Assembly (NCBI GenBank): GCA_964551495.1 | Contig: CAZKCA010000004.1 | Span: 15,439 to 79,438 of the forward strand | Origin: an uncultured Candidatus Saccharibacteria bacterium | Lineage (GTDB): Bacteria; Patescibacteriota; Minisyncoccia; Phycocordibacterales; DATDWN01 | Direction: 5' to 3' | Length of the DNA: 64,000 nt | The notes under the pieces: generated by a model | Seen by the model: the letters and a program-made list of their open reading frames with translations, nothing else | Told to the model about the DNA's origin: nothing | Database searches by the model: none | Shown: piece by piece, positions 1 to 64,000 of the stretch | Numbering within the stretch: the first letter of the stretch is position 1 | How the letters are laid out: the number at the start of each line of letters is the position of its first letter | Position numbers and translations under genes: made by a program

Positions 1-994
1 TGGTTAATCTCTTAAATCCATCTTCATCATAAGGAAACCTCATCGATTCTATGAGTAGATCTAAAGAAACTGTTGCCAATGATATTGTTGTATCAGTTGA
101 ACCATAATAAATATATAGATCTTTATTTTTAATAATTGCACCACTTGGAAATATAGTATTTGGAACAGTTCCATATATTTCATATTGTTCTTCTGGAACC
201 AAAATAGGACCTCTTGTTTTACCTATAACTTTTAATGGATTCTTAAGATCCAAAAGAAGACACTCTATACCAAATATTTTATGAGAAGATAAGTAGTTTT
301 GAATATGAGCGTAAACTAAAATCCATCCGTGTTTGGTTTTTATAGGACAAGAACCTATTTCTACATGATCACCTGGTTTTTTTGGTATATTAAGAACGTA
401 TTTTTCAAAATTTTTATACCACTTATTCCAAAATTCTTCTGACCATATTTCTTCTATTTTGTTAAACTGAGCCAAAGCAATAAAAGAAGGAGGCATATCT
501 GGATGAACAGTTAAAAGAGCCGTGTATTTACCATTTATCTTTTCCGGAAAAAGAGTCATGGCCTTTGCATTAAAAGGAGTTATGAGATGTTTTTCATCAA
601 CTTTTTTTAAATTTTTACTGATAGCCAAACCAACTCTTATTCCTTGAGCAGAAAAAGGGTGAACAGATAATGCAGTATAGAAAGTATAATATTTGGAACC
701 AATTTTAGTCACCCTAGGATCTTCGCAACCAAATCTTTCCCATTTTTCTTCTGGAAAAATAAACTGTTCTCTATTTTTAAAATTAATACCGTCACGACTA
801 GTTGCTTTACTTATAGTAGAAAGAGAAAATACATCACTCCCCACTTTTTCTGGTAAAGACTGGGCCCTATATAATATTTCTATATTAGAACCAACCAAAA
901 CAGGATTAGCATTAAACACAGCATAACCTTCAGAAGAATGACCTTTTTGTGGACCTAGTAATGGATTTTTTTGATTTCTTTTTACGACAAACAT
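1..994 (-). CDS. Glycoside hydrolase family 130 protein (beta-mannoside phosphorylase-like). Start codon at 992-994; C-terminus runs past the window start (partial).
   Basis: Own translation of the minus strand gives MFVVKRNQKNPLLGPQKGHSSEGYAVFNANPVL...GCEDPRVT...LLLDLKNP...YYGSTDT. The CEDPRV motif and overall pattern are typical of GH130 (DUF377). Not in the supplied ORF track because it runs off the window edge. Confidence 0.6.
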   Translation of the reverse strand, partial: MFVVKRNQKNPLLGPQKGHSSEGYAVFNANPVLVGSNIEILYRAQSLPEKVGSDVFSLSTISKATSRDGINFKNREQFIFPEEKWERFGCEDPRVTKIGSKYYTFYTALSVHPFSAQGIRVGLAISKNLKKVDEKHLITPFNAKAMTLFPEKINGKYTALLTVHPDMPPSFIALAQFNKIEEIWSEEFWNKWYKNFEKYVLNIPKKPGDHVEIGSCPIKTKHGWILVYAHIQNYLSSHKIFGIECLLLDLKNPLKVIGKTRGPILVPEEQYEIYGTVPNTIFPSGAIIKNKDLYIYYGSTDTTISLATVSLDLLIESMRFPYDEDGFKRLT

Positions 995-1001
995 TTTTGT
1001 A

Positions 1002-2885
1002 TTATATCATTCTTTCAGAAACTTTTTTTAAACTATAAGTTTCTTCTGGCTCATTAACTAAATAATTTAATAAATCATGTAACTTTGTTGTTGCTACACA
1101 AATAACCTTATCTCCTCCTCCGTAGTATATATACAGATCATCATCTTTTATTGTTGCCCCAGAATTATAAACAACACCAGGTTTGCCATCATTTTCATAA
1201 TGCATATCAGGAGAAAGAATTGGTCTAGGTGATCTATGGAGAATTTTTGTTGGATCTTCTAAGTCAAGAATCATAGCACCTAGCTTATACTTATTTGGAT
1301 CAAACTTATCCATAGCATGATAAAACAAAAGCCAACCTAAAGAAGTTTTAAGAGGAGGAGGTCCGGCTCCACGCATTTTGTTATCCCAGTATTTTTCCCT
1401 TCCACCTTTAGGAGGAGAACTTTTTATATATTTTGTTCCATCAAATTCATCTAGATTATCCACATAGTCAACAAGTATTTTTGGAGAAATTCCATGAAGT
1501 ATCGCATACTTACCATTTATTTTCTCAGGAAACAAAACCCAATTCTTATGAACTTCACCTGGAGGAGATATTAAAACAGGTTTTTTCCATCTCCAATTTC
1601 CTTTTTTAAAATCCTCATTACTTATTGAAGTAATGGCTATCCTAACAGAATACCAACCCTCAAAAGCCACATAAATCATATAGATCCTATCCCCTATTTT
1701 TACCGCTCTTGGATCTTCAGCTCCGGCCCAGCCCCCACCAGAAGTATAATATGCTGGATGATATCCGATAGGACCTTTATATATTTTTCTATCAGGCAAA
1801 CCAAAACCCAAAGATGGTTCAAAAACTGGATAATCTAATCTTTTTGCAAAAGATACCCCATCTAAACTTTGAGCATAACCAACCCTAGATATACCATCTC
1901 CCCCCATGGCTCTATATAAAACATGAATAACTCCTTCCTCATCTGAAAAAACAGCTGGATTAAAGACAGCTTCTGACTCCCATTCATTATCAGGATGTGG
2001 TTGCATTATTGGGTTTAAGATACATCTCTTTAAAACTTCAGCTGTCTTAATGTGAGGAATTAAAACATCTCTAAATATTATAGGTACGGATACAACAATT
2101 AAAGAAGAGTTGTCCAAAAGCCAATAAGCGTTTATTTTCTGATTTGAAATTACTATACCCAAACAAACAAGTTTAGAATTTTTATTTGAGGTTTCTATTA
2201 TTGATTGAATTACTGGATCATCCCCTCTCCAAAGGAGCCTTTTATCGTTATCTTTGTCAATCAATACGGCCCCCATCTGTAACAAAACTTTATTTTTATT
2301 ATGTAAAGATGAATCATAAAATAATAATGTGCCTCTCTCTGTTTTAAATCCACCTACTATACTTATCGGATCTTCATCAAACTTACCTCCTCTTGAAGTA
2401 AACAACAAAACAGGGTTGGTTTTCCATTTAGATATGGAATCAGATATATTTACTTTAACAAAAAGCCCGTCTCTCCATAATTCATATTTATCTAAATGTT
2501 CGTTGTAAGTAAGACTGGACCTGGCTGAATCCAAAGCTTCAATTTCTGATTTATAGGACCACAAATAACCATCTTTTGAGTGGCAAACTATTATTTTTTT
2601 ATCTTTTTTATCTTCTTTTATATAGGTTAAAACAAAACCTTTAGATGTAGAAGAAATAGAAAAATTATAACAGTGTGATAATTTTTCTTCTTTTTTATTT
2701 TTATCTAGTATTGAAACTTTTTTTGTATCAGGATAAAAATTTAGACCATCTTTGCTTATAGACAAAAATAAACTCTCTTTTGTCTTAAGTTTATTTTTAG
2801 ATAACATCGCCGAGCACTCTCCAAAATTAAATACAGCTAATGGCTCTCCTGTTATTTTTTTAGACTTGGCGATATTTTTTTTCAT
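1002..2885 (-). CDS. Two-domain GH130-family glycosidase/phosphorylase. The C-terminal ~350 aa is a GH130 domain; the N-terminal ~270 aa is an extra domain.
   Basis: GWAGAEDPRAVKIGDRIYMIYVA and YRAMGGDGISRVGYAQSLDGVSF are characteristic GH130 motifs. A paralog lies immediately upstream (1-994). Confidence 0.6.
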   Translation of the reverse strand: MKKNIAKSKKITGEPLAVFNFGECSAMLSKNKLKTKESLFLSISKDGLNFYPDTKKVSILDKNKKEEKLSHCYNFSISSTSKGFVLTYIKEDKKDKKIIVCHSKDGYLWSYKSEIEALDSARSSLTYNEHLDKYELWRDGLFVKVNISDSISKWKTNPVLLFTSRGGKFDEDPISIVGGFKTERGTLLFYDSSLHNKNKVLLQMGAVLIDKDNDKRLLWRGDDPVIQSIIETSNKNSKLVCLGIVISNQKINAYWLLDNSSLIVVSVPIIFRDVLIPHIKTAEVLKRCILNPIMQPHPDNEWESEAVFNPAVFSDEEGVIHVLYRAMGGDGISRVGYAQSLDGVSFAKRLDYPVFEPSLGFGLPDRKIYKGPIGYHPAYYTSGGGWAGAEDPRAVKIGDRIYMIYVAFEGWYSVRIAITSISNEDFKKGNWRWKKPVLISPPGEVHKNWVLFPEKINGKYAILHGISPKILVDYVDNLDEFDGTKYIKSSPPKGGREKYWDNKMRGAGPPPLKTSLGWLLFYHAMDKFDPNKYKLGAMILDLEDPTKILHRSPRPILSPDMHYENDGKPGVVYNSGATIKDDDLYIYYGGGDKVICVATTKLHDLLNYLVNEPEETYSLKKVSERMI

Positions 2886-3232
2886 GATACTCTATTGTAC
2901 TTATCTTCTATTCTAATTATATCATTCTCATCAAAATCACCTTTGGAAATTTCTAGAATAACAACATCGTCGTTGGGAGCACTTATTCTATGGTTAACAC
3001 CTTTGGGGACAATAAAATCTTGACCTGCGCTGGCAGTAATTTTATCTTGACCTATTGTAATCTCAGGGTTACCAAGAATAACTCTCCAAAACTCTTCTCT
3101 ATTTTGATGATATTGAAGACTTAAAACTTCACCTTTATTTACATAAATTAATTTGACAGTAGATAGTTCATTGTGTGTAAACATATCAAATGAACCCCAA
3201 GGTCTATCCTCGTGTACAGTATTCATAATCAT
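2882..3232 (-). CDS. Cupin-domain protein, mannose-6-phosphate isomerase (type II C-terminal domain)-like.
   Basis: DRPWGSFD...YHQNREEFWRVILG...HRISAP. The RPWG cupin signature matches the ManC/PMI cupin. Confidence 0.55.
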   Translation of the reverse strand: MIMNTVHEDRPWGSFDMFTHNELSTVKLIYVNKGEVLSLQYHQNREEFWRVILGNPEITIGQDKITASAGQDFIVPKGVNHRISAPNDDVVILEISKGDFDENDIIRIEDKYNRVS

Positions 3233-3289
3233 ATTGTATCATAACAAAACAAGCACAAATAATAGCTTTTTTAGTGACTGTGTATAACT

Positions 3290-4042
3290 CTATATATATC
3301 TAGAAATCTCCTTCGCTGTCTCTTCTGGACCACTAACTGAAATAGTCAAAACACCAGTTCGCTTGACGCTCTCATCATTACCACCAGGAAATAAAGCGTC
3401 TCCAAAAAAGACAATGTCTTCCGTTTTACACTCCAAAACTTCTATTATTTTACCGATAGCATAAGCTTTATCTATACCTTTAGGAGTTATATCTATAGAA
3501 GTTGTTCCTCCTATTTTTATTTCAAAGTCAGAAAGCTCATCTTTAATCTGATTTACAATTTTTTGACGTTTAGAGTTATCTTTATCCCAAAGCTCTTTAA
3601 CTTCTAGTGGAGCCTTCTGCCCACAACCAGAAAAAGTTATTTGACCTCCCCTGTCTTCTATAATATCCCCAAAAGAATTAGATACATCTATACCCAAAGT
3701 ATCTAGTGCCCTGTTTAAACTATTAATTATTCTTTCTTTATCTTCTTCTTTTAGTTTTTCTTCATAAATAACCACCCAAGCATCAGCATCTTTGCTATAT
3801 CCATAACAAGCCGTTCCATTAGTTGGAAATATAAATAAATTTTCCTTCCTATCTGAGCTACATTTTATCTGAGAAAGAAATTGACTTTTAAATTGACCAA
3901 AAGCCGCTCCAGAAATAACAGCAAAACGATTTTTTTCTAAAACCTTACAAATAATTTCTGCCATCTCTTTAGATAAATTAGCCTTACTTAATGCTAATGT
4001 TCCATCTAAATCACAGACAATAACTTTATTAAAATCAGACAT
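3290..4042 (-). CDS. HAD-superfamily IIB hydrolase (phosphomannomutase/sugar-phosphatase-like).
   Basis: N-terminal VIVCDLDGTL (DxDGT nucleophile motif) and C-terminal FFGDALFPGGNDES (HAD motif IV). Confidence 0.5.
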   Translation of the reverse strand: MSDFNKVIVCDLDGTLALSKANLSKEMAEIICKVLEKNRFAVISGAAFGQFKSQFLSQIKCSSDRKENLFIFPTNGTACYGYSKDADAWVVIYEEKLKEEDKERIINSLNRALDTLGIDVSNSFGDIIEDRGGQITFSGCGQKAPLEVKELWDKDNSKRQKIVNQIKDELSDFEIKIGGTTSIDITPKGIDKAYAIGKIIEVLECKTEDIVFFGDALFPGGNDESVKRTGVLTISVSGPEETAKEISRYI

Positions 4043-4056
4043 ATTTTTATATTATA

Positions 4057-5178
4057 TCAGATAACATCTACACCTACGGCATCACTTATATTCCTAAAAC
4101 GATCTCTTTTTAATAAATACGAAAGATCTTTGTTTATTTGACCAACATTTTGCGGACCTTCATATATAAGTCCAGTTATCATTTGAACCAAAGATGCTCC
4201 CATTCTAATTTTTTTATAAGCGTCCTCAGCTGAAAACACTCCTCCACAACCTATCAACACAAATCTTTTTGGATATCTTCTGTATATATACGATATAAAA
4301 TCATCTGACTTGTCTTGAACAATCTTACCGCTCATACCACCAACAGGAGGAAGTATATCTTCGACTATTTTAGGATTATCCCTTTTTTTAGTTAGGTTTG
4401 TAGATATTATACCGTCTATTTTATGTTGGTCTGCTATATCCAATATTCTATTTAAATCATCTAAAGACATATCTGGAGATAATTTCAAAAATATTGGTTT
4501 TTTTGTATTTATTTGATCTATTTCAAATAAAAGTTTTTCTAGATTTTCTGGGACCGAAAAAGGTTGTCCTCCTTCTGCATTTGGACAACTTATATTTATA
4601 GTAAAATAATGCCCAATATCTACAAACGCAATAAATGCTTTTTTGTAATCTTGTACAGCATTTGTCAGATCTAAATTTTCTTTACAATTGGTCATTGCAA
4701 TACTTGTTCCAACTGGAATTACAAATTTTTTATTTCTTAAAAAATTTGAGATATACTCTGAACCTTTATTTTTTAAACCATAATAGACCACTAAAGCTTC
4801 TGATTTTGGTAGTCTCCATAATCTTGGTTTTGGATTGCCTTCACAATAATTTCCAGTAATAGAACCGACTTCAACAAATCCAAAACCAACATATGGCATA
4901 ATTTCTGTTAAAACCGCATCCTTATCGAATCCAGCGGCTAAACCTATTGGATTTTCAAAATTAATACCTAATATGTTTTGACTTAAAACACTACTCTTAT
5001 AATTAAAACTTAAACTAGTCAAAAATCTAAAAATAGAATAGCGACCCAAAAACACGCCAATCCTAACCATAAAATCATGGACTTTTTCAGGATCATTAAT
5101 AAAAAAAATAGGCTTTAATATATATTTATAACAAAACCTAAAAAAATTATTTCTTAATTGGATAATATAGTCCAACAT
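4057..5178 (-). CDS. pyrD: Dihydroorotate dehydrogenase (quinone), class 2, membrane-anchored.
   Basis: FENPIGLAAGFDKD, NISCPN, GIISTNLT, GGMSGK, IGCGGVFSAEDAYKKIRMGASLVQ, and an N-terminal hydrophobic helix. Confidence 0.8.
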   Translation of the reverse strand: MLDYIIQLRNNFFRFCYKYILKPIFFINDPEKVHDFMVRIGVFLGRYSIFRFLTSLSFNYKSSVLSQNILGINFENPIGLAAGFDKDAVLTEIMPYVGFGFVEVGSITGNYCEGNPKPRLWRLPKSEALVVYYGLKNKGSEYISNFLRNKKFVIPVGTSIAMTNCKENLDLTNAVQDYKKAFIAFVDIGHYFTINISCPNAEGGQPFSVPENLEKLLFEIDQINTKKPIFLKLSPDMSLDDLNRILDIADQHKIDGIISTNLTKKRDNPKIVEDILPPVGGMSGKIVQDKSDDFISYIYRRYPKRFVLIGCGGVFSAEDAYKKIRMGASLVQMITGLIYEGPQNVGQINKDLSYLLKRDRFRNISDAVGVDVI

Positions 5179-5209
5179 TAACTTTATTATACACCTAAAT
5201 TGTAGGAAA

Positions 5210-6310
5210 TTAATGGTGGTGACCTTGGTGCATACTTATTTCGTTTGGTTTTATAAACATTACAGCTAAAAAGGTAGTTATTGGAACCGTCAGAATTAAC
5301 CCTATACTACCAACAATAGTTCTTACGATTTCAGTAGAAAATACCTCACTATTTATTATCTTTAATATACTTGTATCAGATTGAGATATTAAAAGAAGTA
5401 GTGGCAAAGAAACACTTGTATATGCTAACACTAATGTATTAACCAAAGAGCTTGTATGATCTTTCCCAACTTTTATAGCCTTAAGATATAAATCCTTTTT
5501 AGACAAATTGGAATTAGCTGATTTAAGTTCTCCTACAACAGAAACTTGGGTTACAGCTATATCATCCAAAACACCCAAAACACCTATAATAATTGCTCCC
5601 AAAAGTAAGCCTTGAAAATCTAAAGTTCCTCCTGTATTAAAGTTTAAAAAAACAGCTTCATCAGAAAAAAATCCCGTTAATTTAGTAAAACTAATAGCAA
5701 AATTGGCTAAAAATCCTGTAAATAAAACAGCAATTACGGTTCCACCAAATGCAACCGATGAGTGTTTATTAAATCCATGAGTAAAATATATTGCAAAAAA
5801 TAAAATTAGCGCACCAATAAAAATACTTGTCCAAACTGGATTGTATCCCTTTATAACAAGCGGTAAAAGAACATAAATTATAACTACAAAACTGGCGATA
5901 AGGGATAGAATAGACCTGACTCCTTGCAAACCACTAAATAAAACAACAACCAAAACAAATAAAGCAACTATAAATAATATAGGATTTTGTCGATCTATAT
6001 CTCTTATGGAGTAAAGTTCTGTTCCGTTTGGAGTAGAAATATAACTAAAAAAGAACCTGTCTCCAACATTTAAATCAAAAAGATCATTCTCTATTTCTAT
6101 AATTTGACCTTTTTTAGACCCTTCTAAAACTTCAGCTTTTAAATACTGAATACTAGAAATAGCTCCTGTCCCAGGAATAACTCTTTGTTCTTCGGAAATA
6201 ACTCCAACCACTTCTGCTCTTATTATTTCTGATAAATTACTATCTAACTCCTGACCAAATGATAAAATTGGATGAAGCAAAAATACCAATAATATAAGAA
6301 TTTTTTTCAT
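5210..6310 (-). CDS. YibE/F-like polytopic membrane protein.
   Basis: Signal peptide plus ~100-aa extracytoplasmic segment, followed by about 8 TM helices. Family call from overall architecture only. Confidence 0.4.
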   Translation of the reverse strand: MKKILILLVFLLHPILSFGQELDSNLSEIIRAEVVGVISEEQRVIPGTGAISSIQYLKAEVLEGSKKGQIIEIENDLFDLNVGDRFFFSYISTPNGTELYSIRDIDRQNPILFIVALFVLVVVLFSGLQGVRSILSLIASFVVIIYVLLPLVIKGYNPVWTSIFIGALILFFAIYFTHGFNKHSSVAFGGTVIAVLFTGFLANFAISFTKLTGFFSDEAVFLNFNTGGTLDFQGLLLGAIIIGVLGVLDDIAVTQVSVVGELKSANSNLSKKDLYLKAIKVGKDHTSSLVNTLVLAYTSVSLPLLLLISQSDTSILKIINSEVFSTEIVRTIVGSIGLILTVPITTFLAVMFIKPNEISMHQGHHH

Positions 6311-6325
6311 TATAAATCTATGAAT

Positions 6326-6829
6326 TTAAGCTTCTATAAATTCAACTCCAGAAGGAAGAGTAAACACAGAAGGATCTACTACCCAACCCTTACATGTATA
6401 ATCCAAATTCTGACCATAATCAAAAGATTGTGAAGTATTTTCTTCGGCTCCACCTTTTTCTACTGGAACTTTATAACCCTGGGAAGTCATATCAGTCCAT
6501 GTATATACAGAAGCTCCATCACTTATCATATAACTCTTTATAACCATATTAGCCACAGCAACATTTGAGGTAAAATTTCCTCTAATTTTTTCATCGGTAA
6601 TATAAACCACACCATTTGATGTGCCAACACCGGTGGTATGTGAAAAAGTACACTCATAATTACCTCCCCTTTTGGCCAAATCCAAGATAGAACTATTAAT
6701 TTTTTCTTCAGTAGTAGTGTCTACAAATTCATTACTATTTGTCTCTACCAATTTATCAGATTTATTAAAATAATAAATACCTAAAGAGGTTAAAATAATA
6801 ATAACAACAGTAATAATACCTATTTTCAT
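6326..6829 (-). CDS. Hypothetical membrane-anchored secreted protein.
   Basis: ORF with N-terminal TM helix (IITVVIIILTSLGIYYF); no recognisable motifs. Confidence 0.45.
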   Translation of the reverse strand: MKIGIITVVIIILTSLGIYYFNKSDKLVETNSNEFVDTTTEEKINSSILDLAKRGGNYECTFSHTTGVGTSNGVVYITDEKIRGNFTSNVAVANMVIKSYMISDGASVYTWTDMTSQGYKVPVEKGGAEENTSQSFDYGQNLDYTCKGWVVDPSVFTLPSGVEFIEA

Positions 6830-6875
6830 TTTCTATAAATTTAAAATTATAATGCTTGAAATTATACCAAAATTA

Positions 6876-7394
6876 TTAATTATCGAAAAACACAGGCATA
6901 GATACAGAGTCAGCATTTTCAGGTAAACCAGATGGATTATCTTTTTCAAAAACCAAATATCCTATATCGCCTACAGAATTTTGAAAATTGATAGTTACAC
7001 TAAAAGGAACATAGTCCTCTGTCATCCAATCTCCTTCGGCTTGAGCTATACCTACCGCTATCTCATTTCCATCTTCATCCAAAAGCCTTACAGGGAAACT
7101 TGCTTCAAAAAACCAATAACCTCTTGCTTGTCCTTTAATAACCAAAGGAGAAGATATTAAGTTACCTGATTTTGGAGATGTCACTCTTAATAAATCTTTG
7201 TATTGAAAATCTCCAATCTCCTCTACAAATAAGTTACCGTTGTCACTACATTGTCTAGGATAAGATTCCATTACAGGATTCCCTTTTTGGACACACTCCT
7301 CAAAATTAGTAGCTAATTTTGAATCTTTATTCATCCAAAAATAAGCAACACCAATTAATACCAATAATAAGATTAAATATAATATTTTTTTCAT
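6876..7394 (-). CDS. Secreted Ig-like (Gmad2/GerMN-like) domain protein.
   Basis: N-terminal TM/signal. LLRVTSPKSGNLISSPLVIKGQARGYWFFEASFPVRLLDEDGNEI resembles the Gmad2 Ig-like domain. Confidence 0.4.
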   Translation of the reverse strand: MKKILYLILLLVLIGVAYFWMNKDSKLATNFEECVQKGNPVMESYPRQCSDNGNLFVEEIGDFQYKDLLRVTSPKSGNLISSPLVIKGQARGYWFFEASFPVRLLDEDGNEIAVGIAQAEGDWMTEDYVPFSVTINFQNSVGDIGYLVFEKDNPSGLPENADSVSMPVFFDN

Positions 7395-7407
7395 CTTTCT
7401 ATTTTAA

Positions 7408-8148
7408 TTATTTTTTGTTAAAACCCTCCAGAGCTTTCAATATTTCCAACGGTATCATATAAACCACCGTATTACTTTGATCTGATGACATATCATTCAC
7501 AGATTGTAAGGTTCTAAGATGTAGTGCTCCAGGAGTTTTTGCTAACATTTCAGCAGCCTTAGCTAGATTTTGTGAAGCAGCTAGTTCTCCTTCAGAGTTA
7601 ATTATAACAGCTCTTTTCTCTCTTTCGGCTTCGGCTTGTTTACCTATGGTTCTTTCAAGATCAGGAGGAAGACTTACATCTTTTAATTCAACATTAGAAA
7701 CCTTAAGACCCCAAGCATCTGTCTCTTGATCAACTATCTGTCTAATTCTATCAGCAATTTTATCTCTACTTGAAAGTAATTCATCAAGAGTTACCTCACC
7801 CACTATATTTCTCATTGTTGTTTGGGTATACTGAGATATAGCATATCTAAAATCTTCTACCTCTATAATCGCTTTTTCTGCTTCAGAAACTTTGTAATAA
7901 ATAACAGCATTTACCCTAACTGAAACATTATCTCTTGTGATAGCATTTTGATCTGGAACATCCACTGCCTTAACTCTTATATCAACCTTTTGATATGTCT
8001 GAAAAACTGGCCAAACAATTCTCCAGCCAGGATTCATAACACTACTAAATTTACCGAAGGTAAATTTAACTCCTCTCTCATATTGATTTACTTGTTTTAT
8101 ACTAGACAAAACAAGTAATATAAAAAATGTAAATATTATATATGGCAT
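7408..8148 (-). CDS. SPFH/band-7 (stomatin/prohibitin-like) membrane protein.
   Basis: N-terminal TM, QYERGVKFTFGKF...RVNAVIYYKV band-7 core, and a C-terminal coiled-coil AEAEREKRA. Confidence 0.75.
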   Translation of the reverse strand: MPYIIFTFFILLVLSSIKQVNQYERGVKFTFGKFSSVMNPGWRIVWPVFQTYQKVDIRVKAVDVPDQNAITRDNVSVRVNAVIYYKVSEAEKAIIEVEDFRYAISQYTQTTMRNIVGEVTLDELLSSRDKIADRIRQIVDQETDAWGLKVSNVELKDVSLPPDLERTIGKQAEAEREKRAVIINSEGELAASQNLAKAAEMLAKTPGALHLRTLQSVNDMSSDQSNTVVYMIPLEILKALEGFNKK

Positions 8149-8152
8149 AGAT

Positions 8153-9352
8153 TTAATTTATATTATTAATAGACTTTCTTCTGCTATATAAATATAACAA
8201 TATAATACAAACAAGTAAAAAACCTAAGAAATATAGCCAGTATTTTTGCACAAAATCCATTACATTAGGAGGATTTATATCTATACCTACTTCCCTTATG
8301 TTTCCAGCATTATCAAAAGCTCTAACTATTACATGCAATTTTGATCCAGTTTTTATCGGAACCTGAAAAGGACTTTCTGATTCAACAAAAACAGGAGAGA
8401 CCGTAAGTGGTTCTGTTTTATCAATTATTCCAACTTCGTATCTATTTATGCCTGATAAATTATCCGTAGTAAAAAATGATACCAATACCCTCTCTACTAC
8501 TATAGTACTTGCCAATAAATAATTTACCTCTGGCTCAAACATAGCAGGAGGATTTGTATCTATTTTTATAATATAGGAACCGGTCTGTCCCCATATTCCA
8601 TTTTTATTTGATTTTATATGAAAATACCAAACACCATCCTCTAAATCTTGAAATTGAATAGTTGTATCTTCTGTATCAACTGTGTTATCAGGAATTGTAT
8701 TTGGTTGATTGTCTAGCACATAACTAAATCCAGAAACCCCTCCCTCTTTCTCCCATGATAATATTGGATTATTATTCTTAGACCAATCACCTTCTACAGG
8801 ATGAGTTTCAGAAAAAATATTAACTCCAATAGGTGGCTTAGATACAATAAAATAATCTGATCTGCCTAAATTTACCCTTGCTTCACTACCTAAACCATCG
8901 TTCAACAAAACCTTTGATCCTGAATCTATATAAACTGAAGCCTTTCCTGTTGACTTTGCTTTAAAAGTAATTACCCCCACCAAACCTGAAGAAGTTTTTA
9001 TACCCCCAGGAATAACACCAACATAACTTGCTGTACCTAGTGTATTGTTAAAAACAGGTGGTTCTACCCACACACCAATAATTGAGGTTCCCCCAGAAGG
9101 TTTTACTATAGACAACTTATTTGGATCAAATTTTATTTTTATTTCTACACCATTCACACTCTGATCTTTGGTATCAATTAAAATAGGAACCTCGAAGGTT
9201 GATTCTTGAACAAAAGAACCGCTAGATGGAGATAGAGATAGTGTAACTTTAGGTACTAAGTTGTCTGCATCTATATCAATAGTTTGAGCAAAAGAAACAT
9301 CATTAAAAACTAATGAGCAAAAAACGATTATTAATAAAATTAATTTTTTCAT
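8153..9352 (-). CDS. Cell-surface protein with cohesin-like domain and C-terminal TM anchor.
   Basis: Signal peptide. The ~140-aa block KVTLSLSPSSGSF...VNGVEIKIKFDPNKLSI...GVIPGGIKTSSGLVGVITFKAK...LLNDGLGSE has a cohesin-like pattern. C-terminal helix YWLYFLGFLLVCIILLYLYSRRK. Paralogous to the next two genes. Confidence 0.4.
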   Translation of the reverse strand: MKKLILLIIVFCSLVFNDVSFAQTIDIDADNLVPKVTLSLSPSSGSFVQESTFEVPILIDTKDQSVNGVEIKIKFDPNKLSIVKPSGGTSIIGVWVEPPVFNNTLGTASYVGVIPGGIKTSSGLVGVITFKAKSTGKASVYIDSGSKVLLNDGLGSEARVNLGRSDYFIVSKPPIGVNIFSETHPVEGDWSKNNNPILSWEKEGGVSGFSYVLDNQPNTIPDNTVDTEDTTIQFQDLEDGVWYFHIKSNKNGIWGQTGSYIIKIDTNPPAMFEPEVNYLLASTIVVERVLVSFFTTDNLSGINRYEVGIIDKTEPLTVSPVFVESESPFQVPIKTGSKLHVIVRAFDNAGNIREVGIDINPPNVMDFVQKYWLYFLGFLLVCIILLYLYSRRKSINNIN

Positions 9353-10611
9353 GTTTTCTCAATATCTTTAATTTCTTTGATTATTATATCTTCCGCTTCA
9401 CTTAAATCCTTTTTTATTTCTTTTATTTTTTCTCTTTCTGAAGTAGAGATCTTTCTATAAGCAACATCATCCACATCTTCATTTATTATTTTAAAAGATC
9501 TTCTAACAATATCTTGAGCTTCTCTAGATTCTTTTTTTATTTTTTTCAAAAGTAATCTATTTTTAATCGACATGAAATGATTTTTGAAAATAAAATACAA
9601 AAGAATTATTAATAACAAAAACAAAATACCTCTAACTCTCATACTCGTATCTAGAAAAATATTTCCAACTCTAACAATAACCTCATTTGACCTACCACTG
9701 TAATCAAGATTATCATCAACAACAACAGACCAAACTCTATAAAAACCGGACTTTAGACTGGCAGGTATAGTAATCGAAAAATTACCATCACTATCAGTTT
9801 TAGAATTTATAAATATTCTTGAACTATTTTGATCATTTTCAAAAGCTATTAAAATCTGACTATCTTTATACTCAGTCCTTCCACACAATAGTTTATCATT
9901 AAAACTTAGACCCAAACTTTGTTCTATTTCAGAATAATCAATAACTAAACACTTCAGATTTTGATCAAGTCTCCCATAAAAAATTTCTGGCGCTTTTAGT
10001 TTTGGATCAACCTCAAAAGCAAAAAAATCTGTTGTAACTTTATTATTTTCAGTAATGTTTAAAACTTCAGATGCAATAGGTGTACTTGGCAAAACATTCT
10101 CTGTTTTCTTATTCTCTTCTTTTTCTGTAAAAACTTTTGGTTTAACTATGAAACTAGATCCAGATAAATTACTAGTTAGATCTGTTCCTAGACCATCGTT
10201 AGCCAATACTTGACCAGATTTAAAATTTATATTTCCTGAACCTTCTTTGTTAGCCTTTAAAACAACATTTAAAACAGTTCCTGTCCCACCAGAAAAACCG
10301 CCCAAAGAAACACCTTCAAATTGAACAGTTCCTGCACCAGAAGAAAAATTAGGTTCTGTAACCCAAAAATTTAATATTGAGTTAGATTTAGATATTGATT
10401 CAATTAAAAAAATAGAAGGAAAAGAGAGTGTTCCAGATACAGCATTTATTGGTAAATCACTTGAAACAAGAATCCTTAAAGTAACCCTATCGCCAACCTC
10501 TAGAGTTCCACTCACAGGACTAGTTGATAAATTAGCCGCTTTTACAAAAAAAGGGAAAAACAAAAAAACAAAAAATAGACCTATTAAAATTTCCCTGATT
10601 TTCTTTTCCAT
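9349..10611 (-). CDS. Cell-surface protein with cohesin-like domain, internal TM segment and charged C-terminal coiled-coil tail.
   Basis: Signal peptide. Cohesin-like block LSTSPVSGTLEVGDRVTLRILV...AVSGTLSFPSIFLIESI...FEGVSLGGFSGGTGTVLNVVLKANKEGSGNINF...LANDGLGTD, then a TM helix (ILFLLLIILLYFIF) and a KE-rich tail. Confidence 0.4.
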   Translation of the reverse strand: MEKKIREILIGLFFVFLFFPFFVKAANLSTSPVSGTLEVGDRVTLRILVSSDLPINAVSGTLSFPSIFLIESISKSNSILNFWVTEPNFSSGAGTVQFEGVSLGGFSGGTGTVLNVVLKANKEGSGNINFKSGQVLANDGLGTDLTSNLSGSSFIVKPKVFTEKEENKKTENVLPSTPIASEVLNITENNKVTTDFFAFEVDPKLKAPEIFYGRLDQNLKCLVIDYSEIEQSLGLSFNDKLLCGRTEYKDSQILIAFENDQNSSRIFINSKTDSDGNFSITIPASLKSGFYRVWSVVVDDNLDYSGRSNEVIVRVGNIFLDTSMRVRGILFLLLIILLYFIFKNHFMSIKNRLLLKKIKKESREAQDIVRRSFKIINEDVDDVAYRKISTSEREKIKEIKKDLSEAEDIIIKEIKDIEKT

Positions 10612-11456
10612 CTATATAAAATTACAAAAATAAAGACTGATATAGATATAATTATAATCAAAATAAGCTTAGATTCATACCAGACAGGTGGATATGTTGG
10701 AGGTATGATAGCCAACCTTTCATTGTCATAATTATCTACAGATTTAATTTCTATGTAACTCTGCAAAGACTGGTCTTTTAGTAAATACGGTGAATTAGAT
10801 TTTGTAAATTTAGATAAGAAAGACAGGTTTTTATATTTAAACTCCCTTATTTCATAATGAGAAATACCTGAATCTTTATCTTGAGTATAAAAAACAGCGA
10901 AATATTTACCGTCATAAATTGAAAGATCTTTTGATACAATTGGATTAAAATACTCTGGTGGATAAAAATCATAAGTCCTTTCTTCTCTATCTTTACTATC
11001 TCCTTTTTTTATAACAAAATCAGAATTTACTATTTTTACATAAGACAAAGATCCAGAACCATCGTTTTTTAACAATTTTAGATCATTTAAAACCAAGCCA
11101 CTTAAACCTTCTTTTTTAGCCACGAATACGGCACTAAAAATATTGGTCTTGCCCACAAATCCTCCTGGGGTTATACCTGAGAAATATATTCTTGACTGGC
11201 TTGTTTTTTGAGGCTTATCAATCCAAAAATTTACACCAGAATTTCCGTCTTTTATATAAGATAGTTCAAGATAATTACTGTCAAAATCTAAATTTCCTTC
11301 TATAGCATTTATAGACTCATTAGGATATAAAACTAAATCCACAACAAACTCTTCCCCAGATCTTATATTGACCTTGTTAAATTCCATCCTTACTTCTGAA
11401 GAAAAAACAAAAGATGGAAAAAATATAATTAATAATATAATAAATAGTTTTTTCAT
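10584..11456 (-). CDS. Cell-surface protein with cohesin-like domain and C-terminal TM anchor.
   Basis: Signal peptide. FNKVNIRSGEEFVVDLVLYP...AIEGNLDFDSNYLELSYI...FSGITPGGFVGKTNIFSAVFVAKKEGLSGLVLNDLKLLKNDGSG. C-terminal helix LILIIIISISVFIFVILYRWKRK. Confidence 0.4.
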   Translation of the reverse strand: MKKLFIILLIIFFPSFVFSSEVRMEFNKVNIRSGEEFVVDLVLYPNESINAIEGNLDFDSNYLELSYIKDGNSGVNFWIDKPQKTSQSRIYFSGITPGGFVGKTNIFSAVFVAKKEGLSGLVLNDLKLLKNDGSGSLSYVKIVNSDFVIKKGDSKDREERTYDFYPPEYFNPIVSKDLSIYDGKYFAVFYTQDKDSGISHYEIREFKYKNLSFLSKFTKSNSPYLLKDQSLQSYIEIKSVDNYDNERLAIIPPTYPPVWYESKLILIIIISISVFIFVILYRWKRKSGKF

Positions 11457-11457
11457 T

Positions 11458-12504
11458 TTATCCTGTCCAATTAAAGGCCATTATACTAAAATCAATCAAA
11501 TCAACTTTTCCATCAGAGTTTAAATCAACATTTTTTGGTGGGTTTTGCTTTCTATACCAAAAAGCAACAATACTAAAATCAACTAAGTTTACCCTAAAAT
11601 CCCCATTAACATCTCCTTTTTGAGTTGATTGAATTTTCTCTTTGGCAACATTTTTATCGCCAACTTTAAAATTTACGATATTACTTAGAGAACTAAGATC
11701 TCCTTCTATGCTGGACTTTGACTTAGTCTCATGTTCACCCTTATCTAAAACTAAAGTATCAAAATTTAAAAGATAAACACCATCTTTATCTGCCTGTCTT
11801 TTTATAATAAATTCTTGTGGAGAATTAACACTTATTGTGATCTCAGAATTTGGCACACTTTGACCGAATATAGCTATATTATCACCTCTCCTAACTTCAC
11901 TTTTATCTACTGAAATTGTTGGTGCAATAAATATCCCACCTATTTTTGTGGTAACTCCTGATGTAATAAAAATAGGAAAAGAAAATAGAGATGATCTTAA
12001 ACCATTTTTATCTTCACCATAAACAGCAAAAGTGTAGTTACCAGAGGAAAGACCTGAAACAGTGGCTGTGAAATTACTATCAGGACCAGCTATAGTAGTC
12101 ACGACAAGCTGACCATCTTTTAAAATAGATACTCTACTTAATGGGTATGCCCTGCCAGAAAAAACAACATTTGTATTTGGAACATTTGGAACTATTGGTG
12201 AAATTGGACCTCCCCCACCTCCCCCACCACCAGAAGAAGGTGGGTTTTGTGGAGCCAACAAACACTGAGATGTGTTAAATGTACAAGCCGAACTGCAAGA
12301 TAAAATCCCTGAACTAAAACCTAAAGAAGAACAAGAAGATCCCCCGAGATTAGAACCGTCACATTGTTCTCCAGAAGTTATTAAACTATCACCACAACCA
12401 GGAACTGTTGCAAATATTTCGACAGTTAAGCTAGAAAAAGTCCAATTTGGAATTAGACAAAACAATACCAATATAACAAACTGTATTATTTTTAAAAATT
12501 TCAT
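11458..12504 (-). CDS. Secreted dockerin-domain protein with Gly-run linker.
   Basis: C-terminus KGDVNGDFRVNLVDFSIVAFWY...VDLNSDGKVDLIDFSIMAFNWTG is a canonical duplicated dockerin calcium-binding repeat. Also has a signal peptide and a GGGGGGGGP linker. Confidence 0.7.
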   Translation of the reverse strand: MKFLKIIQFVILVLFCLIPNWTFSSLTVEIFATVPGCGDSLITSGEQCDGSNLGGSSCSSLGFSSGILSCSSACTFNTSQCLLAPQNPPSSGGGGGGGGPISPIVPNVPNTNVVFSGRAYPLSRVSILKDGQLVVTTIAGPDSNFTATVSGLSSGNYTFAVYGEDKNGLRSSLFSFPIFITSGVTTKIGGIFIAPTISVDKSEVRRGDNIAIFGQSVPNSEITISVNSPQEFIIKRQADKDGVYLLNFDTLVLDKGEHETKSKSSIEGDLSSLSNIVNFKVGDKNVAKEKIQSTQKGDVNGDFRVNLVDFSIVAFWYRKQNPPKNVDLNSDGKVDLIDFSIMAFNWTG

Positions 12505-13484
12505 CCATTATTGTTTTGCATTGCCTTAGCAATAATAAAACTATTATATTTTTTAAGAAACCACTTTCCTCCTATTATTATTATAAATAGAACAATAAAC
12601 ACTATGATAAGTAGCTGCCATGGTATTATAAAAAAACTATAGCTTAAATTGGCTGTCTGATTTGATTCACCCCAAACAACACCTAACTCTGCAGTGTAAA
12701 ACCCAAAACGAAAATCTTTTAACTGATTTAAAGCTGTTCCAAAAAAACCAGATTCTTTATTTTGTTCTCCCCAAATTATTTCAAATTTACGTATACTGTT
12801 AGGTAAGACACTACCTTCATTTTCATTGGCTAATAAAGTTGCCGTCTTAATCCTTAAAGTATTTTTAATCTTTATTTCACCTTTTGGAACAACTCTATCT
12901 CCACCTGTATTATTAAATCTATACTCAAAATTTAGAGGTAAGCCTGTAAAAATTTTTTTATTATTTTTTTCTGAAAAATCAATAAGACCTCCACTCTCTT
13001 CTATGTCACCAGAAACCCTAAGTAAAACCAAAACCCCTATTTTACCACCTATAGAAACTTCTCCTCCTTCTTGAGCTTTAGATGGAGCTGTTCCAAAAAA
13101 TATTGCCGCAAAATAACCACCGGGTTTTGCAGATTGAGGTATATTAATACTATAAGGAATATATATTTTTTCACCTGAAGGAATCAAAACTGACTCTTCT
13201 ATATTTATCCATGTAGCCAAACCATCTTTTGCTCCAATAAAATAAGGTGATCCAGAATCACCCCTAGGTTCAAAATTTTCATAGGAAATAAAGAATTTCT
13301 TTTCAGATTTCTCTTCATTAAACAATTCTATTTCCCCAGTAACTGTTTGACCTGGATCACCTGTTATTTCTATCTTTGCAGGAGAAACTGTTAGAGCAAA
13401 AACAGGAAAAGCCAATGACCACAAGGCTATTCCTATTAATATTGTATTTAATTTTTTATTCATAATCGGAGCCAATATTAGCAC
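12501..13484 (-). CDS. Cell-surface protein with C-terminal TM anchor (DUF916/CscA-like architecture).
   Basis: Signal peptide, ~270-aa extracytoplasmic beta-rich region, C-terminal helix QLLIIVFIVLFIIIIGGKWFLKKY. Family assignment by architecture only. Confidence 0.35.
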   Translation of the reverse strand: MLILAPIMNKKLNTILIGIALWSLAFPVFALTVSPAKIEITGDPGQTVTGEIELFNEEKSEKKFFISYENFEPRGDSGSPYFIGAKDGLATWINIEESVLIPSGEKIYIPYSINIPQSAKPGGYFAAIFFGTAPSKAQEGGEVSIGGKIGVLVLLRVSGDIEESGGLIDFSEKNNKKIFTGLPLNFEYRFNNTGGDRVVPKGEIKIKNTLRIKTATLLANENEGSVLPNSIRKFEIIWGEQNKESGFFGTALNQLKDFRFGFYTAELGVVWGESNQTANLSYSFFIIPWQLLIIVFIVLFIIIIGGKWFLKKYNSFIIAKAMQNNNG

Positions 13485-13497
13485 ACTTAATGAACAC

Positions 13498-14601
13498 TTA
13501 GAAGTTAGCTGTGGCTACATATGTTAATGTAGCAGAATAAGAACCAGCTTCTGTGTTTGAGGCTATGTTGGCCAAATATCTTACAGAATAAGTGGTGTTA
13601 GCTGTCGCTCCAGTAGCACTAGCCACTTCATCTGGAAAGGCAGCTGTATCAAAAGCGAAACCAGAAGCAGCATAGGGAGCTGAAACTGTTCCAGAGCCAC
13701 CAGAAGCTGTCATTCTAAGTCCAAATTGTTCTGTTCCAACAGAAGAGGAAGAGTTTGTGTTGCCTATAGCATTTATAGTCGCCCCTCCACAAGCAGAACA
13801 AGTAAGTGTTGCTCCGTTAACTGTCATTGTGTAGCCATTAGCAGCATTTGTTCCAACAACCAAATTATGGGCTTCTGTCTCTGAACCTGTACCAGAAGTA
13901 TCTCCTGTTGCATACCTAGCTGCAGAAGCTGAAAGTGGCCCAAAGCCAATTGAGTTATCGGATATAGTAAATGTAAGAGATTGGGCAACAGTAGCTGATA
14001 CAGAAACCTGATCATCGTTCAATATATTTATTGTTATGTCACCAGAATCACCAAATGCTCCACTAATTGATATTGAGTAACTTGCAGCAGAAGCATGATT
14101 TGTTATTTGTGTGTTACCGGTTACTCCTGTTGTAGCATTTGTTCCTATTTCTATTTGTATACAAGCATTAGCTGCAATAGCGGCCGCACCAACACCATCT
14201 GAAGGAGCTGTCAAAGTTATAACTTGACCAGAAAGAGCTGCCCCCCAAGCAGTAGCTGAAGGTGTAGATGCTAACGTTTCGTTATTTGTAAAAGAAACCC
14301 CTGAACAACTAGATTGGCTTCCTGCAGAATGAGCCAAGTCTATATCTTCAAAATCTAGTGAGTTCATATTGAAACCAGATGGAAAAGTTATAGTTATAGT
14401 GTCAGTATTTTCTGCTGCACCAGTTGGAGTTCTAAATACTATAGTATGATTCGAAGCTGTACTAACTTTTTGGCTAGACATTATATCTGATGCATTTGCT
14501 ATTGAAGCAGCAGACACTGTTTTAAAAGAAACCAAAGAAAAAATGAGCGCAACCACAAGAGATACACTCAAAAAATTTTTCAAAAATGAAATATTGATCA
14601 T
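13498..14601 (-). CDS. Secreted Ser/Thr/Ala/Gly-rich surface protein. Its C-terminal ~160-aa domain is shared with the giant neighbouring protein (possible WxL-like wall-binding domain).
   Basis: Signal peptide. The C-terminal block SITFTISDNSIGFGPLSASAARYATGD...TLTCSACGGATINAIG...GSYSATLTYVATANF is about 60% identical to the C-terminus of the 14677-18504 protein. Confidence 0.5.
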   Translation of the reverse strand: MINISFLKNFLSVSLVVALIFSLVSFKTVSAASIANASDIMSSQKVSTASNHTIVFRTPTGAAENTDTITITFPSGFNMNSLDFEDIDLAHSAGSQSSCSGVSFTNNETLASTPSATAWGAALSGQVITLTAPSDGVGAAAIAANACIQIEIGTNATTGVTGNTQITNHASAASYSISISGAFGDSGDITINILNDDQVSVSATVAQSLTFTISDNSIGFGPLSASAARYATGDTSGTGSETEAHNLVVGTNAANGYTMTVNGATLTCSACGGATINAIGNTNSSSSVGTEQFGLRMTASGGSGTVSAPYAASGFAFDTAAFPDEVASATGATANTTYSVRYLANIASNTEAGSYSATLTYVATANF

Positions 14602-14676
14602 AAATTAATTATTAAATTGTTGAGTTAATTGTAACATTAGAGTTAAAAACAATAAAAAAATCTGTGGATATCTTTT

Positions 14677-17600
14677 TTAAAAAGTGGCGGTGATTGTATA
14701 AGTTATAGTTGCATTATAATTTCCTGCTGAAGTTGCGCTGTCTATATTACCAATATAACGAACCCCAAAAACAGTTTCTACTTCATCACCATCACCTGAA
14801 AAAATCAAATCAGGAAAAGCAGATGTATCTAATGCCCAATCTGAACTGTTATAAGGAGAAGCGACGGTTCCATTTCCAGAACTAACCGTTGCTCTTAATC
14901 CAAACTGTTTTGTTCCAACAGAAGAAGGTGTAGAAACGCCACCTATAGCATCTATAGTTGCCCCTCCACAAGCTGTACAAGTAAGAGTTGTTCCGCTGAC
15001 AGTTATTACATATCCTCCAGAGGCATTTGTTGAAGCAGATATTGTATGAGCTGAAGCAGAATCAGATCCAGAACCATTACTATCCCCAGTTGCATATCGA
15101 GCAGCAGAAGGATTTAGAGTTCCAAAACCTATAGAATTATCGGATATTGAAAAAGTGATAGACTGAGCTCCTCCTGTTGAAGCAGTTGTGATTTCAGGAT
15201 ATGAAGAATAACTATTTAAAGCCGAGCCATTTGACTTTACCACCCTAAAACAAAAAGTTGTGTCTGGATCAGCACCGTTATCAATCAAAGAAAAATCCCA
15301 TTTACCATCTTGACCAGAAGGTATGGCTGACTGACTATTTGTAAAATTATTTGACTCTTCGTATGTCTGATTAACAATTGTATCTCCGCTATGGGTTGGA
15401 TCATTAGCATTTGAAGTTAAAGCCGATCCATCAGAAGGAGTTGCGTTATCATTAAAAGCTATAACTGTTGCCCCTGTCACATCAGTATAAGAAGCTGGAC
15501 TACCACCAGATGGAGAAGCACAGCTTCCAGCACCCTTATCAACAAACTGCAATTTAAAACTTTGTCCATTTTGAGCAACCTGATTACTTCCTACATGAAT
15601 TAAAGTTCTGAGTCTAAAAGGATCACCAGAAGAAGTTAAAGTAGCAGGAGTGTCTTGTAGAGCTAGAGCAGAACCAACATCGGTTGAATTAGAGTTTGCA
15701 AAGAAACGATATGCCGACTGTTCAAAAGTTGGTAGTATATACCTTTCCGAAGCTACTGCTATCTTTGTTAGGGGTAATCCCGTCCTAGCTACAGGACCAC
15801 CCCAAAGAGCCGAGGCTGTTCCCCATGTCTGAGATCCTCCAGTTAATCTATTTTCTGTGATATCCATTGATGCTGCTGCCGAACTTTCGTAGGCAACTAA
15901 AAACATTGCACCAGAATTAGGATGAGCATTAAGCAACATAAAATCAGTATCATCTCCCTGAGTTGTGGCAGTCCCCCACGAAGAAGTTGGACCATTCCAA
16001 AGTTTTCTAGAAATTGTGTTTCCGTCTCCATAAACAAGCCAAGCATCATCTGGATTACTTGAATGAGTCTCAAACTTTATATCAAATGCCTGAGAAGCGT
16101 TTGTCTCCGCTGCTGCTGTATGTTCCGTATGCACAGCACTCCAAGCAGTTCCGCTCCATATGAAAGTGTTTAAGTCAGACCCACCATCAAGTGAACCATA
16201 CAATATCTGGTTAGAAGTAGAAGAACCTGTATTAGGAGCTAATATCATCCAGTTATTTACCGCTCCAGCGTTTGGGTTATCTAGCAAAGTAGCAGCAGAC
16301 AAAACTCCACCAGAATAAGTTCTATAATATTGATCCGTTGAAACCGAATCTCCCCAAATAAACATTGCATCTCCCGATGCGGTCTCATAAGCAACATCTA
16401 TAGATTTTTCAGTAGCAATAGAAGCAGTTGCATCCCAAACAGCAGCTGTTCCCATATTGTCCCAAGCACTGCCTGTCCAGCGCATACCATAAACATCAGT
16501 ATTTGCATCTAAAACAATCATTGCTAACTCATCTGAGTTGGGTCTTGAAGCAAGCTCAATCCAGTTTGGTCTTCCAGTCGTGGGTATGTCTATGTTTGTA
16601 GGACCTGTCCAACCAGTTCCATTCCACACATGATAGTTTGGATCAGCGGTTCCATCTCCTGTCACAACAATGGCATCCCCTGAAGTATTTTCATACTCAA
16701 TATCAAATCCTCTATACAAAGATTGAACATCTCTGCTCCCTTGGGCATTATTCATAGTGTTTAACAGAGTAGCTTGACCCCAAACAGAATTTTGCCCATC
16801 CCAAACTTGAGCTTCTACTCTTCCACTGTTACCAGCTGTTAAAAGTATTGCCTCATCTCTTGTTGGAGAAGTTTTTAAAACCATATGCCTTAATTCACCA
16901 GACACAGGAGATGTACTAGCTGGACTACCCCAAGCTGAACCCGTCCATCTTCTATATTGTGGATAAGTAACAGAACTTTCGTCTGTATAAGCCATCATTG
17001 CTTCTGTAGAGGAATTATAAGACTGAGAAGCAAGTACTGATCTACTTGCTCCCATATTTCTTTTAACCGGACCACCCCATATAACAGCAGCTGTTCCCCA
17101 AGTCTGAGATCCTCCCGTTAATCTATTTTCTGTAATATCATCCGTAGCCGCAGTATCATCTTCATAAACAAGAGAAAATACAGCACCAGAATTAGGTTGG
17201 GCATTCAATGAAATTACAGCTGTATCATCTCCTTGAGTGGTAGCAGTTTGCCAAGCAGAAGTGCCTCCATCCCACAACCTCCTTGAGACAGTAGTAGAGT
17301 TTCCCCACCAAAGCCACGCATCATTTGGATTTGAACTATGTGTTTCAAATACAATATCAAAATTCATATCAACAATATCTTCTGTTCCCGCACTATGCTC
17401 TGCATGCACTGCACTCCAAGCAGTTCCACTCCATATAAAAGTGTTAAGGTCTGCACCGGCATCCAAAAGCCCGATCATTATTTGATCCGACCCGGAAGTA
17501 GGGTTTGATGAAAGCTTTAACCAATGAACAACACCACCATTGTTTGCATTGGTAACGTTTGTCACCGCACCCAAAACCCCTCCCGAATAAGCCCTGTATC

Positions 17601-18504
17601 TAAAATGAGCTGTAGCTGCAGTTGCAAATCCCCAGGCAAACATTATATCTCCAGATGTTGTCTCAAAAGCAACATCTACAGCCTTTTTAGTTCCTATTGA
17701 CCCAGAAGCGTCCCATACAACAGCTGTTCCCATATTATCCCAGGCGCTACCTGTCCAACGCATACCATAAACATCGTTATTTGAATCAATAGAAATCATT
17801 GCCAACTCATCGGAACCGGGCCTAGACGCTAATTCTATCCAATAAGGCCTCCCTGTTGTTGGTATGTCTATGTTTACTCCAGAAGCCCAGCTTGTCCCAT
17901 TCCATACATAATAATTTGGATCAGCACTACCATCTGCTGCCACAACTATGGCATCCCCAGAAGTTTGTTCATACTCAACATCAAATCCTCTGTATAAAGA
18001 ACCTCCATCTGGACTACCATTTACATCATTTAATGTAACTAATGTAGTAGGAGTACCCCAAGAAGATCCATTAAATATTTGAGCCTGAACTTCACCTGTG
18101 TTTGTTAAAACAACAAGCACTGCTTCATCTCTTGTGGGAGCATACTTTAACTGCATATGTCTTATATCTGTTCCGTTTACATCAGAAGCAGATAACTCAG
18201 ATCCCCAGGCAGATCCATTCCATACTCTATACTTTGGAGTAGAAGTTCCTGATAAAGTATCATAAACAACCATAGCATCAGAAAGACCATCAGCATATGT
18301 TGTTTTATTTGTCATTTTTGAAAAATACTCATCAACAACATTTGAATCCTTTGATGCTAAATACATCTGATCAACAACATTTGAATCTCTTAGATAACTC
18401 AAGAAAGCCTCAAAAGGAGCTCCAAACCAAAAAATCCCAATAATTAAAAAGGAAGTGAATGCGACTTTAATTATTTTTTTAAAGAATTTAGTATTCGGAA
18501 ACAT
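14677..18504 (-). CDS. Giant (1275 aa) secreted repeat protein. It has two tandem ~400-aa Trp/Gly-rich propeller-like repeat units plus the shared C-terminal domain.
   Basis: N-terminal TM/signal. Residues ~80-480 and ~515-915 are near-duplicates (KYRVWNGSAWGSELSASDVNGTDIRHMQLKYAPTRDEAVL... versus QYRRWTGSAWGSPASTSPVSGELRHMVLKTSPTRDEAIL...). This shows as a ~1.2-kb DNA tandem repeat. The C-terminus matches the 13498-14601 protein. Confidence 0.55.
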   Translation of the reverse strand: MFPNTKFFKKIIKVAFTSFLIIGIFWFGAPFEAFLSYLRDSNVVDQMYLASKDSNVVDEYFSKMTNKTTYADGLSDAMVVYDTLSGTSTPKYRVWNGSAWGSELSASDVNGTDIRHMQLKYAPTRDEAVLVVLTNTGEVQAQIFNGSSWGTPTTLVTLNDVNGSPDGGSLYRGFDVEYEQTSGDAIVVAADGSADPNYYVWNGTSWASGVNIDIPTTGRPYWIELASRPGSDELAMISIDSNNDVYGMRWTGSAWDNMGTAVVWDASGSIGTKKAVDVAFETTSGDIMFAWGFATAATAHFRYRAYSGGVLGAVTNVTNANNGGVVHWLKLSSNPTSGSDQIMIGLLDAGADLNTFIWSGTAWSAVHAEHSAGTEDIVDMNFDIVFETHSSNPNDAWLWWGNSTTVSRRLWDGGTSAWQTATTQGDDTAVISLNAQPNSGAVFSLVYEDDTAATDDITENRLTGGSQTWGTAAVIWGGPVKRNMGASRSVLASQSYNSSTEAMMAYTDESSVTYPQYRRWTGSAWGSPASTSPVSGELRHMVLKTSPTRDEAILLTAGNSGRVEAQVWDGQNSVWGQATLLNTMNNAQGSRDVQSLYRGFDIEYENTSGDAIVVTGDGTADPNYHVWNGTGWTGPTNIDIPTTGRPNWIELASRPNSDELAMIVLDANTDVYGMRWTGSAWDNMGTAAVWDATASIATEKSIDVAYETASGDAMFIWGDSVSTDQYYRTYSGGVLSAATLLDNPNAGAVNNWMILAPNTGSSTSNQILYGSLDGGSDLNTFIWSGTAWSAVHTEHTAAAETNASQAFDIKFETHSSNPDDAWLVYGDGNTISRKLWNGPTSSWGTATTQGDDTDFMLLNAHPNSGAMFLVAYESSAAASMDITENRLTGGSQTWGTASALWGGPVARTGLPLTKIAVASERYILPTFEQSAYRFFANSNSTDVGSALALQDTPATLTSSGDPFRLRTLIHVGSNQVAQNGQSFKLQFVDKGAGSCASPSGGSPASYTDVTGATVIAFNDNATPSDGSALTSNANDPTHSGDTIVNQTYEESNNFTNSQSAIPSGQDGKWDFSLIDNGADPDTTFCFRVVKSNGSALNSYSSYPEITTASTGGAQSITFSISDNSIGFGTLNPSAARYATGDSNGSGSDSASAHTISASTNASGGYVITVSGTTLTCTACGGATIDAIGGVSTPSSVGTKQFGLRATVSSGNGTVASPYNSSDWALDTSAFPDLIFSGDGDEVETVFGVRYIGNIDSATSAGNYNATITYTITATF

Positions 18505-19471
18505 ATTGATAAGTTTTTTCAGATATATCTTTCATTATCCTTAGTGCCTTTTCCCTTCCCATGTTATTTGATTTATAGTCAATAAGTACAGAAATAAGAT
18601 ATGGCCTATTTTCCACATAAACTATTCCTGAATCCAAAACAACACCAACCTCATCATTTTCCCCTATTTTATGAGAAAATGTGACATCATCGGGAATACC
18701 TTGACCCAAATAACTTTCATAAGGAGTTTTAGATAAAATCTCTAAAAGTTTTTGAGAATTTGCTCTGTTTAAATAACTTGAAACATACAAAACTCTAAAA
18801 AGTCGGGTATATTCTTTGGCACTTATTTTCCCTTCCTCGTTAAATAATTCTTCCAACCCAACCGCCAAAATAACATCTTGTAATTCATCAAATGATAAAT
18901 TTCTATATAAAACTCTAAAAGCAGTATTGTCTGAATTAGTTAACATTTCCTCCAAAAGTTTCTCTATAGTTACTCTTGTACCAACAGGATTTTTATGCAC
19001 ATCTCCCCAAGCATAATCTCTATCTTCCTTCATAATTACCAACTCATTGTGAAGATCCCAATCGCCTTTTTCTACTTTTTTCATAACAGCCAGAGCTAAA
19101 GGAACCTTGACAAGAGAAGCTGGAAATATTCTTAAATCTTGATTTATTGAAATATTTGCTCCTGTATTTAAATACTCAACATAGATAGAAATATCATTTG
19201 GTCCATTTTCATTTACCAAGTCGGTGAAATATTCTCTTATAGGTTGAAGGGTGTTTATAAAATGCTCTTGAGGAATAAGGTTTCTAGAAATATCTATAAA
19301 AGGATACTCTTTTTTGAAAGATTCTAAATTTTCTTTGTCTTTAAAGAAGATAATGGAAATAAAAATAATATTAGATAAAAGCAGAATAAATAATAAAAAT
19401 TTTAATAAATTTTTATTTAGAAAATTATCAGTTTTTTTATTGGACATTAATTTATTATATTTATCTGGCAT
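18488..19471 (-). CDS. Membrane-anchored class-A beta-lactamase-fold serine hydrolase (PBP/beta-lactamase-like).
   Basis: N-terminal TM. SLVK (SxxK) is followed about 60 aa later by SDN (LTNSDNTAF), and a KIG (KTG-like) motif about 90 aa further on. This is the class A serine beta-lactamase spacing. Confidence 0.5.
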   Translation of the reverse strand: MPDKYNKLMSNKKTDNFLNKNLLKFLLFILLLSNIIFISIIFFKDKENLESFKKEYPFIDISRNLIPQEHFINTLQPIREYFTDLVNENGPNDISIYVEYLNTGANISINQDLRIFPASLVKVPLALAVMKKVEKGDWDLHNELVIMKEDRDYAWGDVHKNPVGTRVTIEKLLEEMLTNSDNTAFRVLYRNLSFDELQDVILAVGLEELFNEEGKISAKEYTRLFRVLYVSSYLNRANSQKLLEILSKTPYESYLGQGIPDDVTFSHKIGENDEVGVVLDSGIVYVENRPYLISVLIDYKSNNMGREKALRIMKDISEKTYQYVSEY

Positions 19472-21129
19472 AAATTGTAAGACTCCTTATCACTATCTAT
19501 TTTATATATAATTGTAATATTAAAACTTCCTTCTTGGGCTCCGAATTCTTTACTGAACAACAAATCCAACTTCTTTATTTTTTTATCGACAGAAATTTCA
19601 TATTGGTTGTTATCAGAAAAAGTAGCATCTATACCATAAGGTAGACTTCCTATTTTTAGGATCCCTCCCTTACTATCATTTACTAAATCCAACCTAATAG
19701 AAATTGTTTTATTATCTTTAAATTGATAAGAGAAATTTGCGGGGCCGCAACTATGCCTTGCTTCAGGATCTATAGAAACTTCTTCAACTACCCTGTTTTT
19801 TAAACTTAATAAAGAATAATTTTCATTTAAAAATTCTGGATTGGATCTGCTCTCTCCGGCGCCCTCACCCAAAACTGGTTCATTATCATAATTTGTATCA
19901 AAAACTAATTCTTCTTCAACTATAACTTGTTCAACATTTTCATCAGCAATTACATCATCCTTATTAAAAAAATCTTTAATTAATTCAACAAAGGATGCCG
20001 ATAAAGATTGATCTTCTACCTTATCAACCTGATTTGTGTCTACATTCTCATATAAAACCTCTATCCATACAGAATCAAAGTAAATAATAACTGGGTTACC
20101 ATCTAAAATAGGCACACTTCTAACTCCAATCTGTATCCTTGAAATATCCTCCCAGTTTTTAGCTTCTTCTATTGGTATTTCAAAATGCTGAGCTTTAAAT
20201 TGGTTTTTCTCTACAAAACCGAGACTTTTCCAATTTACACCATCTAAAGTATAGACAACTTCAACTAAACCATAAGGAATAATTTCTTCTATAACCTCCT
20301 CTACTCCTTCTGTTGTTGTAGATGTGATCTCTTCATTATTTTCTATAACAATTTCTTCTTCGGCATAAGCTACTTTGTATAAAAATCTAAGGAAAGAAAT
20401 AGGTTCTTCTGTCACATTAGAGGTTTCATTACTTGAATTATCTTGATTTTCTGGAATAACTTCTGGCACAACCTCAGGTACAACCCCATCATTAAGTTGA
20501 TTATTTTCTATATTTGATTCTTCTGGAACAACCTCATCTTCTACATTATCAATCACCTCTTCCTCTGTATTATTTTCTGTAGAAGTTGAAAATTCTCCTT
20601 CTAAAAAATTATCTGTTGATGTCCCAGTTTCATTTTCAATTAAACCTTCTGTTGTAGTAGAAATATTTGGGATTAATTCACTTTCATAAAAAGCTTGCCA
20701 AGAAAATCTTATTGTAATTTTTTTTGGAACTGCTTCTTCTAAGATGTCACCCTGAAAACCTCCACAAAATATCTGTCCATGAGCATTTGATCTTAGTATA
20801 GAAGAATTTTGGTCTGTAAAGGAAGCTTCCTCTATAACTTCCGGTGCTCCTGTTGCAAGATGTGGATTTTCCCAGCCCCCCAAACAAGAAGTAGCATACA
20901 GATTTAAAGTATTAGCATAAGTAACCACTTTGTATATACCGAAAGTAGTTACTAAAATAAAAACAGTAGTTAATAAATAAAGTTTATTTTTACCATTTAC
21001 CAAAAATAACCAAAATTTGTAGGGCTCAAAGACAAAAGTTTTCTTTTTCAAATTTAAAACTCTTGGTCTTGAAGACACAACATCAGACCAACTATTTTTG
21101 TTGTAGTTTTTTTTATACCAAAAAGGCAT
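19447..21129 (-). CDS. Hypothetical membrane-anchored protein with an acidic Glu/Val-rich extracellular region.
   Basis: 560-aa ORF with an N-terminal TM helix (LYLLTTVFILVTTFGIY) and long acidic low-complexity stretches. Confidence 0.45.
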   Translation of the reverse strand: MPFWYKKNYNKNSWSDVVSSRPRVLNLKKKTFVFEPYKFWLFLVNGKNKLYLLTTVFILVTTFGIYKVVTYANTLNLYATSCLGGWENPHLATGAPEVIEEASFTDQNSSILRSNAHGQIFCGGFQGDILEEAVPKKITIRFSWQAFYESELIPNISTTTEGLIENETGTSTDNFLEGEFSTSTENNTEEEVIDNVEDEVVPEESNIENNQLNDGVVPEVVPEVIPENQDNSSNETSNVTEEPISFLRFLYKVAYAEEEIVIENNEEITSTTTEGVEEVIEEIIPYGLVEVVYTLDGVNWKSLGFVEKNQFKAQHFEIPIEEAKNWEDISRIQIGVRSVPILDGNPVIIYFDSVWIEVLYENVDTNQVDKVEDQSLSASFVELIKDFFNKDDVIADENVEQVIVEEELVFDTNYDNEPVLGEGAGESRSNPEFLNENYSLLSLKNRVVEEVSIDPEARHSCGPANFSYQFKDNKTISIRLDLVNDSKGGILKIGSLPYGIDATFSDNNQYEISVDKKIKKLDLLFSKEFGAQEGSFNITIIYKIDSDKESYNLCQINIIN

Positions 21130-21186
21130 ATACTTTTATTAAATTATACTACATAAAATTTTTTTTAATTTATGAATATCCACAAA

Positions 21187-21220
21187 CACAAAACCCACAC
21201 TAAATTGTGTGGGTTTTGTG
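21187..21220. terminator. Perfect 14-bp inverted repeat hairpin (cacaaaacccacac / gtgtgggttttgtg), intrinsic-terminator-like.
   Basis: Seen directly. Lies in the intergenic region downstream of the minus-strand genes. Confidence 0.45.
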
Positions 21221-21242
21221 GACTAAACTAGTTTAGTATAAC

Positions 21243-21360
21243 TATGCAGCAGATTCTTCTGATGTCTCAGAAGTCTCTTCAGTAGGAACTTCCATTCCTT
21301 CTTCTTTCTTTTTCTCTTCTGTCATAGGATCCATAGCTGGATTTGTATTTGTTTCGTCCA
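21243..21360 (-). CDS. Small acidic ORF (39 aa, MDETNTNPAMDPMTEEKKKEEGMEVPTEETSETSEESAA).
   Basis: Own translation. Followed by a strong hairpin. No clear SD. Below the ORF-track length cutoff. Confidence 0.25.
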
Positions 21361-21451
21361 TAATTTTAGATTTAAGTTAAACTGACAAAGACGACCTATT
21401 TGAAACCATAACAAAATAAAGCTTACATTGCAATCTTTTTATAATTTAAAT

Positions 21452-21480
21452 TTGACTTTTTTATAAAATAGGTATATAAT
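21452..21480 (+). promoter_or_regulatory. Sigma70-type promoter: TTGACT, 17 bp spacer, TATAAT.
   Basis: Near-consensus hexamers with a 17-bp spacer, about 150 nt upstream of ORF 21631-21822. Confidence 0.5.
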
Positions 21481-21630
21481 ACAGGTATAAGTAATTTGAA
21501 AATTTAAAGACCGGAACCTCTTTTCTTTACTGCGGATTTAAGTCCCTAGTAAAGAGAGGGGTAGCTGGTAATTAGCTGGCTTGTTGGGCTTGTCCGCACA
21601 ACAACTTCGCTTCTCTCAAGATTAAAAAGT

Positions 21631-21822
21631 ATGAAAATCTTTACAATTTTGGGTTGGGGCCTTCTAATTATTATGCTAAAGTTCCTGACCCCAGAGATTT
21701 ACTCTGGTATCATGGACACCCTCGTAGTGTTCTTTGATACCGCACAAGCCGTCCTAGCCAAAGGCAAAGATGGTATGGAAGCTTCTGTGATCCTTCCAAG
21801 TATTGCTCCGCTAGCCAAATAG
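21631..21822 (+). CDS. Small hydrophobic ORF (63 aa), or alternatively part of a small RNA transcription unit.
   Basis: ORF bracketed by the consensus promoter and a strong intrinsic terminator. The 150-nt leader has a hairpin whose loop (ugcgga) is complementary to a downstream uccgca. Confidence 0.3.
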   Translation: MKIFTILGWGLLIIMLKFLTPEIYSGIMDTLVVFFDTAQAVLAKGKDGMEASVILPSIAPLAK

Positions 21823-21830
21823 AAAACTAA

Positions 21831-21860
21831 AACCGAACGACATCCGTTCGGTTTGTTTTT
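21831..21860. terminator. Bidirectional intrinsic terminator (aaccgaacg-acat-cgttcggtt plus T-run).
   Basis: 9-bp GC-containing stem flanked by an A-run and a T-run. Serves the plus small ORF and the minus DM13 gene. Confidence 0.7.
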
Positions 21861-21865
21861 TATTT

Positions 21866-22351
21866 TTAATTTAAAACTGCGTATGGGAATAAAACACCAA
21901 ATTCTTTGCACCAAATAACAACACTTTTAAAATCTTCTAAATTTTCTGGTAATTCATAGTTTTGATTTCCAATGTTTCCTTTTAATACACCCAAATCAAC
22001 ATAGCTTCCTAGATTTTCTTTTGGATTTTCTGAATCTGAAAGATAAACAAACAAATCTGGACCATTTGTGACTTCAAAATCTTCAAACCTTAAAATCCTG
22101 CTTCCATCTGGATATTCTATAACTTTGGCCTTGCCAGTACCTTTATGAATAAAATCTGAATCTACAAAATTTCCCTCTTTTAAAACTACTGGCTCTAGAC
22201 CTTCTTCCATCTCAGGCATTTCTTCATCTACCCTATTATCTATAAAGTATGTTTGAAACTGAAAGTAGTAAAAACCCAAAGCTAGTAAACCAATAAGTAT
22301 TACAAATAAAATTATTTTTTTCATAATGAGATTATAGCAAAAATCGAACAT
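21866..22351 (-). CDS. DM13 domain protein, membrane-anchored.
   Basis: N-terminal TM. GNFVDSDFIHKGTGKAKVIEYPDGSRILRFEDFEVTNGPDLFVYLS matches the DM13 domain pattern. Confidence 0.6.
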   Translation of the reverse strand: MFDFCYNLIMKKIILFVILIGLLALGFYYFQFQTYFIDNRVDEEMPEMEEGLEPVVLKEGNFVDSDFIHKGTGKAKVIEYPDGSRILRFEDFEVTNGPDLFVYLSDSENPKENLGSYVDLGVLKGNIGNQNYELPENLEDFKSVVIWCKEFGVLFPYAVLN

Positions 22352-22388
22352 TTTTGTTCGATTTTTATTTTCATAATTTTACAAAAAT

Positions 22389-22499
22389 TATTTCTTCTTT
22401 TTCTTTAGAGCCAGTCTAGCTTTTTTTGTAGCTAATCTCTTTTTTGTTTTTTTAGAACGAGAAGTTTTATTTTTTGTATTTGTTGCTGCTCTTTTTGCC
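22389..22499 (-). CDS. Small very basic ORF (36 aa, MAKRAATNTKNKTSRSKKTKKRLATKKARLALKKKKK).
   Basis: Own translation. No SD. Could be a basic nucleic-acid-binding peptide or not expressed. Confidence 0.2.
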
Positions 22500-22769
22500 A
22501 TAAAAATATTATAACAGTTTTTTATTTATTTACTAATTTCATAAAATAAAAAACCGATCCAGGAAGGTGGTTTGTTTGAAGATTTCGCACGCCACTACTT
22601 TCTTCCCACCTTCTGGTATCGGTTGACTAAAGCCCCTGGCCGGTTCGTCATTCCAACCAGGTAAGCACGGCATTTAGGAAACAGTTTGTTGTTCCATATA
22701 GAAAATTATACTGATTAAAAATTTTTTTACAAATTTTATAACAATTTAAAAGGGTGGCTATTTGCTACC

Positions 22770-22925
22770 CTAGACACCAAAAATGAATTTAATCTTGGTT
22801 CTTTTTGCTCTTTTGATTTTTTCATCACAAAAGTTGATCCTAAAAACAATTCTTCTTAAGATGTAGTCTATATGATCATCAGTAAGTTTTCTAAAGAGTT
22901 TTTTCTTTCCTCTTCTGGTTTTCAT
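22770..22925 (-). CDS. Small basic protein (51 aa from the internal Met of track ORF 22770-23018).
   Basis: The internal start MKTRRGKKK has a GGGTGA SD-like sequence 6 nt upstream. The longer track ORF would overlap the upstream VanY-like gene. Confidence 0.3.
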   Translation of the reverse strand: MKTRRGKKKLFRKLTDDHIDYILRRIVFRINFCDEKIKRAKRTKIKFIFGV

Positions 22926-22965
22926 GATTTCACCCTTTCTATTTACGATACTACCACAAAAATAG

Positions 22966-23898
22966 CTAATCAAAAATATTTGCCAAATACTTATCAATCT
23001 CTCTTTGGTCCATATCATAGAAATTCATATTGTTGTTATGAAGATAAGTGGCCAGTTTTACCCCGACAAATCTCCAATGCCAAGGTTCAAAAATATAATA
23101 AGAATTATCTTTTGGATACGAAAGTGTAAAGCCAAATTTATGTGCATTTTCCTGCATCCATTTGTAGGCTTCTGTTTTATCAAAACCCGTAAGCTGACCA
23201 TTTAGTCCTGTGGTTATAAAATCTGCTGTGGTCCCTATTTGATGCTCAGAGTAACCCTGATCGGCAGAAAATGTGTTTGCTGTCCCTGCTCCATATGTAA
23301 TAGTGTAATAAGATTTCAAAGACCTTTGTTCATCAAAAGATCTATACGCAGATTTAACATAAAGAGTTACTCCATCTGCTTTTGCGCTATCTAGCATCAT
23401 TTTTAAAAATGGCCAAGCCTGAGACAAAAACCCTTCTTTTCTAGCTGAGCTATAAGTATATTCTGCTGGTATCTCGACCACACCTTGAGGTCTGTAATTT
23501 TCATTTAGAAAATAAACTTTAGAATATTTTTTCAATAATTCATCGTCTGTATTAGCTAACTTTTCTAAAGTTCCAACTGTGCCAGAAATTGTCCCGACTG
23601 TCTGCTCTACCCCACCAACTTTGTTTCTTACATCATCCACATTTCTTTGGGTACTAGAAAGTGTATCAGAAAGTCCTGTTGTTTTATCTTTCAAATCGGC
23701 AATGTTTTTAGAAAAATCATCAAAATTTAGGGCCAAAAATTCAGTCGTAGAAGCAAGCTCCGAATTTAAAACTTCAACGTTTTTAGATAGTTTGGAAATC
23801 TGAAAAGCTTGAATGATAGAGAAAGTACCAAGTAAAATAAAAACCACAATAGCAGGTATTAGGTGATGATTTTCTTTTATAATTTTCCTGTAATTCAC
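22966..23898 (-). CDS. VanY/peptidase-M15-like D-alanyl-D-alanine carboxypeptidase with N-terminal TM and coiled coil.
   Basis: LYVKSAYRSFDEQ...SEHQIGTTADF...FEPWHWRF. The SxHxxGxAxD and EPWHxR motifs place it in the LAS metallopeptidase VanY family. Confidence 0.65.
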   Translation of the reverse strand: MNYRKIIKENHHLIPAIVVFILLGTFSIIQAFQISKLSKNVEVLNSELASTTEFLALNFDDFSKNIADLKDKTTGLSDTLSSTQRNVDDVRNKVGGVEQTVGTISGTVGTLEKLANTDDELLKKYSKVYFLNENYRPQGVVEIPAEYTYSSARKEGFLSQAWPFLKMMLDSAKADGVTLYVKSAYRSFDEQRSLKSYYTITYGAGTANTFSADQGYSEHQIGTTADFITTGLNGQLTGFDKTEAYKWMQENAHKFGFTLSYPKDNSYYIFEPWHWRFVGVKLATYLHNNNMNFYDMDQREIDKYLANIFD

Positions 23899-23933
23899 TA
23901 GATAATTATACCACTACAGTAACCATACAAAAA

Positions 23934-23951
23934 GGTGGCCGTTTGGCCACC
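23934..23951. terminator. Perfect palindrome ggtggcc-gttt-ggccacc with A/T flanks (bidirectional terminator-like).
   Basis: Seen directly. The same ggccgtttggcc core recurs at 32101. Confidence 0.5.
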
Positions 23952-24079
23952 TAGAAATTGAAGACGAACTCCAAAATCTTCCGAGAAACTCTCCCATCGA
24001 GAGCAAAATCTTTTTCTGCCCGCTCGATTATCTCAAGTTTCTCAGCTAAAATTCTATCGAATTCTTCGACTGATTGCAT
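23951..24079 (-). CDS. Small ORF (42 aa, MQSVEEFDRILAEKLEIIERAEKDFALDGRVSRKILEFVFNF) with a good SD.
   Basis: GGGAGGA lies 5 nt upstream of the ATG. Ends at the palindromic terminator. Confidence 0.4.
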   Translation of the reverse strand: MQSVEEFDRILAEKLEIIERAEKDFALDGRVSRKILEFVFNF

Positions 24080-24109
24080 AGATCCTCCCTACAAGAATAA
24101 TACCATAAA

Positions 24110-24412
24110 TTAAACTAAAATTTTTATAGAAAAGTTTACAATATCTTTATCAAATATTTTTTCTTTCCTTCTTACTTCAGATTTTAAAGGCAACAAATAT
24201 GTTTCCGATCTTTTGTCTGGAAAAATAGAAGTCCTCCATTTTGTTTTACCCAAAGAAACTTCTACAGGAAGAGATCCCCAACCCCTATTCAAACCCTTAA
24301 ACCTATCACTTATTATTTTTGTCTCTTTTTTTGGAACAGACACAAAATGCCAAGCGGCAAAAGAACTTGGATAAATCCAAACTTCAGATTTTATTTTGAA
24401 AATTTTTTGCAT
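24110..24412 (-). CDS. DUF1905 domain protein.
   Basis: WHFVSVPKK...GSLPVEVSLGKTKWRTSIFPDKRSETYLLPLKSEVRRKE matches the DUF1905 pattern. Confidence 0.55.
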   Translation of the reverse strand: MQKIFKIKSEVWIYPSSFAAWHFVSVPKKETKIISDRFKGLNRGWGSLPVEVSLGKTKWRTSIFPDKRSETYLLPLKSEVRRKEKIFDKDIVNFSIKILV

Positions 24413-24415
24413 AAA

Positions 24416-24964
24416 TTAAACAAAACGATCAGTAAAAAATAAAGAAAATGTTACTACAAAAATTTCAAAAACAATATAATAACTAAGTGCTTCCAAAAAC
24501 GAAAAAGGTATAGATGGTAACGAACCAAGTATCACTGTAAAAGTCCAAGAAGTAACAGAAACAACACCACTCGCTACCAACAGTTTTTTCTTTCTACTAA
24601 ATTCATCAGAAGAAGGATAATGATGATCTACATGACGGTCTATTCTAGGTAAATGAACTAAATGAAAAACTAAACCATTTAATAAAATAACAAAAACAAT
24701 AAAAACTTTTATTAAAAATTTTGAAGAATCTAGGTATAAAGAAGTATTGGTAGAAAATATGAGTAATCCAGTGATAATAAGAATAACGAGTCCTGTCCAG
24801 ACAAAAATACTACCTATTTTCATAAATCTAAGCTCTGTTTGAGATATAACTTTATCTTTTACAGAACTTAGAAAGATTATATCACTTACATAAGCTCCTC
24901 CTGCACCGATTATTGCTCCAAAAATATGTAGTAATAAATAAAAATCTCTAATACCTAATTCCAT
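24416..24964 (-). CDS. Hypothetical integral membrane protein (4-5 TM).
   Basis: Hydrophobic helices throughout. No motifs recognised. Confidence 0.45.
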   Translation of the reverse strand: MELGIRDFYLLLHIFGAIIGAGGAYVSDIIFLSSVKDKVISQTELRFMKIGSIFVWTGLVILIITGLLIFSTNTSLYLDSSKFLIKVFIVFVILLNGLVFHLVHLPRIDRHVDHHYPSSDEFSRKKKLLVASGVVSVTSWTFTVILGSLPSIPFSFLEALSYYIVFEIFVVTFSLFFTDRFV

Positions 24965-25029
24965 TATATTAAATTATATCATTAAAATAATTAGAAATGG
25001 CGACACCCTTTTAGTATCGCCATTTTCAG

Positions 25030-25233
25030 CTAGTTTTCACTACCAGAAGACTGTTGTAAGCCTCTGGCAAGATCAAAAACGTGGCCAATCACTCCTCCTT
25101 CGTGATGTAAATCTGCCTTAACTTCGGCAGACATAACCATCTTGATTGCCTTTGAGATATTGCCTGGACTAGGAGGCAACTCCTCATTTGCTATTGCGAA
25201 GTCAACGACCGCCTGATGACTTACTGTTGACAT
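25030..25233 (-). CDS. Small hypothetical protein (67 aa from MSTVSHQ) in a GC-elevated segment.
   Basis: GGAGGAGGT SD lies 7 nt upstream of the internal Met. Local GC is clearly higher than the genome background. Confidence 0.35.
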   Translation of the reverse strand: MSTVSHQAVVDFAIANEELPPSPGNISKAIKMVMSAEVKADLHHEGGVIGHVFDLARGLQQSSGSEN

Positions 25234-25429
25234 AGGAGTTACCTCCTCCAATATAATTATATTACTTATAAAAATTCAAACAACACAAACTGTTGAAAAA
25301 AATTTCGAGTCCAAGTCGCAAAGCAATGCTTTGCTTCTGACATAAAAAAGCCAAAGCTTTTTTGCTGGCCGTCTCGAGCTAGAACCTTTTGATACCAAGC
25401 CCTGCTTGACCGTTCACCTATATTATACA

Positions 25430-25939
25430 CTACTCCCACGACGCGTCTCGTGCGGCTTCAAGAATAGCGATATCCCGCGGCACCATATATTCTTTTGATT
25501 CAATCTGCTCTGCTTTGCTTCTCTTAATAATATCGAGTGCTTCGTTATACGGAAGCCACACCACCTCAAATCCTTCTGCAATTTCAGATTCAGTAAAGTC
25601 AGGTATTCCTTTTTCACCTACAACCTTGGCGAAGTAGCAATATGAAATTTGATGGAGATTACAAAACCTGCGCCACTCATTCACTAATCCGATCTCACCC
25701 ATAACCTCCACATCACATCCGATTTCTTCTCGACACTCTCGTTTGAGAGCAGTTACTTTGTTTGTATCGTCATCCAAGCCACCACCAGGAAGCTTGTAGT
25801 AATCGGTTTTGATGGCATGTAGAAGAGCTATATTATTTTCTTTATCGAAAACGACAGCGCGAGCAGCTTCTCTGGTACTATAAGTCTTTACCTCCTCTTC
25901 GGATACATTTTCGGGATTAAGTAAGATGAGTTCTTTCAT
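25430..25939 (-). CDS. NUDIX hydrolase.
   Basis: Nudix box GGGLDDDTNKVTALKRECREEIG (Gx5Ex7REUxEExGU). The gene is GC-elevated. Confidence 0.75.
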   Translation of the reverse strand: MKELILLNPENVSEEEVKTYSTREAARAVVFDKENNIALLHAIKTDYYKLPGGGLDDDTNKVTALKRECREEIGCDVEVMGEIGLVNEWRRFCNLHQISYCYFAKVVGEKGIPDFTESEIAEGFEVVWLPYNEALDIIKRSKAEQIESKEYMVPRDIAILEAARDASWE

Positions 25940-26142
25940 AAATTAATTATATCGCTTTCTGTGATTTTGCTAAGCACACGCCTCGGGCACTATAACCTAT
26001 CACGAGTTGGCTGGCAGACTTGGAATCTTCACACCTGGGAAACCCACGGTTTTCCCAATCCTTCCTCCACGGGAAACTCCCGTTTCCCGACCCTTTCCCA
26101 GTTCGAGTCCAAGTCTGAACAACAAAACAGCTCCGCTGTTTG

Positions 26143-26213
26143 CTGCCAGACTTGGACTCGAACCAAGATAACCTCCTCCAGAGGGAGGTGTCCTACCATT
26201 AGACGATCTAGCA
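26143..26213 (-). tRNA. tRNA-Gln(CUG).
   Basis: Manual fold: acceptor TGCTAGA/TCTGGCA, D arm GTCT-AATGGTA-GGAC, anticodon stem CCTCC/GGAGG with loop CTCTGGA (anticodon CUG), T arm CTTGG-TTCGAGT-CCAAG. Confidence 0.7.
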
Positions 26214-26468
26214 ATACAAAAACAATACTCCAAAATTTATTTTTTTACAATGAAAAAGGCGCCGTCCACACACTAAGGACGGCGCCTGAACCAGAGGAGT
26301 CGTAATGGCTTAAAGCCCTCCTCTAGCTCTTCACTGTATTATAGCACTTTTCAATAAAAAAGTAAAGCCCCATGTGTCCTTCACTACGCATGGGGCTTTG
26401 GGAAGAAAGCTGGTAGAGAAATCTCCCCAATCTGGCAAGATACTACCATATTTTAAAAAATAAAAAAA

Positions 26469-26493
26469 CTCTCACGGGACAAGCCTGTGAGAG
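26469..26493 (-). terminator. Intrinsic terminator of pyrG (ctctcac...gtgagag followed by a U-run on the minus strand).
   Basis: 7-bp stem directly downstream of the pyrG stop, followed by TTTTTTTATTTTTT on the minus strand. Confidence 0.6.
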
Positions 26494-26537
26494 GTGGGTT
26501 AGTTCTGAAATGTCTGAATAGAGTATAGTAAAAAATT

Positions 26538-28175
26538 TTATTTTAAACAAGCTGATATAAAAGCAGAAAATAATGGATGAGGATTCATTGGTCTAGCTTT
26601 AAACTCTGGATGAAATTGTGTCCCCAAAAAGAAAGGATGTTTGTCTTTTGGAAGTTCTGCTATTTCCATAAGTCTTCCATCTGGAGATGTACCAGAAAAG
26701 ACAAGTCCCGCTTTTTCTATCTGTTCTATATATTCTGGATTTACTTCGTATCTGTGTCTATGTCTTTCTGAAATTTCATCCAAACTGTAAGCTCCTCTTG
26801 CAATGGTTCCCTCCTTTAACACTGCTTTGTATGCCCCCAACCTCATTGTTGCTCCATATTTACCATCTTCTAAAATTTTTTTCTGTTCTGGCATTATGTC
26901 TATAACAACCTTTGAAGCTTTTGGATTTATCTCTGCCGTATGAGCATCTTTCCAACCTAAAACATTTCTAGAGTATTCAATAACTGCAAGTTGCATGCCG
27001 TAACAAAGTCCTAGATAAGGTATTTTATTTGTTCTAGCGTAATGTATTGCCATAATGACACCTTCTATACCAGACTCACCAAAACCACCAGGAACAATTA
27101 TGCCGTCATAATTTTTTAATTCTGAGACTTTCTTTGGGTCTATTTCATAGTCTTTTGAATTTATCCAAGTCAAAACAGGTCTAGCGTCTTTCCAAAAGGC
27201 AGAAAATTTAATGGCTTCAATAACAGAAACGTAAGCGTCTGAAAGTACAAAATCTCCTGTATCAAAATATTTACCAACTACCGCTATTTTTAACTCCCTC
27301 TTTGCCTTTTGTCTTTTATTTACAAATTTTTTCCAATCTTTTAGATTTTCTTCTTTTGACTTGGCTCTCATATGCAAAGATTTTAAAATTGTTGAACCAA
27401 TTTTATCTTTTTCAAAATTTAAAGGAACATCGTAAACACTTTCTATATCTGGCGCAGAAATAACATTTTCTATAGAAATAGCACAAGCCATTGCGATCTT
27501 TTCTTTTCTTTTACTATCTAGAGGAAGTTTGCTACGAGCGATTATTATATCCGGCTGAACTCCATATGAATTTAACTGTCTTACAGCGTTTTGAGTTGGT
27601 CTTGTTTTCATTTCCCCTAATGAACCTGGTATAGGAAGATAAGAGACCATTATAAAAATAACATCTTGAGGTTGTTTTATTTTCAAAGTTCTTGCTGCTT
27701 CTATGAAAAGAATATTCTGATAATCACCTATTGTTCCACCTATTTCTATGAGAGATATGTCTGACTCATGTGTATCTGCTGCTTTTTTTATTCTTCTGAT
27801 TATTTCTTCTGTAATATGAGGTATTGCCTCAACACATTTTCCTCTATAACCTAGGTTTCTTTCTTTTTCAATAACATGTTTGTAAATCATTCCAGAAGTC
27901 ATATAGTCAACAGAATTTAGATCCATTTCTAAAAATCTTTCATAATTTCCCATATCTTGATCTGTCTCAAGTCCAGAATCAAGAACAAAAACTTCTCCAT
28001 GCTCTGTGGGGTTCATTGTACCAGCATCTACGTTTAAGTATGGGTCAACTTTAATAGGGTTAACTTTGTAACCTTTGCTTTGAAGTATTTTACCTATAGA
28101 CGACGAAGCTATACCCTTACCTACACCCGACATAACACCCCCTACAACAAATATATATTTATGGTTTTTTTTCAT
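26538..28175 (-). CDS. pyrG: CTP synthase.
   Basis: GGVMSGVGKGIASSS, GNYERFL, the glutamine amidotransferase domain GLCYGMQ, and 545 aa length. Confidence 0.9.
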   Translation of the reverse strand: MKKNHKYIFVVGGVMSGVGKGIASSSIGKILQSKGYKVNPIKVDPYLNVDAGTMNPTEHGEVFVLDSGLETDQDMGNYERFLEMDLNSVDYMTSGMIYKHVIEKERNLGYRGKCVEAIPHITEEIIRRIKKAADTHESDISLIEIGGTIGDYQNILFIEAARTLKIKQPQDVIFIMVSYLPIPGSLGEMKTRPTQNAVRQLNSYGVQPDIIIARSKLPLDSKRKEKIAMACAISIENVISAPDIESVYDVPLNFEKDKIGSTILKSLHMRAKSKEENLKDWKKFVNKRQKAKRELKIAVVGKYFDTGDFVLSDAYVSVIEAIKFSAFWKDARPVLTWINSKDYEIDPKKVSELKNYDGIIVPGGFGESGIEGVIMAIHYARTNKIPYLGLCYGMQLAVIEYSRNVLGWKDAHTAEINPKASKVVIDIMPEQKKILEDGKYGATMRLGAYKAVLKEGTIARGAYSLDEISERHRHRYEVNPEYIEQIEKAGLVFSGTSPDGRLMEIAELPKDKHPFFLGTQFHPEFKARPMNPHPLFSAFISACLK

Positions 28176-28190
28176 CGTCTTATCAAATTA

Positions 28191-29117
28191 TCAAACTTGT
28201 AAATATTTTCTGACTGCCAAAAAGCTTGAGAAAGCCCCTATGCCAATTCCAGAAAATACAAGTATAAGAAAGATTTGACCAAAGTTTGATGTGTAATATT
28301 GGAAAACATTAAGACCAACAAAAAAGTCTGCTGTCGTATCACCAAGCCATAGAGTAATTGGGTAGAACAATATCAAAGTAATAATCGCTGCGATAAAACC
28401 ATACAAAGCTCCAGTCACAAAAAACGGACCTCTGATATAACCAGTGCTTGCACCAACAAGACGCATAACTGCTATCTCATCTTTGGACATATAAATAACA
28501 AGTCTTATTGTGTTAAATGTGATAAGTATAGAAGTGATTATAAGTATCAAATTTACAACAAAACCTAACCTATTTGCAGAACTAATTACTCTTGTTAGGC
28601 GGTCTATAGCCTCTTTGTTTTGATAATAATTTATATTATCTACGATAACAGTCCCATCGCTACCTAAAATATTTTGACCCTGAAGAAAATCAGCAATACT
28701 TGCATACTGAGAAGGATCTTTTGCTCTAATATTTAAAGCTGCCCCAAGTGGGTTTTCACCCAATTCTTCCAATGCCTGCAAAGTAAATTCATCATTTTCA
28801 TGTCTAGCTCTAAAATTAGCCAAAGCTTCTTCTCTGGATACATAGGTTATAGGAGGCAAAACCTCTGGTAATTGTTCTAATTTTGATTTTAAGGCTAAGA
28901 TATCTTCTTCTTTGGCCGAGTTTAAGAAATAAACATTAACATCTACTTTTTCTCGTATCGTGTCCAAAGTGGATTGCAGTATTGCTCCAGAAAAAATAGT
29001 TGAACCTATAACGAAAAGTGTAACGACCATAACAAGCATAGAAGAAAGAGAAACAAAACTATTTCTCCAAAAACTAAAGAATCCTGCTCTGATTATTCTT
29101 TTAAATATTACTAACAT
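28191..29117 (-). CDS. ftsX: Cell-division ABC transporter permease FtsX.
   Basis: Four-TM FtsX-like architecture directly downstream of ftsE. Confidence 0.7.
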   Translation of the reverse strand: MLVIFKRIIRAGFFSFWRNSFVSLSSMLVMVVTLFVIGSTIFSGAILQSTLDTIREKVDVNVYFLNSAKEEDILALKSKLEQLPEVLPPITYVSREEALANFRARHENDEFTLQALEELGENPLGAALNIRAKDPSQYASIADFLQGQNILGSDGTVIVDNINYYQNKEAIDRLTRVISSANRLGFVVNLILIITSILITFNTIRLVIYMSKDEIAVMRLVGASTGYIRGPFFVTGALYGFIAAIITLILFYPITLWLGDTTADFFVGLNVFQYYTSNFGQIFLILVFSGIGIGAFSSFLAVRKYLQV

Positions 29118-29123
29118 TGTATT

Positions 29124-29804
29124 TTATATTATATATTTACCTGACTTGTCGTCACGAATAATTTTACCATTTTCCATTGTAATAACCCTCTTACCTAAAG
29201 AATCTATAACTCCTTTATTGTGGGTTGTTAGAATAACCGTCGTCCCTAAATCATGAATTTTCTTAAGTATCTGAACAATATCATAAGTATTTAGTGGATC
29301 TAAATTTCCTGTCGGTTCATCAGCAATTATGACATCTGGTTGGTTTACTATAGCTCTAGCGATAGCCACTCTTTGTTTTTCTCCACCAGAAAGCTCACTT
29401 GGGAAATTCCATATTTTTTTACCCAAATCAACTAGATCCAAAACATGAGGAACATCTGCCTCTATTTCTTCATCTGTTCTTCCAGCCGCTTCCATAGCAA
29501 AGGCTATGTTTTCATAAACATTTTTATGTGGCAATAACCTAAAATCTTGAAAAACAGCTCCAATCTTTCTTCTATAATCATTTATCTCGTCTTTTCTTAG
29601 ACTATGAACATCAGTTGATTCAAAAAATACTTTTCCGTCACTCGGCCTTTCCTCCGCCAAAATCATTTTTATAAGAGTTGTTTTACCAGCTCCAGAATGG
29701 CCAACAATAGAAACAAACTCATTTGGTTCTATTGTGAAAGATATATCCTCCAAAGCAACAGAATTGTCAGGATAAATCTTTGAAACTTTATCGAAATAAA
29801 TCAT
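29124..29804 (-). CDS. ftsE: Cell-division ABC transporter ATP-binding protein FtsE.
   Basis: Walker A GHSGAGKTT, ABC signature LSGGEKQRVAIARA, Walker B IIADEPTGNLD. Confidence 0.85.
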   Translation of the reverse strand: MIYFDKVSKIYPDNSVALEDISFTIEPNEFVSIVGHSGAGKTTLIKMILAEERPSDGKVFFESTDVHSLRKDEINDYRRKIGAVFQDFRLLPHKNVYENIAFAMEAAGRTDEEIEADVPHVLDLVDLGKKIWNFPSELSGGEKQRVAIARAIVNQPDVIIADEPTGNLDPLNTYDIVQILKKIHDLGTTVILTTHNKGVIDSLGKRVITMENGKIIRDDKSGKYII

Positions 29805-29827
29805 CCCTGTAGTAGAATTTTAGTTTG

Positions 29828-30094
29828 TTAAATCTTTCGACCGAAATTATATAAATAATCTTTTAATCTCCTTTTTAGAAGCCTTGCTCCTTGTGTAGTT
29901 TTTAAATATCTTTCTCTTCTCCTTGCATCACTTTCTACAAGACACGCTTCATAATATATTACCTTCCAAGGTAAACCTTTTTTAGTTGAAAGATTTAACC
30001 CTTGATTATGTTCCTTTAATCTTTTCTTTAAATCAGAAGTATAACCCTTGTATAAATCATCGTCCTTGTTTTGTAAAACATAAATATAGAACAT
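29828..30094 (-). CDS. GIY-YIG nuclease-domain protein (UPF0213/YhbQ-like).
   Basis: FYIYVLQNKDDDLYKGYTSDLKKRLKEHN...YYEAC. The GIY...YIG and R...E residues are arranged as in this family. Paralog at 52417-52662. Confidence 0.7.
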   Translation of the reverse strand: MFYIYVLQNKDDDLYKGYTSDLKKRLKEHNQGLNLSTKKGLPWKVIYYEACLVESDARRRERYLKTTQGARLLKRRLKDYLYNFGRKI

Positions 30095-30174
30095 AATCTA
30101 ACTAAAATTTCACTACAGGGTCATACCTATTTAGTATAACTCATTAAAAAAGGGTTCGCAAAAATACTAAAACC

Positions 30175-31047
30175 TTATTTTTCCTCCTTTTTTGCCTCTA
30201 TAAACTCATCTATCTCTCCATCCAAGACTTTATCCACATTTCCAGTCTCTACTCCAGTCCGATGGTCTTTGACCATTTTATAAGGATGCAAAACATAAGA
30301 CCTGATCTGATTTCCCCATTCGGCTTGAGTGGTTTTTGAAACATACATTCCTTTTTCCTTAGCAATTCTTTCTTCCTCTAATGCTTTAAAAATTTTACCT
30401 TTTAAAATCTGGAGAGCTTTTTCTTTATTCTGGGCTTGAGATCTCTGATTGTCGCTCTGTGCAGAAATATTTGTTGGGATGTGTACAACCCTGACAGCAG
30501 TTTCTCTTTTATTTACATTTTGTCCTCCTGGACCAGAAGATCTAGAAAGCTCTACTTTTATTTCATCTTCAGGAATATCAAAATCAGTCACTTTTTCAAA
30601 TTTTGGAATAACTTCAACCATTGAAAAAGAAGTATGTCTTAAACTTTTTGCATTAAAAGGAGAAATCCTGACCAGACGATGAACCCCGGATTCACCTTTT
30701 AGGATCCCATATGCATTTTTGCCAGAAATTTCTATAGTAATATTCCTATAACCACCATGATCATTTTCATTTTGGTGTAAAACTGTAACAGTGAAATTTT
30801 TCTTCTGACAATATTTCAAATACATATTCAAAAGTATTGCTGAAAAATCTTCAGCATCATCTCCTCCTGCTCCAGAAAAAATAGTCATGACAGCATCGCC
30901 TTTATCATACTTTCCCTCACCAGCAATTTCAGCTTTCAATTCTCCGATTCTTTTTATTATAGACTGAGCCAAATTTTTATCATTCCAAAAATCTGACTGT
31001 GACATTTTTTCTTCTAAACTTTGTAACTCTTTTTTTAATTCTTCCAT
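30175..31047 (-). CDS. prfB: Peptide chain release factor 2 (short form, lacks the usual N-terminal ~70 aa).
   Basis: SPF tripeptide (ISPFNAKS), GGQ motif (SGPGGQNVNK) and 290 aa length. No room for the canonical +1 frameshift site. Confidence 0.8.
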   Translation of the reverse strand: MEELKKELQSLEEKMSQSDFWNDKNLAQSIIKRIGELKAEIAGEGKYDKGDAVMTIFSGAGGDDAEDFSAILLNMYLKYCQKKNFTVTVLHQNENDHGGYRNITIEISGKNAYGILKGESGVHRLVRISPFNAKSLRHTSFSMVEVIPKFEKVTDFDIPEDEIKVELSRSSGPGGQNVNKRETAVRVVHIPTNISAQSDNQRSQAQNKEKALQILKGKIFKALEEERIAKEKGMYVSKTTQAEWGNQIRSYVLHPYKMVKDHRTGVETGNVDKVLDGEIDEFIEAKKEEK

Positions 31048-31055
31048 ATTTTTTG

Positions 31056-31128
31056 AGCCGATAAAGAGACTTGCACTCTTGACCTCACCCTTACCATGGG
31101 TGTGCTCTACTACCTGAGCTATATCGGC
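31056..31128 (-). tRNA. tRNA-Thr(GGU).
   Basis: Manual fold: acceptor GCCGATA/TATCGGC, D arm GCTC-AGGTAGTA-GAGC, anticodon stem CACCC/GGGTG with loop ATGGTAA, T arm AAGAG-TGCAAGT-CTCTT. The unusual G at T-loop position 55 lowers confidence. Confidence 0.55.
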
Positions 31129-31145
31129 AAAACACCTAGACAGTA

Positions 31146-31838
31146 TTAATTTATTGAATTTTCCTTTTTTTGCAAATATTTCCCATATCTTTGAAAAACA
31201 AAAATTCCAATAAACATAGCTACCAGAGAAAGAACGATCAAAGTACCTTTACCAATACTTTCTATCTGCATAAATATTGAAGTTAGATAAGAAGTTCCAA
31301 AGGCAAAAGCAAAGGCAAAAGGTAAATGAACAAAAAAGAATGTTTTGAACTTAACACTGCTTAGCCCCGCCACATAGTTTATTATATCTGGAAGCATTAC
31401 AAGGAAAATATGTATAGCAACCAACCCCCTTACAGAAGACATTGACTCTAGTATTTTAGGAATCAAAGCCTCTTCTTTGTCTCCAAAAAGTTTGTTTACA
31501 ATACCTTGACCAAATTTCCTTGCTATAAAAAAACTAACAATAGCTCCAATCATATCACCAATAAAAGCATACAGCCCTCCCAAAATAGGACCATACAGAG
31601 CAGCGGCTAAAATATAAAAAGGAGCACCATTTATAGGAGCAACAACCAAAGCTAGTGCTTTTGCAAATATCAAAATAAGCGGACCGAAGATACCTAAAGT
31701 TTCTATAAGATCTGTAATAAATTCGGTCTCAACAAATCTCAAAGTTAGGACAACAATTAAAATCAAGACAACAAGTCCTAAAATAGATTTCAAAGTGAGT
31801 TCTCTGCTAAATTTTTTTATTTCTTCTGCAATGGCCAT
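31146..31838 (-). CDS. DedA/TVP38 (VTT-domain) family membrane protein.
   Basis: Multi-TM protein. ALALVVAPINGAPFYILAAALYGPILGGLYAFIGDMIGAIVSFFIARKFG resembles the DedA/VTT core. Confidence 0.5.
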   Translation of the reverse strand: MAIAEEIKKFSRELTLKSILGLVVLILIVVLTLRFVETEFITDLIETLGIFGPLILIFAKALALVVAPINGAPFYILAAALYGPILGGLYAFIGDMIGAIVSFFIARKFGQGIVNKLFGDKEEALIPKILESMSSVRGLVAIHIFLVMLPDIINYVAGLSSVKFKTFFFVHLPFAFAFAFGTSYLTSIFMQIESIGKGTLIVLSLVAMFIGIFVFQRYGKYLQKKENSIN

Positions 31839-31905
31839 ACAAAGTAGTATAACAAGAAGAAAGATAAAGGCAAAAAATATTTAGAATGTAAAAATCCGCA
31901 GTGAC

Positions 31906-32047
31906 AAAGGTATCATCTGCGGACTTGGTTCAGAAATCTCTCAAGCCAAAATGACCTAAAAGTTTCTGGGGTTGCTTTTTGATTCCGCCGGCCTATTGAA
32001 AGACCGACAAAAATGGATGCAAGGAAAAGTATGATAATCTCCTGCAT
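31906..32047 (-). CDS. Small hydrophobic peptide (46 aa, MQEIIILFLASIFVGLSIGRRNQKATPETFRSFWLERFLNQVRR).
   Basis: Strong SD GGAGGTGAG directly upstream. A hairpin overlaps the stop. Confidence 0.4.
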
Positions 32048-32100
32048 CTCACCTCCTACACTGTATTATATCATATTTTGACTTTAAATGCAAATTAAAA

Positions 32101-32118
32101 GCTGGCCGTTTGGCCAGC
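32101..32118. terminator. Perfect palindrome gctggcc-gttt-ggccagc with A-run and T-run flanks.
   Basis: Lies downstream of the GNAT gene on the minus strand. Shares the ggccgtttggcc core with 23934. Confidence 0.6.
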
Positions 32119-32125
32119 TTTTTGT

Positions 32126-32710
32126 CTAACGAACTTTTCCAGTTTTTTGATATAGTTTCCAAATCGGAAACCATTCATTTCTGAAAAGTCCAAGTTCGAT
32201 AAGGTCACGGTATTTACCATCTTTAAAAACATGTTTTCTTCTTGTACCCTCAACTTTATATCCGCAGTGAAGACTGTAGTTTAAACTACGCTTGTTATAA
32301 GAAATAACAGTAGAGCAAACTTTATGAAGATTCAGATCATCAAAGATATATTTTAGAAGATGCATTTTTGCATCTGTTCCAAAACCTTTTCCCCAAAAAT
32401 CTTTCTCCCCTATTATTGCTCCCGTCGTACAGGTTCTGTGTACCCAATCTATTCTATGGACACCCATAACCCCAATAAACTGACCTTCTTTGGTTTCTAT
32501 ACCGAAAACAATGTTCTCCTCATCTTTTTCCAACCCCTCTATCCATACCTCCTCAAAATGAACGGTTCTGGGAAAAACATTGGAAACAAGAAATCTAACT
32601 TCTGGATCATTGATCCAGGTGGCCAACTTGTTTGAGTCAGCTTTTTCCAGAGGACGAAGATTGGTTATCTTGCCCGACAAAAAAACAGATTGTTTGTTTT
32701 CGTTCGACAT
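32126..32710 (-). CDS. GNAT family N-acetyltransferase (RimJ/RimL-like).
   Basis: KGFGTDAKMHLLKYIFDDLNLHKV acetyl-CoA binding region and a ~190 aa Acetyltransf_3-like layout. Confidence 0.65.
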   Translation of the reverse strand: MSNENKQSVFLSGKITNLRPLEKADSNKLATWINDPEVRFLVSNVFPRTVHFEEVWIEGLEKDEENIVFGIETKEGQFIGVMGVHRIDWVHRTCTTGAIIGEKDFWGKGFGTDAKMHLLKYIFDDLNLHKVCSTVISYNKRSLNYSLHCGYKVEGTRRKHVFKDGKYRDLIELGLFRNEWFPIWKLYQKTGKVR

Positions 32711-32929
32711 TTTTTCTCCTCAAAGAACAAAATTGCTCTGGTTTGTGCCAGAGCAATTTATAAAACCCTATTTTTATTTTCTTAATTACAAAATTAGAGA
32801 TTCATAGATTGTTCCAGCATAATAAACACCCACAAAACCTGTGGAGTTATTAAGATTCATATTAATGCAGAAATTTCTATGATATTTCATAGTTTTTATA
32901 TAATACAATAATTTTATAAATAATGCAAA

Positions 32930-33400
32930 TTATACATATTCTCCATCAATAAAAAATCTTGATAAATTTGGTTCATGTTTTAACTTTTTATAAAACTCAA
33001 CAAAAAGTTTTGACATCCTAAACCACTTACCTTCTGGGATTTCATCCAAATAAAACCATTGCCAATCTTCAGCTTTATGAGGCTCCGGATTTGGAGGTAT
33101 TTCTTCTGACTCTGCTACAGCCACAAAACCTATATGAATCGGTCTTTCTTTTCCATAATAAAAAGTGTTTGACATACATAGAAATTGTGAATCTTTTATT
33201 TTAATTCCAGTTTCTTCCTCCCCTTCTCTAGCTACAGCCATAAAAGCATTTTCCTTGTTTCCATAGTCAACAGTCCCACCAGGAAGTTGCCAACCTCCTA
33301 AATCTGGACCTTTCTTCCTTTTAGAAAGTAGAACTTTGTTTTTTTCCGGATTTAAAATAACTAAACCACAACCAACATAGACTTTATGATCTTCTTTCAT
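32930..33400 (-). CDS. NUDIX hydrolase.
   Basis: Nudix box LPGGTVDYGNKENAFMAVAREGEEETGIKI. Confidence 0.7.
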   Translation of the reverse strand: MKEDHKVYVGCGLVILNPEKNKVLLSKRKKGPDLGGWQLPGGTVDYGNKENAFMAVAREGEEETGIKIKDSQFLCMSNTFYYGKERPIHIGFVAVAESEEIPPNPEPHKAEDWQWFYLDEIPEGKWFRMSKLFVEFYKKLKHEPNLSRFFIDGEYV

Positions 33401-33813
33401 TTTTCATTTTGGTTAAAATATTTCTCCAATATCTCAAAATATTGAGTACCATCATCTACTTCTTTGTAATTATCTTTATTTACCCACCTAAATTTATTGT
33501 GCTCATCACTCAGTATGACTTCTCCAGAAACATATTCGCATTTGAACGCAACAAGGTAAACTTTTTTACCAGTATATTTATGATGAGAAGGAAAAGAATT
33601 TTGCCAAACAGCAAATGGTTCTCCAACTTTTATTTCTAAACCACTTTCTTCCATCACTTCTCTCTGAAGAGATTTGTCCAAATCCATTTCTCCTTCCTGA
33701 ATCTTTCCTCCAGGTAAATCTAAACCCTCAGTTGGGTCACTTAATACCAAAACTTCATTTCCTCTTTTAATAAAAGCTTTTTGTCCAACCCAGTAATTTT
33801 GGTCTTCTTTCAT
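33397..33813 (-). CDS. NUDIX hydrolase.
   Basis: Nudix box LPGGKIQEGEMDLDKSLQREVMEESGLEI. Confidence 0.7.
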   Translation of the reverse strand: MKEDQNYWVGQKAFIKRGNEVLVLSDPTEGLDLPGGKIQEGEMDLDKSLQREVMEESGLEIKVGEPFAVWQNSFPSHHKYTGKKVYLVAFKCEYVSGEVILSDEHNKFRWVNKDNYKEVDDGTQYFEILEKYFNQNEK

Positions 33814-33888
33814 ACTAAAATTCTACCACAGTTCTGCATCCTGTAGGGGTGTGATTTTTTATCTTTTTTTACTTAGCTAAAAACGATG

Positions 33889-34173
33889 CGCGACCGACCG
33901 GACTTGAACCGGCAGCCTCTCCCGTGCACTTATCCAATATTTTCATAAAGGCGTGGACTATATCTTCACCTTAGATTCAAAATCCTTAGGCGCTCTGGTA
34001 TCTAGTCTCTACGGCGCTCTCGTGATAAAAATCACAAGTTCCCACGGTATTAGCATATTCAAGTAATGAACTTAGCCTTCACCGTTATCCCAAAGAGTTT
34101 CAATCTACCATTTCGATAGAAAGCTGCAGTTAACCTACAGGGGAGTGCTCTAACCAAATTGAGCTACGATCGC
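33889..34173 (-). tRNA. tRNA-Asp(GUC) interrupted by a group I intron. Exons 34137-34173 and 33889-33926; intron 33927-34136 between anticodon-loop nt 35 and 36.
   Basis: 5' half GCGATCG-TA-GCTC-AATTTGGTTA-GAGC-A-CTCCC-CTGT. 3' half CAC-GGGAG-AGGCT-GCCGG-TTCAAGT-CCGGT-CGGTCGC-G. The spliced anticodon loop CUGUCAC and discriminator G73 are as in bacterial tRNA-Asp. Confidence 0.7.
33927..34136 (-). ncRNA. Group I (IC3-like) self-splicing intron, ~210 nt, no ORF.
   Basis: The exon end CUGU can pair with intron GCAG (IGS) with a U-G wobble at the splice site. R-like GUAGAGACUAGA and S-like AAGAUAUAGUCC core elements are present. The intron ends in G just before exon 2. Confidence 0.65.
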
Positions 34174-34314
34174 ATTTTTATATATTTATCAAAAATCTCT
34201 TTCTTACGAGCCAAATATAAACCCGTATTTATACCATTATACATAAAATAATATAATTTCAAAGTGATCTTTGCTATTCCGTTTTTTTAAATTTTTTGAT
34301 ATATTGCTTCTATT

Positions 34315-34391
34315 GTCGGCGTAGCTCAGTTGGTTAGAGCGTGGGACTCATAAGCCCAAGGTCGGAGGTTCGATCCCCCCCGCCGACACCA
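34315..34391 (+). tRNA. tRNA-Met(CAU) (elongator or Ile2-type), CCA encoded.
   Basis: GTCGGCG-TA-GCTC-AGTTGGTTA-GAGC...loop CTCATAA...GGAGG-TTCGATC-CCCCC-CGCCGAC-A-CCA. Close to E. coli elongator tRNA-Met. Confidence 0.75.
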
Positions 34392-34572
34392 GAGTGTCTA
34401 GGAGAAAGCTCTGGGAGAGCTTTCGTGGGGGATCGAAGCCCGATTGAGCTATTTTATGAGCTAGCTAAATAAAATAGCCAATTGGGATACTGATCCTGTA
34501 AGGATCGATCCTTCAATACAGAACCGACAAGCAGGAAAATATTTGTCGAAGATTCCCTCCCCCGCCGACACA
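34392..34572 (+). repeat. tRNA-abutting structured element, copy A (family shared with 34822-35016, 52756-53087 and 61734-61901).
   Basis: Starts right after the CCA of tRNA-Met. Contains hairpin gctattttat-GAGCTAGCTA-ataaaatagc and module UACUGA-ucc-UGUAA-gga-UCGAUCC. Ends with cccccgccgacaca, a copy of the tRNA-Met 3' end. Confidence 0.55.
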
Positions 34573-34579
34573 AAAATAT

Positions 34580-34792
34580 ATGAAAAAAATACAATATTAC
34601 ACACTACGAATATTTTTAACAATGATGGTTTTATGTGCCAGTCTAATGCTACATATGATATGGAGAGGTGGACCAGATGAGTTTGATGTAATAAATCAAT
34701 TGACCATTAGTTCTTTCGTAATAGGATTGGGATCATTTCTTATTTGGATTACTACTATTATAATTGAAGTGAAAAATAATATATTGAAGTAG
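34580..34792 (+). CDS. Small two-TM hypothetical protein (70 aa).
   Basis: ORF starts immediately after element A and has hydrophobic helices. No SD. Confidence 0.3.
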   Translation: MKKIQYYTLRIFLTMMVLCASLMLHMIWRGGPDEFDVINQLTISSFVIGLGSFLIWITTIIIEVKNNILK

Positions 34793-34821
34793 GATTAGGA
34801 TTTGGTCATAAATTAATAATG

Positions 34822-35016
34822 TAGGGACCAGGATTTTTTCCATAATTTAACTCGCCGTCGCTCATTAAATTATGGAACGCAGATTTTCGACAAGCTCTAC
34901 TGAGTTTGTAAACCGAAAATCTGTGCAAATCCTGACATAAACTGCTCCCAGCAGTTTACTGTCCGCGCAAAATATAAAATAAAAACCGCCCTTTGGGGCA
35001 GTTTTTATTTTGATTG
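34822..35016 (-). repeat. tRNA-abutting structured element, copy D (downstream of minus-strand tRNA-Met).
   Basis: Read on the minus strand it has an imperfect hairpin plus U-run, then the perfect 10-bp stem cagauuuucg/cgaaaaucug enclosing acaagcuc-uacu-gaguuuguaaac, then ccauaauuuaa-UGAGCGACGGCGAG-uuaaauuaugg. It ends aauccuggucccuac, which copies the T-loop/acceptor 3' end of tRNA 35017-35087. Confidence 0.55.
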
Positions 35017-35087
35017 TTGCGGGACCAGGATTTGCACCTGGGCCTACAGGTTATGAGCCTGTCGAGCTACTACTGCTCTATCCCGCT
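35017..35087 (-). tRNA. tRNA-Met/Ile2(CAU).
   Basis: AGCGGGA-TA-GAGC-AGTAGTA-GCTC-G-ACAGG-CTCATAA-CCTGT-AGGC-CCAGG-TGCAAAT-CCTGG-TCCCGCA-A. There is an A1-A72 mismatch. The anticodon stem is not initiator-like. Confidence 0.6.
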
Positions 35088-35137
35088 ATGAAACAAACGT
35101 CCGCAAAATTTTATCATATTTAAAATATATTGCAAGA

Positions 35138-36073
35138 CTATATAATCTGAAACTCTTCAAAAACTTGTCTGTATAATTCAATAACTCTCCTTGCTTCCCT
35201 TTGAGTAAGGACGAAATTCGATCCTTCATGAGCAATTTGATTTCTTATTTTGTGAGCTTCCCATGCCAAATCTATAGTGGTAAAGTCACTCCTTTCTATT
35301 TGTTTTAATTTCTCTCCCAAAGTATCCCCTGTGACAGACATTTTTTGAACTAAACTATCCAGCATCACATCAGCTTCTATTATTGCCAGTCTCCAATCAT
35401 TTTCATTTATAGATTCGATATGATTTATAATTTTTTCCCACTGAGGATTTTTTAAACCATTTTGTTCTGGAAGAATAGGAGGATACATCAAAGCTCTCTG
35501 GCTCATCCTAACCTTGGTTAAACCGCGTATGATATAAATACTAAATATTAGAAAAGCCAGAGAAATAATTACTGAAATGACTCGTATTATAAAAACAATA
35601 GAATAAAATGTCATTATAATTCTTTCTATCAAACTAGGTTCACGCTCCAAATACCCAATATCATCTTCTGAAACCCAACCATCTGGATCTTCTTCAAAAT
35701 CAACATACCAATATCTTTTTCCATCTATTTCTACCGGTCCCTGCAAAATAACTCCTCTGGAATTAAATTTTTGACTTCCTATTTTATTACCGCCAGGAGA
35801 AGAAAAGACGGATGTTTCTTTTTTAAGAGTGGCCACTTTAGCATTTATTGGATTTGCCAAAGAAGATATTGGCCTAGTGTTATAAGATAAAATACCCTCC
35901 GGAGTTAAACCTCTCCATCCTCTAGAAAATAAATTGCTACTAGAAATAGAAGCTAGTAAAGCATTTAATAAATAAATAAAAACAAAAATAGCAACTATGA
36001 AAAAAATAATTTCCGTAAAGGGATCCTTATAGGGTTCCGCAGCAGGTTTTACATCTTTTTTTTCTTCAGCCAT
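35138..36073 (-). CDS. Membrane protein with a cytoplasmic C-terminal helical domain (possible HEPN-like Rx4H motif).
   Basis: Two TM helices. The C-terminal segment AHKIRNQIAHEGS contains R-x4-H. Weak evidence. Confidence 0.35.
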   Translation of the reverse strand: MAEEKKDVKPAAEPYKDPFTEIIFFIVAIFVFIYLLNALLASISSSNLFSRGWRGLTPEGILSYNTRPISSLANPINAKVATLKKETSVFSSPGGNKIGSQKFNSRGVILQGPVEIDGKRYWYVDFEEDPDGWVSEDDIGYLEREPSLIERIIMTFYSIVFIIRVISVIISLAFLIFSIYIIRGLTKVRMSQRALMYPPILPEQNGLKNPQWEKIINHIESINENDWRLAIIEADVMLDSLVQKMSVTGDTLGEKLKQIERSDFTTIDLAWEAHKIRNQIAHEGSNFVLTQREARRVIELYRQVFEEFQII

Positions 36074-36092
36074 AGCTAAAGTTAATTATACA

Positions 36093-37520
36093 TTAAAAAT
36101 CTTCTCCTAGAAATTTTTTGCCGATATTAAATAGCAAGTCTTCTCTATCATGTTCTGCCATAAATTGAATAGCAACTGGCATCTCCTTTGTATCTGTGGA
36201 AACAAAACCAGATGGTACAGAAATAGCTGGTATACCGACTATATTAGCTGGTACTGTAAATATATCGGCCATATACATAGACAAAGGATCAGATGCCTTC
36301 TCGCCTATTTTAAAAGCTGGCATTGGAGTTGTTGGAGTAGCAATAACATCAACTTCTTCAAAAGCTTTTTTGAAATCTTGTCTTATTTTTTCTCTAACAG
36401 CTAAAGCTTTTTTGTAATAATCGTCTGCATAACCAGCAGATAAAACATAAGTTCCAATTAAAATTCTTCTTCTTACTTCTTTACCAAAACCTTCACCTCT
36501 AGTTTTTAAATAATCCTCTAAAAGATTATCTCCTTCTAAATGAAGACCGTACTTAACACCGTCAAAACGAGCCAAATTAGAAGAAACTTCAGCTGGCATA
36601 AGTATATAATAAACAGAAAGAGAATAAGATATTGTTGGTAGTTTTATGTCCCTTATTTCAAAACCTTTTTCTTTAAGTTTTTCTAAGGATTCTTCAAAAT
36701 TTTTCTTAACTTCTTTATCTATTCCATCTTTTTCTAGTATTTCAAAAGGAACGCCAACAACATTACCCTTCCTTTCTTTTTTTGGATACAGATCTTCCCC
36801 ATAAGTAGTACTATCCATTTTATCTAAACCTCTTATAGTATTAAATAAAACTTCAGAGTCAGAAACTGTTTTAGTAGCTGGCCCAATAATATCTAAAGAA
36901 GAACCCATAGCCATAAGCCCATATCTTGAAACACTTCCATAAGTTGGTTTAAGTCCTACAACACCACAAAAAGCAGCTGGTTCCCTTACCGAACCTCCAG
37001 TATCAGAACCCAAAGAGGCAAGCGCTCCTTGCATAGCAACAGAAGCAATAGATCCTCCAGAAGAACCTCCTGCTACTCTTTCTAGATCTAAAGGGTTTTT
37101 TGTAACACCAAAAGCAGAATTTTCTGTGGAACCACCCATAGCAAACTCATCCATATTTGTTCTACCTAAAAACACAACATTTTGATCTTTCAGTTTTTTT
37201 ATAGAAGTAGCATCATAAGGAGCAACAAATCCTTCTAAAATTTTTGAAGCTGAAGAGACTTTCTTACCTTTCAAAAGTAGATTGTCTTTTATAGAAATTG
37301 GAATTCCTGTAAGAGGCTTTATGTTGCCTAAAGAAATTTGCTTGTCAGCTTCCCGAGCCTGTTCTAAAACATCATCATAAACCTCAAGATACGCATTTAT
37401 ACTTGGGTTGATTTTCTCTATCTGAGAAAGATAGGCTTTGGCCAAATCTTCGGCAGAAAATTCTCCTTTATCCAAAGACTTTCTTGCACTCTTTATTGTT
37501 ATATTTTTTAAATCAATCAT
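36093..37520 (-). CDS. gatA: Glutamyl-tRNA(Gln) amidotransferase subunit A.
   Basis: Amidase signature GGSSGGSIASVA and catalytic Ser region, 475 aa, adjacent to gatC. Confidence 0.85.
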   Translation of the reverse strand: MIDLKNITIKSARKSLDKGEFSAEDLAKAYLSQIEKINPSINAYLEVYDDVLEQAREADKQISLGNIKPLTGIPISIKDNLLLKGKKVSSASKILEGFVAPYDATSIKKLKDQNVVFLGRTNMDEFAMGGSTENSAFGVTKNPLDLERVAGGSSGGSIASVAMQGALASLGSDTGGSVREPAAFCGVVGLKPTYGSVSRYGLMAMGSSLDIIGPATKTVSDSEVLFNTIRGLDKMDSTTYGEDLYPKKERKGNVVGVPFEILEKDGIDKEVKKNFEESLEKLKEKGFEIRDIKLPTISYSLSVYYILMPAEVSSNLARFDGVKYGLHLEGDNLLEDYLKTRGEGFGKEVRRRILIGTYVLSAGYADDYYKKALAVREKIRQDFKKAFEEVDVIATPTTPMPAFKIGEKASDPLSMYMADIFTVPANIVGIPAISVPSGFVSTDTKEMPVAIQFMAEHDREDLLFNIGKKFLGEDF

Positions 37521-37524
37521 ATTA

Positions 37525-37803
37525 TTAGAAAATATTTTTTACATCAACATAACCCCCTTCCTTTTTTGGGGCATTATTTAAGATATCTTCAGTATATTCA
37601 TTAGGATCGTTAGTTAAAATATCATCCCTTAAAATATTTCTTAGTATAGGTTTTTGAACATCTAATTCTTCTGAGAATGATTTTATTTGACTGACATATT
37701 CCAATATAGAATCAATTTCTTTTGTTAAAGATACAGCCTCATCGTCTTTTATACCAACTCTGGCCAAAGAAGCTAGATTTTTTATATCCTCTTTATTTAT
37801 CAT
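37525..37803 (-). CDS. gatC: Asp/Glu-tRNA amidotransferase subunit C.
   Basis: From internal Met: MINKEDIKNLASLARVGIKDDE...GGYVDVKNIF, GatC-like, ~92 aa, immediately upstream of gatA. Confidence 0.65.
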   Translation of the reverse strand: MINKEDIKNLASLARVGIKDDEAVSLTKEIDSILEYVSQIKSFSEELDVQKPILRNILRDDILTNDPNEYTEDILNNAPKKEGGYVDVKNIF

Positions 37804-37868
37804 AAAAGTAATACTAGCATAATTTGCAAAATAATAAAGATTATAGTTTAATCGAGTCGGAGGACAAG

Positions 37869-38201
37869 ATGTTTTACTTTTTCTTGGGACAAACATTAAA
37901 GAACCACAGAAAAAATATCCTTAAATGTAGTATGAAAAGTATTTCTAAAGATACAGGTATTAGAACTACACAATTGTCGTGTTGGGAGAATGGCCAAACT
38001 TTACCAACAAAAGAAAGCTTAACCAAGATATCTGAGGGTTATAAAATTTCTATAGAAGAATTGGAAAAAATAAGACAAATGGACTTAGATGAAAGGAATA
38101 AGTACAAATACGCAACTAGAACTACAAAGCCAAAAATAAAAAACAGAGCAATATTTGATACAAACATTAGATGCTCTGTTTCTGGAATTAGAAAGAGATA
38201 A
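37869..38201 (+). CDS. XRE-family helix-turn-helix DNA-binding protein.
   Basis: LKNHRKNILKCSMKSISKDTGIRTTQLSCWENGQTLPTKESLTKISEGYKISIEELEKI fits the HTH_3 pattern. Start set at an internal Met to avoid overlap with gatC. Confidence 0.55.
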   Translation: MFYFFLGQTLKNHRKNILKCSMKSISKDTGIRTTQLSCWENGQTLPTKESLTKISEGYKISIEELEKIRQMDLDERNKYKYATRTTKPKIKNRAIFDTNIRCSVSGIRKR

Positions 38202-38202
38202 A

Positions 38203-40224
<2,022 letters not shown>

Positions 40225-40734
40225 CTAATATATAATTTCTGTTCCTCTTTCAAATCTCCTTCCAGAAGATGTATCACAAGTATTATAACCCCTTGATTGA
40301 ATATTTGTATCTCCATCTGCCTCTTTAATAACAGTTACTATAGCACAAGACCCATTGGAAAATGTTAGGTAAAATATACTGTTTGGATCTGCCGATCCTC
40401 CTCCACCAATTTTACTTAACTGACTTGGGTTTGTTGGTATAGTTTGACTATTTGAAGTTACTAATTGATCGTTACATCTTATTGCACCAGCTGTAGTGGT
40501 AGAAAAAGCACTTAAATTAGGATTATCTGGATTTTTTATATCCCAGTATAAAGCACATTCAATACCACTCTCTGCCGCATAAAAAGCATGCTGAGACTCT
40601 TGGCCTGTATAAACTAAAATAAGTTGCTTTAATGAAATATTGATAACAACAAAACTAACCAATAAAAGTATGCTTGTGGTTATTATAGAAATAAGTAAAG
40701 TAAATCCTTTTCTTTTTTTATTTAAATCTTTCAT
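40225..40734 (-). CDS. Pilin-like protein (minor pilin/pseudopilin, PilX-like).
   Basis: N-terminal KRKGFTLLISIITTSILLLV class-III signal-like segment. Part of the T4P operon. Confidence 0.5.
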   Translation of the reverse strand: MKDLNKKRKGFTLLISIITTSILLLVSFVVINISLKQLILVYTGQESQHAFYAAESGIECALYWDIKNPDNPNLSAFSTTTAGAIRCNDQLVTSNSQTIPTNPSQLSKIGGGGSADPNSIFYLTFSNGSCAIVTVIKEADGDTNIQSRGYNTCDTSSGRRFERGTEIIY

Positions 40735-40736
40735 AA

Positions 40737-41327
40737 TTAATTTTTATCAAAAACAGACTGCCTAACAGTTATTGTTTTACCAAATGGACCACTGTTCCAA
40801 GAAACTCTAACAACTACAACAACCTCTTCTGCGGTTACTTGTTCAAATTGTATTTCTCTTCTAAATTTTGTTTCAATCCAACCGGCGGAAGTAGAATACC
40901 CATAAAGTTTTGTTGTCGAATTTTGCCTCAAAACAGAACAGGTTCCAAAACCTCCAGGACAAGCTGTCATTGTTTTAAGTGGAGAATCAATAATGCAAGT
41001 TTTTCCAAAATAACAAGGATCCGCTGGAACAGCAGACATCCCATTTAGCCAGTTAACTTCTGTTCCGCCAAATTCTAGGGCATAGAGATTTGCTATACCA
41101 TTATCATCTCTAATATTTCTGACATATTCCATAGCTTCCTGAATCAAATAAAAAGCAGTTACCTGATCTTTTGCAAAAGAAGATGTTGCTAAACCGTTTT
41201 GAACAGCAGTAAAAGTCCCAAGTATAGACATGGTCAGTATAGAAATAGCAATCAAGGTTTCTACTAAAGTAAAACCTAGTTTATTTTTATAACTGACAGT
41301 ATAATTTTTTTTATTTTTATTTACCAT
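40737..41327 (-). CDS. Type IV minor pilin (PilV-like).
   Basis: Prepilin motif KLGFTLVETLIAISILTM (G/FTLxE). Confidence 0.6.
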   Translation of the reverse strand: MVNKNKKNYTVSYKNKLGFTLVETLIAISILTMSILGTFTAVQNGLATSSFAKDQVTAFYLIQEAMEYVRNIRDDNGIANLYALEFGGTEVNWLNGMSAVPADPCYFGKTCIIDSPLKTMTACPGGFGTCSVLRQNSTTKLYGYSTSAGWIETKFRREIQFEQVTAEEVVVVVRVSWNSGPFGKTITVRQSVFDKN

Positions 41328-41329
41328 TT

Positions 41330-41881
41330 TTATATAAAATCTATTTGCCTTTGAGAAACAGTTGTTTGTAAGCTAAAAGATGATCTGGTGTCCAAATCTG
41401 GACCTGAATGACCTCTAATTAAAATTATTACTCTCGGTTGGTTTAAATTTCCTGGATAAACAGAAGACCCGAACACCCAAAAGGTTAGATCTTCTACTGT
41501 TATATCTGGAGATGTTACATAATAATCAACTCCAGCATCATTTCTTACAATTCTTCCTCCAGATAAACTATAAGTAACCTGTGTTCCTGTCTGAGATAAA
41601 AGGGTTAAAGAAGAAGCTCCTCCAGCACAATCCATTGGCTGACTTAAAACACCAGTAGTACCACAGTGGTAATTTACCCCAAACCTAATTTGTCTGGTCA
41701 TACCTTCTAAAGAAGAATTTAGGTTATCCATAACCGCTCTTAAGTTTTGAGACTTACGATTGGCATCCAAAACAGTCAAAATTGATCCCATACATATAAC
41801 CATAACCAAAGTGAAAACTGAGACAGAAACCATAAGTTCAACAAGTGTAAATCCTTTTTTGTTTTTTATATTTTTAAACAT
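41330..41881 (-). CDS. Type IV minor pilin (PilW-like).
   Basis: Prepilin motif KKGFTLVELMVSVSVFTLV. Confidence 0.6.
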   Translation of the reverse strand: MFKNIKNKKGFTLVELMVSVSVFTLVMVICMGSILTVLDANRKSQNLRAVMDNLNSSLEGMTRQIRFGVNYHCGTTGVLSQPMDCAGGASSLTLLSQTGTQVTYSLSGGRIVRNDAGVDYYVTSPDITVEDLTFWVFGSSVYPGNLNQPRVIILIRGHSGPDLDTRSSFSLQTTVSQRQIDFI

Positions 41882-41885
41882 AATT

Positions 41886-42491
41886 TTAATCTACTGAAAT
41901 CTGCCCTGTGTTTTCAATATTTATTGTAACAGTATTACCTAGTGGAGACCTCAAAACTATACCTCCTGTTTTGTATAATCCTCCAAAAAATTCATAACCT
42001 GGATTTGTAAATCTTATTTTAGCATCTGGATTAGGTCTTAAAAAGCTTATATTAATACCTATAACACTTGGGTTGACAGGACAATTTGAGGCACCGTTGA
42101 AAGGTGTGCCACAAACCTGACTTACATAGATTCCATTTCTAATTTGTTGTTTAGATATACACTCCCCAACACAATCATTAGTATGATCATATTTTTGATC
42201 ATTATTTAAATCAGCGTACAAATAATAAACAGTTGGATTGCTTATATCAAAATAAATACCATAAGCATTATCAAAATCCTGAGTACCCGAACCAGTTTCC
42301 CTAACGGAAACTCCATAAGCCTGAGACTCTCTTATTGCTATGGCTATTTCCTGGGCAGTAGAAGAAAGAGATAATCTGTCACTAAATTCCCTATAGCCAA
42401 ATAAAACAACAGCACTTATTAAAACAACGATAGCTATGACTATATTCATCTCTATAAGAGTAAATCCTTTTTGGTTAAAATTATTTTTCAT
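41886..42491 (-). CDS. Type IV minor pilin (FimT/GspH-like).
   Basis: Prepilin motif QKGFTLIEMNIVIAIVVLI. Confidence 0.6.
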   Translation of the reverse strand: MKNNFNQKGFTLIEMNIVIAIVVLISAVVLFGYREFSDRLSLSSTAQEIAIAIRESQAYGVSVRETGSGTQDFDNAYGIYFDISNPTVYYLYADLNNDQKYDHTNDCVGECISKQQIRNGIYVSQVCGTPFNGASNCPVNPSVIGINISFLRPNPDAKIRFTNPGYEFFGGLYKTGGIVLRSPLGNTVTINIENTGQISVD

Positions 42492-42492
42492 A

Positions 42493-43347
42493 CTATAAAA
42501 CTATAAGTGAAATAAACTTTTCTATACTAAATACGTCTATCTGACTAAAAAAGGCAATGAACGTTCCTAAAATTAAAAAAGGAGCAAAAGGAATTTCAGA
42601 TTTCATACCAACAAATTTTCTTTTATTTATTCTATCAAAAATAATCATCCCCACGCTCCACAAAGCTCCTACCCAAAAAGCAAAAATAATAGCTGAAATA
42701 CCAATAGCAAATCCCAAAAGTGCCCCTATACCAAATATCAGTTTTATATCTCCAAAACCAATTAATCTACCTTTTGACATAAGCCATAGTAAATAAAATG
42801 GGATAGAAAGTAAAAACGGAGATAAAGCATCAAAAATATCTATAATGTTTAAATCATTTATTTTGTAGCTTAAAAATAAAATAAGTTTGATTGAGGCAAT
42901 AAATATAAAAAGATAAACCAATCTATCTGGTATAATCATGTGTTTTAAGTCATACAGACCTATGACAACCAAAAGACTGAAGGAAACAATATATGATAAA
43001 AATAAAAATAAAATATAAGGAAAACTGTTTTCAAAAACTGAATTGTAAACTGGCAAATAATAGAGATGTCTAATAACGACGCCAACAAAAAGAAGTCCTA
43101 CCAAAACTTCCACAATAAAATACCTTGGGGATATCTGACTTTTACAAGATCTACATTTGCCTCCCAAAAATAAATAACTAAACAAAGGTATTAGTTCATA
43201 CCATTTAAGTTTTGAAGAACAATGAAAACACTCAGACCTACCGGAAACAATAGGCATACCACTGTTATATCTTAAAGCTACAACATTTAGAAAACTTCCA
43301 ACCAGAGCTCCTAAGAAAAAAACATATAAAAACAGAAAAGTCTCCAT
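42493..43347 (-). CDS. pilD: Prepilin peptidase (A24 family).
   Basis: N-terminal CxxC...CxxC zinc-binding segment (CFHCSS...CRSC), eight TM helices. Conserved-Asp region not confirmed. Confidence 0.75.
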   Translation of the reverse strand: METFLFLYVFFLGALVGSFLNVVALRYNSGMPIVSGRSECFHCSSKLKWYELIPLFSYLFLGGKCRSCKSQISPRYFIVEVLVGLLFVGVVIRHLYYLPVYNSVFENSFPYILFLFLSYIVSFSLLVVIGLYDLKHMIIPDRLVYLFIFIASIKLILFLSYKINDLNIIDIFDALSPFLLSIPFYLLWLMSKGRLIGFGDIKLIFGIGALLGFAIGISAIIFAFWVGALWSVGMIIFDRINKRKFVGMKSEIPFAPFLILGTFIAFFSQIDVFSIEKFISLIVL

Positions 43348-43459
43348 GTATATATTATATATGTTTAGAGAGATATTAAAAAATATAATTGGTGATAACT
43401 AGACAACAAAAAACCGGTGATACCGGTCTTTTGTTAGGTTTAAACCAAGATAATTTGGA

Positions 43460-43882
43460 TTAAGGACAAACTGTAACAGCTCCAGCCGGATTTGTTGTTA
43501 ACAATTTTGATTGACCTGTAGAGTCAACACACCATGAATCTGTTGGTTCTGTTTTTAGTTCTACCCAAGCAGCCCAAGCTGTTGCAGAATCTGCACATCT
43601 TGTAGCCAGTGTTCCAGCAGATCCAGCAGCTGTTATAGCAGCGTTAACAGCATTAGTCACTTGTGTGTTATCACAAACAGTTTCATAACTTCCATTAGCT
43701 CCATCATAAACCAACTCTGCTTGAGCACGAATATTGTTTAGGTTTGATTTAATGGCAGCATCAGCACCTTTACCTCTTGCTGTGTTTAGAGAAGCTAAAA
43801 CGACAGAAGAAAGAATACCGATGATTGCGATAACCACTAGAAGTTCGATAAGTGTGAAACCGCGACTATATGTTTTTTTCAT
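43460..43882 (-). CDS. pilA: Type IVa major pilin.
   Basis: From internal Met: MKKTYSRGFTLIELLVVIAIIGILSSVVLASL. C-terminal Cys pair (C...C) forms the D-region. Confidence 0.75.
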   Translation of the reverse strand: MKKTYSRGFTLIELLVVIAIIGILSSVVLASLNTARGKGADAAIKSNLNNIRAQAELVYDGANGSYETVCDNTQVTNAVNAAITAAGSAGTLATRCADSATAWAAWVELKTEPTDSWCVDSTGQSKLLTTNPAGAVTVCP

Positions 43883-44009
43883 AAATAATTTTGTATACAA
43901 ACTTATATAAAAACTGATAATAAAATCCTTTACGGATTGTCGTTTTTTAAACGAATACTTATATTATACTTTAATAATGGCTAGAAAAAAGGTTGCCTGT
44001 GGATAATCA

Positions 44010-44435
44010 CTAAGGGCAGTTTGTTGTAGTCGGAGCAGTATCTGAAAGTCTTGCTACCCCAGAACTGTCTATACACCAATAATCTACACCTGATGATCCA
44101 TTTACCAAGTTTTGACTTTTCAAAGGAGCTGCTGCAGCCCAGTTTGATGTGTTATCAAAGCAAACATCAGAAGTTGTGTTCCCTGCCCCTGTTTGACTTG
44201 CCTCATTCAATGCTCTTGTTACTGTAGTATCAGCACAGACATTATCATACGTCCCACTATCTAAATCATACCTAAGTTCGGCTGAAGCCCTTACTGAATT
44301 TAGGTTTGATTTAACAGCTGCATCTGCGCCTCTTTGTCTAGCCGAGTTTAGAGAAGCCAAAACAACAGAAGAAAGAACTCCTATAATAGCTATAACGACC
44401 AGTAACTCTATCAATGTAAAACCTTTATTTTTCAT
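44010..44435 (-). CDS. pilA: Type IVa pilin, second paralog.
   Basis: From internal Met: MKNKGFTLIELLVVIAIIGVLSSVVLASLNSAR. C-terminal Cys pair. Confidence 0.7.
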   Translation of the reverse strand: MKNKGFTLIELLVVIAIIGVLSSVVLASLNSARQRGADAAVKSNLNSVRASAELRYDLDSGTYDNVCADTTVTRALNEASQTGAGNTTSDVCFDNTSNWAAAAPLKSQNLVNGSSGVDYWCIDSSGVARLSDTAPTTTNCP

Positions 44436-44460
44436 TTTTGTAAAATAAACTGATAATATT

Positions 44461-45669
44461 TTATACTCCAGCAGAAGCAATGTTATAAATAGGCATAAGA
44501 ACAGAGGCTAGAAGTATTCCTACACCAAGACCCAATGCCACAATCATAATAGGCTCTATCAACCCGACAAGAGTATCTACCGCTGTAGTAACCTCTCTTT
44601 GATAAAACTTGGCTAAAGTTTTTAAAATATTTCCAAGCTCCCCTGTCTCTTCTCCAACTTTTATCATCTGGACCATTATACCTGGAATTTCTTTATACTG
44701 AGCAAAAGCACTAGATAGAGTTCCCCCACTTTTTACATCATATAAAGTTTGATCGATGATTTTTTTATAAACAGCATTATCTACCACCGCTCCTGTAATT
44801 TCCAAGGCTCTAAGTATAGGTATACCAGATATAATCATGGTGTTCATGTTGTCAGCAATCCTAGAAAGATAAAGCTTCCTATACAAATCACCCAAGTAAG
44901 GAATCTGAAGTTTTATTTCATCTAATCGATAAGCACCCTCTTCTGTTTGAGAATACTTCCAGACAAAAAAACCAATTATAACAGCACCTACAGCCATAAA
45001 CACACCGTAGTTCAAAAATAGATTACTTATACCTAAAACGATTTTAGTATAAATAGGGATTTCCTGTCCTGATTCAGTAAGCATGACAGATATTTTTGGA
45101 ATAATAACTGTAAGCATAAGTATCATAACGCCAACAAAAGTTGCAATAACAAAAGCTGGGTAAACTAAGGCATTTTTAGCTTTTGATGTTACTTCATAAG
45201 TCCTATCCAAATAATCAGCAAGATAATTAAAAGTATCATCCAATTTTCCTGATTCTTCTCCCGCTTTGACCATGTTCACATAAAAAGGAGAAAAAGCGTC
45301 TGGATGTTTGGACAAAGCATTTGAAATAGAAGAACCTCCTTGCAAATCATCTGCTATCTGGAATAAATTCTTTTGAAGTAAAGTATTGCTCGATTGTTCA
45401 GCTACCAATCTAAAAATTCTCAAGGCTGAAACTTGAGCTTGGAATAAAGTAGCCATCTGACGAGACAATATAACAATATCTTTATTAGATATTTTATTTA
45501 GAAAAGGAATTTCTATATTAAAAGGTTTTTTCTCTTCTGGAGCTTTTATATCTACTATTATAAGGTTTTGTTTTTGAAGCAAACCTATAGCACTATCAGC
45601 TCCAGGAGCCTCTATTGTTCCTTCTACTTTCTCACCTGTTTGTTTTAAAGCTTTATAAGAATACAGCAT
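44461..45669 (-). CDS. pilC: Type IV pilus inner-membrane platform protein (GspF family).
   Basis: Two GspF repeats, three TM helices, 402 aa. Confidence 0.8.
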   Translation of the reverse strand: MLYSYKALKQTGEKVEGTIEAPGADSAIGLLQKQNLIIVDIKAPEEKKPFNIEIPFLNKISNKDIVILSRQMATLFQAQVSALRIFRLVAEQSSNTLLQKNLFQIADDLQGGSSISNALSKHPDAFSPFYVNMVKAGEESGKLDDTFNYLADYLDRTYEVTSKAKNALVYPAFVIATFVGVMILMLTVIIPKISVMLTESGQEIPIYTKIVLGISNLFLNYGVFMAVGAVIIGFFVWKYSQTEEGAYRLDEIKLQIPYLGDLYRKLYLSRIADNMNTMIISGIPILRALEITGAVVDNAVYKKIIDQTLYDVKSGGTLSSAFAQYKEIPGIMVQMIKVGEETGELGNILKTLAKFYQREVTTAVDTLVGLIEPIMIVALGLGVGILLASVLMPIYNIASAGV

Positions 45670-45679
45670 AACTAAATAA

Positions 45680-46747
45680 TTATAACATTCTTTCTAATCC
45701 CCTTGGATTTTGTGAAAACATGTAAGCATTTTCAATAGTTATCTCGCCTTGTCTAACTAGTTCTGTAAGATACCTGTTTAAATCTATCATTCCAAATTCT
45801 GAACCAGTTTCTATAACAGAACCTATTTCATGTATCCTGTTTTCTCTAATCAAGTTGGCTACAGCATTATTGTTTATCAAAAGCTCACATGCTGGTATCA
45901 ATCCTCCAGAAACTCTTGGTATCAATCTTTGAGAAAATATTCCGAGTAAACTTGATGAGAGCTGAACCCTAATTTGGTTTTGTTGTTCTCCTGGAAAAGA
46001 GTCTATTATACGAGCAATGGTTTGAGCAGCATTATTTGTGTGCAATGTAGAAAACACCAAGTGTCCTGTTTCAGCAGCAGTCACAGCTGTAGCTATTGTC
46101 TCAGGATTTCTCATTTCACCTATCATAACCACATCAACATCTTGTCTAAAAAGATCTTTCAAGGCTTGAGCAAAATCTGGTGTATCTTCCCTAACTTCTC
46201 TTTGGTCAACCAAAGATTTTTTATCTTCAAATATATACTCTACAGGATCTTCTATAGTTATTATATGTTCTAATCTTCTTTCATTGACCATATCTATCAT
46301 TGCTGCCAAAGTGGTACTTTTACCTTGCCCTGTAGGACCAACAACCAAGAAAAATCCTTGTTGTTTTGTTGTAAAAGTTTCTAAGATAGAAGGTAGCTTT
46401 AGTTCTTCTAAAGTTTTTATTCTGTTTGAAATAAGACGCATAGCAATACCAACTTTACCTAACTGGAAAAATACATTGATCCTAAACCTTGCATCTTCTT
46501 TATACTGATAAGAAAAATCTATAGCTTTATCATTTAAAAACTTAGCCTTTTTTGGCTCATCCAAAAGCTCCTCCAAAATTCCCTTTATATCATTTTTTGT
46601 TATAACCTCATGTTTAACTATTGGTATTAAAGACCCGGCAACACGGATAATAGGAGCTTTACCTTCAGAAAGATGCAAATCTGAAGCATCTTCTTTCAAA
46701 ACAATTTGTATTAAATTTTCTAAAACTTTTTTATAATCAGCAGTCAT
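45680..46747 (-). CDS. pilT: Twitching-motility/retraction ATPase PilT.
   Basis: Walker A GPTGQGKSTT, Asp/His boxes, no N-terminal GSPII_E_N domain, 355 aa. Confidence 0.8.
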   Translation of the reverse strand: MTADYKKVLENLIQIVLKEDASDLHLSEGKAPIIRVAGSLIPIVKHEVITKNDIKGILEELLDEPKKAKFLNDKAIDFSYQYKEDARFRINVFFQLGKVGIAMRLISNRIKTLEELKLPSILETFTTKQQGFFLVVGPTGQGKSTTLAAMIDMVNERRLEHIITIEDPVEYIFEDKKSLVDQREVREDTPDFAQALKDLFRQDVDVVMIGEMRNPETIATAVTAAETGHLVFSTLHTNNAAQTIARIIDSFPGEQQNQIRVQLSSSLLGIFSQRLIPRVSGGLIPACELLINNNAVANLIRENRIHEIGSVIETGSEFGMIDLNRYLTELVRQGEITIENAYMFSQNPRGLERML

Positions 46748-47137
46748 TTATTTTTTATTATCTTTATAAATAGAAACAACCTGATCAACAACCTCTGAAG
46801 GTATAGTTGTCGCTTTTACAATATAACCAGCAACACCAAGCTCTTTTGCTTTATCCACCTCATCTGGTTGATTTGTAAGCATAACCACAATAGCCTCTGG
46901 GCAAAGTTTTTCTTTTCTAATATTTTCTAAAAGCTCTATACCATCCATTCCTGGCATTATTATATCCAAAACAATTATGTCATACTCCTCTCCTGCTCTT
47001 AGTTTATCTAAAGCATTTATACTGCTTGAAACAACAGTCACATCCAGATCTGCTTTCTTGAATTTCAAAGAATACATATCCAAAAGAAAACTATCGTCAT
47101 CTACAAGCATTATTTTTGTTTTTTCTTTTTCTGTCAT
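46748..47137 (-). CDS. Single-domain response regulator (CheY-like receiver).
   Basis: KIMLVDDDSFLLDMY...DIIVLDIIMPGMDGIELLENIRK, conserved Asp pocket, 129 aa. Confidence 0.75.
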   Translation of the reverse strand: MTEKEKTKIMLVDDDSFLLDMYSLKFKKADLDVTVVSSSINALDKLRAGEEYDIIVLDIIMPGMDGIELLENIRKEKLCPEAIVVMLTNQPDEVDKAKELGVAGYIVKATTIPSEVVDQVVSIYKDNKK

Positions 47138-47146
47138 ATAAGTTAA

Positions 47147-48910
47147 TTATAACGTATTTACCTCTTCAAAAGGAATTTCCTTGTGCATTGCTTTAAGTAT
47201 TGCATCTTCTTTCATTGAGAGCATTCCCTTTTGTCTAGCCAATTTAGTAATTTCAATTTCTGTAGGATTTTTCAAAACAACACTTTCTAACTCTTTATCC
47301 ATTTCCAGAACCTCCAAAACAGCCAACCTGCCTCTTGTTCCATTTGGACAATCTGAAGTCCCAGAAGCTTCGTAAACAGAATCTGTAAACTCTAATTGAT
47401 TTCTATATTTCTCTGGCAAATCAGCAAATTGTTTCTCTACCATCATTTGTATAGCCCCCTCAACAGGTATAGCCTTACCTGCTCCAGGACAAAGACCTTT
47501 AACAAGTCTCTGAGCAATAGCTAGTATCAGGGTTGGTGCAATAAGATAAGGATCTACACCCATATCTATAAGTCTTGGAATAACTCCAACAGCAGAGTTT
47601 GTGTGAATAGTAGAAAATACCAAGTGTCCTGTAAGAGCCGCTTGTATAGCCAACTGAGCAGTTTCTTTATCTCGAATCTCACCAACCATAATTATATCTG
47701 GATCTTGACGTAGAGTTGTACGAAGTCCTGAGGCAAAAGTATACCCTATCTCTGGTCTTATTTGTGACTGTGAAATACCTTCCATGTTGTACTCAACGGG
47801 ATCTTCCAAAGAAAGAACATTTTGATGTTCTCTATCAAGCTCATTTAGCATGGCATAAAGAGTTGTTGTTTTTCCCGAACCAGTTGGACCAGAAATAAGA
47901 ATTAGTCCATATGGTCTTTCTATTGCTTTATGAATTTTTTCCAAGTTACTTTTAGAAAGACCCAGCTTATCAAGAGGTCTAACTCCTTTTTCCTGATCCA
48001 AAATTCTCATCACAATTTTCTCTCCAAAATACGAAGGAAAAGTAGAGACACGAAAGTCAATTTTCCTACCCTCTATTCTTGCTGTAAAACGACCATCCTG
48101 AGGTTTTCTTTTTTCATCAAGTCTCATATTACAAAGGATTTTTATACGAGCCACAACAGCTGAATGGAGTTTGGAAGGTAGAACCAAACTTGTGTTCATA
48201 ACACCATCTACACGAAATCTAACTTTCACATTTTCTCTCCAGGGTTCTATGTGAATATCGGAAGCGTTTCCATCTGTTGCATATCTCAAAATAGTAGCCA
48301 CAATTTTTGTAACAGGAGCATCTTCATTTATTTTTCCATCTTTCCCACCAGAATCCCCAGAATCCGGAGAATCTCCAGAATCATGACTTTCATCATCATT
48401 ATCATCTCCTTTTTTCTTTTTATTAACTTCTTCCTCTATTTTTAGTTCTGTTTCTAGTTCAGACAACGCCTTAGAAACTTCACCCGTCAAACCCTTGTAT
48501 GAAGAAAATATTTTATTAAAATCTGTTTCAGAAATTAAAAATATCTTAAAAGGCATTTCTAATTTTGCTGAAATAAAATTCAAAGCATCTCTGGCCTCAA
48601 TATTGTCAGGATTAACCATCCCAACCTCCAAAACTCCATCTTCTACACCAATCGGAATAAATTGATAATGAGATGCTGATTCTTCTGGTATGTACTCCAA
48701 AATCTTACCTGGTACATCCTTACCTTCCATGTTTCTTGTTGGTACACCTAAATACTCTCCTTGCACTTCCAAAATATCTGAAGCAGAAAATCCTTTTTGT
48801 ATTAAAACTTGTTCAGGAGTTAAACCAAGTCTAGCAGATTCTTTACTGACCTGTTTTAACTGATCATCTGAAATTTTTCCCTTTTGGAGTAATAGGTTTA
48901 AAATATCCAT
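47147..48910 (-). CDS. pilB: Type IV pilus assembly ATPase PilB (GspE family), with an acidic Ser/Asp low-complexity insert.
   Basis: N-terminal GSPII_E_N domain, Walker A GPTGSGKTT, tetracysteine motif region CPGAG...C. Insert KKKKGDDNDDESHDSGDSPDSGDSGGKDGK. Confidence 0.85.
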   Translation of the reverse strand: MDILNLLLQKGKISDDQLKQVSKESARLGLTPEQVLIQKGFSASDILEVQGEYLGVPTRNMEGKDVPGKILEYIPEESASHYQFIPIGVEDGVLEVGMVNPDNIEARDALNFISAKLEMPFKIFLISETDFNKIFSSYKGLTGEVSKALSELETELKIEEEVNKKKKGDDNDDESHDSGDSPDSGDSGGKDGKINEDAPVTKIVATILRYATDGNASDIHIEPWRENVKVRFRVDGVMNTSLVLPSKLHSAVVARIKILCNMRLDEKRKPQDGRFTARIEGRKIDFRVSTFPSYFGEKIVMRILDQEKGVRPLDKLGLSKSNLEKIHKAIERPYGLILISGPTGSGKTTTLYAMLNELDREHQNVLSLEDPVEYNMEGISQSQIRPEIGYTFASGLRTTLRQDPDIIMVGEIRDKETAQLAIQAALTGHLVFSTIHTNSAVGVIPRLIDMGVDPYLIAPTLILAIAQRLVKGLCPGAGKAIPVEGAIQMMVEKQFADLPEKYRNQLEFTDSVYEASGTSDCPNGTRGRLAVLEVLEMDKELESVVLKNPTEIEITKLARQKGMLSMKEDAILKAMHKEIPFEEVNTL

Positions 48911-48939
48911 AAACTATATTATTAAAAAAAACAAAATAA

Positions 48940-49233
48940 TTATCTACCGAACTGAGAAAACGGATTGTCTCTACCTTGAATTTCTTGACTCCTAGGTGAC
49001 CCCGGCTCACGAAGGCTTCTAAACAAAGGACTTGAAAAAACAGAGGCATTTATAACTGTCATATCAAATGTTTCAGCTAATTGTATTATATCTTGTGTAG
49101 TCTGGTCAGCTTCCGAGGTTAATTGATCTGTTGGAACAGGCGCACTTTTAAAGAAAGAGTTGTATATTATAAACCCCGCTATTCCAAACATAAATATTGC
49201 TATTGTTGCTTTTTGTGTTTGTGATAATGCCAT
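48940..49233 (-). CDS. Small pilus-cluster protein (possible PilP-like), hypothetical.
   Basis: N-terminal TM. Lies between pilO and pilB. Confidence 0.35.
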   Translation of the reverse strand: MALSQTQKATIAIFMFGIAGFIIYNSFFKSAPVPTDQLTSEADQTTQDIIQLAETFDMTVINASVFSSPLFRSLREPGSPRSQEIQGRDNPFSQFGR

Positions 49234-49237
49234 ATGT

Positions 49238-49795
49238 TTAACGTAAAATATATGTGTTAGCTTCGACCGAAAAATTTAAGACTGATGAATTTTGATCATC
49301 ACTACCGGCAGATATAGAAACTGAATAAACATCTATAATCTGAACATTTGACTCCAGATCTTTCAAAAAACTTATAAACTGAGGATAGGTACTACTAATA
49401 TCAAAGGTTATTCTAACTTTTTTAAAGGGAGATAAGTTAGAATCTTCTAGTTGAGCCTGAGAACTATTTTCTTCTGGTATATTTGAATTAAAAGAATCTA
49501 TAGAGGTATTATATCTTGAAGCTAAATAATTCAAATCATTGACCAAACCTGGACCATCAAAAGTAGGAGGTACAACTTTTTTCATTTTCTCTATATCTTC
49601 TAATGATATAGAATTGTATTGACCAAGCAATTCCTCTCTTTTTTGAGATATATTTTTGGCTTTATCTAATACATCAGCATACTTATTTTTTTCTTCTCTG
49701 GTTAATTGCATTTCTGCATATAAAGGAGAAATATACATATAGTATGCAGCTATACATATGATGATTATAATAAATGGTGTTAAGGTTGATTTCAT
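49238..49795 (-). CDS. pilO: Type IV pilus assembly protein PilO-like.
   Basis: N-terminal TM followed by a coiled coil. Position downstream of pilN. Confidence 0.55.
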   Translation of the reverse strand: MKSTLTPFIIIIICIAAYYMYISPLYAEMQLTREEKNKYADVLDKAKNISQKREELLGQYNSISLEDIEKMKKVVPPTFDGPGLVNDLNYLASRYNTSIDSFNSNIPEENSSQAQLEDSNLSPFKKVRITFDISSTYPQFISFLKDLESNVQIIDVYSVSISAGSDDQNSSVLNFSVEANTYILR

Positions 49796-49799
49796 AATT

Positions 49800-50447
49800 T
49801 TATTCCTCTATTAATTCACTCTCATTAACTATGATTTCTGTATTCTCCGAAGAAACAATATTATCTACTAAATTTTTTTCATAAGATAATATACTTTTAT
49901 CTATTATGGCACTAAAATTAGCTTCTACCGCTCCCGATTCTGTTACGATAAAATCTGAAAACTCTGGGTTTATAATAAAACTTTGGTTTTTAAAAATTTC
50001 GGATTGTTGAGCAAAAGCTGCATAACTAGCACCTTGCATAACAATCTCTACTAAAACTTGACCACTTATTTCTGAATAAGAAAATTCAATGAACTGTATT
50101 GGTCTAACTGTTAATGATTGTAGAGAATCAAATAATGCAGATACAGATATGTGGTTTTGTAGTAACTGATTTGTTGATTTAATTGAGTTACTAAAATCAA
50201 TAAGTTCATTTATTGTTTCAGGCTCAAAAGCTTCTCTGGTGTCTGCTATATCCTGCTTCAATCTAACAATTTCATTGTTTAAATTATTTTTATAAAAATA
50301 CAAACCTCCCCAAGCTCCCAACGTAAGAATAAATAGGATAGTTGCTACAGTAGAAAACAAATTAAAAGATTTGACTCTTTTAAAAGAATCTTCTCTTGGA
50401 GATATTGTATTTTTAGGAATGAACGATGTTTGAAATTTAGGTTCCAT
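49800..50447 (-). CDS. pilN: Type IV pilus assembly protein PilN-like.
   Basis: Short cytoplasmic N-terminus, TM helix, coiled-coil. Position after pilM. Confidence 0.55.
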   Translation of the reverse strand: MEPKFQTSFIPKNTISPREDSFKRVKSFNLFSTVATILFILTLGAWGGLYFYKNNLNNEIVRLKQDIADTREAFEPETINELIDFSNSIKSTNQLLQNHISVSALFDSLQSLTVRPIQFIEFSYSEISGQVLVEIVMQGASYAAFAQQSEIFKNQSFIINPEFSDFIVTESGAVEANFSAIIDKSILSYEKNLVDNIVSSENTEIIVNESELIEE

Positions 50448-50491
50448 ACTTTACTAAATTATATTACACACAAAAACAAAATGCTATAAAG

Positions 50492-51622
50492 TTATTCCAC
50501 TTCCTGTAACTTTCTCAAGGCTAAACCAACAGCTACAGTAAATTGAGGACCTGTTTGTCTTAAAATATCTTCTAGAAAAGCCGGAGTGACAACTTTTGAA
50601 AAAGGATCTCCGCTTATAACCTCTGTCTGAAAGCTTTTTTGAGCAACATCTTTTATACCAATCAAAGCACTTCCCCCTCCTACCAAAAATATCTTGCTTA
50701 CATTTTTACTGTATTTTTTTTCATAAGCCAGAACAACCCGATTTGCTTCTGAAAATATATAATCTAAAGTCACAGTAATAACATCTTTTATCCCCATATT
50801 TTCTGGAGAAAGAGATAGGCCTTTTTCTCTCTTCATTATTTCAGCTTCAGCAAACGAAATACCTAATGCTTTAGATAAAGCCTGAGTTATATTATAAGAC
50901 CCATTGTTTATCGTATGAGAAGCTCTAAGTATCCCCTTTTCTACTATATAAATTTTAGTCGTCATTGCCCCCATATCCAAAATCATCACAGGAGTAACAT
51001 CTTGATCCAAAACAGACCTCATTGTACTAAATATTTCTATTTCAAAAAAATCAGCCTGCAAACCACTTTGAGTAGTTATTTTTTTATATTTTTCTATAGT
51101 TGAATTATGCAAAGCCACAACCAATACCTCTAATCTTGGTGGTATTGGTCTACCATCTAGACCCATTTTTTGATTTGGATCTGATTCAGGATTTTTATCT
51201 TGTGGAATCAGTGACCAATCTATAACAACTTCAGACATTGGAACCGGGATATACTTCCTGGCTTCAATAGGAACCATATTTGATAATTCTTTAATTGGAA
51301 CCACTGGAAAATCTATAACAGAAACTAAACTGGAGGCAAAAGGGATTGAGAGTCCAGCAACTCTTGATGTTATATTTACTTCTTTTTCAACTAATAAATC
51401 ATTAATTGCCTCTATAACTTTGTCCAAAGGAAGATTTGTTGCCTCTCCTACACTACCTTTTGCATAAGGACCCAAGGAAAGCTCTCCATAAGTCTCTAAG
51501 ATAGCCCTTCCGTTTTTTCTAGAAAGTTGCACAACTTTCAATGAAGATGTACCAATATCTAGACCAATAACACTTGGACTCTGCCTATTAAAAAGCTTGG
51601 TGAAAAAATTCGCCATATTCAT
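50492..51622 (-). CDS. pilM: Type IV pilus assembly ATPase-fold protein PilM.
   Basis: Actin-like fold with SVIGLDIGTSSLKVVQL N-terminal phosphate-1 motif, 376 aa. Confidence 0.75.
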   Translation of the reverse strand: MNMANFFTKLFNRQSPSVIGLDIGTSSLKVVQLSRKNGRAILETYGELSLGPYAKGSVGEATNLPLDKVIEAINDLLVEKEVNITSRVAGLSIPFASSLVSVIDFPVVPIKELSNMVPIEARKYIPVPMSEVVIDWSLIPQDKNPESDPNQKMGLDGRPIPPRLEVLVVALHNSTIEKYKKITTQSGLQADFFEIEIFSTMRSVLDQDVTPVMILDMGAMTTKIYIVEKGILRASHTINNGSYNITQALSKALGISFAEAEIMKREKGLSLSPENMGIKDVITVTLDYIFSEANRVVLAYEKKYSKNVSKIFLVGGGSALIGIKDVAQKSFQTEVISGDPFSKVVTPAFLEDILRQTGPQFTVAVGLALRKLQEVE

Positions 51623-51646
51623 TAATTAGTATACCACAGCATATGG

Positions 51647-52318
51647 TTGTATAATATATATATGTTGAAAAGTATAAAGGATTTTGTATCCAAAGTACTA
51701 GATTCAATCTTCCCAAATAGGTCAGATTTCCAAAAAATAAACTCCTTATCAACAGAAGACATAAACTCTCTACCTAAAGCAGAAAATTTGGAAAAATTTG
51801 ATTGGATTTTTTCTATTTTTAAATACAAAAATGAAATCGTTCGATCGATAATCTGGGAACTTAAATATAGGCAAAATACAAAACCAATAGAATACATAGG
51901 TAAGATAATGTATGACTCGATAATAGCTCAAATATCAGATATGCTTATATTCGACAATGATGCTATTTTTACAATAATACCCGTCCCCATGTATCCCCTA
52001 CGAAAATTTGAAAGAGGTTTTAACCAAAGCGAAATAATAGCAAAAGCAATAATAGCAAATGATAATGAAAGAAAGCTTTTATATGCACCTCAATGGTTAG
52101 AAAAAATAAAAGATACCCAAAAACAAAGTAGAAGTGAAAGTAAAGAAGAAAGATTAAAAAACCTAAAAGATTGTTTTAGGGCAAATCCTAAGGTTAATAA
52201 TTACTATGTTTTTTTAATAGATGACGTAACAACAACTGGTAGTACCCTAATTGAAGCCAAAAAAACCCTGATGGAAGCTGGTGCAAAAGATGTTTTTGGA
52301 TTTACCATAGCTCATTAA
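51647..52318 (+). CDS. comFC: ComF family phosphoribosyltransferase-domain protein (competence protein ComFC-like).
   Basis: C-terminal PRTase motif VFLIDDVTTTGSTLIEAKKTL. The true start may be an internal Met. Confidence 0.65.
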   Translation: MYNIYMLKSIKDFVSKVLDSIFPNRSDFQKINSLSTEDINSLPKAENLEKFDWIFSIFKYKNEIVRSIIWELKYRQNTKPIEYIGKIMYDSIIAQISDMLIFDNDAIFTIIPVPMYPLRKFERGFNQSEIIAKAIIANDNERKLLYAPQWLEKIKDTQKQSRSESKEERLKNLKDCFRANPKVNNYYVFLIDDVTTTGSTLIEAKKTLMEAGAKDVFGFTIAH

Positions 52319-52416
52319 TATGATAATCTGTTACCTATTGGAGAGTTGGCTTCAGCCCAAGGCTGATCCGCCTCGGGCGGAGAGTGGTCGAAAACTTTTC
52401 TAACATTAATAGTCAT

Positions 52417-52662
52417 ATGTATTATGTATACATATTAAAAAGCAAAATAAATTCAAAACTATACAAAGGTTTAACTTCTGACTTGAAAAGAAGAGTTAAA
52501 GAACATTGTTCTGGAAATTCAAAATTTACTAGTGAAAATGGACCTTGGGAACTAGTTTATTATGAAGCTTTTAATAAAAAAGATGATGCGATAAGAGAAG
52601 AAAAGTTTTTAAAGTCAGGAAAAGGACGAGAAAGAATAAAATACTTGTTAAACATTAAATAA
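52417..52662 (+). CDS. GIY-YIG nuclease-domain protein (UPF0213/YhbQ-like), paralog of 29828-30094.
   Basis: From internal Met: MYYVYILKSKINSKLYKGLTSDLKRRVKEH...YYEAF. Ends 4 nt before tRNA-Ser. Confidence 0.65.
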   Translation: MYYVYILKSKINSKLYKGLTSDLKRRVKEHCSGNSKFTSENGPWELVYYEAFNKKDDAIREEKFLKSGKGRERIKYLLNIK

Positions 52663-52666
52663 TTAT

Positions 52667-52753
52667 GGAGACGTGGCTGAGTGGTCGAAAGCACCTCACT
52701 GCTAACGAGGCAGGGTCTAAAAGCCCTCCAGGGTTCGAATCCCTGCGTCTCCG
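52667..52753 (+). tRNA. tRNA-Ser(GCU), class II with long variable arm.
   Basis: GGAGACG-TG-GCTGAGTGGTCGAAAGC...loop CTGCTAA...variable CAGGGTCTAAAAGCCCTCC-AGGG-TTCGAAT-CCCTG-CGTCTCC-G. Confidence 0.75.
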
Positions 52754-52755
52754 CA

Positions 52756-52911
52756 GGAGAAATTTAACAAAGTTAAATTTAGTAGAGCAGGTTTTGTAAT
52801 CAAAACCGTCGCGAGGATTCGAAGCCCGATTGAGGTATTTTATGAGCTTACGAAATAAAATACCCAATTGGGGTACTGAAACTGTAAGTTTCGAATCCCT
52901 GCGTCTCCGCA
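52756..52911 (+). repeat. tRNA-abutting structured element, copy B.
   Basis: Hairpin gguauuuuau-GAGCUUACGA-aauaaaauacc (compensatory to copy A). Module UACUGA-aac-UGUAA-guu-UCGAAUCC. Ends with cctgcgtctccgca, an exact copy of the tRNA-Ser 3' end. Confidence 0.55.
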
Positions 52912-53087
52912 ACAGCAGATTGAGTTGAGTACATCTCAACAAAATCTGATGTCGGTAGAAGTTAGGGATGAGAAAGACGGAGGCGGTATACAAGCGAGCA
53001 AAGCGAGGCTTGTCGCCGAGTCGGGGTCGAAAGTTCTTATGAGCGGAGCGAATTAGAAACTTGTGACCGAATCCCTGCGTCTCCGCC
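52912..53087 (+). repeat. tRNA-abutting structured element, copy C (divergent), in tandem with B.
   Basis: GC-richer. Hairpin aaguucuuau-GAGCGGAGCGA-auuagaaacuu. Ends with gaatccctgcgtctccgcc, a third copy of the tRNA-Ser 3' end. Confidence 0.45.
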
Positions 53088-53093
53088 AAAAAT

Positions 53094-53114
53094 AAAACAC
53101 CCTAAGGGTGTTTT
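53094..53114. terminator. Bidirectional intrinsic terminator (aaaacaccc-taa-gggtgtttt).
   Basis: 9-bp stem with an A-run and a T-run. Lies between element C and the end of the protease gene. Confidence 0.65.
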
Positions 53115-53124
53115 ATTTTTTCTA

Positions 53125-55623
53125 TTATCTATTTTTTCCACCTCCTCCCCCAGAATCTGCCGCATTTTTAATAATAGAAACGGATGTTTCAGATGAATTT
53201 GAGACCGGACCAGCTTTATCAAAAGCTTCAACTTTTATGGTGTGTGTTCCTGCAGATAAGTTATTTGCAGATACACTAGCATCACACCTTGTTGTGTTGT
53301 AACAATTTTTCAAAACAACATCATTTAATTTAACTACAATTTGAGATATTCCACTAGAATCCGAAGCCGTTGAGCTTATGCTTACCTTTCCTCTAGATAC
53401 AGTTGTTCCATTTGTAGGTTTGCTTATTTTTACAACAGGAGGAGTGACATCTGAAGTCTGAACACTAATAGATGCAGATGCAGATGTTTTGTAACTAGTA
53501 AATGAGCTATTTTGGGCTGTTTGAGTGATTGTGTAAGACGTCCCTGTTAAAGTAGTAGGAAGAGTAACTATCAAAGATCCTGTTATGGATTGACCGCTAG
53601 CCAAAGAATGACTTATTGAGCTAGGTGTCTGTGTAAATCCGGAAGGTAAAGTAGGTATTACAGAATATGTCTGATTTGGACAATTTGAAGAATTGTTATT
53701 TTTAAGTGTATAACTAAATGATGTGGATTGGCCGGCAAAAAGAGAAGCTGAGGTAGGTGTCATGGTAAAAGAAGGATTTGTCTGAGTGCATGGCAATTCA
53801 CCAAAAGTTACATTTACAGTTGCCCCAGTAGTAGCAACAGCAACATTTGTAATACTTATAGACTTTGATGAGTCTGTAAATGTCCTACCTACTGCCAAAG
53901 GAGCATCGTCAAATACACTTGTACTAGGAACAGTATCTATCAACTTACTTTTATCAACAACATTGTAATCTGAAGCAATTCTTATTATTAATCCATTTGT
54001 AGCATAAGAACTGATATTTGCATCAAAACCTATTGGTTGACGGAATTCAACATAATAATAATCAAGAGGTTTACCATCTGATCCAATGTTTCTTGGGATC
54101 CTAAGAGATTGTATCCCTGATGAAGAAGATTCAATTGGAACCAAAGTATAATTACCACCAGAGTTTCTATCTAAAGTTTTTGTGTTTGTTGAATTTAGCC
54201 AATTTAAAGAATAGACGGTAGTTCCTTTATTATAGTTGCTCATATGTTTCCAACTACTAGATCTACCCATTACATTATACATATCTCCATACTCACCTAA
54301 GCTACAATTATAATTTTCACTTATAGAAACAGGAACACCTCCTTCAGTACAAGACCAGGAACTTGCATGATGAGCACCTAAATTGTGTCCTATTTCGTGC
54401 ATTATAGTACCCTGTGCAGTGGTATTTATCCATGAAGAAGCAGGTGCTCCTCCAATATTTCCTAACCCAGACCAACCGCAAGAAGACAGGTATGGAAATA
54501 TATACATTTTCATATCATAACCAGTCAAATCTACGCCAGAATTTCTTAATTGAGTATCAGCTGCATTGGACCATGTTCTATACATTGAACTACAGCTAGT
54601 ATTATCGTAAGGAATTGTTACATAACCATAAACATCACCATCAGTATTGTTTTTACCTACCAAATCCATTTTACCGAAAGAATTTTCTCTATAATATGCT
54701 CTAGCTGAATTTGGATTTGTAAAAATAGTAGCCCTCGCACTATCTACTGTAAATGATGTCCTAGTATCATTCTGCCAATTGATAAGTATAACTGCCAACT
54801 TCTTTTTTACAGGTGTTGTAGTTTGAGCTTCTGCCTTATTTAACTTAAACAAACTAGATATTTTTGAAAAAAATTTCTCTAATTTAGAGTCTTTTTGATT
54901 AACAGAGACACCTTTACTTCTGTTAGGAGAAGATATCAAATTTATTAAGTTTTCACTTGTTGCAATATTATCATCCAAAACAACACCATCTATAGTTACA
55001 AGATCATCAGTCATAAGGTTTGGCTCACCTTTCATATAAACTTTATATCTTTTATTTGTTTTCTCTTCAGTCAAATAAAATTCATCTACAGAAAATCCTG
55101 TGTCATAATCCCCATAGTGGACAACTAGGTACTCGAATTTTCCTGAAACCTTTTTCCTTTCTTCCAAATTTTTTATTGCATCAGCTGACCCTCCCTTAAC
55201 AACATTTGATGACAAAGTATTACTCAATACATAATCCGGGTCATTTTTCATCTTGTCCAATACCAAGTCTTTCCTTAGCAGGACATACTCATTTATTCTT
55301 TTGGCTGCAACTGGTTTTTTATTAGCAGGGGCTAATTTTACTTCATTGACTAAATTTAATATGACAACATTATAATCCTCAATTTTCTTAAAAGGAGGAA
55401 CTGTTATATTTTCATCTGAAGTTTCTTCGGTTGCTATAACATTAGCAAGAAGATTCCTTTCCTCATATAAAGATCCTATGTCTATAGCGTAGAGTAATAC
55501 AAAAGATAATAATGTTGATGTAATCAAAAACAAACCCCAGTGAACTTTATTGTAATTTTCATTATTATGAATACTTGAATAAAGTTTGCTAGATTCTAAT
55601 AATTTATTGTGGATTTTTTTCAT
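53125..55623 (-). CDS. Membrane-anchored secreted metzincin zinc metalloprotease with C-terminal Ig-like Ser/Thr-rich repeats.
   Basis: HEIGHNLGAHH (HExxHxxGxxH), N-terminal TM, 832 aa, C-terminal GGGGGKNR. Confidence 0.6.
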   Translation of the reverse strand: MKKIHNKLLESSKLYSSIHNNENYNKVHWGLFLITSTLLSFVLLYAIDIGSLYEERNLLANVIATEETSDENITVPPFKKIEDYNVVILNLVNEVKLAPANKKPVAAKRINEYVLLRKDLVLDKMKNDPDYVLSNTLSSNVVKGGSADAIKNLEERKKVSGKFEYLVVHYGDYDTGFSVDEFYLTEEKTNKRYKVYMKGEPNLMTDDLVTIDGVVLDDNIATSENLINLISSPNRSKGVSVNQKDSKLEKFFSKISSLFKLNKAEAQTTTPVKKKLAVILINWQNDTRTSFTVDSARATIFTNPNSARAYYRENSFGKMDLVGKNNTDGDVYGYVTIPYDNTSCSSMYRTWSNAADTQLRNSGVDLTGYDMKMYIFPYLSSCGWSGLGNIGGAPASSWINTTAQGTIMHEIGHNLGAHHASSWSCTEGGVPVSISENYNCSLGEYGDMYNVMGRSSSWKHMSNYNKGTTVYSLNWLNSTNTKTLDRNSGGNYTLVPIESSSSGIQSLRIPRNIGSDGKPLDYYYVEFRQPIGFDANISSYATNGLIIRIASDYNVVDKSKLIDTVPSTSVFDDAPLAVGRTFTDSSKSISITNVAVATTGATVNVTFGELPCTQTNPSFTMTPTSASLFAGQSTSFSYTLKNNNSSNCPNQTYSVIPTLPSGFTQTPSSISHSLASGQSITGSLIVTLPTTLTGTSYTITQTAQNSSFTSYKTSASASISVQTSDVTPPVVKISKPTNGTTVSRGKVSISSTASDSSGISQIVVKLNDVVLKNCYNTTRCDASVSANNLSAGTHTIKVEAFDKAGPVSNSSETSVSIIKNAADSGGGGGKNR

Positions 55624-55742
55624 GTTATTATATTAATAATACCTTTTGGTTAATTATATACCTTTTTGAATGTATTAATAAAACCTATACACAGTTCACA
55701 GCAAAGTTAGACAAACTTTCTCATTTTTCATACAATTAGTAT

Positions 55743-56348
55743 ATGAAAAATCCTATGTTTATCTTATTTATATTTATTTTAATAGTTATTGTTATTTCAG
55801 CCTTCTTCTTTTTTGGACAAACAAAAACTGCATCCTTAACAAATGAACCCATGAAAGAAGTTAGCCCAAACACACCTTTTGAAATGTCCCCTGGAGAAAC
55901 GGCAAAAATGGGAGAATTAACCTTGACCTATAATAACCTTCAACTTCCTCCCCCATCTTTCCAAGGCAATAAAGATGAATACACATATCCTCAATTTACA
56001 GCCTTAGAAAAAGAAGATAAATACAGATTTGCCCTAAGCTCACAGTTTAACTCACAATACTATCATGATTACCTTATTAGACTTCTAGAAAGAGATGGAG
56101 AAAAAATAAAAGTAACAATTGAAAAAGCCCCATCAACAAACAAGATACCTGAATATGTTGCTGTTAAAAAAGCTTTGGAGGTAGCAAAAGAAGCTAACGC
56201 TCCGATGCCAGAAGCAAGATTAAGAATTTTGGAGAAAAACGTTTGGAAAATTGAAATGTCACTTGGTCCAACAGATTCATATATGATGGTAGAAATAGAT
56301 GCTATTACAGGTGAAGTTATAAAATCTGAAAGACAAAACAGAGTATAG
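55743..56348 (+). CDS. PepSY-domain membrane-anchored protein.
   Basis: N-terminal TM. C-terminal WKIEMSLGPTDSYMMVEIDAITGEVIKSE is typical of PepSY. Confidence 0.55.
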   Translation: MKNPMFILFIFILIVIVISAFFFFGQTKTASLTNEPMKEVSPNTPFEMSPGETAKMGELTLTYNNLQLPPPSFQGNKDEYTYPQFTALEKEDKYRFALSSQFNSQYYHDYLIRLLERDGEKIKVTIEKAPSTNKIPEYVAVKKALEVAKEANAPMPEARLRILEKNVWKIEMSLGPTDSYMMVEIDAITGEVIKSERQNRV

Positions 56349-56352
56349 AAAA

Positions 56353-56377
56353 AGCGACGGCCTCCCGTCGCTTTTTA
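56353..56377 (+). terminator. Intrinsic terminator (gcgacgg-cctc-ccgtcgc plus TTTTT).
   Basis: Seen directly after the PepSY gene stop. Confidence 0.7.
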
Positions 56378-56555
56378 GTTTACTTTGTTTGTTTATTTTC
56401 TGGAGGTGACACCTCCTCTTTTGGTTTTTCCTGTTCTTTTCTCCAAGGACACCTTGGGCGACGCCTTGGTTTGTGATTTTGAGACAAAAAACACCCCTTT
56501 CCTCTAAAATTCTAACACAAAATAAATAAAATAAAATCTGATATAATAGCCCAGT

Positions 56556-57755
56556 ATGAAAAAAGACATAAAAACCATTATCACCTCAGAGGAAAGAAGA
56601 CAAAATGAAACAATAAATCTAATTGCCTCTGAAAACTACCCTAGCAAAGAAGTAAGGAGTCTTTCTGCTTCTATTTTTTCTTCAAAATACGCTGAAGGAT
56701 ACCCAGGAAAAAGGTACTACGCAGGTTGTCAAAATATAGATGAGATGGAAATACTTGCAATTGAACTGACTAAAAAAGTTTTTAAAGTAAAGTTTGCCAA
56801 TGTTCAACCTCACTCAGGTAGCAATGCAAATTTAGCTGCCTATTTTTCAATCTTAGAACAAGGAGATAAAATATTGGCTCCTAGACTTGATTGTGGAGGA
56901 CATTTAACTCATGGTTCCCCTGCCAGTATAACCTCAAAAATCTGGAAATTTGAACATTATGGAGTAAATGAAGAAGGTCTTTTTGATTATGAAAATATAC
57001 TAAAACTAGCTAAAAAATTTAAACCAAAACTAATAATAGCTGGGACAAGTGCCTACCCGATTTCTATTGATTGGAAAAGATTTAGACAAATAGCTGATCA
57101 CGTTGGAGCATTCCTTTTGGCAGATATAGCTCACCTATCAGGATTAATAGCTGGAGGTAAACATAAAAACCCTAGTCAGTTTGCCGACATTATAACAACA
57201 ACAACCCAAAAAACTCTTCGTGGTCCCCGTGGAGGAATAATAATGACAAATAAAGAAGACTTGGCTAAAAAAATAGACCGCACTATATTCCCCAAACTTC
57301 AGGGTGGACCGCATATGCACACCATTTCGGCAAAAGCCCAATCTTTGAAAGAAGTGGATTCAAACCAGTTTAAAAAATACATAGACCAAGTAATAAAAAA
57401 TTCAAAAACAATACATAATGAACTAAAAGATCTAGGTTGTGTTATGTGGTCTAGCAAAACAGAAACTCATTTAACAAACGTAAACACAATAAAATCATTT
57501 GGGATCTCAGGTAGAGAAGCTGAAGAAAGATTAGAAAAAATGGGAATAATAGTAAACCGTGAAGCGTTCCCTTATGACAAAACACCTCCAACAGAAACTT
57601 CTGGAATAAGAATAGGTACCCCGGCTATGACCACAAGAGGAATGAAAGAAAAAGAAATGAAAATAGTAGCCAAATTAATATTTGATATACTTAAAGGTGG
57701 AGAAAATAAGAGTAAAGAAGTTATAAAACTGGCCAAAAAATTCCCTTTGAAATAA
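56556..57755 (+). CDS. glyA: Serine hydroxymethyltransferase.
   Basis: NLIASENY, GYPGKRYYAGC, HLTHGSP, PLP-lysine region TTTTQKTLRGPRGG, 399 aa. Confidence 0.9.
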   Translation: MKKDIKTIITSEERRQNETINLIASENYPSKEVRSLSASIFSSKYAEGYPGKRYYAGCQNIDEMEILAIELTKKVFKVKFANVQPHSGSNANLAAYFSILEQGDKILAPRLDCGGHLTHGSPASITSKIWKFEHYGVNEEGLFDYENILKLAKKFKPKLIIAGTSAYPISIDWKRFRQIADHVGAFLLADIAHLSGLIAGGKHKNPSQFADIITTTTQKTLRGPRGGIIMTNKEDLAKKIDRTIFPKLQGGPHMHTISAKAQSLKEVDSNQFKKYIDQVIKNSKTIHNELKDLGCVMWSSKTETHLTNVNTIKSFGISGREAEERLEKMGIIVNREAFPYDKTPPTETSGIRIGTPAMTTRGMKEKEMKIVAKLIFDILKGGENKSKEVIKLAKKFPLK

Positions 57756-57779
57756 ATTAAAATATAGTAAAATAAAAAA

Positions 57780-58022
57780 ATGAAAAAAATAATAATACTT
57801 ATAATAATATTATTAGCCTTGTGGGGAGGTTATGAATATTTTACAAAAGATAGCTCACCTGTTAGCGAAATACCAAGTAGAACAGATGAAATAATGTGTA
57901 CCATGGACGCTAGAATGTGCCCAGATGGTTCTTATGTAGGGAGACAGGGTCCAGATTGTCAATTCCAACTATGTCCAGATGGAAGTGATGTAAATGACCA
58001 AAATCCAGAAATTGTGCAGTAA
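57780..58022 (+). CDS. Small secreted Cys-rich protein (80 aa).
   Basis: N-terminal TM/signal. CTMDARMCPDGSY...CQFQLCPDGS repeated CPDGS motif. Followed by a terminator. Confidence 0.45.
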   Translation: MKKIIILIIILLALWGGYEYFTKDSSPVSEIPSRTDEIMCTMDARMCPDGSYVGRQGPDCQFQLCPDGSDVNDQNPEIVQ

Positions 58023-58030
58023 ATAAAATA

Positions 58031-58057
58031 AAGACCCTTAAGGGTCTTTATTTTATT
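58031..58057 (+). terminator. Intrinsic terminator (aagaccctt/aagggtctt plus T-run).
   Basis: Seen directly. Confidence 0.7.
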
Positions 58058-58078
58058 TTTATAGTAGAATAACAGATT

Positions 58079-60235
58079 ATGGAACTCGATTCAGTATTGA
58101 TAAAAGAATTTAGATTATCTGAGATACAAAAAAAGGCTCTCAAAAAACTTGGCTTAGAAACCTTAGAAGATTTGTTATACCACTTCCCTGTAAGATACGG
58201 CGATACCAGCCAAGTCAAAAACATAGAAACTTTATCTAAAGGAGAAAATGCTACCATATTTGGAAAAATATCTGGACTAAAAACATCAAAAGCTTTTATA
58301 AAGAAAATCCCCATGTCTGAAGCCACAATCACAGACGACACAGGAAGCATAAAGTCTATTTGGTTCAATCAGCCCTATATAGCAAAAATGCACCATGAAG
58401 GACAATTGGTTAGGGTTGAAGGAAAAGTGACAGAAAGAAAAGGTTTTCTTTACTTAAGCAACCCAAAAATAGAAAGTGTAAAAACTATTCCTACTGCAGT
58501 CGGAGAATCATTATTTGGAGTAGGTCATGATGAGCACTCTCTCTATCCAGTCTATCCAGAAAGCAAAGGAATAACTTCGGAGTGGATATATTTCGCTATA
58601 CAAAAAATATTTAGTAATGGCATATTGGAAAAAATAAATGATCCTATCCCAGAAGAAATTTTAAACAAATACCACCTACCAAATTTAAAAACATCTATCA
58701 TATGGATACATACACCAAAAAAAACAGAGGATGCCCTTTCGGCAAGAAAAAGATTTGCATTCCAAGAAATATTTTTTATCCAGATCAAAAAACAAAAAGA
58801 AAGAGCTTCTTGGAAAGATAAAAAATCTTTCAAAATAATTCCTGATAAAAAATTATTAGAAGAATTTATTAAAAAATTCCCGTTTAAACCAACTGATTCT
58901 CAAATAAATGGAATAAACACTATCATTTCAGATTTCAATAAAGATTATCCAATGTCTCGACTACTTGAAGGAGATGTTGGGTCTGGAAAAACAGCCATAG
59001 CCGCAACAACAATATTTGCCATAACAAAAACAAGGCCTGAAAATAAAGATTATGGTAACCTGCAAAGCGCTTATATGGTCCCTACTGAAATTTTGGCCAA
59101 ACAACACTACGAAAATTTTATATCTTACTTTAAACATCTACCTATAAAAATTGGCCTTATAACAGGAAGTGAATGTAAAATATTCCCTTCCAAAATAGAC
59201 AAAAACAAACCTACCAAAATATCCAAACCTCAACTTTTAAAATGGGTGGCAAATGGAGAAGTCCCTATTTTAATCGGAACTCATGCATTAATACAAAAAA
59301 CTGTTAAGTTTAAACACTTGGCCTACGTTGTTATAGATGAACAGCACCGTTTTGGGACAATGCAGAGACAAAAATTAACCCAAAAAAATGAATTGACTCC
59401 TCATCTACTTTCAATGACAGCCACTCCTATACCTAGAACACTATCCCTAACAATATACGGAGATTTAGACCTAACGCTTCTTGAAGGAATGCCTCTAGGT
59501 AGAAAACCTGTCATCACAAAAATTATTTTACCCACCGAAAGAAAAAATACATATGATGAAATAAAAAAAGAACTCCAAAACGGAAGACAGCTTTATGTAA
59601 TATGTCCAAGAATAAATGAACCAGACCCTACAAAAGAAATGGCACTGAATGCCAAGTCAGTTGTAGAAGAAGCCAAAAGACTAAAGCAGGATGTTTTCAA
59701 AGATTATTCTATAGATATATTACATTCCAAGATGACCCCTCTTGAAAAAGAAAAGGTTATGGAAAAATTTTCAAATAAAAAGACCGACATCTTGGTAGCT
59801 ACTTCTGTAGTAGAAGTTGGAGTAAATGTACCAAATGCAACAATGATAATAATAGAAGGTGCAGAAAGATTTGGACTTTCTCAACTTCACCAACTAAGAG
59901 GAAGAGTTATAAGATCTAACCACCAAGCTTATTGTTATGTTTTCACAGAAAGTAAAAGTCAAAAAACCAAAGAAAGACTAAAAGCTTTGACTGAAGCCAA
60001 AAATGGTTTTGAACTAGCTGAGTTTGATTTATCCCAAAGAGGGTCAGGAACACTTTATAGTGGAAAACAATGGGGTGTATCTGATGTTGCAATGGAAGGA
60101 TTAAAAAACATAAAACTTGTAGAATTGGCCAGAAAAGAAGCAACCGAAATAGTAGAAAAAGATCCCACTCTTTCAAAATACCCCTCAATAAAAAAATACA
60201 TTGAATCTATAAAAGAAGAAATTCATATGGAATGA
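58079..60235 (+). CDS. recG: ATP-dependent DNA helicase RecG.
   Basis: Wedge/OB N-terminal domain, helicase motifs GDVGSGKT, DEQHRFG, TATPIPRTL, HQLRGRVIR, 718 aa. Confidence 0.85.
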   Translation: MELDSVLIKEFRLSEIQKKALKKLGLETLEDLLYHFPVRYGDTSQVKNIETLSKGENATIFGKISGLKTSKAFIKKIPMSEATITDDTGSIKSIWFNQPYIAKMHHEGQLVRVEGKVTERKGFLYLSNPKIESVKTIPTAVGESLFGVGHDEHSLYPVYPESKGITSEWIYFAIQKIFSNGILEKINDPIPEEILNKYHLPNLKTSIIWIHTPKKTEDALSARKRFAFQEIFFIQIKKQKERASWKDKKSFKIIPDKKLLEEFIKKFPFKPTDSQINGINTIISDFNKDYPMSRLLEGDVGSGKTAIAATTIFAITKTRPENKDYGNLQSAYMVPTEILAKQHYENFISYFKHLPIKIGLITGSECKIFPSKIDKNKPTKISKPQLLKWVANGEVPILIGTHALIQKTVKFKHLAYVVIDEQHRFGTMQRQKLTQKNELTPHLLSMTATPIPRTLSLTIYGDLDLTLLEGMPLGRKPVITKIILPTERKNTYDEIKKELQNGRQLYVICPRINEPDPTKEMALNAKSVVEEAKRLKQDVFKDYSIDILHSKMTPLEKEKVMEKFSNKKTDILVATSVVEVGVNVPNATMIIIEGAERFGLSQLHQLRGRVIRSNHQAYCYVFTESKSQKTKERLKALTEAKNGFELAEFDLSQRGSGTLYSGKQWGVSDVAMEGLKNIKLVELARKEATEIVEKDPTLSKYPSIKKYIESIKEEIHME

Positions 60236-60236
60236 T

Positions 60237-60267
60237 AAAAGCGGAGGTTATTCCTCCGCTTTGGTTT
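60237..60267. terminator. Bidirectional intrinsic terminator (gcggagg-ttatt-cctccgc).
   Basis: Seen directly between recG and the convergent minus-strand small ORF. Confidence 0.65.
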
Positions 60268-60412
60268 CCAGTTTGTAAACTGGTTGTTCTTCTGGTTCTG
60301 ATGAAGAAAATTTTTTAAATTTCTTCATCAATCCTTCGTAGCAAACAGCACACTCCCCTTCGGAAGTGACTGCGGGCGCTTGCCCGCAGGAATTACAATA
60401 AGGTACTGGCAT
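60248..60412 (-). CDS. Small zinc-ribbon protein (54 aa, MPVPYCNSCGQAPAVTSEGECAVCYEGLMKKF...).
   Basis: CxxC...CxxC and the SD AGGAGG 5 nt upstream of the ATG. Below the ORF-track cutoff. Confidence 0.45.
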   Translation of the reverse strand: MPVPYCNSCGQAPAVTSEGECAVCYEGLMKKFKKFSSSEPEEQPVYKLETKAEE

Positions 60413-60433
60413 ACTGCCTCCTCTCACATTAAA

Positions 60434-61696
60434 TCACATATCTAGAATTTGCTCAATTTTAATCCCTCGAGAACCTTTCAAAAGAAAAGTGAATCCTTTA
60501 AAATCCTCTCTATTAAACCACTCTTTAGCTTCTTCTGAGTTAGTAAACCATTTATACTCAAATGAATCATCTAAAACTTCCTTAAAATTTGGTCCAACAA
60601 AAATCACTGTATCAAAATTGTATTCCCTTACCTGATCTACTATTTTTTTGTGTTCTTCTTTTGAGTATTTTCCTAGCTCAAGCATATCACCTAAAATAAC
60701 ACCCTTTGGTTTTTGAAAAGATTTTGCAAAACTTTCCAAAGATAATTTCATGCTAGAAGGATTTGCATTGTAACAATCCAAAACAAAAGTATTTCCATCT
60801 TTTTCCAAAAGTTCTGACCTTTTTGTAAATGGTTTTAATTGGGATAAAGTTTCTAAAGCTTGATGTAGGTCTATGTTGAAATACTTAGCCAAAGAAAGAG
60901 TGAGTTGTATATTTGAAATATTATAATCCCCTATTAAATTTGTAACGTAATCATTTTCTTCAAAATTTATTTTCAAATATTTTTCATTTGAATAAGAAAG
61001 TTCAAATTCCGGATACAAAATCCTTTTTAGTTTATAAGAATCCTCTACTAAATCTTCTAAATTTTTGTTAACAAAGGCTAGGACTTCATTTTCATAGGCC
61101 CAATTGTATATTTCTTTGTTTGCTTCTCGGACACCTTCTGGAGAACCAAAACCCTCTAAATGATCCATTCCATTATTTGTAACCACAACTATTGTGGGCT
61201 CTAGTATTTTTAAAAGCTTTGTGTGTTCACCTTTATGATTTGCGCCTATTTCAAAAACACCAATTTCAGAATCTTTTGGTATTTGCAAAATAGAAAGAGG
61301 AAGTCCTATGTGATTATTTAAGTTTTCTTTTGTTACATAAGTTTTGTATTTTGTTTTCAAAACTTCTCCTACAAGTTCTCGACTGGTTGTTTTGCCATTT
61401 GATCCTCCTATAACTATTATTGGAATATTAAATTCTTTTCTGTATTTGTTGGCTACAAATTGCAAAGTTTCTAAAACATCAGAAACTAAATATATTTTAT
61501 CCCCTACTTTTTCTGGATTATCTGTGACAGAGGCGATAGCTCCTTTAGATAGAGCTTCTTTTACAAAATTGTTTCCATCAAAATTTTCTCCTTTTAGAGC
61601 AAAATAGACAGATCCAACAAGGTCTTTTCTGGTGTCTGTTGAGATTTTGAAATTGTTTTCTTGCAGTTTCTGCCAAATAGGCGAAATGTCGTTCAT
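60434..61696 (-). CDS. murF: UDP-N-acetylmuramoyl-tripeptide--D-alanyl-D-alanine ligase (Mur ligase family).
   Basis: Mur ligase P-loop GGSNGKTT, central and C-terminal Mur domains. N-terminus LKGENFDGNNFVKEALSKGA is MurF-like. Confidence 0.65.
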   Translation of the reverse strand: MNDISPIWQKLQENNFKISTDTRKDLVGSVYFALKGENFDGNNFVKEALSKGAIASVTDNPEKVGDKIYLVSDVLETLQFVANKYRKEFNIPIIVIGGSNGKTTSRELVGEVLKTKYKTYVTKENLNNHIGLPLSILQIPKDSEIGVFEIGANHKGEHTKLLKILEPTIVVVTNNGMDHLEGFGSPEGVREANKEIYNWAYENEVLAFVNKNLEDLVEDSYKLKRILYPEFELSYSNEKYLKINFEENDYVTNLIGDYNISNIQLTLSLAKYFNIDLHQALETLSQLKPFTKRSELLEKDGNTFVLDCYNANPSSMKLSLESFAKSFQKPKGVILGDMLELGKYSKEEHKKIVDQVREYNFDTVIFVGPNFKEVLDDSFEYKWFTNSEEAKEWFNREDFKGFTFLLKGSRGIKIEQILDM

Positions 61697-61733
61697 AGGG
61701 GTATTATACAGATGATTTTAAAAAGGCACACCA

Positions 61734-61901
61734 GGATTCGACCCTTACAGGGTCAGTACTGAGCACCAGGACTCTCCCTCGAAATTTTTTCGTCGCCACT
61801 CAAAAATTTCTGGGCACCGGTTTGTCGACAAACTCTGGTGAGTTTGTAAACCGACAAACCGTTCGAATCCTTAATACAAAGCTACGCTTTGTACTTACGT
61901 G
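61734..61901 (-). repeat. tRNA-abutting structured element, copy E (downstream of tRNA-Ile).
   Basis: On the minus strand: hairpin plus U-run, then the 10-bp stem cgguuugucg/cgacaaaccg (compensatory to copy D) enclosing acaaacuc-ugguga-guuuguaaac, then UACUGA-ccc-UGUAA-ggg-UCGAAUCC. It ends with cuggugugcc, a copy of the tRNA-Ile T-arm/acceptor 3' end. Confidence 0.55.
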
Positions 61902-61974
61902 TGCACGTACCAGGATTCGAACCTGGGACCGGTCGTGTATAAGACGACTGCTCTACCAACTGAGCTATACGTGC
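61902..61974 (-). tRNA. tRNA-Ile(UAU).
   Basis: GCACGTA-TA-GCTC-AGTTGGTA-GAGC-A-GTCGT-CTTATAC-ACGAC-CGGTC-CCAGG-TTCGAAT-CCTGG-TACGTGC-A. Fully canonical cloverleaf. Confidence 0.8.
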
Positions 61975-62108
61975 AATATATCTAACTTTAAACAACTGAC
62001 TGTGTCCGCCATAGCCTGCCTTAGCAATCGACGGTGGGGCTAACCTCTAATATTAACTACATTAAAATACCATAATTACAAAAAATAAAAAAGGGTTATA
62101 ATATAGAC

Positions 62109-62372
62109 ATGGAAGAAGAAAAGCAAAATAAAAAACTATGGTTCAAAGCCAAAAGATTTGGTTGGGGCTGGTATCCAGCTTCTTGGGAAGGATGGCTTGT
62201 AACAATAGTATACATAGGAGTAATACTAGCTTTAGCATTTAGTCTAGATGAAAATTCAACAGACAAAGAAGCTTTGTTCGTACTAGTCTTACCTATGATT
62301 CTTTTAACAATAACTTTTATTCGTATTGCATACAGAACAGGAGAAAAGCCGAGATGGCGTTGGGGTAAGTAG
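62109..62372 (+). CDS. Small membrane protein (87 aa).
   Basis: Two TM helices. Followed by a terminator. Confidence 0.4.
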   Translation: MEEEKQNKKLWFKAKRFGWGWYPASWEGWLVTIVYIGVILALAFSLDENSTDKEALFVLVLPMILLTITFIRIAYRTGEKPRWRWGK

Positions 62373-62376
62373 TTGA

Positions 62377-62404
62377 AAGGCCGGATAAAATCCGGCCTTT
62401 TGTT
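62377..62404. terminator. Bidirectional intrinsic terminator (aaaggccgga-taaaa-tccggccttt).
   Basis: Seen directly between convergent genes. Confidence 0.7.
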
Positions 62405-62613
62405 TAGAAAGAAAACTTGAGCTCAAGTGAAAGCTGTTGCTCAGGTAATCTTTCTGGTGGTTGTCCTTTGAGCTCAAACGGCTCGCATGGTTTACTGTGA
62501 CAATTCACACATGCAGTGTGAATAAAAAATTTTCCCCCTTCGGCAGAAAGGTGTTCTTTTAATTCCCCTTCACAGGTCCCGTGACCTGTGGGTTTCTGGC
62601 ATTTTTCTATCAC
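62404..62613 (-). CDS. Small Cys-rich protein (69 aa).
   Basis: C-x8-C ... C-x2-C-x4-C pattern (CQKPTGHGTC...CVNCHSKPC). Possible metal-binding. Confidence 0.35.
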   Translation of the reverse strand: MIEKCQKPTGHGTCEGELKEHLSAEGGKFFIHTACVNCHSKPCEPFELKGQPPERLPEQQLSLELKFSF

Positions 62614-62715
62614 TATTAGTGCCTCCTTTGAAAATATTACTCCTGTCTAAAAATAAAATCAATCCCGTAGTGAATTTGTTATACAAATATACTACGGGAT
62701 AAATCCCAAAACCAA

Positions 62716-64000
62716 CTAGTCTTGGTGTTCTATATCAAGCTTCTTTTTTGGTGTCACGCCATTTGCAATCAAAAGATTTTCAAATTCTTCTCTTTCTATC
62801 GTTTCAACTTCCATAAGTTTTATAGCTATACTATCCAAAAGCTTCCTGTTTTCTATAATTATTTTGTGAGCCTTTTCTTCTGCCTCTTTCATTATTTTTG
62901 AAACTTCTGCATCAATATCAGCCGCCACTTTTTCAGAAAAAGCTTTTTCTTCTACTCCTCTTCCAAACAAAACTTTTCCTCCTTGTCCTTCCAAAGCTAT
63001 TGGTCCAAGTTTTTCAGACATACCATATTTTGTAACCATTTCTCTAGCCAAAGCTGTTGAAACCTGTAAATCATTTGATGGACCTGTAGTTAAATCTTCA
63101 AATAATAACTTTTCTGTAACATATCCACCTAAAGATACTGCAATATCATCTAGAAACTCTTTCTTAGATTGTAATTTTCTGTCTTCTAACGGAAGTTTCA
63201 AAACATACCCAGCAGCTCTACCTCTAGAAATGATAGATATTTTGTGAACAGGATCAGCATAAGGAAGTATTGATGCAAGAACAGCGTGGCCCGCCTCATG
63301 ATAGGCTGTAATTTCTTTTTCTTTCTTTGAAAGGATATGGCTCTTTCTTTCTGGACCGAGCATAACTTTTTCAATAGAACGAATCAAATCATATTGAGAA
63401 ACTTGTGTTCTGTTTTCCCTAGCAGCCAATATTGCTCCCTCGTTCATAAGAGAGTGCAAATCTGCCCCAGAAAAACCTGGTGTTCTTTCAGCAATGACAG
63501 CCAAATTTACATCTTCAGCAAGAGGTTTCTTTACAGCATGAACTTTCAGTATTTCTTCTCTATCACCCCTATCTGGTAAATCCAAAGTTACTCTTCTATC
63601 AAATCTTCCTGGACGAAGTAAAGCAGGGTCCAAAACATCTGGCCTATTTGTTGCAGCCATAACAATAACCTTTTCATTTGGTTCAAAACCATCCATTTCT
63701 ACCAATATCTGATTTAGAGTTTGCTCTCTTTCGTCATTCCCTCCTCCTGCACCAACTCCTCTAACCCTTCCAACAGCATCTATTTCATCCACAAAAATAA
63801 TAGCAGGAGACATCTTCTTCGCCATCAAAAACAAATCTCTTACTCTACTTGCACCAACTCCAACAAACATCTCTACAAATTCAGAACCGGAAATAGAAAA
63901 GAATGCTACTCCAGCCTCCCCCGCCACAGCCCTAGCAAGCAAAGTTTTTCCTGTACCAGGAGCACCCATTAAAAGTATTCCTTTTGGAATTCTTGCTCCA
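62716..64000 (-). CDS. ftsH: ATP-dependent zinc metalloprotease FtsH (N-terminus beyond the window end).
   Basis: The reading frame continues past 64000 ([18 protein letters not shown] Walker A). AAA SRH region, M41 motif HEAGHAV. Confidence 0.9.

What the first reader, a model, noticed from the sequence alone, without database searches (positions are those of the whole stretch)
25030..26213. GC-elevated 1-kb islet (NUDIX gene plus small ORF) bracketed by repeats derived from the tRNA-Gln 3' end, including a perfect 17-nt inverted copy next to the tRNA
The 14-nt string ttcgagtccaagtc (T-loop plus acceptor 3' strand of tRNA-Gln) occurs on the + strand at 25304-25317 and again at 26102-26115. 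The two copies bracket a segment whose GC content is visibly higher than the surrounding genome. That segment carries a NUDIX hydrolase and a small SD-equipped ORF. The second copy extends to 17 nt (gttcgagtccaagtctg) and is a perfect inverted repeat of the 3' end of the adjacent minus-strand tRNA-Gln (26147-26163), only 29 nt away. The tRNA precursor could therefore fold its 3' trailer back on its own T-arm/acceptor strand. Further perfect hairpins (cgggaaac/gtttcccg, aaacagc/gctgttt) lie between the copies. Whatever generated it, this looks like the scar of a tRNA-targeted integration or inversion delivering foreign (GC-richer) DNA.
Basis: seen in the sequence. Interest (0 to 1): 0.55.

Follow-up and report, generated by a model that had tools for sequence, protein, structure and literature searches.

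The report
Mobile cassette stack behind tRNA-Gln
Behind the tRNA-Gln gene of this tiny-genome (CPR/Patescibacteria) bacterium lies a recently inserted 778-bp unit: a foreign NUDIX gene plus a folded 130-nt "tRNA-tail module" that copies the tRNA's own 3' end, and sister modules follow at least 13 kinds of tRNA gene in related genomes without any recombinase nearby.

Summary
The 14-mer occurs 3 times against 0.01 expected, and the 17-nt inverted copy is perfect. GC is 44.6% in the inserted unit against 33.7% for the window.

The insertion idea is supported. A same-species contig (L216) has tRNA-Gln with no NUDIX gene. The window carries exactly 778 extra bp (25364-26141), starting right after tRNA position 74.

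The bracketing is wrong, however. The 25304 copy and the small ORF are also present at the empty site. The insert ends in a degenerate tRNA-Gln 3' end (25364-25386).

The 17-nt inverted copy is not an inversion scar. It is the left arm of a 130-190-nt module: a terminator hairpin, an antisense copy of the tRNA 3' end, two covarying hairpins and a sense copy. Such modules follow 5 of the 6 tRNAs in this window and tRNAs of at least 13 isotypes in relatives. Their arms always match the adjacent tRNA. They match no Rfam family, and no recombinase lies nearby.

The NUDIX gene is 93% identical in DNA to one behind tRNA-Gln in a genome with unrelated flanks.

Best reading: small non-autonomous elements stacked at tRNA 3' ends. 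The enzyme that moves them is unknown.

The parts
26142..26213 (-). tRNA-Gln(CTG). Its 3' end reads ..G73-C74-AA, so no CCA is encoded.
   Evidence: ARAGORN; Rfam tRNA, 58.8 bits.
25364..26141 (-). The 778-bp unit that is present here and absent from the same-species contig L216. It consists of module M1 plus the NUDIX element. The junction is ambiguous within the 4 nt CAGC.
   Evidence: Alignment A3; GC 44.6% against 33.7% for the window.
26118..26141 (-). M1 trailer: a terminator-like hairpin AAACAGC-GGA-GCTGTTT followed by a T-rich tail.
   Evidence: Terminator scan; sequence. Equivalent hairpins open most modules.
26101..26117 (-). M1 left arm: an antisense copy (CAGACTTGGACTCGAAC) of tRNA positions about 53-69.
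   Evidence: 17/17 complementary (I2). It also pairs with 26015-26027 (I18).
26070..26089 (-). M1 hairpin 1 (CGGGAAAC-GGGA-GTTTCCCG).
   Evidence: Sequence. Compensatory changes in the L002 and L037 homologues.
26036..26057 (-). M1 hairpin 2 (TGGGAAA-ACCGTGGG-TTTCCCA).
   Evidence: Sequence. A compensatory G:C to T:A change in L002 and L037. The same hairpin plus a sense copy closes the HIT-gene cassette in L002 and L005.
26010..26024 (-). M1 right arm: a sense copy of the tRNA 3' end (TCCAAGTCTGcCAGC, 14/15), followed by CA so that ...G-CCA is encoded.
   Evidence: D4: 22 nt, 86%.
25940..26009 (-). Left end ('tail') of the NUDIX element, CAACTCGTGATAGG..., with a promoter-like TTAGCA-16-TATAAT (25973-25946) that ends 7 nt before the ATG.
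   Evidence: Promoter scan. The region 26024-25940, which includes the sense arm, is 87% identical to L081. Similar tails follow tRNA-Gln or its copies in L032, L054, L057, L078, L086 and L087.
25430..25939 (-). NUDIX hydrolase gene (169 aa), the cargo.
   Evidence: PF00293, E=4e-13; 540 homologues, mostly Patescibacteria; GC3 z=+4.3; 92.9% nt identity to L081.
25364..25429 (-). Right end of the NUDIX element. It includes the degenerate tRNA-Gln-like 3' end GGTTCTAGCTCGAGACGGCCAGC (25364-25386).
   Evidence: Homologous ends close different cargos in L081, L078, L217, L086 and L014.
25304..25363 (-). M2, the left arm of an older module that is also present at the empty site. The body and the sense copy are missing.
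   Evidence: I1; alignment A3. Same architecture as the left arms in L009, L045 and L030.
25030..25236 (-). Small ORF (67 aa from the ATG, with an SD sequence). It is not part of the 778-bp insert. Its composition is foreign, so it may be cargo of the M2 element.
   Evidence: Present in L216 and L217; no Pfam family; a single homologue cluster; GC3 39%.
61730..61900 (-). Sister module behind tRNA-Ile(TAT): antisense arm 61861-61871, sense arm 61730-61741.
   Evidence: covariance model R1, 87.9 bits, E=1e-22, at 61755-61875.
34824..35015 (-). Sister module behind tRNA-Met (35016-35087): antisense arm 34924-34935, sense arm 34824-34836.
   Evidence: R1, 29.6 bits, E=1e-6.
34392..34571 (+). Sister module behind tRNA-Met (34315-34391): antisense arm 34427-34437, sense arm 34559-34571.
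   Evidence: Empty-site counterpart in L001 at 1340-1411.
52755..53086 (+). Two tandem sister modules behind tRNA-Ser (52667-52754): sense copies at 52890-52910 and 53068-53086, the second followed by CA (giving an encoded CCA) and a terminator.
   Evidence: weak R1 hit at 52961-53087.

Best explanation
**Shown**
- The tRNA-Gln 3' end is an insertion hot spot that holds a stack of small mobile units.
- The newest is a 778-bp unit (25364-26141), which a same-species strain lacks. It has two parts:
  - a 132-nt "tRNA-tail module" (M1);
  - a single-gene NUDIX element with its own promoter-like site, ending in a degenerate tRNA-Gln 3' end.
- Behind it lies an older remnant: the M2 left arm plus the small ORF.
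- Modules of this family follow tRNA genes of at least 13 isotypes. Each has, in order, a terminator-like hairpin, an antisense copy of the adjacent tRNA's positions about 53-73, a conserved two-arm core with covarying pairs, and a sense copy of positions about 59-74.

**Inferred mechanism**
- The units integrate by conservative site-specific recombination between the tRNA 3' segment (T-loop to position 73/74) and the copy each unit carries.
- The incoming unit supplies a trailer and a terminator for the tRNA. It pushes the former 3' end, with its CCA and native trailer, downstream. Repeated events therefore stack units.
- The recombinase acts in trans and is not identified.
- The antisense and sense arms can pair with each other, or the antisense arm can pair with the tRNA end. 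Either pairing rebuilds a duplex copy of the tRNA acceptor/T-arm in a single strand. I take this fold, with the conserved core, to be the cis-acting recognition structure.
For: **Filled and empty sites**
- Window against L216: 778 bp exactly at C74.
- L002 against L005: a 157-nt module.
- Window tRNA-Met1 against L001: a 180-nt module.

**Different cargo at the same junction**
- L217 carries other genes that end in a homologous pseudo-tRNA end, abutting the same M2.

**Horizontal transfer**
- The NUDIX CDS is 92.9% identical to L081 and the whole element 90.0%, while the flanks are 39-45% identical and the module interior 51%.
- None of 80 pyrG-syntenic relatives has this NUDIX behind tRNA-Gln.
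- The composition is atypical.

**Replacement of the tRNA 3' end**
- tRNAs that carry a module end in ..N73-C-AA or similar. The distal sense copy often keeps CCA and the native trailer or terminator.

**Stacking and partial copies**.

**Module family**
- 29 tRNA-adjacent modules were found in the held loci (four of them the same Campbellbacteria locus on redundant contigs) and 14 more in metagenomes. The isotypes are Gln, Thr, Ile, Met, Ser, Asp, Tyr, Arg, Trp, Lys, Glu, Phe and Ala.
- The arms follow each tRNA's own sequence.
- In the core, 19 of 23 pairs show compensatory changes. 90.4% of cells are paired against 62.7% in shuffles. The covariation score is 0.728 against 0.216 (0 of 500 shuffles) and 0.12-0.24 with slid partners.
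- The covariance model gives 23 hits in 0.9 Mb, all on the tRNA strand of the loci.
Against: - No integrase, transposase or reverse transcriptase lies in or next to any module or cassette examined. The enzymology is therefore pure inference.
- Covarying hairpins, conserved loops and G-T wobbles on the tRNA-sense strand are not expected of a double-stranded att site. They fit an RNA gene or a single-stranded intermediate.
- Polarity is not proven for the window/L216 pair: L216 could be a deletion derivative.
- Exchange between strains could rely on flanking homology alone.
- The sense arm of M1 has a mismatch that would break acceptor pair 3-70.
- How the arms become matched to 13 different tRNAs is unexplained.
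Confidence: 0.55

Rival explanations
1. The module is first of all a structured non-coding RNA gene. It would be a tRNA-like RNA whose closing helix imitates the acceptor/T-arm minihelix, so RNase P, RNase Z and the CCA-adding enzyme would process it out of read-through tRNA transcripts. Its conserved core would carry the function. The insertions and cargo would be secondary.
For: - Strong covariation and conserved loops or junctions.
- G-T wobbles on the tRNA-sense strand: CCCGATTG/CAATTGGG and GGTCGC/GTGACC.
- The extra hairpin sits exactly at the acceptor/T-stem junction (65|66), where the D and anticodon arms leave a real tRNA.
- The antisense T-loop reads TTCGAAC, itself a T-loop-like motif.
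- The sense arm is often followed by CCA.
- All copies are co-oriented with the tRNA.
Against: - A terminator-like hairpin with a T-tract precedes the module.
- The antisense acceptor strand and the junction hairpin are absent from many copies, such as the Thr, Ala and Trp modules.
- Truncated or decayed copies are common: M2, L030, L145, and the Ile sense arm.
- Presence varies between close strains.
- Cores differ between orthologous sites of close relatives.
- There is no Rfam match.
Confidence: 0.25
2. The locus turns over only by homologous recombination after DNA uptake. Conserved flanks (pyrG and tRNA-Gln on one side, M2 and the small ORF on the other) let strains swap whatever lies between, with no site-specific recombination. 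The tRNA-derived repeats would be old debris.
For: - L216, L217 and the window share 97-99% identical flanks but differ in between.
- Patescibacteria commonly carry DNA-uptake genes (own knowledge, not tested here).
Against: - It cannot explain the same NUDIX element behind tRNA-Gln in a genome with unrelated flanks.
- It cannot explain precise module-only insertions at C74 with duplication of the tRNA end at several different tRNAs.
- It cannot explain arms that match each tRNA.
Confidence: 0.15
3. The window shows the ancestral arrangement, and L216 lost M1 plus NUDIX by deletion between the tRNA end and the pseudo-tRNA end. There would then be no recent insertion in this lineage.
For: - The two junction sequences resemble each other: GTCTGGCAGC and GACGGCCAGC, 7 of 10.
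- Hairpins could favour replication slippage.
Against: - L001, the closest species-level relative, and 79 other syntenic genomes lack the NUDIX.
- L217 has a different cargo at the same junction.
- The NUDIX composition is foreign.
- Even if this were true, the unit would still be a mobile, excisable segment.
Confidence: 0.15
4. One reading: a single tRNA-targeted integration or inversion whose scar is the pair of plus-strand 14-mers bracketing the NUDIX gene and the small ORF.
For: The repeats are real and non-random. The GC shift is real.
Against: - The 25304 copy and the small ORF are present at the empty site.
- The two copies are both inverted relative to the tRNA and belong to two different modules.
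- The same inverted arm recurs behind other tRNAs.
Confidence: 0.05

Closest known systems
tRNA-targeting integrative islands stacked at one tRNA, such as the tycheposons of Prochlorococcus (bioRxiv 10.1101/2020.12.28.424599, read)
   Same: - Integration into the 3' part of a tRNA gene.
- Elements flanked by partial tRNA copies.
- Successive integrations push older elements further in.
- Degenerate remnants, adaptive cargo and strain-level gain and loss.
   Different: - No integrase or replication module in any unit seen here.
- The units are tiny (130 bp to a few kb, often a single gene or none).
- They carry an additional antisense copy of the tRNA end and a conserved, covarying folded core.
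- The same core family serves at least 13 tRNA isotypes.
Integron gene cassettes and attC sites
   Same: - Single-gene units, mostly co-oriented, stacked at one attachment point.
- A boundary element conserved in secondary structure rather than in sequence, formed by imperfect inverted repeats and plausibly used as a folded single strand.
- Several adjacent units can be gained or lost together.
- Some units carry no ORF.
   Different: - No IntI gene or attI next to the array.
- The arms derive from the adjacent tRNA, not from the RYYYAAC/GTTRRRY cores.
- The NUDIX element has its own promoter-like site.
- The attachment point is a tRNA 3' end.
Casposons (Cas1-dependent transposons, some of which insert at tRNA 3' ends with 14-15-bp target duplications; own knowledge)
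   Same: A 15-21-bp direct duplication of the tRNA 3' end flanks the insert.
   Different: - No Cas1 or polymerase genes and no terminal inverted repeats.
- In L014 the sense copy of a second module does not duplicate the sequence that precedes it. The copy therefore belongs to the element and is not a target duplication.
Folded single-stranded attP of CTX-type phages (IMEX elements that use host XerCD; own knowledge)
   Same: - A hairpin formed by inverted copies rebuilds a duplex imitation of the chromosomal target.
- The element needs no recombinase of its own.
   Different: The target is a tRNA 3' end rather than dif. No phage genes are present. Nothing has been tested experimentally.
tRNA-like structures (tmRNA tRNA-like domain, viral TLS, mascRNA)
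   Same: An acceptor/T-stem-like closing helix. A hairpin at the place of the D and anticodon arms. A T-loop-like TTCGAAC. Sometimes an encoded CCA.
   Different: - No Rfam match, with tmRNA_permuted and YrlA only at chance level.
- The body emerges from the T-loop position.
- There is no tag reading frame.
- The acceptor-like helix is optional.

Membership tests
tRNA-targeting integrative genomic island (integrase-mediated) | Insert lies in or at the 3' part of a tRNA gene and is flanked by a direct repeat of the partial tRNA | tested here: met
   Sense copy at 26010-24 and a degenerate copy at 25364-86. The same is seen at other tRNAs.
tRNA-targeting integrative genomic island (integrase-mediated) | An uninterrupted (empty) site exists in a close relative | tested here: met
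   L216; L005 against L002; L001 tRNA-Met.
tRNA-targeting integrative genomic island (integrase-mediated) | The element encodes its own tyrosine or serine recombinase | tested here: not met
   No such domain in the ORFs of the locus or next to other modules in the window. The ORF translations of the 2.5-kb and 5-kb cargo elements in L153 and L078 show no evident recombinase by eye; these were not run against Pfam.
tRNA-targeting integrative genomic island (integrase-mediated) | Foreign composition or horizontally shared cargo | tested here: met
   GC3 z=+4.3; 92.9% nt identity to L081, whose flanks are unrelated.
Integron cassette / attC | An IntI integrase gene with attI and Pc adjacent to the array | tested here: not met
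   pyrG lies upstream of tRNA-Gln. No recombinase in the window ORFs scanned.
Integron cassette / attC | attC with R''/L''...L'/R' boxes and a GTTRRRY core | tested here: not met
   The arms are the tRNA 3' end and its complement (GTTCGAG... does not fit GTTRRRY). Read from the sequence.
Integron cassette / attC | Boundary site conserved in structure, not in sequence | tested here: met
MITE | Terminal inverted repeats and a short target duplication | tested here: not met
   The module termini (AAACAGCGG... and ...GTGAAGAT) are unrelated. The duplication is 15-21 nt.
Casposon | Cas1 integrase, terminal inverted repeats and a 14-15-bp duplication at a tRNA 3' end | tested here: not met
   Only the length of the duplication fits. 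No Cas1 and no terminal inverted repeats.
Curated RNA families (Rfam 15: tRNA-like, tmRNA, group I intron, ribozymes, riboswitches) | Match at or near the gathering score | tested here: not met
   Only the tRNAs pass. Module regions give chance-level hits.
NUDIX hydrolase (PF00293) | NUDIX fold domain | tested here: met
   50 bits against a cut-off of 21.1.
NUDIX hydrolase (PF00293) | Nudix box GX5EX7REUXEEXGU and hydrolase activity | tested here: inconclusive
   RECREEIGC fits REUXEEXGU and the G is in place. The E of GX5E is a T, with a D next to it (translation). Substrate and activity cannot be tested with these tools.
Intrinsic terminator | GC-containing hairpin followed by a T-tract directly after the tRNA | tested here: met
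   26141-26125(-) with tail TGTTGTTCAG. Function was not tested.

The most novel reading that the evidence does not exclude
The 130-190-nt tRNA-tail modules are an undescribed class of non-autonomous elements that home to tRNA genes. Their folded single strand (RNA or ssDNA) imitates the acceptor/T-arm of the very tRNA they sit behind. Together with single-gene units such as the NUDIX element, they form an integron-like cassette system in CPR bacteria. In that system tRNA 3' ends serve as the attachment site and no element-encoded integrase is needed. The arms would be renewed by a templated step, which would explain how one core family serves at least 13 tRNA isotypes.
Probability: 0.3. Interest if true: 0.85.

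Novelty: new variant of a known kind. Interest (0 to 1): 0.7.

Why it matters
CPR/Patescibacteria have tiny genomes with few recognised mobile elements, so how they exchange genes is an open question. This locus gives three concrete things:

1. A strain-level gain or loss of a single accessory gene at a tRNA 3' end.
2. The same gene cassette at the same tRNA in a genome with unrelated flanking genes.
3. A widespread, structured, recombinase-less module tied to tRNA 3' ends, which annotation and Rfam do not capture.

If the modules are the cis-acting sites of a cassette system, tRNA genes in these bacteria would act like integron platforms. If they are RNAs, they are a new tRNA-mimicking RNA class. 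Either way the question can now be tested directly, with junction-spanning reads and small-RNA ends.

There is also a practical point. The modules put tRNA fragments and GC-rich hairpins behind most tRNA genes, which can mislead island finders and tRNA annotation.

Tried and rejected
- **Exact-protein look-ups** for the window's NUDIX and pyrG found nothing.
- **Viral contigs.** Scans with two core patterns gave only chance hits in coding regions, mostly of high-GC contigs.
- **Plasmids and phages.** BLAST of the inserted unit found no match.
- **Rfam.** Searches at gathering and at permissive thresholds gave no family for the module regions.
- **Small ORF.** No Pfam family and only one homologue cluster.
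- **Literature.** Six searches found no description of such modules. The Patescibacteria tRNA-intron preprint concerns group I introns at anticodon position 35/36 and is unrelated.

Readings considered and rejected:
- **A second tRNA or tmRNA gene:** ARAGORN and Rfam find none.
- **MITE or casposon:** no terminal inverted repeats and no Cas1.
- **IS200/IS605-type insertion:** the target is N73-C74 of any tRNA, not a fixed tetranucleotide.
- **Retroviral-type primer-binding site:** the antisense arm lacks the TGG complement of CCA and, in L032, continues into the module's own trailer.
- **tRNA intron:** the first copy already makes a complete tRNA.
- **GC-rich block at 13.5-18.5 kb as a second island:** its GC3 is normal, so the shift reflects amino-acid composition.
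Full report
**1. Context**

The window is about 34% GC. The genes around the finding are ftsE, ftsX, pyrG, tRNA-Gln, NUDIX, a small ORF, a membrane protein, DUF1905 and VanY, all on the minus strand. The eighty genomes with the most similar pyrG are Zambryskibacteria, Paceibacteria and other Patescibacteria MAGs. This is therefore a CPR bacterium. The closest species-level representative (L001) is 91% identical in PyrG protein and about 81% in DNA.

**2. Checking the observation**

All stated repeats, hairpins and coordinates are correct.
- The 14-mer occurs three times against 0.01 expected.
- The 17-nt inverted repeat is perfect, with a 29-nt spacer.
- GC is raised: 44.6% in the later-defined insert against 33.7% overall. 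The NUDIX GC3 z-score is +4.3, the most atypical of 44 ORFs.

Three further copies of the tRNA 3' end had been missed:
- a sense copy at 26010-26024 (14/15);
- a degenerate sense copy at 25364-25386;
- the extension of the 25304 copy into an antisense acceptor strand interrupted by a hairpin.

**3. The empty site**

The small ORF has a single homologue cluster. Its contigs gave the decisive comparison.

- **L216** has flanks 98.4% and 96.7% identical to the window. It runs pyrG, tRNA-Gln, then directly AAAAAAGCTTTAGCTTTTTT..GACTTGGAATCGAA, then the small ORF, the membrane protein, DUF1905 and VanY.
- **The window** differs from L216 by exactly 778 bp (25364-26141), inserted right after tRNA position 74. 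The two junctions share CAGC.
- **L217**, another strain, has different genes in the same place. They end in a homologous pseudo-tRNA end (GGTTCTAGCTCAAGTTCGCCAGC) that abuts the same downstream sequence.

Three conclusions follow:
- The site turns over between strains.
- The 25304 repeat and the small ORF are not part of the new insert.
- The insert's right boundary is a degenerate tRNA-Gln 3' end, not the 14-mer.

**4. What the insert is made of**

*(a) The NUDIX element (25364-26009).*
- It has a conserved leader with a promoter-like TTAGCA-16-TATAAT that ends 7 nt before the ATG. The NUDIX gene and the pseudo-tRNA end follow.
- A Campbellbacteria-labelled genome (L081-L084) has quite different neighbours (serS, dus, ruvB, peptidase M15). 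There the same element follows tRNA-Gln plus a module.
- Identity to L081 is 92.9% over the CDS and 90.0% over the whole element. It is 39-45% in the flanks and 51% in the module interior.
- None of the 80 pyrG-syntenic relatives has this NUDIX at the site.
- More distant homologues also sit behind a tRNA-Gln or a tRNA 3' fragment (L086, L087-89).
- This is horizontal transfer of a single-gene unit that targets tRNA-Gln.

*(b) Module M1 (26010-26141)* consists, in order, of:
- a terminator-like hairpin;
- the 17-nt antisense arm;
- two hairpins;
- the sense arm followed by CA, so that CCA is encoded.

**5. The module is a family**

Downstream of tRNA-Gln in about 14 of about 50 relatives there is the same layout, and the arms follow each genome's own tRNA sequence. 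L002 and L005 are a clean filled/empty pair for a module alone.

The family is not specific to tRNA-Gln:
- In the window, 5 of 6 tRNAs carry a module: Gln, two Met, Ser (two in tandem) and Ile. Housekeeping genes flank these modules, and no recombinase does.
- Across the held loci and a metagenome pattern scan, modules follow Gln, Thr, Ile, Met, Ser, Asp, Tyr, Arg, Trp, Lys, Glu, Phe and Ala genes.

The interiors fall into a few related core types that do not depend on the tRNA.

For the commonest type, 20 sequences from 11 isotypes were aligned (alignment A2):
- 19 of 23 predicted pairs show compensatory changes.
- 90.4% of cells are paired against 62.7% in shuffles.
- The covariation score is 0.728 against 0.216 (0 of 500 shuffles) and 0.12-0.24 with slid partners.
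- A covariance model finds 23 copies in 0.9 Mb of loci, all on the tRNA strand of the loci, and the Ile and Met copies in the window.
- No Rfam family matches.

M1 belongs to a rarer type, shared with L002 and L037. Its two hairpins also show compensatory changes.

**6. Anatomy that bears on mechanism**

- The left arm is a palindromic partner of the tRNA's positions about 53-73 plus trailer, centred on the terminator loop (L145 and L192 are clear examples).
- Many copies have a stable hairpin inserted exactly at the acceptor/T-stem junction. The antisense arm and the sense arm can therefore form a tRNA-like acceptor/T helix with a side hairpin.
- tRNAs that carry a module have lost the encoded CCA, while the distal sense copy keeps CCA and the native trailer or terminator. 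This is what is expected if the incoming unit replaces the tRNA's 3' end and displaces the old one.
- Cargo genes lie between module parts or between tRNA-end copies: HIT and a second NUDIX in L002 and L005, three genes in L153, 5 kb in L078.
- A chimeric module behind tRNA-Arg in L192 has an Arg-specific acceptor arm but a Phe-type T arm.

**7. Interpretation**

- **Shown:** an insertion/excision hot spot at tRNA position 73/74, stacked units, horizontal transfer of the NUDIX unit, and a conserved folded module whose arms match the tRNA.
- **Inferred:** conservative site-specific recombination between the tRNA 3' segment and the copy carried by each unit, catalysed in trans. The folded module would be the cis-acting recognition structure, possibly used as a single strand as with integron attC or CTX attP.
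- **Against this inference:** no recombinase has been found anywhere near these units.
- **Main rival:** the module is a tRNA-mimicking RNA gene. Covariation, sense-strand G-T wobbles and the tRNA-like topology favour it. The preceding terminator, the optional acceptor helix, frequent truncation and strain-level presence or absence weigh against it. The two readings are not exclusive.
- **Unexplained:** how the arms become matched to so many tRNAs.

**8.

The inverted copy is a recurrent functional part rather than a scar, and the pre-tRNA fold-back is unlikely.

**9. Novelty**

The islet itself is a variant of tRNA-targeted integration with stacking, as described for tycheposons. The recombinase-less, structured module that matches its tRNA was not found in Rfam or in the searchable literature. 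It may be a new kind of element. I rate that at about 0.3.

Noticed in passing
window 34277-34791, compared with L001 1301-1642: The segment holding tRNA-Met (34315-34391), its module and a small membrane ORF is inverted relative to the closest relative L001, where the two tRNA-Met genes are in tandem. The breakpoints lie next to module sequences.
   Followed up: partly
window 26214-26537: The pyrG to tRNA-Gln spacer holds three strong hairpins (for example 26257-26287 and 26364-26399) and a promoter-like site at 26366-26338. It is nearly identical in L216 and partly conserved in L001. No Rfam match.
   Followed up: partly
window 13498-18504: A second GC-raised block (about 40%) covering two ORFs, one of 1275 aa with no Pfam domain. 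GC3 is normal (z about 0), so the shift reflects amino-acid composition rather than foreign DNA.
   Followed up: partly
window 32126-32710 and 32930-33400: An ORF with atypical GC3 (z=+2.8) lies next to a second, unrelated NUDIX gene (PF00293, E=7e-19). This may be another small acquired unit.
   Followed up: no
window 61901-61974: tRNA-Ile with anticodon TAT, which is uncommon in bacteria. It carries the best-scoring module of the window.
   Followed up: no
L001 8834-9070; L078 13016-13366: Small GIY-YIG nuclease-like genes sit directly behind tRNA-Gln in two relatives. In L078 the gene is flanked by a roughly 75-nt duplication of the tRNA end plus trailer.
   Followed up: partly
L017 4258-4430; L018 4011-4090: Second, aberrant tRNA-Gln-like sequences lie behind the real gene. 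One has a recognisable CTG anticodon stem-loop and a roughly 90-nt insertion before the T-arm.
   Followed up: no
L081 9370-10026: A weak Y1 (IS200-like, HUH) transposase hit about 4 kb downstream of the tRNA-Gln array in the Campbellbacteria locus. This is the only enzyme acting on single-stranded hairpin DNA seen near any array, and it may be coincidental.
   Followed up: no
L045, about 8530-8620: A run of N lies inside a tandem pair of tRNA-Gln modules. It is either masked or an assembly gap, so the second copy cannot be read completely.
   Followed up: no
window 24995-25025: A strong 13-bp terminator-like hairpin lies directly after the small ORF, before the membrane-protein gene.
   Followed up: no

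Follow-up and report, generated by a model that had tools for sequence, protein, structure and literature searches.

A compact group I intron without an endonuclease gene between nucleotides 35 and 36 of a Patescibacteria tRNA-Asp(GUC) gene

Described 35/36 introns and the interrupted tRNA-Asp gene

The tFind survey of Williams (10.1101/2020.01.27.920355) raised the number of tRNA/site classes with group I introns in bacteria to 21, compared with four classic types, and introns inserted between nucleotides 35 and 36 (the 35/36 site) of tRNA-Asp(GUC) and tRNA-Asn genes have been described in Patescibacteria by Nakagawa et al. (mSystems 2026, PMC13011429; preprint 10.1101/2025.07.03.662931). In the latter study, the 35/36 site was enriched in the phylum, endonuclease genes were rare, and one intron per tRNA was found to self-splice precisely in vitro, with the intron of GCA_001029755.1 (Microgenomatia) representing tRNA-Asp. 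Sequenced in vitro products of a tRNA-Asp homologue were joined at 35/36, and mutants with the terminal G changed to C, which served as negative controls for the tRNA-Asp and tRNA-Asn introns, gave no exon ligation or mature tRNA and accumulated the intron-3' exon intermediate. Subgroup covariance models assigned the Patescibacteria tRNA introns to IA and none to IC, intron-bearing and intronless copies of one anticodon were seldom found together in a genome, and a tRNA-Ala(UGC) alternative call was recorded for homologous genes (Table 1 of PMC13011429). The guide sequence, the wobble pair and reverse splicing are not discussed in that paper.

Here we analyzed a 64-kb stretch of DNA, referred to as the window, in which a tRNA-Asp(GUC) gene on the minus strand is interrupted by a 210-nt intron (cctgt/.../cacgg, with slashes at the splice sites; ARAGORN with the intron search on). 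A first-pass annotation of the same DNA had placed this insertion outside the four classic cases. Its position outside those cases stands, but the insertion is no longer new, as such introns are described in PMC13011429 and their site class appears in 10.1101/2020.01.27.920355. A 35/36 intron in a Patescibacteria tRNA-Asp gene is therefore already known, and the window copy is a further orthologue.

Comparison with published introns establishes the homology. The tRNA-Asp intron of GCA_023898525.1 (Paceibacteria; PMC13011429) is 87% identical to the window intron over the aligned positions, which cover 80% of the 210 nt, and the two share the tRNA, the anticodon, the site, the P1 pairing CUGU/GCAG, the core and the 3' end ...AAGUG/CACG. 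That genome is separate from the window host, although it belongs to the same phylum and probably to the same class, and its intron is 256 nt long, whereas P6 and P8 are shorter in the window. The assayed tRNA-Asp intron of GCA_001029755.1 shows lower identity (75% over aligned positions) and has UAAU as J3/4 and a P4 of the CGGGG type. The 35/36 introns in Patescibacteria tRNA-Asn(GUU) and tRNA-Tyr(GUA) genes (PMC13011429; 10.1101/2020.01.27.920355) have a target (C32-U33-G34-U35) and a guide (GCAG) identical to those of the window, and two compact examples, the tRNA-Asn intron of GCA_030583765.1 and the tRNA-Tyr intron of GCA_016699995.1, are 82 to 83% identical to it over aligned positions. 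An additional P7.1/P7.2-like insertion is found in many Patescibacteria tRNA-Asn introns and an HNH endonuclease gene in some; the window intron has neither. The classic IC3 tRNA introns, found in cyanobacterial tRNA-Leu(UAA) at 34/35, tRNA-fMet, tRNA-Arg(CCU) and Azoarcus tRNA-Ile(CAU), resemble it in their size of about 200 to 250 nt, in the lack of P7.1/P7.2 and in their R and S core sequences. However, they differ from it in host tRNA and site, in the sequences of J3/4 and P4, and in a 3' domain of 51 to 55 nt with CAGACCACAAAC, compared with 35 nt in the window.

The window is densely packed, has a low G+C content (about 33%) and carries cellular gene content, including genes for GatA, an NAD-dependent DNA ligase, CTP synthase, a release factor and NUDIX hydrolases. 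LigA, GatA, a neighboring 311-amino-acid protein and the release factor are 60 to 74% identical to proteins encoded in the same order in Zambryskibacteria, Parcubacteria and Paceibacterota MAGs. On the basis of these protein identities and this gene order, the host is placed in the Patescibacteria, and its class is probably Paceibacteria. A look-up of the NUDIX protein led to one exact public match, a 1.3-kb Logan contig from SRR12989705 that is identical to the window, and no record was found for GatA. A phage origin was also considered and rejected, as BLASTN searches against phage records gave only tRNA-sized matches to two neighboring tRNA-Met genes and the gene content is cellular.

Gene model, splice junction and ribozyme core

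Removal of the intron in silico leaves a 75-nt RNA that ARAGORN folds into a canonical cloverleaf with anticodon loop CUGUCAC and G73 and types as tRNA-Asp; the expected junction reads ...CCCCUGU/CACGGGAG..., and CCA is not encoded at the 3' end of the gene. The two tRNA halves had been recognized in the first-pass annotation with the same loop and G73, and the ARAGORN intron search arrived at the same product and the same coordinates. That annotation had also described the intron as lacking an open reading frame, in agreement with the ORF list of the window, in which no ORF longer than 37 amino acids overlaps the intron. With default settings, ARAGORN reported six tRNA genes in the window, with this tRNA-Asp gene not among them, and no second tRNA-Asp gene was found elsewhere in the 64 kb. 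A permissive Rfam scan and a core-motif search of the window likewise returned no further group I intron.

Upstream of the gene, a promoter-like motif (TTGAAA/TATAAT; coordinates in the table) is followed by a leader. At least 15 relatives keep the motif in front of their intron-bearing tRNA-Asp genes, and it may act as the promoter. The motif was not called by a consensus promoter scan because of its 15-nt spacer.

The Rfam model for group I introns (RF00028, Intron_gpI) matched the locus with 56.3 bits against a gathering score of 50, a margin of just 6 bits, with E values of 1.4e-13 for a 701-nt region and 1.3e-11 for the whole window. This was the covariance-model check proposed with the first-pass annotation, and a group I core was detected by it. 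The match came from more permissive Rfam scans; with default filters, a gathering scan of the 64-kb window returned tRNAs alone and missed the intron. The match spans 33934 to 34230 and so extends beyond the tRNA; P3 to P9 were aligned correctly, but P1 and P2 of the model were misplaced in the upstream leader, and hence the match gives no splice sites.

One genome per species was scanned for GTAGAGACTAKATACC, giving at least 120 loci, mostly in Patescibacteria MAGs. Of 121 candidates among the matches listed, the window included, 72 were resolved by a splice-site caller that accepted an intron only if it was preceded by U, had a guide placing G opposite this U, ended in G and left a restored anticodon stem after its removal. 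These comprised at least 32 introns at 35/36 of tRNA-Asp(GUC) (window counted), at least 15 at 35/36 of tRNA-Tyr(GUA), at least about 15 at 35/36 of tRNA-Asn(GUU) and at least 6 at 34/35 of tRNA-Leu(UAA). Five further ARAGORN calls of "Asp" that the P1-aware caller missed proved to be mis-called Asn or Tyr genes, and tRNA-His(GUG) was dismissed as a host, the two ARAGORN His calls being mis-called Asp or unresolved genes.

Thirty-two tRNA-Asp introns, namely, that of the window and 31 relatives among the matches listed, all from Patescibacteria MAGs, were aligned (alignment A1). From this alignment RNAalifold recovered P1, P2, P4, P5, P5a, P6, P7, P8, P9 and the anticodon stem, and P3 was added as a pseudoknot before pairs were counted. 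Standard pairs occupy 95.5% of the cells, compared with 36 to 44% after the 3' partners have been shifted by one to three columns; compensatory changes occur at 32 of the 53 pairs, which are distributed over 12 helices; and none of 500 shuffles reached any of the observed pairing measures. This support covers P2, P3, P4, P5, P5a, P6, P8, P9 and the anticodon stem, and the computation establishes a covarying core fold with a P3/P7 pseudoknot (P3 to P9), in which four of the six P3 pairs covary and P7 is invariant. The minimum-energy fold of the single sequence was no better than those of shuffles (z = -1.0), as is expected because the ribozyme is pseudoknotted.

Features of the interrupted tRNA-Asp(GUC) gene and its intron, in 5' to 3' order of the transcript (window coordinates; slash, splice site)
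Feature	Position	Strand	Basis
Putative promoter TTGAAA (34262-34257), 15-nt spacer, TATAAT (34241-34236), with leader of ~55 nt	34174-34262	minus	Upstream conservation
tRNA-Asp(GUC) exon 1, nt 1-35 (37 nt), ending C32-U33-G34-U35	34173-34137	minus	ARAGORN intron search; alignment with intronless syntenic genes
Group I intron, 210 nt	34136-33927	minus	RF00028 score; covariation-supported fold; ORF list
P1 hairpin, CUGU/AG (34140-34135) with guide CUGCAG (34129-34124)	34140-34124	minus	RNAalifold pairs 5-9/18-22
P2 hairpin, loop L2 GAAA(U)	34120-34104	minus	Compensatory changes at 6/6 pairs
P3, 5' strand CUUUGG	34095-34090	minus	Pairs with 33998-33993; compensatory changes at 4/6
P4-P5-P5a-P6-P6a domain, J4/5 AAG, J5/4 UAA	34085-34013	minus	Helices 5-9 of the pair count
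J6/7 and P7 5' strand, GUA-GAGACUA ("R" element)	34012-34003	minus	Invariant in 32/32
P7, bulged A34008	34009-34003 with 33960-33955	minus	Pair counts in A1
P3, 3' strand CCAGAG	33998-33993	minus	Pair counts in A1
P8 hairpin, CCUAAG...CUAAGG motif	33992-33967	minus	P8 pairs covary
J8/7 AAGAUA (33966-33961) and P7 3' strand UAGUCC ("S" element)	33966-33955	minus	Invariant P7 pairing
P9 hairpin, GAAA loop (33944-33941)	33950-33935	minus	5/5 counted pairs covary
Terminal guanosine (omega-G); 3' splice site between 33927 and 33926	33927	minus	G invariant in 32/32; junction matches intronless homologues
tRNA-Asp(GUC) exon 2, C36 to G73 (38 nt)	33926-33889	minus	ARAGORN intron search; intronless homologues

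In P1, U35 (34137) forms a wobble with G34127 in all 32 sequences, an invariance due in part to the P1 pairing that the splice-site caller demanded, and the 5' splice site lies directly after U35. The pair adjoining the wobble covaries (A-U in 24 sequences, C-G in 6 and G-C in 1). The P1 pairing of CUGU with GCAG and the U-G pair at the 5' splice site had been read correctly from the letters in the first-pass annotation, as had the R-like and S-like core elements and the 3'-terminal G, which are here located at 34012-34001, 33966-33955 and 33927, respectively. With the U35·G wobble on one side and the terminal G on the other, the splice sites are fixed at 35/36, where the insertion had been placed. 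The P1 hairpin was also flagged by a terminator scan.

The exons and their junction are further established by comparison with 12 intronless tRNA-Asp(GUC) genes on related metagenome contigs, to which the spliced product is identical at 52 to 67 of 75 positions (about 89% at best). These genes follow gatA on its own strand at a distance of 1 to 2.7 kb, and all have the loop CUGUCAC; the same syntenic tRNA-Asp gene therefore occurs with and without the intron among relatives. The closest introns among the matches listed are the Zambryskibacteria tRNA-Asp introns L044 and L086, with which the window intron groups in a rough neighbor-joining tree (88% over 172 conserved columns).

Within the core, the element GUAGAGACUAGA lies at 34012-34001, and AAGAUAUAGUCC, which occurs once in the window, lies at 33966-33955. 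In P7, G34009-C33955, the bulged A34008 and G34007-C33956 are all invariant in A1, in part because a pattern from the P7 region was used to find the loci. In group I introns, a G-C pair next to a bulged A in P7 binds guanosine, and G34007-C33956 is presumed to be this pair. The spacer from P7 to the 3' strand of P3 consists of GAUA only (34002-33999), and there is therefore no P7.1/P7.2. L2 is a GNRA loop in 29 of the 32 sequences and L9 is GAAA in 31, and P9 of the window copy contains two U·U mismatches that are common to four close relatives. CCUAAG is the 5' half of a common GNRA-tetraloop receptor motif; the P8 motif resembles such a receptor and may serve as one, although its 3' half here is CUAAGG and not UAUGG.

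Proposed splicing and alternative readings

Taken together, we consider it very probable that a Patescibacteria (Paceibacteria-like) tRNA-Asp(GUC) gene is split at U35/C36 by a compact 210-nt group I ribozyme without an endonuclease gene, for which we propose self-splicing. Transcription would give a precursor made up of the leader and about 285 nt of interrupted gene, in which the intron would fold into a P1-P9 core. The guide CUGCAG would pair with exon nucleotides C32 to U35 and the first two intron bases, so that the U35·G wobble marks the 5' splice site. The first attack, after U35, would be made by an external guanosine in the P7 binding site; the terminal G (33927) would then replace this guanosine, and the freed 3'-OH of U35 would attack after the terminal G. 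Ligation of CCUGU to CACGG would yield the anticodon loop CUGUCAC and restore the GUC anticodon. We see no P10 helix in which the 3' exon would pair with the guide, and the exons would be held together instead by the anticodon stem, which covaries in A1. Zaug et al. in 1993 reportedly found that the anticodon stem aligns the exons in the Anabaena pre-tRNA. By analogy with the assayed homologues (PMC13011429), the window copy is expected to self-splice, and splicing may be necessary for the supply of tRNA-Asp in the host cell.

The gene might instead encode tRNA-Ala(UGC) with an intron at 33/34, with ...CCCCU as the end of exon 1, GU...AUAAG as the intron and UGCACGGG as the start of exon 2. 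These shifted boundaries, too, have U ahead of the 5' site and G as the last intron base. ARAGORN or tFind report tRNA-Ala for some of these genes, the same call is listed for homologous genes in PMC13011429 (Table 1), and at least two loci in our own scan had both readings. P1, however, discriminates between the two, as U33 pairs with A and U35 wobbles with G in 32 of 32 sequences of A1. G3·U70 defines tRNA-Ala identity, whereas G73, G10 and C38 are expected for tRNA-Asp; the gene has G3-C70 in the acceptor stem together with G73, G10 and C38, the intronless syntenic homologues carry CUGUCAC, and sequencing of the in vitro products of the homologue put the junction at 35/36 (PMC13011429). We therefore regard a tRNA-Ala gene as exceedingly improbable. 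Nearly as improbable is a decayed, non-splicing intron in a tRNA pseudogene, with an intact tRNA-Asp gene elsewhere in the genome. The two U·U mismatches in P9 and the noncanonical receptor-like motif in P8 would fit such a relic, and our view covers 64 kb of the genome, where no other tRNA-Asp gene lies. Nevertheless, all positions that are invariant across the 32 homologues are retained, every core helix pairs except at the P9 mismatches, which are found in four relatives as well, the exons form a perfect cloverleaf, and a promoter-like motif and leader are conserved upstream. The rarity of genomes with both intron-bearing and intronless copies (PMC13011429) also argues against a relic.

For the self-splicing tRNA-Asp intron that we favor, a further question is whether it belongs to the IA-labelled lineage reported for Patescibacteria or to subgroup IC3, the type of Azoarcus tRNA-Ile and cyanobacterial tRNA-Leu. 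The first-pass annotation had likened it to small IC3 introns such as that of Azoarcus, but the elements cited are not subgroup specific and the 3' domain is unlike that of IC3-labelled introns. GUAGAGACUAGA is present in tRNA introns labelled IC3, and almost the same core, GCAGAGACUAGA, in those labelled IA. P7.1/P7.2 helices between P7 and P3' are said to have been named as the hallmark of IA by Michel and Westhof in 1990. Their absence from the window intron speaks for IC3, as does the distance of 42 nt between P7 and P7', which falls in the range of IC3-labelled tRNA introns (26 to 43 nt) and not in that of IA1/IA2-labelled ones (60 to 77 nt). The GNRA loops L2 and L9 and the receptor-like P8 motif may also recall the Azoarcus architecture, and we count them on the same side. 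Pairwise identity over the whole intron gives no separation: every labelled reference, IA or IC3, is 70 to 79% identical to the window intron over aligned positions. The 3' domain, in contrast, is of the IA1/IA2-labelled type: its 35 nt form a single GAAA hairpin and a 7-nt tail ending in GUG, equal in length and 57 to 77% identical to those of IA1/IA2-labelled 35/36 introns, compared with 51 to 55 nt and 45 to 53% identity for the few IC3 references available (four labelled in the paper and Anabaena tRNA-Leu). Moreover, the P1-P2-J2/3 layout (gcagcuu-hairpin-ugaaa) is common to the window intron and IA1-labelled tRNA-Asn introns, and none of the Patescibacteria tRNA introns was put in IC by the subgroup covariance models of PMC13011429. 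An IC3 affiliation thus appears unlikely, and the comparison leans towards a derivative of the IA-labelled 35/36 lineage that lacks P7.1/P7.2.

Consequences for annotation and possible movement among tRNA genes

With default settings, neither tRNA finders nor the Rfam scan picks up this tRNA-Asp gene. Unless introns are allowed for in tRNA calling, tRNA-Asp would seem to be missing and the genome would score as less complete, or tRNA-Ala(UGC) would be annotated in its place. The choice between Asp at 35/36 and Ala at 33/34 follows directly from the U·G wobble in P1, with no need to compare other genomes. The locus would also add a further reduced-genome bacterium whose apparently sole visible tRNA-Asp gene relies on maturation by a ribozyme, a point that has already been published.

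The CUGU target is common to tRNA-Asp, tRNA-Asn and tRNA-Tyr and is read by the guide GCAG, which could explain both the preference for 35/36 and switches of host tRNA; this angle of a shared target and guide is at best mildly new. We tentatively suggest, as a possibility that we consider doubtful, that one compact lineage without endonuclease genes has moved repeatedly among these CUGU-loop tRNAs, presumably by reverse splicing, with a guide that needs only CUGU. Several observations hint at such mobility. The window tRNA-Asp intron is nearer to the Paceibacteria tRNA-Asn and Doudnabacteria tRNA-Tyr introns (82 to 83%) than to Microgenomatia tRNA-Asp introns (75%), two tRNA-Tyr introns nest in the Asp clade of an unbootstrapped neighbor-joining tree, and intronless alleles are present at the same syntenic tRNA-Asp site in relatives.

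Distribution of the intron among relatives and host tRNAs

In related metagenome contigs (L125, L128, L130, L131, L132, L135, and L140), an intronless tRNA-Asp(GUC) gene lies 1 to 2.7 kb downstream of gatA on the same strand, whereas in the window and in contig L127 (one and the same contig as L047) the tRNA-Asp at that site carries the intron. We are therefore looking at a single syntenic site, occupied by the intron in only some of the relatives.

When 65 compact introns were placed in an unbootstrapped neighbor-joining tree, two introns of tRNA-Tyr(GUA) genes, also inserted between positions 35 and 36 and found in Yanofskybacteria MAGs (loci L011 and L062), nested within an otherwise tRNA-Asp clade. 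The Microgenomates-type tRNA-Asp introns (L010, L038, L081, and L114) were set apart in a group that also contains tRNA-Asn and tRNA-Tyr introns. These placements hint at occasional switches of the intron among tRNAs that have the 5' exon target CUGU in common.

Detection of the intron and its flanking sequences

The intron was not reported by an Rfam scan of the 64-kb window at the gathering threshold with default filters, despite an Rfam score (56.3 bits) that exceeds the gathering score of 50. The Rfam match has an incorrect 5' end, with the P1/P2 of the model placed on the leader upstream of the tRNA, and a terminator scan labeled the true P1 hairpin terminator-like.

Upstream of the intron-bearing tRNA-Asp gene, a promoter-like motif (TTGAAA, a 15-nt spacer, and TATAAT preceded by TG) is followed by a leader of about 55 nt, and both are kept in at least 15 Paceibacteria relatives. 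A consensus promoter scan did not call this upstream motif because its spacer is short. Immediately downstream of the gene is a tandem pair of NUDIX hydrolase genes, which encode proteins of 156 and 138 amino acids (aa) and overlap by 4 nt. A conserved motif resembling an extended -10 element, TGTGGTAGAAT, stands before the first of the two, and its counterpart at the matching position in relatives is similar.

Positions of features in the window
Feature	Position	Strand	Insert at tRNA 3' end
NUDIX hydrolase gene pair	32930-33813	-	
Rfam match to intron	33934-34230		
P1 hairpin	34140-34124	-	
Promoter-like motif and leader	34174-34262	-	
tRNA-Met	34315-34391	+	34389-34575
tRNA-Met	35016-35087	-	34806-35020
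tRNA-Ser	52667-52754	+	about 52755-53080 (two)
tRNA-Ile	61901-61974	-	about 61730-61900

Short inserts at tRNA 3' ends

Four other tRNA genes in the window are followed by inserts of 135 to 190 nt, with two in tandem at tRNA-Ser; no such insert is present at the tRNA-Asp, tRNA-Gln, or tRNA-Thr genes of the window. Every insert ends in 11 to 13 nt copied from the T-arm/acceptor 3' strand of its own tRNA, as in CCCCCGCCGACAC at 34377-34389, whose second copy lies at 34559-34571. The inserts also resemble one another in sequence (87% over 76 nt between 34433-34508 and 52819-52894; 82% over 50 nt between 34884-34933 and 61822-61871). They look like tiny elements targeting the 3' ends of tRNAs; the "mini-elements" mentioned in the first-pass annotation are presumably these inserts.

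The tRNA-Ile gene among these was assigned a UAU anticodon by both ARAGORN and Rfam (74 bits). Such a tRNA is uncommon in bacteria, since most of them instead decode AUA with a CAU tRNA that carries a lysidine modification.

Follow-up and report, generated by a model that had tools for sequence, protein, structure and literature searches.

A candidate Patescibacteria-wide superfamily of small structured insertions at the 3′ ends of tRNA genes

Five of the six tRNA genes in the 64-kb stretch of DNA analysed here (the window) carry elements of 130–190 nt, every one of which terminates in X, a copy of its own tRNA's T-loop-to-discriminator segment, and also holds X′, an inverted Watson–Crick copy of X. 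We put at roughly 55% the probability that these elements belong to a Patescibacteria-wide superfamily of small structured insertions at tRNA/tmRNA 3′ ends. tRNA genes are classic landing sites for phages and genomic islands, and to our knowledge the elements that land in them always bring their own integrase. The insertions described here are very small, protein-less and structured, tailored to their own tRNA and turning over between near-identical strains, in a large and poorly understood bacterial radiation. Should they prove mobile, they would reduce site-specific mobility to a minimal unit and suggest that trans-acting machinery operates in reduced genomes; should they prove to be RNAs, they would make up a large new family of tRNA-framed non-coding RNAs. 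They also confuse att-site-based calling of prophages and islands, and virus–host linking, in Patescibacteria metagenomes.

Elements at the tRNA genes of the window

A sequence-only reading of this DNA had described four tRNAs followed by an element, the inserts forming one family of five copies and each ending in a duplicated tRNA 3′ segment. The tRNAs lie at the positions it named, the elements at those sites are real, and exact downstream duplicates were found at each named tRNA: 13 nt at tRNA-Met on the plus strand, 13 nt at tRNA-Met on the minus strand, 21 nt and then 19 nt in the two elements at tRNA-Ser, and 12 nt at tRNA-Ile. The count was short, however, as tRNA-Gln (CUG; 26142–26213, minus strand) and its element F had been overlooked; the duplicate there is exact over 10 nt and matches at 16 of 17 positions overall. 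The internal inverted copy X′, with its pairing to the terminal duplicate, and the chimeric nature of copy A had also escaped notice, and cctgcgtctccgca, said to occur three times after tRNA-Ser, occurs twice, the third occurrence appearing only when the final 'a' is left off.

The elements do not form a single five-copy family: their cores fall into at least three to five types. Type I is represented by A and B, type II by C and type III by F, and E has a type-I frame with other modules. The three modules into which the interiors had earlier been divided are real, with stems correctly quoted, but they are not separate units: all are parts of a single frame, in which an X′/X helix closes round a junction core. 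Across the 64 kb, module 2 has three exact matches against 0.14 expected, module 3 two matches against 0 expected and the A/B core two matches against 0 expected, in each case adjacent to tRNAs only. Module 3 was absent from all other fetched loci. None of the elements has coding capacity; they do create spurious ORFs, for example at 52655–53089 (minus strand).

Four of the copies (B, A, E and D) are recovered by R1, a covariance model built from other genomes only, with no window copies. Element A (34392–34573, plus strand; 77 bits at 34424–34517) follows its target, an elongator-type tRNA-Met (CAU) with encoded CCA (34315–34391, plus strand). Its side hairpin HP1 (GAAAGCTCT-GGG-AGAGCTTTC, apex CUGGGAG; 34404–34424) is followed by X′ (GTGGGGGATC, an inverted copy of the T-loop/T-stem 3′ strand) and then junction J1 (GAAG), together at 34425–34438. 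Helix HII (34439–34486), the former module 1, pairs CCCGATTG with CAATTGGG in its outer stem and continues through an AU-rich inner stem to a loop starting UGAGC, and the former module 2 (34487–34506) consists of J2 (AUACU) and HIII (GAUCC-UGUAA-GGAUC). Next come a leftover hairpin (34525–34548) and the distal repeat X (CCCCCGCCGACAC; 34559–34571), which is identical to tRNA positions 34377–34389; all these parts lie on the plus strand. The 3′ half of the leftover hairpin is common with a type-II element at the same site in a relative (L344). A is a chimera, in which a type-I core is joined to what is left of the 3′ part of an older type-II element. A 70-aa membrane-like ORF (34580–34792, plus strand) lies in the flank of A, outside the element.

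Element D (34824–35015, minus strand; R1 21 bits, E = 0.002) stands behind the second tRNA-Met (CAU; 35016–35087, minus strand), whose 1–72 mismatch suggests that it is initiator-type. On that strand D comprises a terminator (34976–35011), HP1 (34937–34959), X′ (34924–34936), module 3 (34880–34923), module 1 (34840–34875) and a distal X (34824–34836).

Behind tRNA-Ser (GCU; 52667–52754, plus strand) lie the type-I element B (52755–52910; R1 84 bits) and the type-II element C (52911–53088), both on the plus strand. B contains an acceptor-5′-like GGAGA (52756–52760), two hairpins, X′ (52810–52820), HII (52825–52872), J2 with HIII (52873–52892) and X (52890–52910); C contains a hairpin (52916–52948), X′ (52961–52969), a core (52970–53068) and a distal X with CCA (53069–53088). 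The original tRNA-Ser terminator (53088–53121, plus strand) comes after C and is orthologous to that of a relative (L246), where it directly adjoins the tRNA. The cores of A and B are 90% identical, with a compensatory C-G/G-C swap between them.

The two remaining elements are on the minus strand. Element E (61725–61900; R1 36 bits), behind tRNA-Ile (UAU; 61901–61974), has a hairpin (61874–61894), X′ (61861–61872), module 3 (61819–61860), module 1 (61776–61814), J2 with HIII (61740–61759) and a distal X (61725–61739). Element F (type III; 26008–26141), behind tRNA-Gln, has a terminator (26118–26141), X′ (26101–26117, complementary to the tRNA at 17 of 17 positions), a core (26025–26100) and a distal X with CCA (26008–26024).

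A conserved fold on the tRNA-sense strand and its distribution

Elements are about 90–190 nt long and ORF-less. The inserted order is an intact tRNA (ending in X), a short spacer, X′, the core, a second X and the original 3′ flank with its terminator; the spacer is often a terminator-like hairpin, which stands between tRNA and element in roughly 40% of copies. X spans T-loop to discriminator with a modal length of 20–24 nt, in most copies stops exactly at the 3′ end of the tRNA and retains the native discriminator-plus-CA context. The 'CA' was considered as an insertion scar and rejected, as empty tRNA genes share it. X′ is usually split by HP1, whose position within it is variable, and often pairs with the discriminator too; it does not reach over CCA. 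This inverted copy was present in 52 of 92 inserts versus 1 of 92 upstream controls, and in four of five informative cases its sequence was that of a 3′-strand complement rather than of the tRNA 5′ strand. An acceptor-5′-like strand (≤1 mismatch) accompanies 42 of 74 copies.

X′ and the distal X, T-loop positions 57–60 included, form a helix on the tRNA-sense strand, and this helix closes a multi-helix core. In type I this core is a three-way junction made of J1 (GAAR), the long irregular hairpin HII, J2 (RUACU) and HIII; the last is a 6-bp hairpin, has a GUA triloop and borders T-loop position 57. Two resemblances were rejected: HIII is no T-loop mimic, since the outer U..A of UGUAA covaries to C..G, which leaves a GUA triloop, and the core is not hammerhead-like, since its junction strands, GAAR and RUACU, do not come in hammerhead order. 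Covariation of the helices, proposed earlier from the window copies, held in a proper alignment: compensatory changes affected 24 of 31 pairs among 34 sequences from other genomes, and double changes 28 of 31 pairs among 132 sequences. In the larger set 91% of cells were paired, versus 64% in shuffles and 38–51% in slid controls. The tRNA-sense strand is the folded one, with G·U exceeding A·C by 154 to 66 and G·A exceeding C·U by 112 to 37. For type II, automatic alignment yielded no consensus fold, and covariation (GGTC/GACC, GGCT/AGCC and GTCC/GGAC) was seen by eye only.

Searching 100 loci fetched by the core motif, R1 gave 132 matches, nearly all from Patescibacteria where a taxon was named. 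A match was carried by 87 of the 162 tRNAs in these loci, and all matches downstream of a tRNA or tmRNA were co-oriented with the gene (102 of 102); one tmRNA gene carries an element. The core motif itself had 127 matches, 114 of them with complementary stems, behind tRNAs of every isotype, and among the 80 record titles listed for motif matches 61 name Patescibacteria lineages. Duplicates of the tRNA 3′ segment lie downstream rather than upstream of tRNAs, both in the motif loci (75 versus 0) and in an unbiased tRNA-Ser set (19 versus 1). Inversion of the DNA between X′ and X was rejected, with inverted cores in 0 of 102. Various conserved core types occupy the same tRNA site.

Turnover, mobility and competing explanations

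Among 81 tRNA-Ser loci, 60 were empty, 17 held one element and four held two. Precise empty sites in relatives, which the sequence-only reading had proposed looking for, were found for tRNA-Ser in L246 (identical tRNA, syntenic flanks) and for tRNA-Met in L346, also syntenic, where the 70-aa membrane-like ORF directly follows the tRNA at the site of A; the tRNAs at these empty sites are identical or orthologous to those of the window. In L344, with 97% identity in neighbouring proteins, the site of A is taken by the type-II element, and D has a different HP1. These empty sites, with a different element at the same site in so close a relative, indicate dispensable insertions with fast turnover, though presence and absence would also be explained by precise deletion between the two X repeats giving 'empty' sites. 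Elements come and go precisely and also form tandem duplicates. Different loci, and likewise very close relatives, have exchanged cores and side hairpins, and X and X′ stay tRNA-specific; L153 and L177, for example, have a common X′/HP1 frame and different cores.

A Pfam scan of window ORFs of ≥100 aa found no integrase or other recombinase, transposase or reverse transcriptase. Clustering of 1,914 ORFs surrounding more than 130 copies returned housekeeping genes only and no recombinase cluster. In IMG/VR (2.9 million viral contigs) two motif scans found 103 chance matches, all lacking a complementary stem, and one coding-region match. As had been suspected, the inserts are too small for an integrase and encode nothing. 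Of the attL/attR signature suggested for them, the insertion at tRNA 3′ ends, the flanking T-loop-to-acceptor repeats and the precise empty sites stand, but neither an integrase nor an autonomous relative was found and the viral contigs are without copies, so that the repeats are only putative attL and attR of a site-specific integrase. The earlier impression that the architecture matches no described bacterial element agrees with searches of Rfam and the literature, which found none. Rfam 15 returned tRNAs only, both at the gathering threshold across the whole window and at E up to 5–10 in all element regions; YrlA reached 14 bits where 69 are required and permuted tmRNA 10.7 where 47 are, so neither family matched, and small self-cleaving ribozymes had no match at E up to 10. 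Patescibacteria tRNA genes host group I introns that interrupt the anticodon loop and have a group I fold, according to PMC13011429; here Intron_gpI had no match and the tRNAs are intact.

Since the elements encode nothing, host or trans-acting machinery would have to move them, presumably by recombination across X at the tRNA gene. The fold would most likely allow one strand (DNA or RNA) to present a duplex replica of the tRNA-gene target, in a way that may resemble integron attC sites and the CTX-phage attP hairpin, and the conserved junction, with the last core helix abutting position 57, could act as a handle for a host recombinase or nuclease. Such a cassette would insert at and excise from the tRNA gene and leave the tRNA unharmed, the element supplying a replacement 3′ end; tRNA/tmRNA genes would in this way come to anchor ORF-less cassettes in integron-like arrays. 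Tentatively, at somewhat less than even odds, the elements may constitute a new minimal mobile class, Patescibacteria-confined so far, that is solely a folded single-strand recombination site or else a selfish tRNA-mimic transcript that the tRNA enzymes process and CCA-tail. No circular form, excision product or recombinase was seen and these data contain no direct insertion event, and our explanation gives no account of how an element gains both X and X′ for a new tRNA.

It is possible, if rather doubtful, that the elements instead specify small, tRNA-framed RNAs that serve the cell, with transcription reading through into them from the tRNA promoter. The X′/X helix would then imitate the parent tRNA's acceptor and T stems, RNase P and 3′-end/CCA enzymes would free a stable RNA of ~110–150 nt, and the core would be the functional part. 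Several observations fit a functional tRNA-like RNA as well: the co-orientation (102 to 0), the G·U bias that makes the folded strand the sense strand, the end of X at the tRNA 3′ end in most copies and the discriminator-plus-C(A) context, which is typical of these tRNA genes. The acceptor-5′-like strand and the conservation of core motifs across deep lineages speak for such RNAs as well, as does the placement of A, B and C without a preceding terminator and of the tRNA-Ser terminator beyond C. Against this stand the patchy presence at identical tRNAs and the different types that near-identical strains carry per site. The variable position of HP1 within X′ is not that of a strict cloverleaf mimic, X′ often pairs with the discriminator, and the tRNA, tmRNA and YrlA models do not match. 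The terminator-like hairpin that separates tRNA from element in ~40% of copies argues against a need for co-transcription, although read-through is still compatible with it.

The direct repeats of the tRNA 3′ segment and the empty sites are also the classical signature of prophages or integrative elements, and the inserts might be their decayed, CIME-like scars, with remnants of attL, attR and a piece of an attP arm left where a tRNA once served as attB. One locus (L156) has 1.7 kb with two ORFs between tRNA-Ser and an X fragment, in favour of this reading. We find this origin improbable: the interiors are conserved covarying families common to Saccharibacteria and Paceibacteria rather than random remnants, no integrase occurs in the window or recurs near the copies, the viral contigs held no real copy, and tRNA-distant duplicates, the expected trace of larger elements, are rare (four among 354 tRNAs).

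Two further origins have very little probability. In a retroelement-like spread, X′ would be a primer-binding site for the cognate tRNA 3′ end, or the tRNA-like 3′ end would start a reverse transcriptase supplied in trans. X′ does complement the 3′-terminal 16–20 nt of the tRNA body and the distal X ends in CCA in C and F, but X′ stops short of CCA, and neither a reverse transcriptase (in the window or near copies) nor poly-A or any other mark of retro-insertion was found. The other invokes replication by-products: fold-back template switching, at the terminator of the tRNA and at the palindrome TTCGAA in its T-loop, would produce X-X′-X triplications, into which structured cores would later move, or with which they would exchange, by recombination over short homologies and without dedicated machinery. 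The exact complementarity of X′ to X, the perfect inverted repeat of 17 bp on either side of the terminator of F, the minimal elements whose cores are tiny (L329, L258) and the tandem identical units (L333, L297) would fit; cores conserved across phyla-level lineages, the strict orientation, the restriction to Patescibacteria and the conserved junction nucleotides would be left unexplained.

Hardly credible are partial tandem tRNA pseudogenes or tRNA gene duplicates, as D and anticodon arms are missing and X′ follows the 3′-strand complement rather than copying the tRNA 5′ strand, and mobilization by the neighbouring GIY-YIG endonuclease, the partner suggested earlier. The ORF of this endonuclease abuts the window tRNA-Ser and, compared with L246, has itself been inserted, but its homologues flank tRNA-Ser mostly at element-free loci and occur in none of 119 motif loci.

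Comparison with known systems

Like CIMEs and tRNA-integrating islands, the elements insert in the tRNA 3′ region, are flanked by T-loop-to-3′-end direct repeats and keep the tRNA intact through an element-borne 3′ end, and they accrete in tandem and have empty attB sites in relatives (L246, L346). Unlike CIMEs, the insert is just 90–190 nt, without an integrase or parent found in the window, in more than 130 copy neighbourhoods or in viral contigs, and inside it a single-strand fold, with an inverted copy of the target as one of its parts, is conserved and covaries. With MITEs and REP/BIME/Correia elements they share small size, a lack of coding sequence, hairpin formation, many copies per genome and restriction to a lineage. 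In contrast to MITEs, the 'terminal inverted repeat' is target-derived and differs per locus, the flanking repeat of 12–24 nt or more ends at the tRNA end, copies are diverse within one genome (the A/B cores, at 90%, are the best pair) and no related insertion sequence was found.

As in a retroviral/LTR primer-binding site, an internal segment complements the 3′ 16–20 nt of a specific tRNA, but here CCA is uncovered, no reverse transcriptase was found in the window or near copies and the complement normally has its pairing partner in cis. The elements resemble tRNA-like and tRNA-scaffolded RNAs (tmRNA, YrlA, mascRNA, viral tRNA-miRNA and plant tRNA-snoRNA) in their acceptor/T-stem-like closing helix, discriminator and CA or CCA and, lying downstream of a tRNA, are candidate substrates of tRNA-processing enzymes. 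They differ in having a junction in place of the T-loop and in lacking D and anticodon arms. The tRNA that is mimicked changes from copy to copy, and the elements are dispensable, turn over and match no Rfam family.

The comparison with integron attC sites and the forked hairpin of CTX-phage attP(+) is one of analogy, in which a role for IntI or Xer would be hypothetical. Unlike attC, the elements are without the GTTRRRY/RYYYAAC core or dif-like arms, their arms being tRNA sequences of 16–20 nt that are tRNA-specific, and unlike integron cassettes they carry no ORF cargo. As in attC and attP(+), structure is kept rather than sequence, an inverted repeat folds on a specific strand and the fold would recreate a duplex recombination site, with cassette-like tandem arrays beside a fixed site.

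tRNA 3' ends and the architecture of the insertions

Of the six tRNA genes in the window, only tRNA-Thr lacks a downstream duplicate of its own 3' segment. Exact copies follow tRNA-Met(+) (13 nt; element A, 34392..34573, +), tRNA-Met(-) (13 nt; D, 34824..35015, -), tRNA-Ile (12 nt; E, 61725..61900, -) and, in tandem, tRNA-Ser (21 nt, then 19 nt; B, 52755..52910, and C, 52911..53088, both +), as the sequence-only reading had reported. That reading overlooked tRNA-Gln, whose copy (10 nt exact, 16/17 overall) belongs to element F (26008..26141, -). The string cctgcgtctccgca, said to occur three times after tRNA-Ser, does so without its last base; in full it occurs twice. A 144-aa 'ORF' antisense to tRNA-Ser and elements B and C (52655-53089, -) is an artefact, which gene callers could name a hypothetical protein.

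Every window element is much more stably folded than its shuffled counterparts (z -2.8 to -9.8). The duplicated tRNA end at the terminus had been recognized, but each element also holds an inverted Watson-Crick copy (X') of the same T-loop-to-discriminator segment (X), which had been missed; in F, for example, CAGACTTGGACTCGAAC is the reverse complement, 17/17, of tRNA-Gln's GTTCGAGTCCAAGTCTG. Pairing of X' with the terminal X closes the element in all minimum-free-energy folds of window elements. The order of parts is thus a tRNA ending in X, a spacer that is frequently a terminator-like hairpin, X', a core, the second X and the native 3' flank, with X' usually interrupted by a side hairpin, HP1, whose apex is often CUGGGAG. 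An inverted 9-mer was present in 52 of 92 duplicate-flanked inserts versus 1 in upstream controls. In 4 of the 5 cases where acceptor G.U positions are informative, X' matches the tRNA 3' strand by Watson-Crick complementarity, so X' was not copied from the tRNA 5' half.

X starts at T54/T55, has a modal length of 20-24 nt and in most copies ends 0-2 nt from the tRNA 3' end; in about a dozen of 90 copies, tandem units carry it 13-45 nt further. The discriminator and the C(A) after it are retained in X. Across the fetched Patescibacteria-like loci and the window, C follows the discriminator in ~96% of tRNA genes, and 'CA' replaces CCA in 54-64%, with the element present or absent. This context is therefore general and shared by element-free genes, which rules it out as an insertion scar; the unusual conserved flank may reflect a particular route of tRNA 3'-end maturation.

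The type-I core is a three-way junction of J1 (GAAR), HII, J2 (RUACU) and HIII. HII is a long irregular hairpin whose inner part was described earlier as module 1, and HIII, the former module 2, abuts T-loop position 57. Within the window, the modules proposed from sequence match only beside tRNAs, far above chance. Module 3 of D (34880-34923) and E (61819-61860), on the strand opposite the tRNA, contains TACTGAGTTTGTAAAC, a near copy of the type-I J2/HIII motif according to a search with covariance model R1; it was sought in the other fetched loci and found in none.

Covariation and the strand that folds

In an alignment of 34 copies, all from other genomes, RNAalifold predicted 31 pairs, with compensatory changes in 24; the pair of T-loop position 59 with X' covaries (C-G 13, U-A 8, A-U 7, G-C 3). 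R1, built without any window sequence, recovered B (84 bits), A (77), E (36) and D (21; E 0.002) in the window; F was not significant and C was not found. On 100 loci retrieved with a core motif it gave 132 matches, and one lies behind 87 of the 162 tRNAs in them. In the alignment of these matches, 91% of cells are paired, whereas shuffles reach 64% and slid controls 38-51%; double changes occur at 28 of the 31 pairs. The covariation first claimed from the window copies thus persists in proper alignments.

On the tRNA-sense strand, G.U is more frequent than A.C (154:66) and G.A than C.U (112:37), and each of the 102 R1 matches that follow a tRNA or tmRNA gene has the orientation of that gene, indicating that the sense strand is the folded one, either as RNA or as single-stranded DNA. 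The HIII loop UGUAA, kept in 22 of 33 matches not chosen by pattern, covaries to CGUAG, so that HIII consists of a 6-bp stem capped by a GUA triloop.

Distribution, empty sites and exchange of cores

The window (GC ~33%) is Patescibacteria (Paceibacteria-like) chromosome encoding GatCAB, LigA, PyrG, FtsH, MurF, RecG and a type IV pilus/competence cluster; homologues of a 311-aa protein next to the A site are labelled Paceibacterota, Zambryskibacteria or Parcubacteria. A 1275-aa ORF (14677-18504, -) has no Pfam match and lies within the window's only raised-GC stretch (0.38-0.42). Scanning 185,579 species genomes with TACTGA-N3-TGTAA-N3-TCRANTCC yielded at least 119 loci. Among the matches listed, 61 of 80 record titles name Patescibacteria lineages (Saccharibacteria, Paceibacteria, Kaiser-, Nomura-, Zambryski- and Taylorbacteria), 15 name no lineage and 4 name other taxa, comprising 3 chance matches without a complementary stem and 1 real copy. 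The latter, on a contig labelled Patiriisocius sp. (Flavobacteriaceae; L160), is the only real type-I copy outside Patescibacteria labels among the matches listed; the contig may be mis-binned, or type-I elements may on rare occasions occur beyond the radiation. N3 and N3' are perfectly complementary in 114 of 127 matches listed (chance, 1 in 64), and most matches listed lie 80-170 nt downstream of a co-oriented tRNA of any isotype. tmRNA genes are also targets: at L194:3180-3540, a tmRNA-like 3' end (..GGGGGTTCGATTCCCCCCATCTCCACCA) precedes a terminator and then a type-I element, and the X'/X of this element match the tmRNA end. Motif scans of IMG/VR viral contigs gave no real copy. At L148:7760-7840 a type-I copy stands alone: the 260 nt upstream of it contain no tRNA, HP1 is missing and its X'/X stem (CTCCGCGACCAGG.../...CCTGGTCGCGGAG) is contiguous. 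It may be an orphan, or it may have inserted at a secondary site.

When metagenomes were scanned with a 36-mer of the window tRNA-Ser, 81 loci extended far enough downstream to be judged; the duplicate is absent from 60 of them, single in 17 and present twice in 4. The empty sites sought in relatives exist. In L246, which has an identical tRNA-Ser and syntenic flanks (83% identity on the ComF side, 77% on the peptidase side), B+C (52755-53067) are absent and the tRNA runs straight into CCA and the terminator that in the window follows C. Relatives of the A site were found through homologues of the 311-aa protein; in L346 (67% identity), tRNA-Met(e) is directly followed by the small ORF that trails A in the window, and the site is thus empty. 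The segment of tRNA-Met(e) and small ORF is inverted between the window (34315-34792) and L346:4315-4620, which sets the window's two tRNA-Met genes tail to tail.

Cores are exchanged within frames. The tRNA-Ser site of different genomes holds five or more core types; L270 has a single type-I element with a different HII subtype behind the same tRNA-Ser, and L153 and L177 have identical X'/HP1 frames with different cores. C is type II; F is type III, its core common to an element behind tRNA-Ser in L275 with different X'/X. At the A site, L344 (97% identity) carries a type-II element sharing only the last ~35 nt with A, and also D, with a different HP1. A is therefore a chimera in which a type-I core replaced most of an older type-II element; this core and that of B are 90% identical, with a compensatory C-G/G-C swap among their differences. 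Elsewhere, a truncated 5' tRNA copy and a degenerate element, in L123 ending in a palindrome (TCAAGTCC|GGACTTGA), lie just upstream of an intact tRNA (L123:2450-2911, L181:1000-1383); these may be rearrangement products of X-X' recombination.

Neighbouring genes, movement and known systems

The elements have no coding capacity. The recombinase partner that had been suggested did not emerge: no integrase, transposase, reverse transcriptase or HUH gene is present in the window, and none recurs around >130 copies. A GIY-YIG partner fared no better. Two small ORFs (52417-52662, +; 29828-30097, -) match Pfam PF01541; the first, upstream of tRNA-Ser, is absent from syntenic L246, and in many metagenome contigs a homologue adjoins this tRNA-Ser on its upstream or downstream side, mainly at element-free sites; none occurs in the at least 119 motif loci. 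These genes are insertions separate from the small elements and appear to be free-standing mobile nuclease genes favouring tRNA neighbourhoods. A terminator-like hairpin precedes ~40% of type-I copies; in the window, D and F lie behind one, and A, B and C do not. In L156:2577-4521, tRNA-Ser is separated from an X fragment, element and X by ~1.7 kb, whose two ORFs encode a zinc-ribbon protein of 94 aa and a protein of 287 aa without assigned function. The same site may thus serve larger cargo that lacks an integrase.

Taken together, these data show a lineage-wide superfamily of structured, strand-specific insertions at tRNA and tmRNA 3' ends, dispensable and rapidly exchanged, each member framed by a sense and an antisense copy of its target. 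They would move by recombination across X, driven by machinery acting in trans. The main rival, a tRNA-framed RNA processed by tRNA enzymes, would likewise have the sense strand fold, and is compatible with movement of this kind. Prophage scars, tRNA pseudogenes, retroelements and pure replication errors fit less well.

No Rfam family matches the elements, and a full-text literature search of incomplete coverage returned no description of them, in line with the earlier statement that none was known. The nearest paper concerns a different feature, group I introns in the anticodon loops of Patescibacteria tRNAs (PMC13011429). Tested against the defining features of CIMEs, MITEs, integron cassettes, tRNA-like RNA families, small ribozymes and tRNA-primed retroelements, the elements fail in each case, and on these grounds we rate them, within that literature coverage and with a putative mechanism of movement, as a new kind of element. 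In integron attC sites and the CTX attP hairpin, a folded strand presents a duplex replica of the target; by analogy, the folded strand of these elements would present a duplex replica of its tRNA target.
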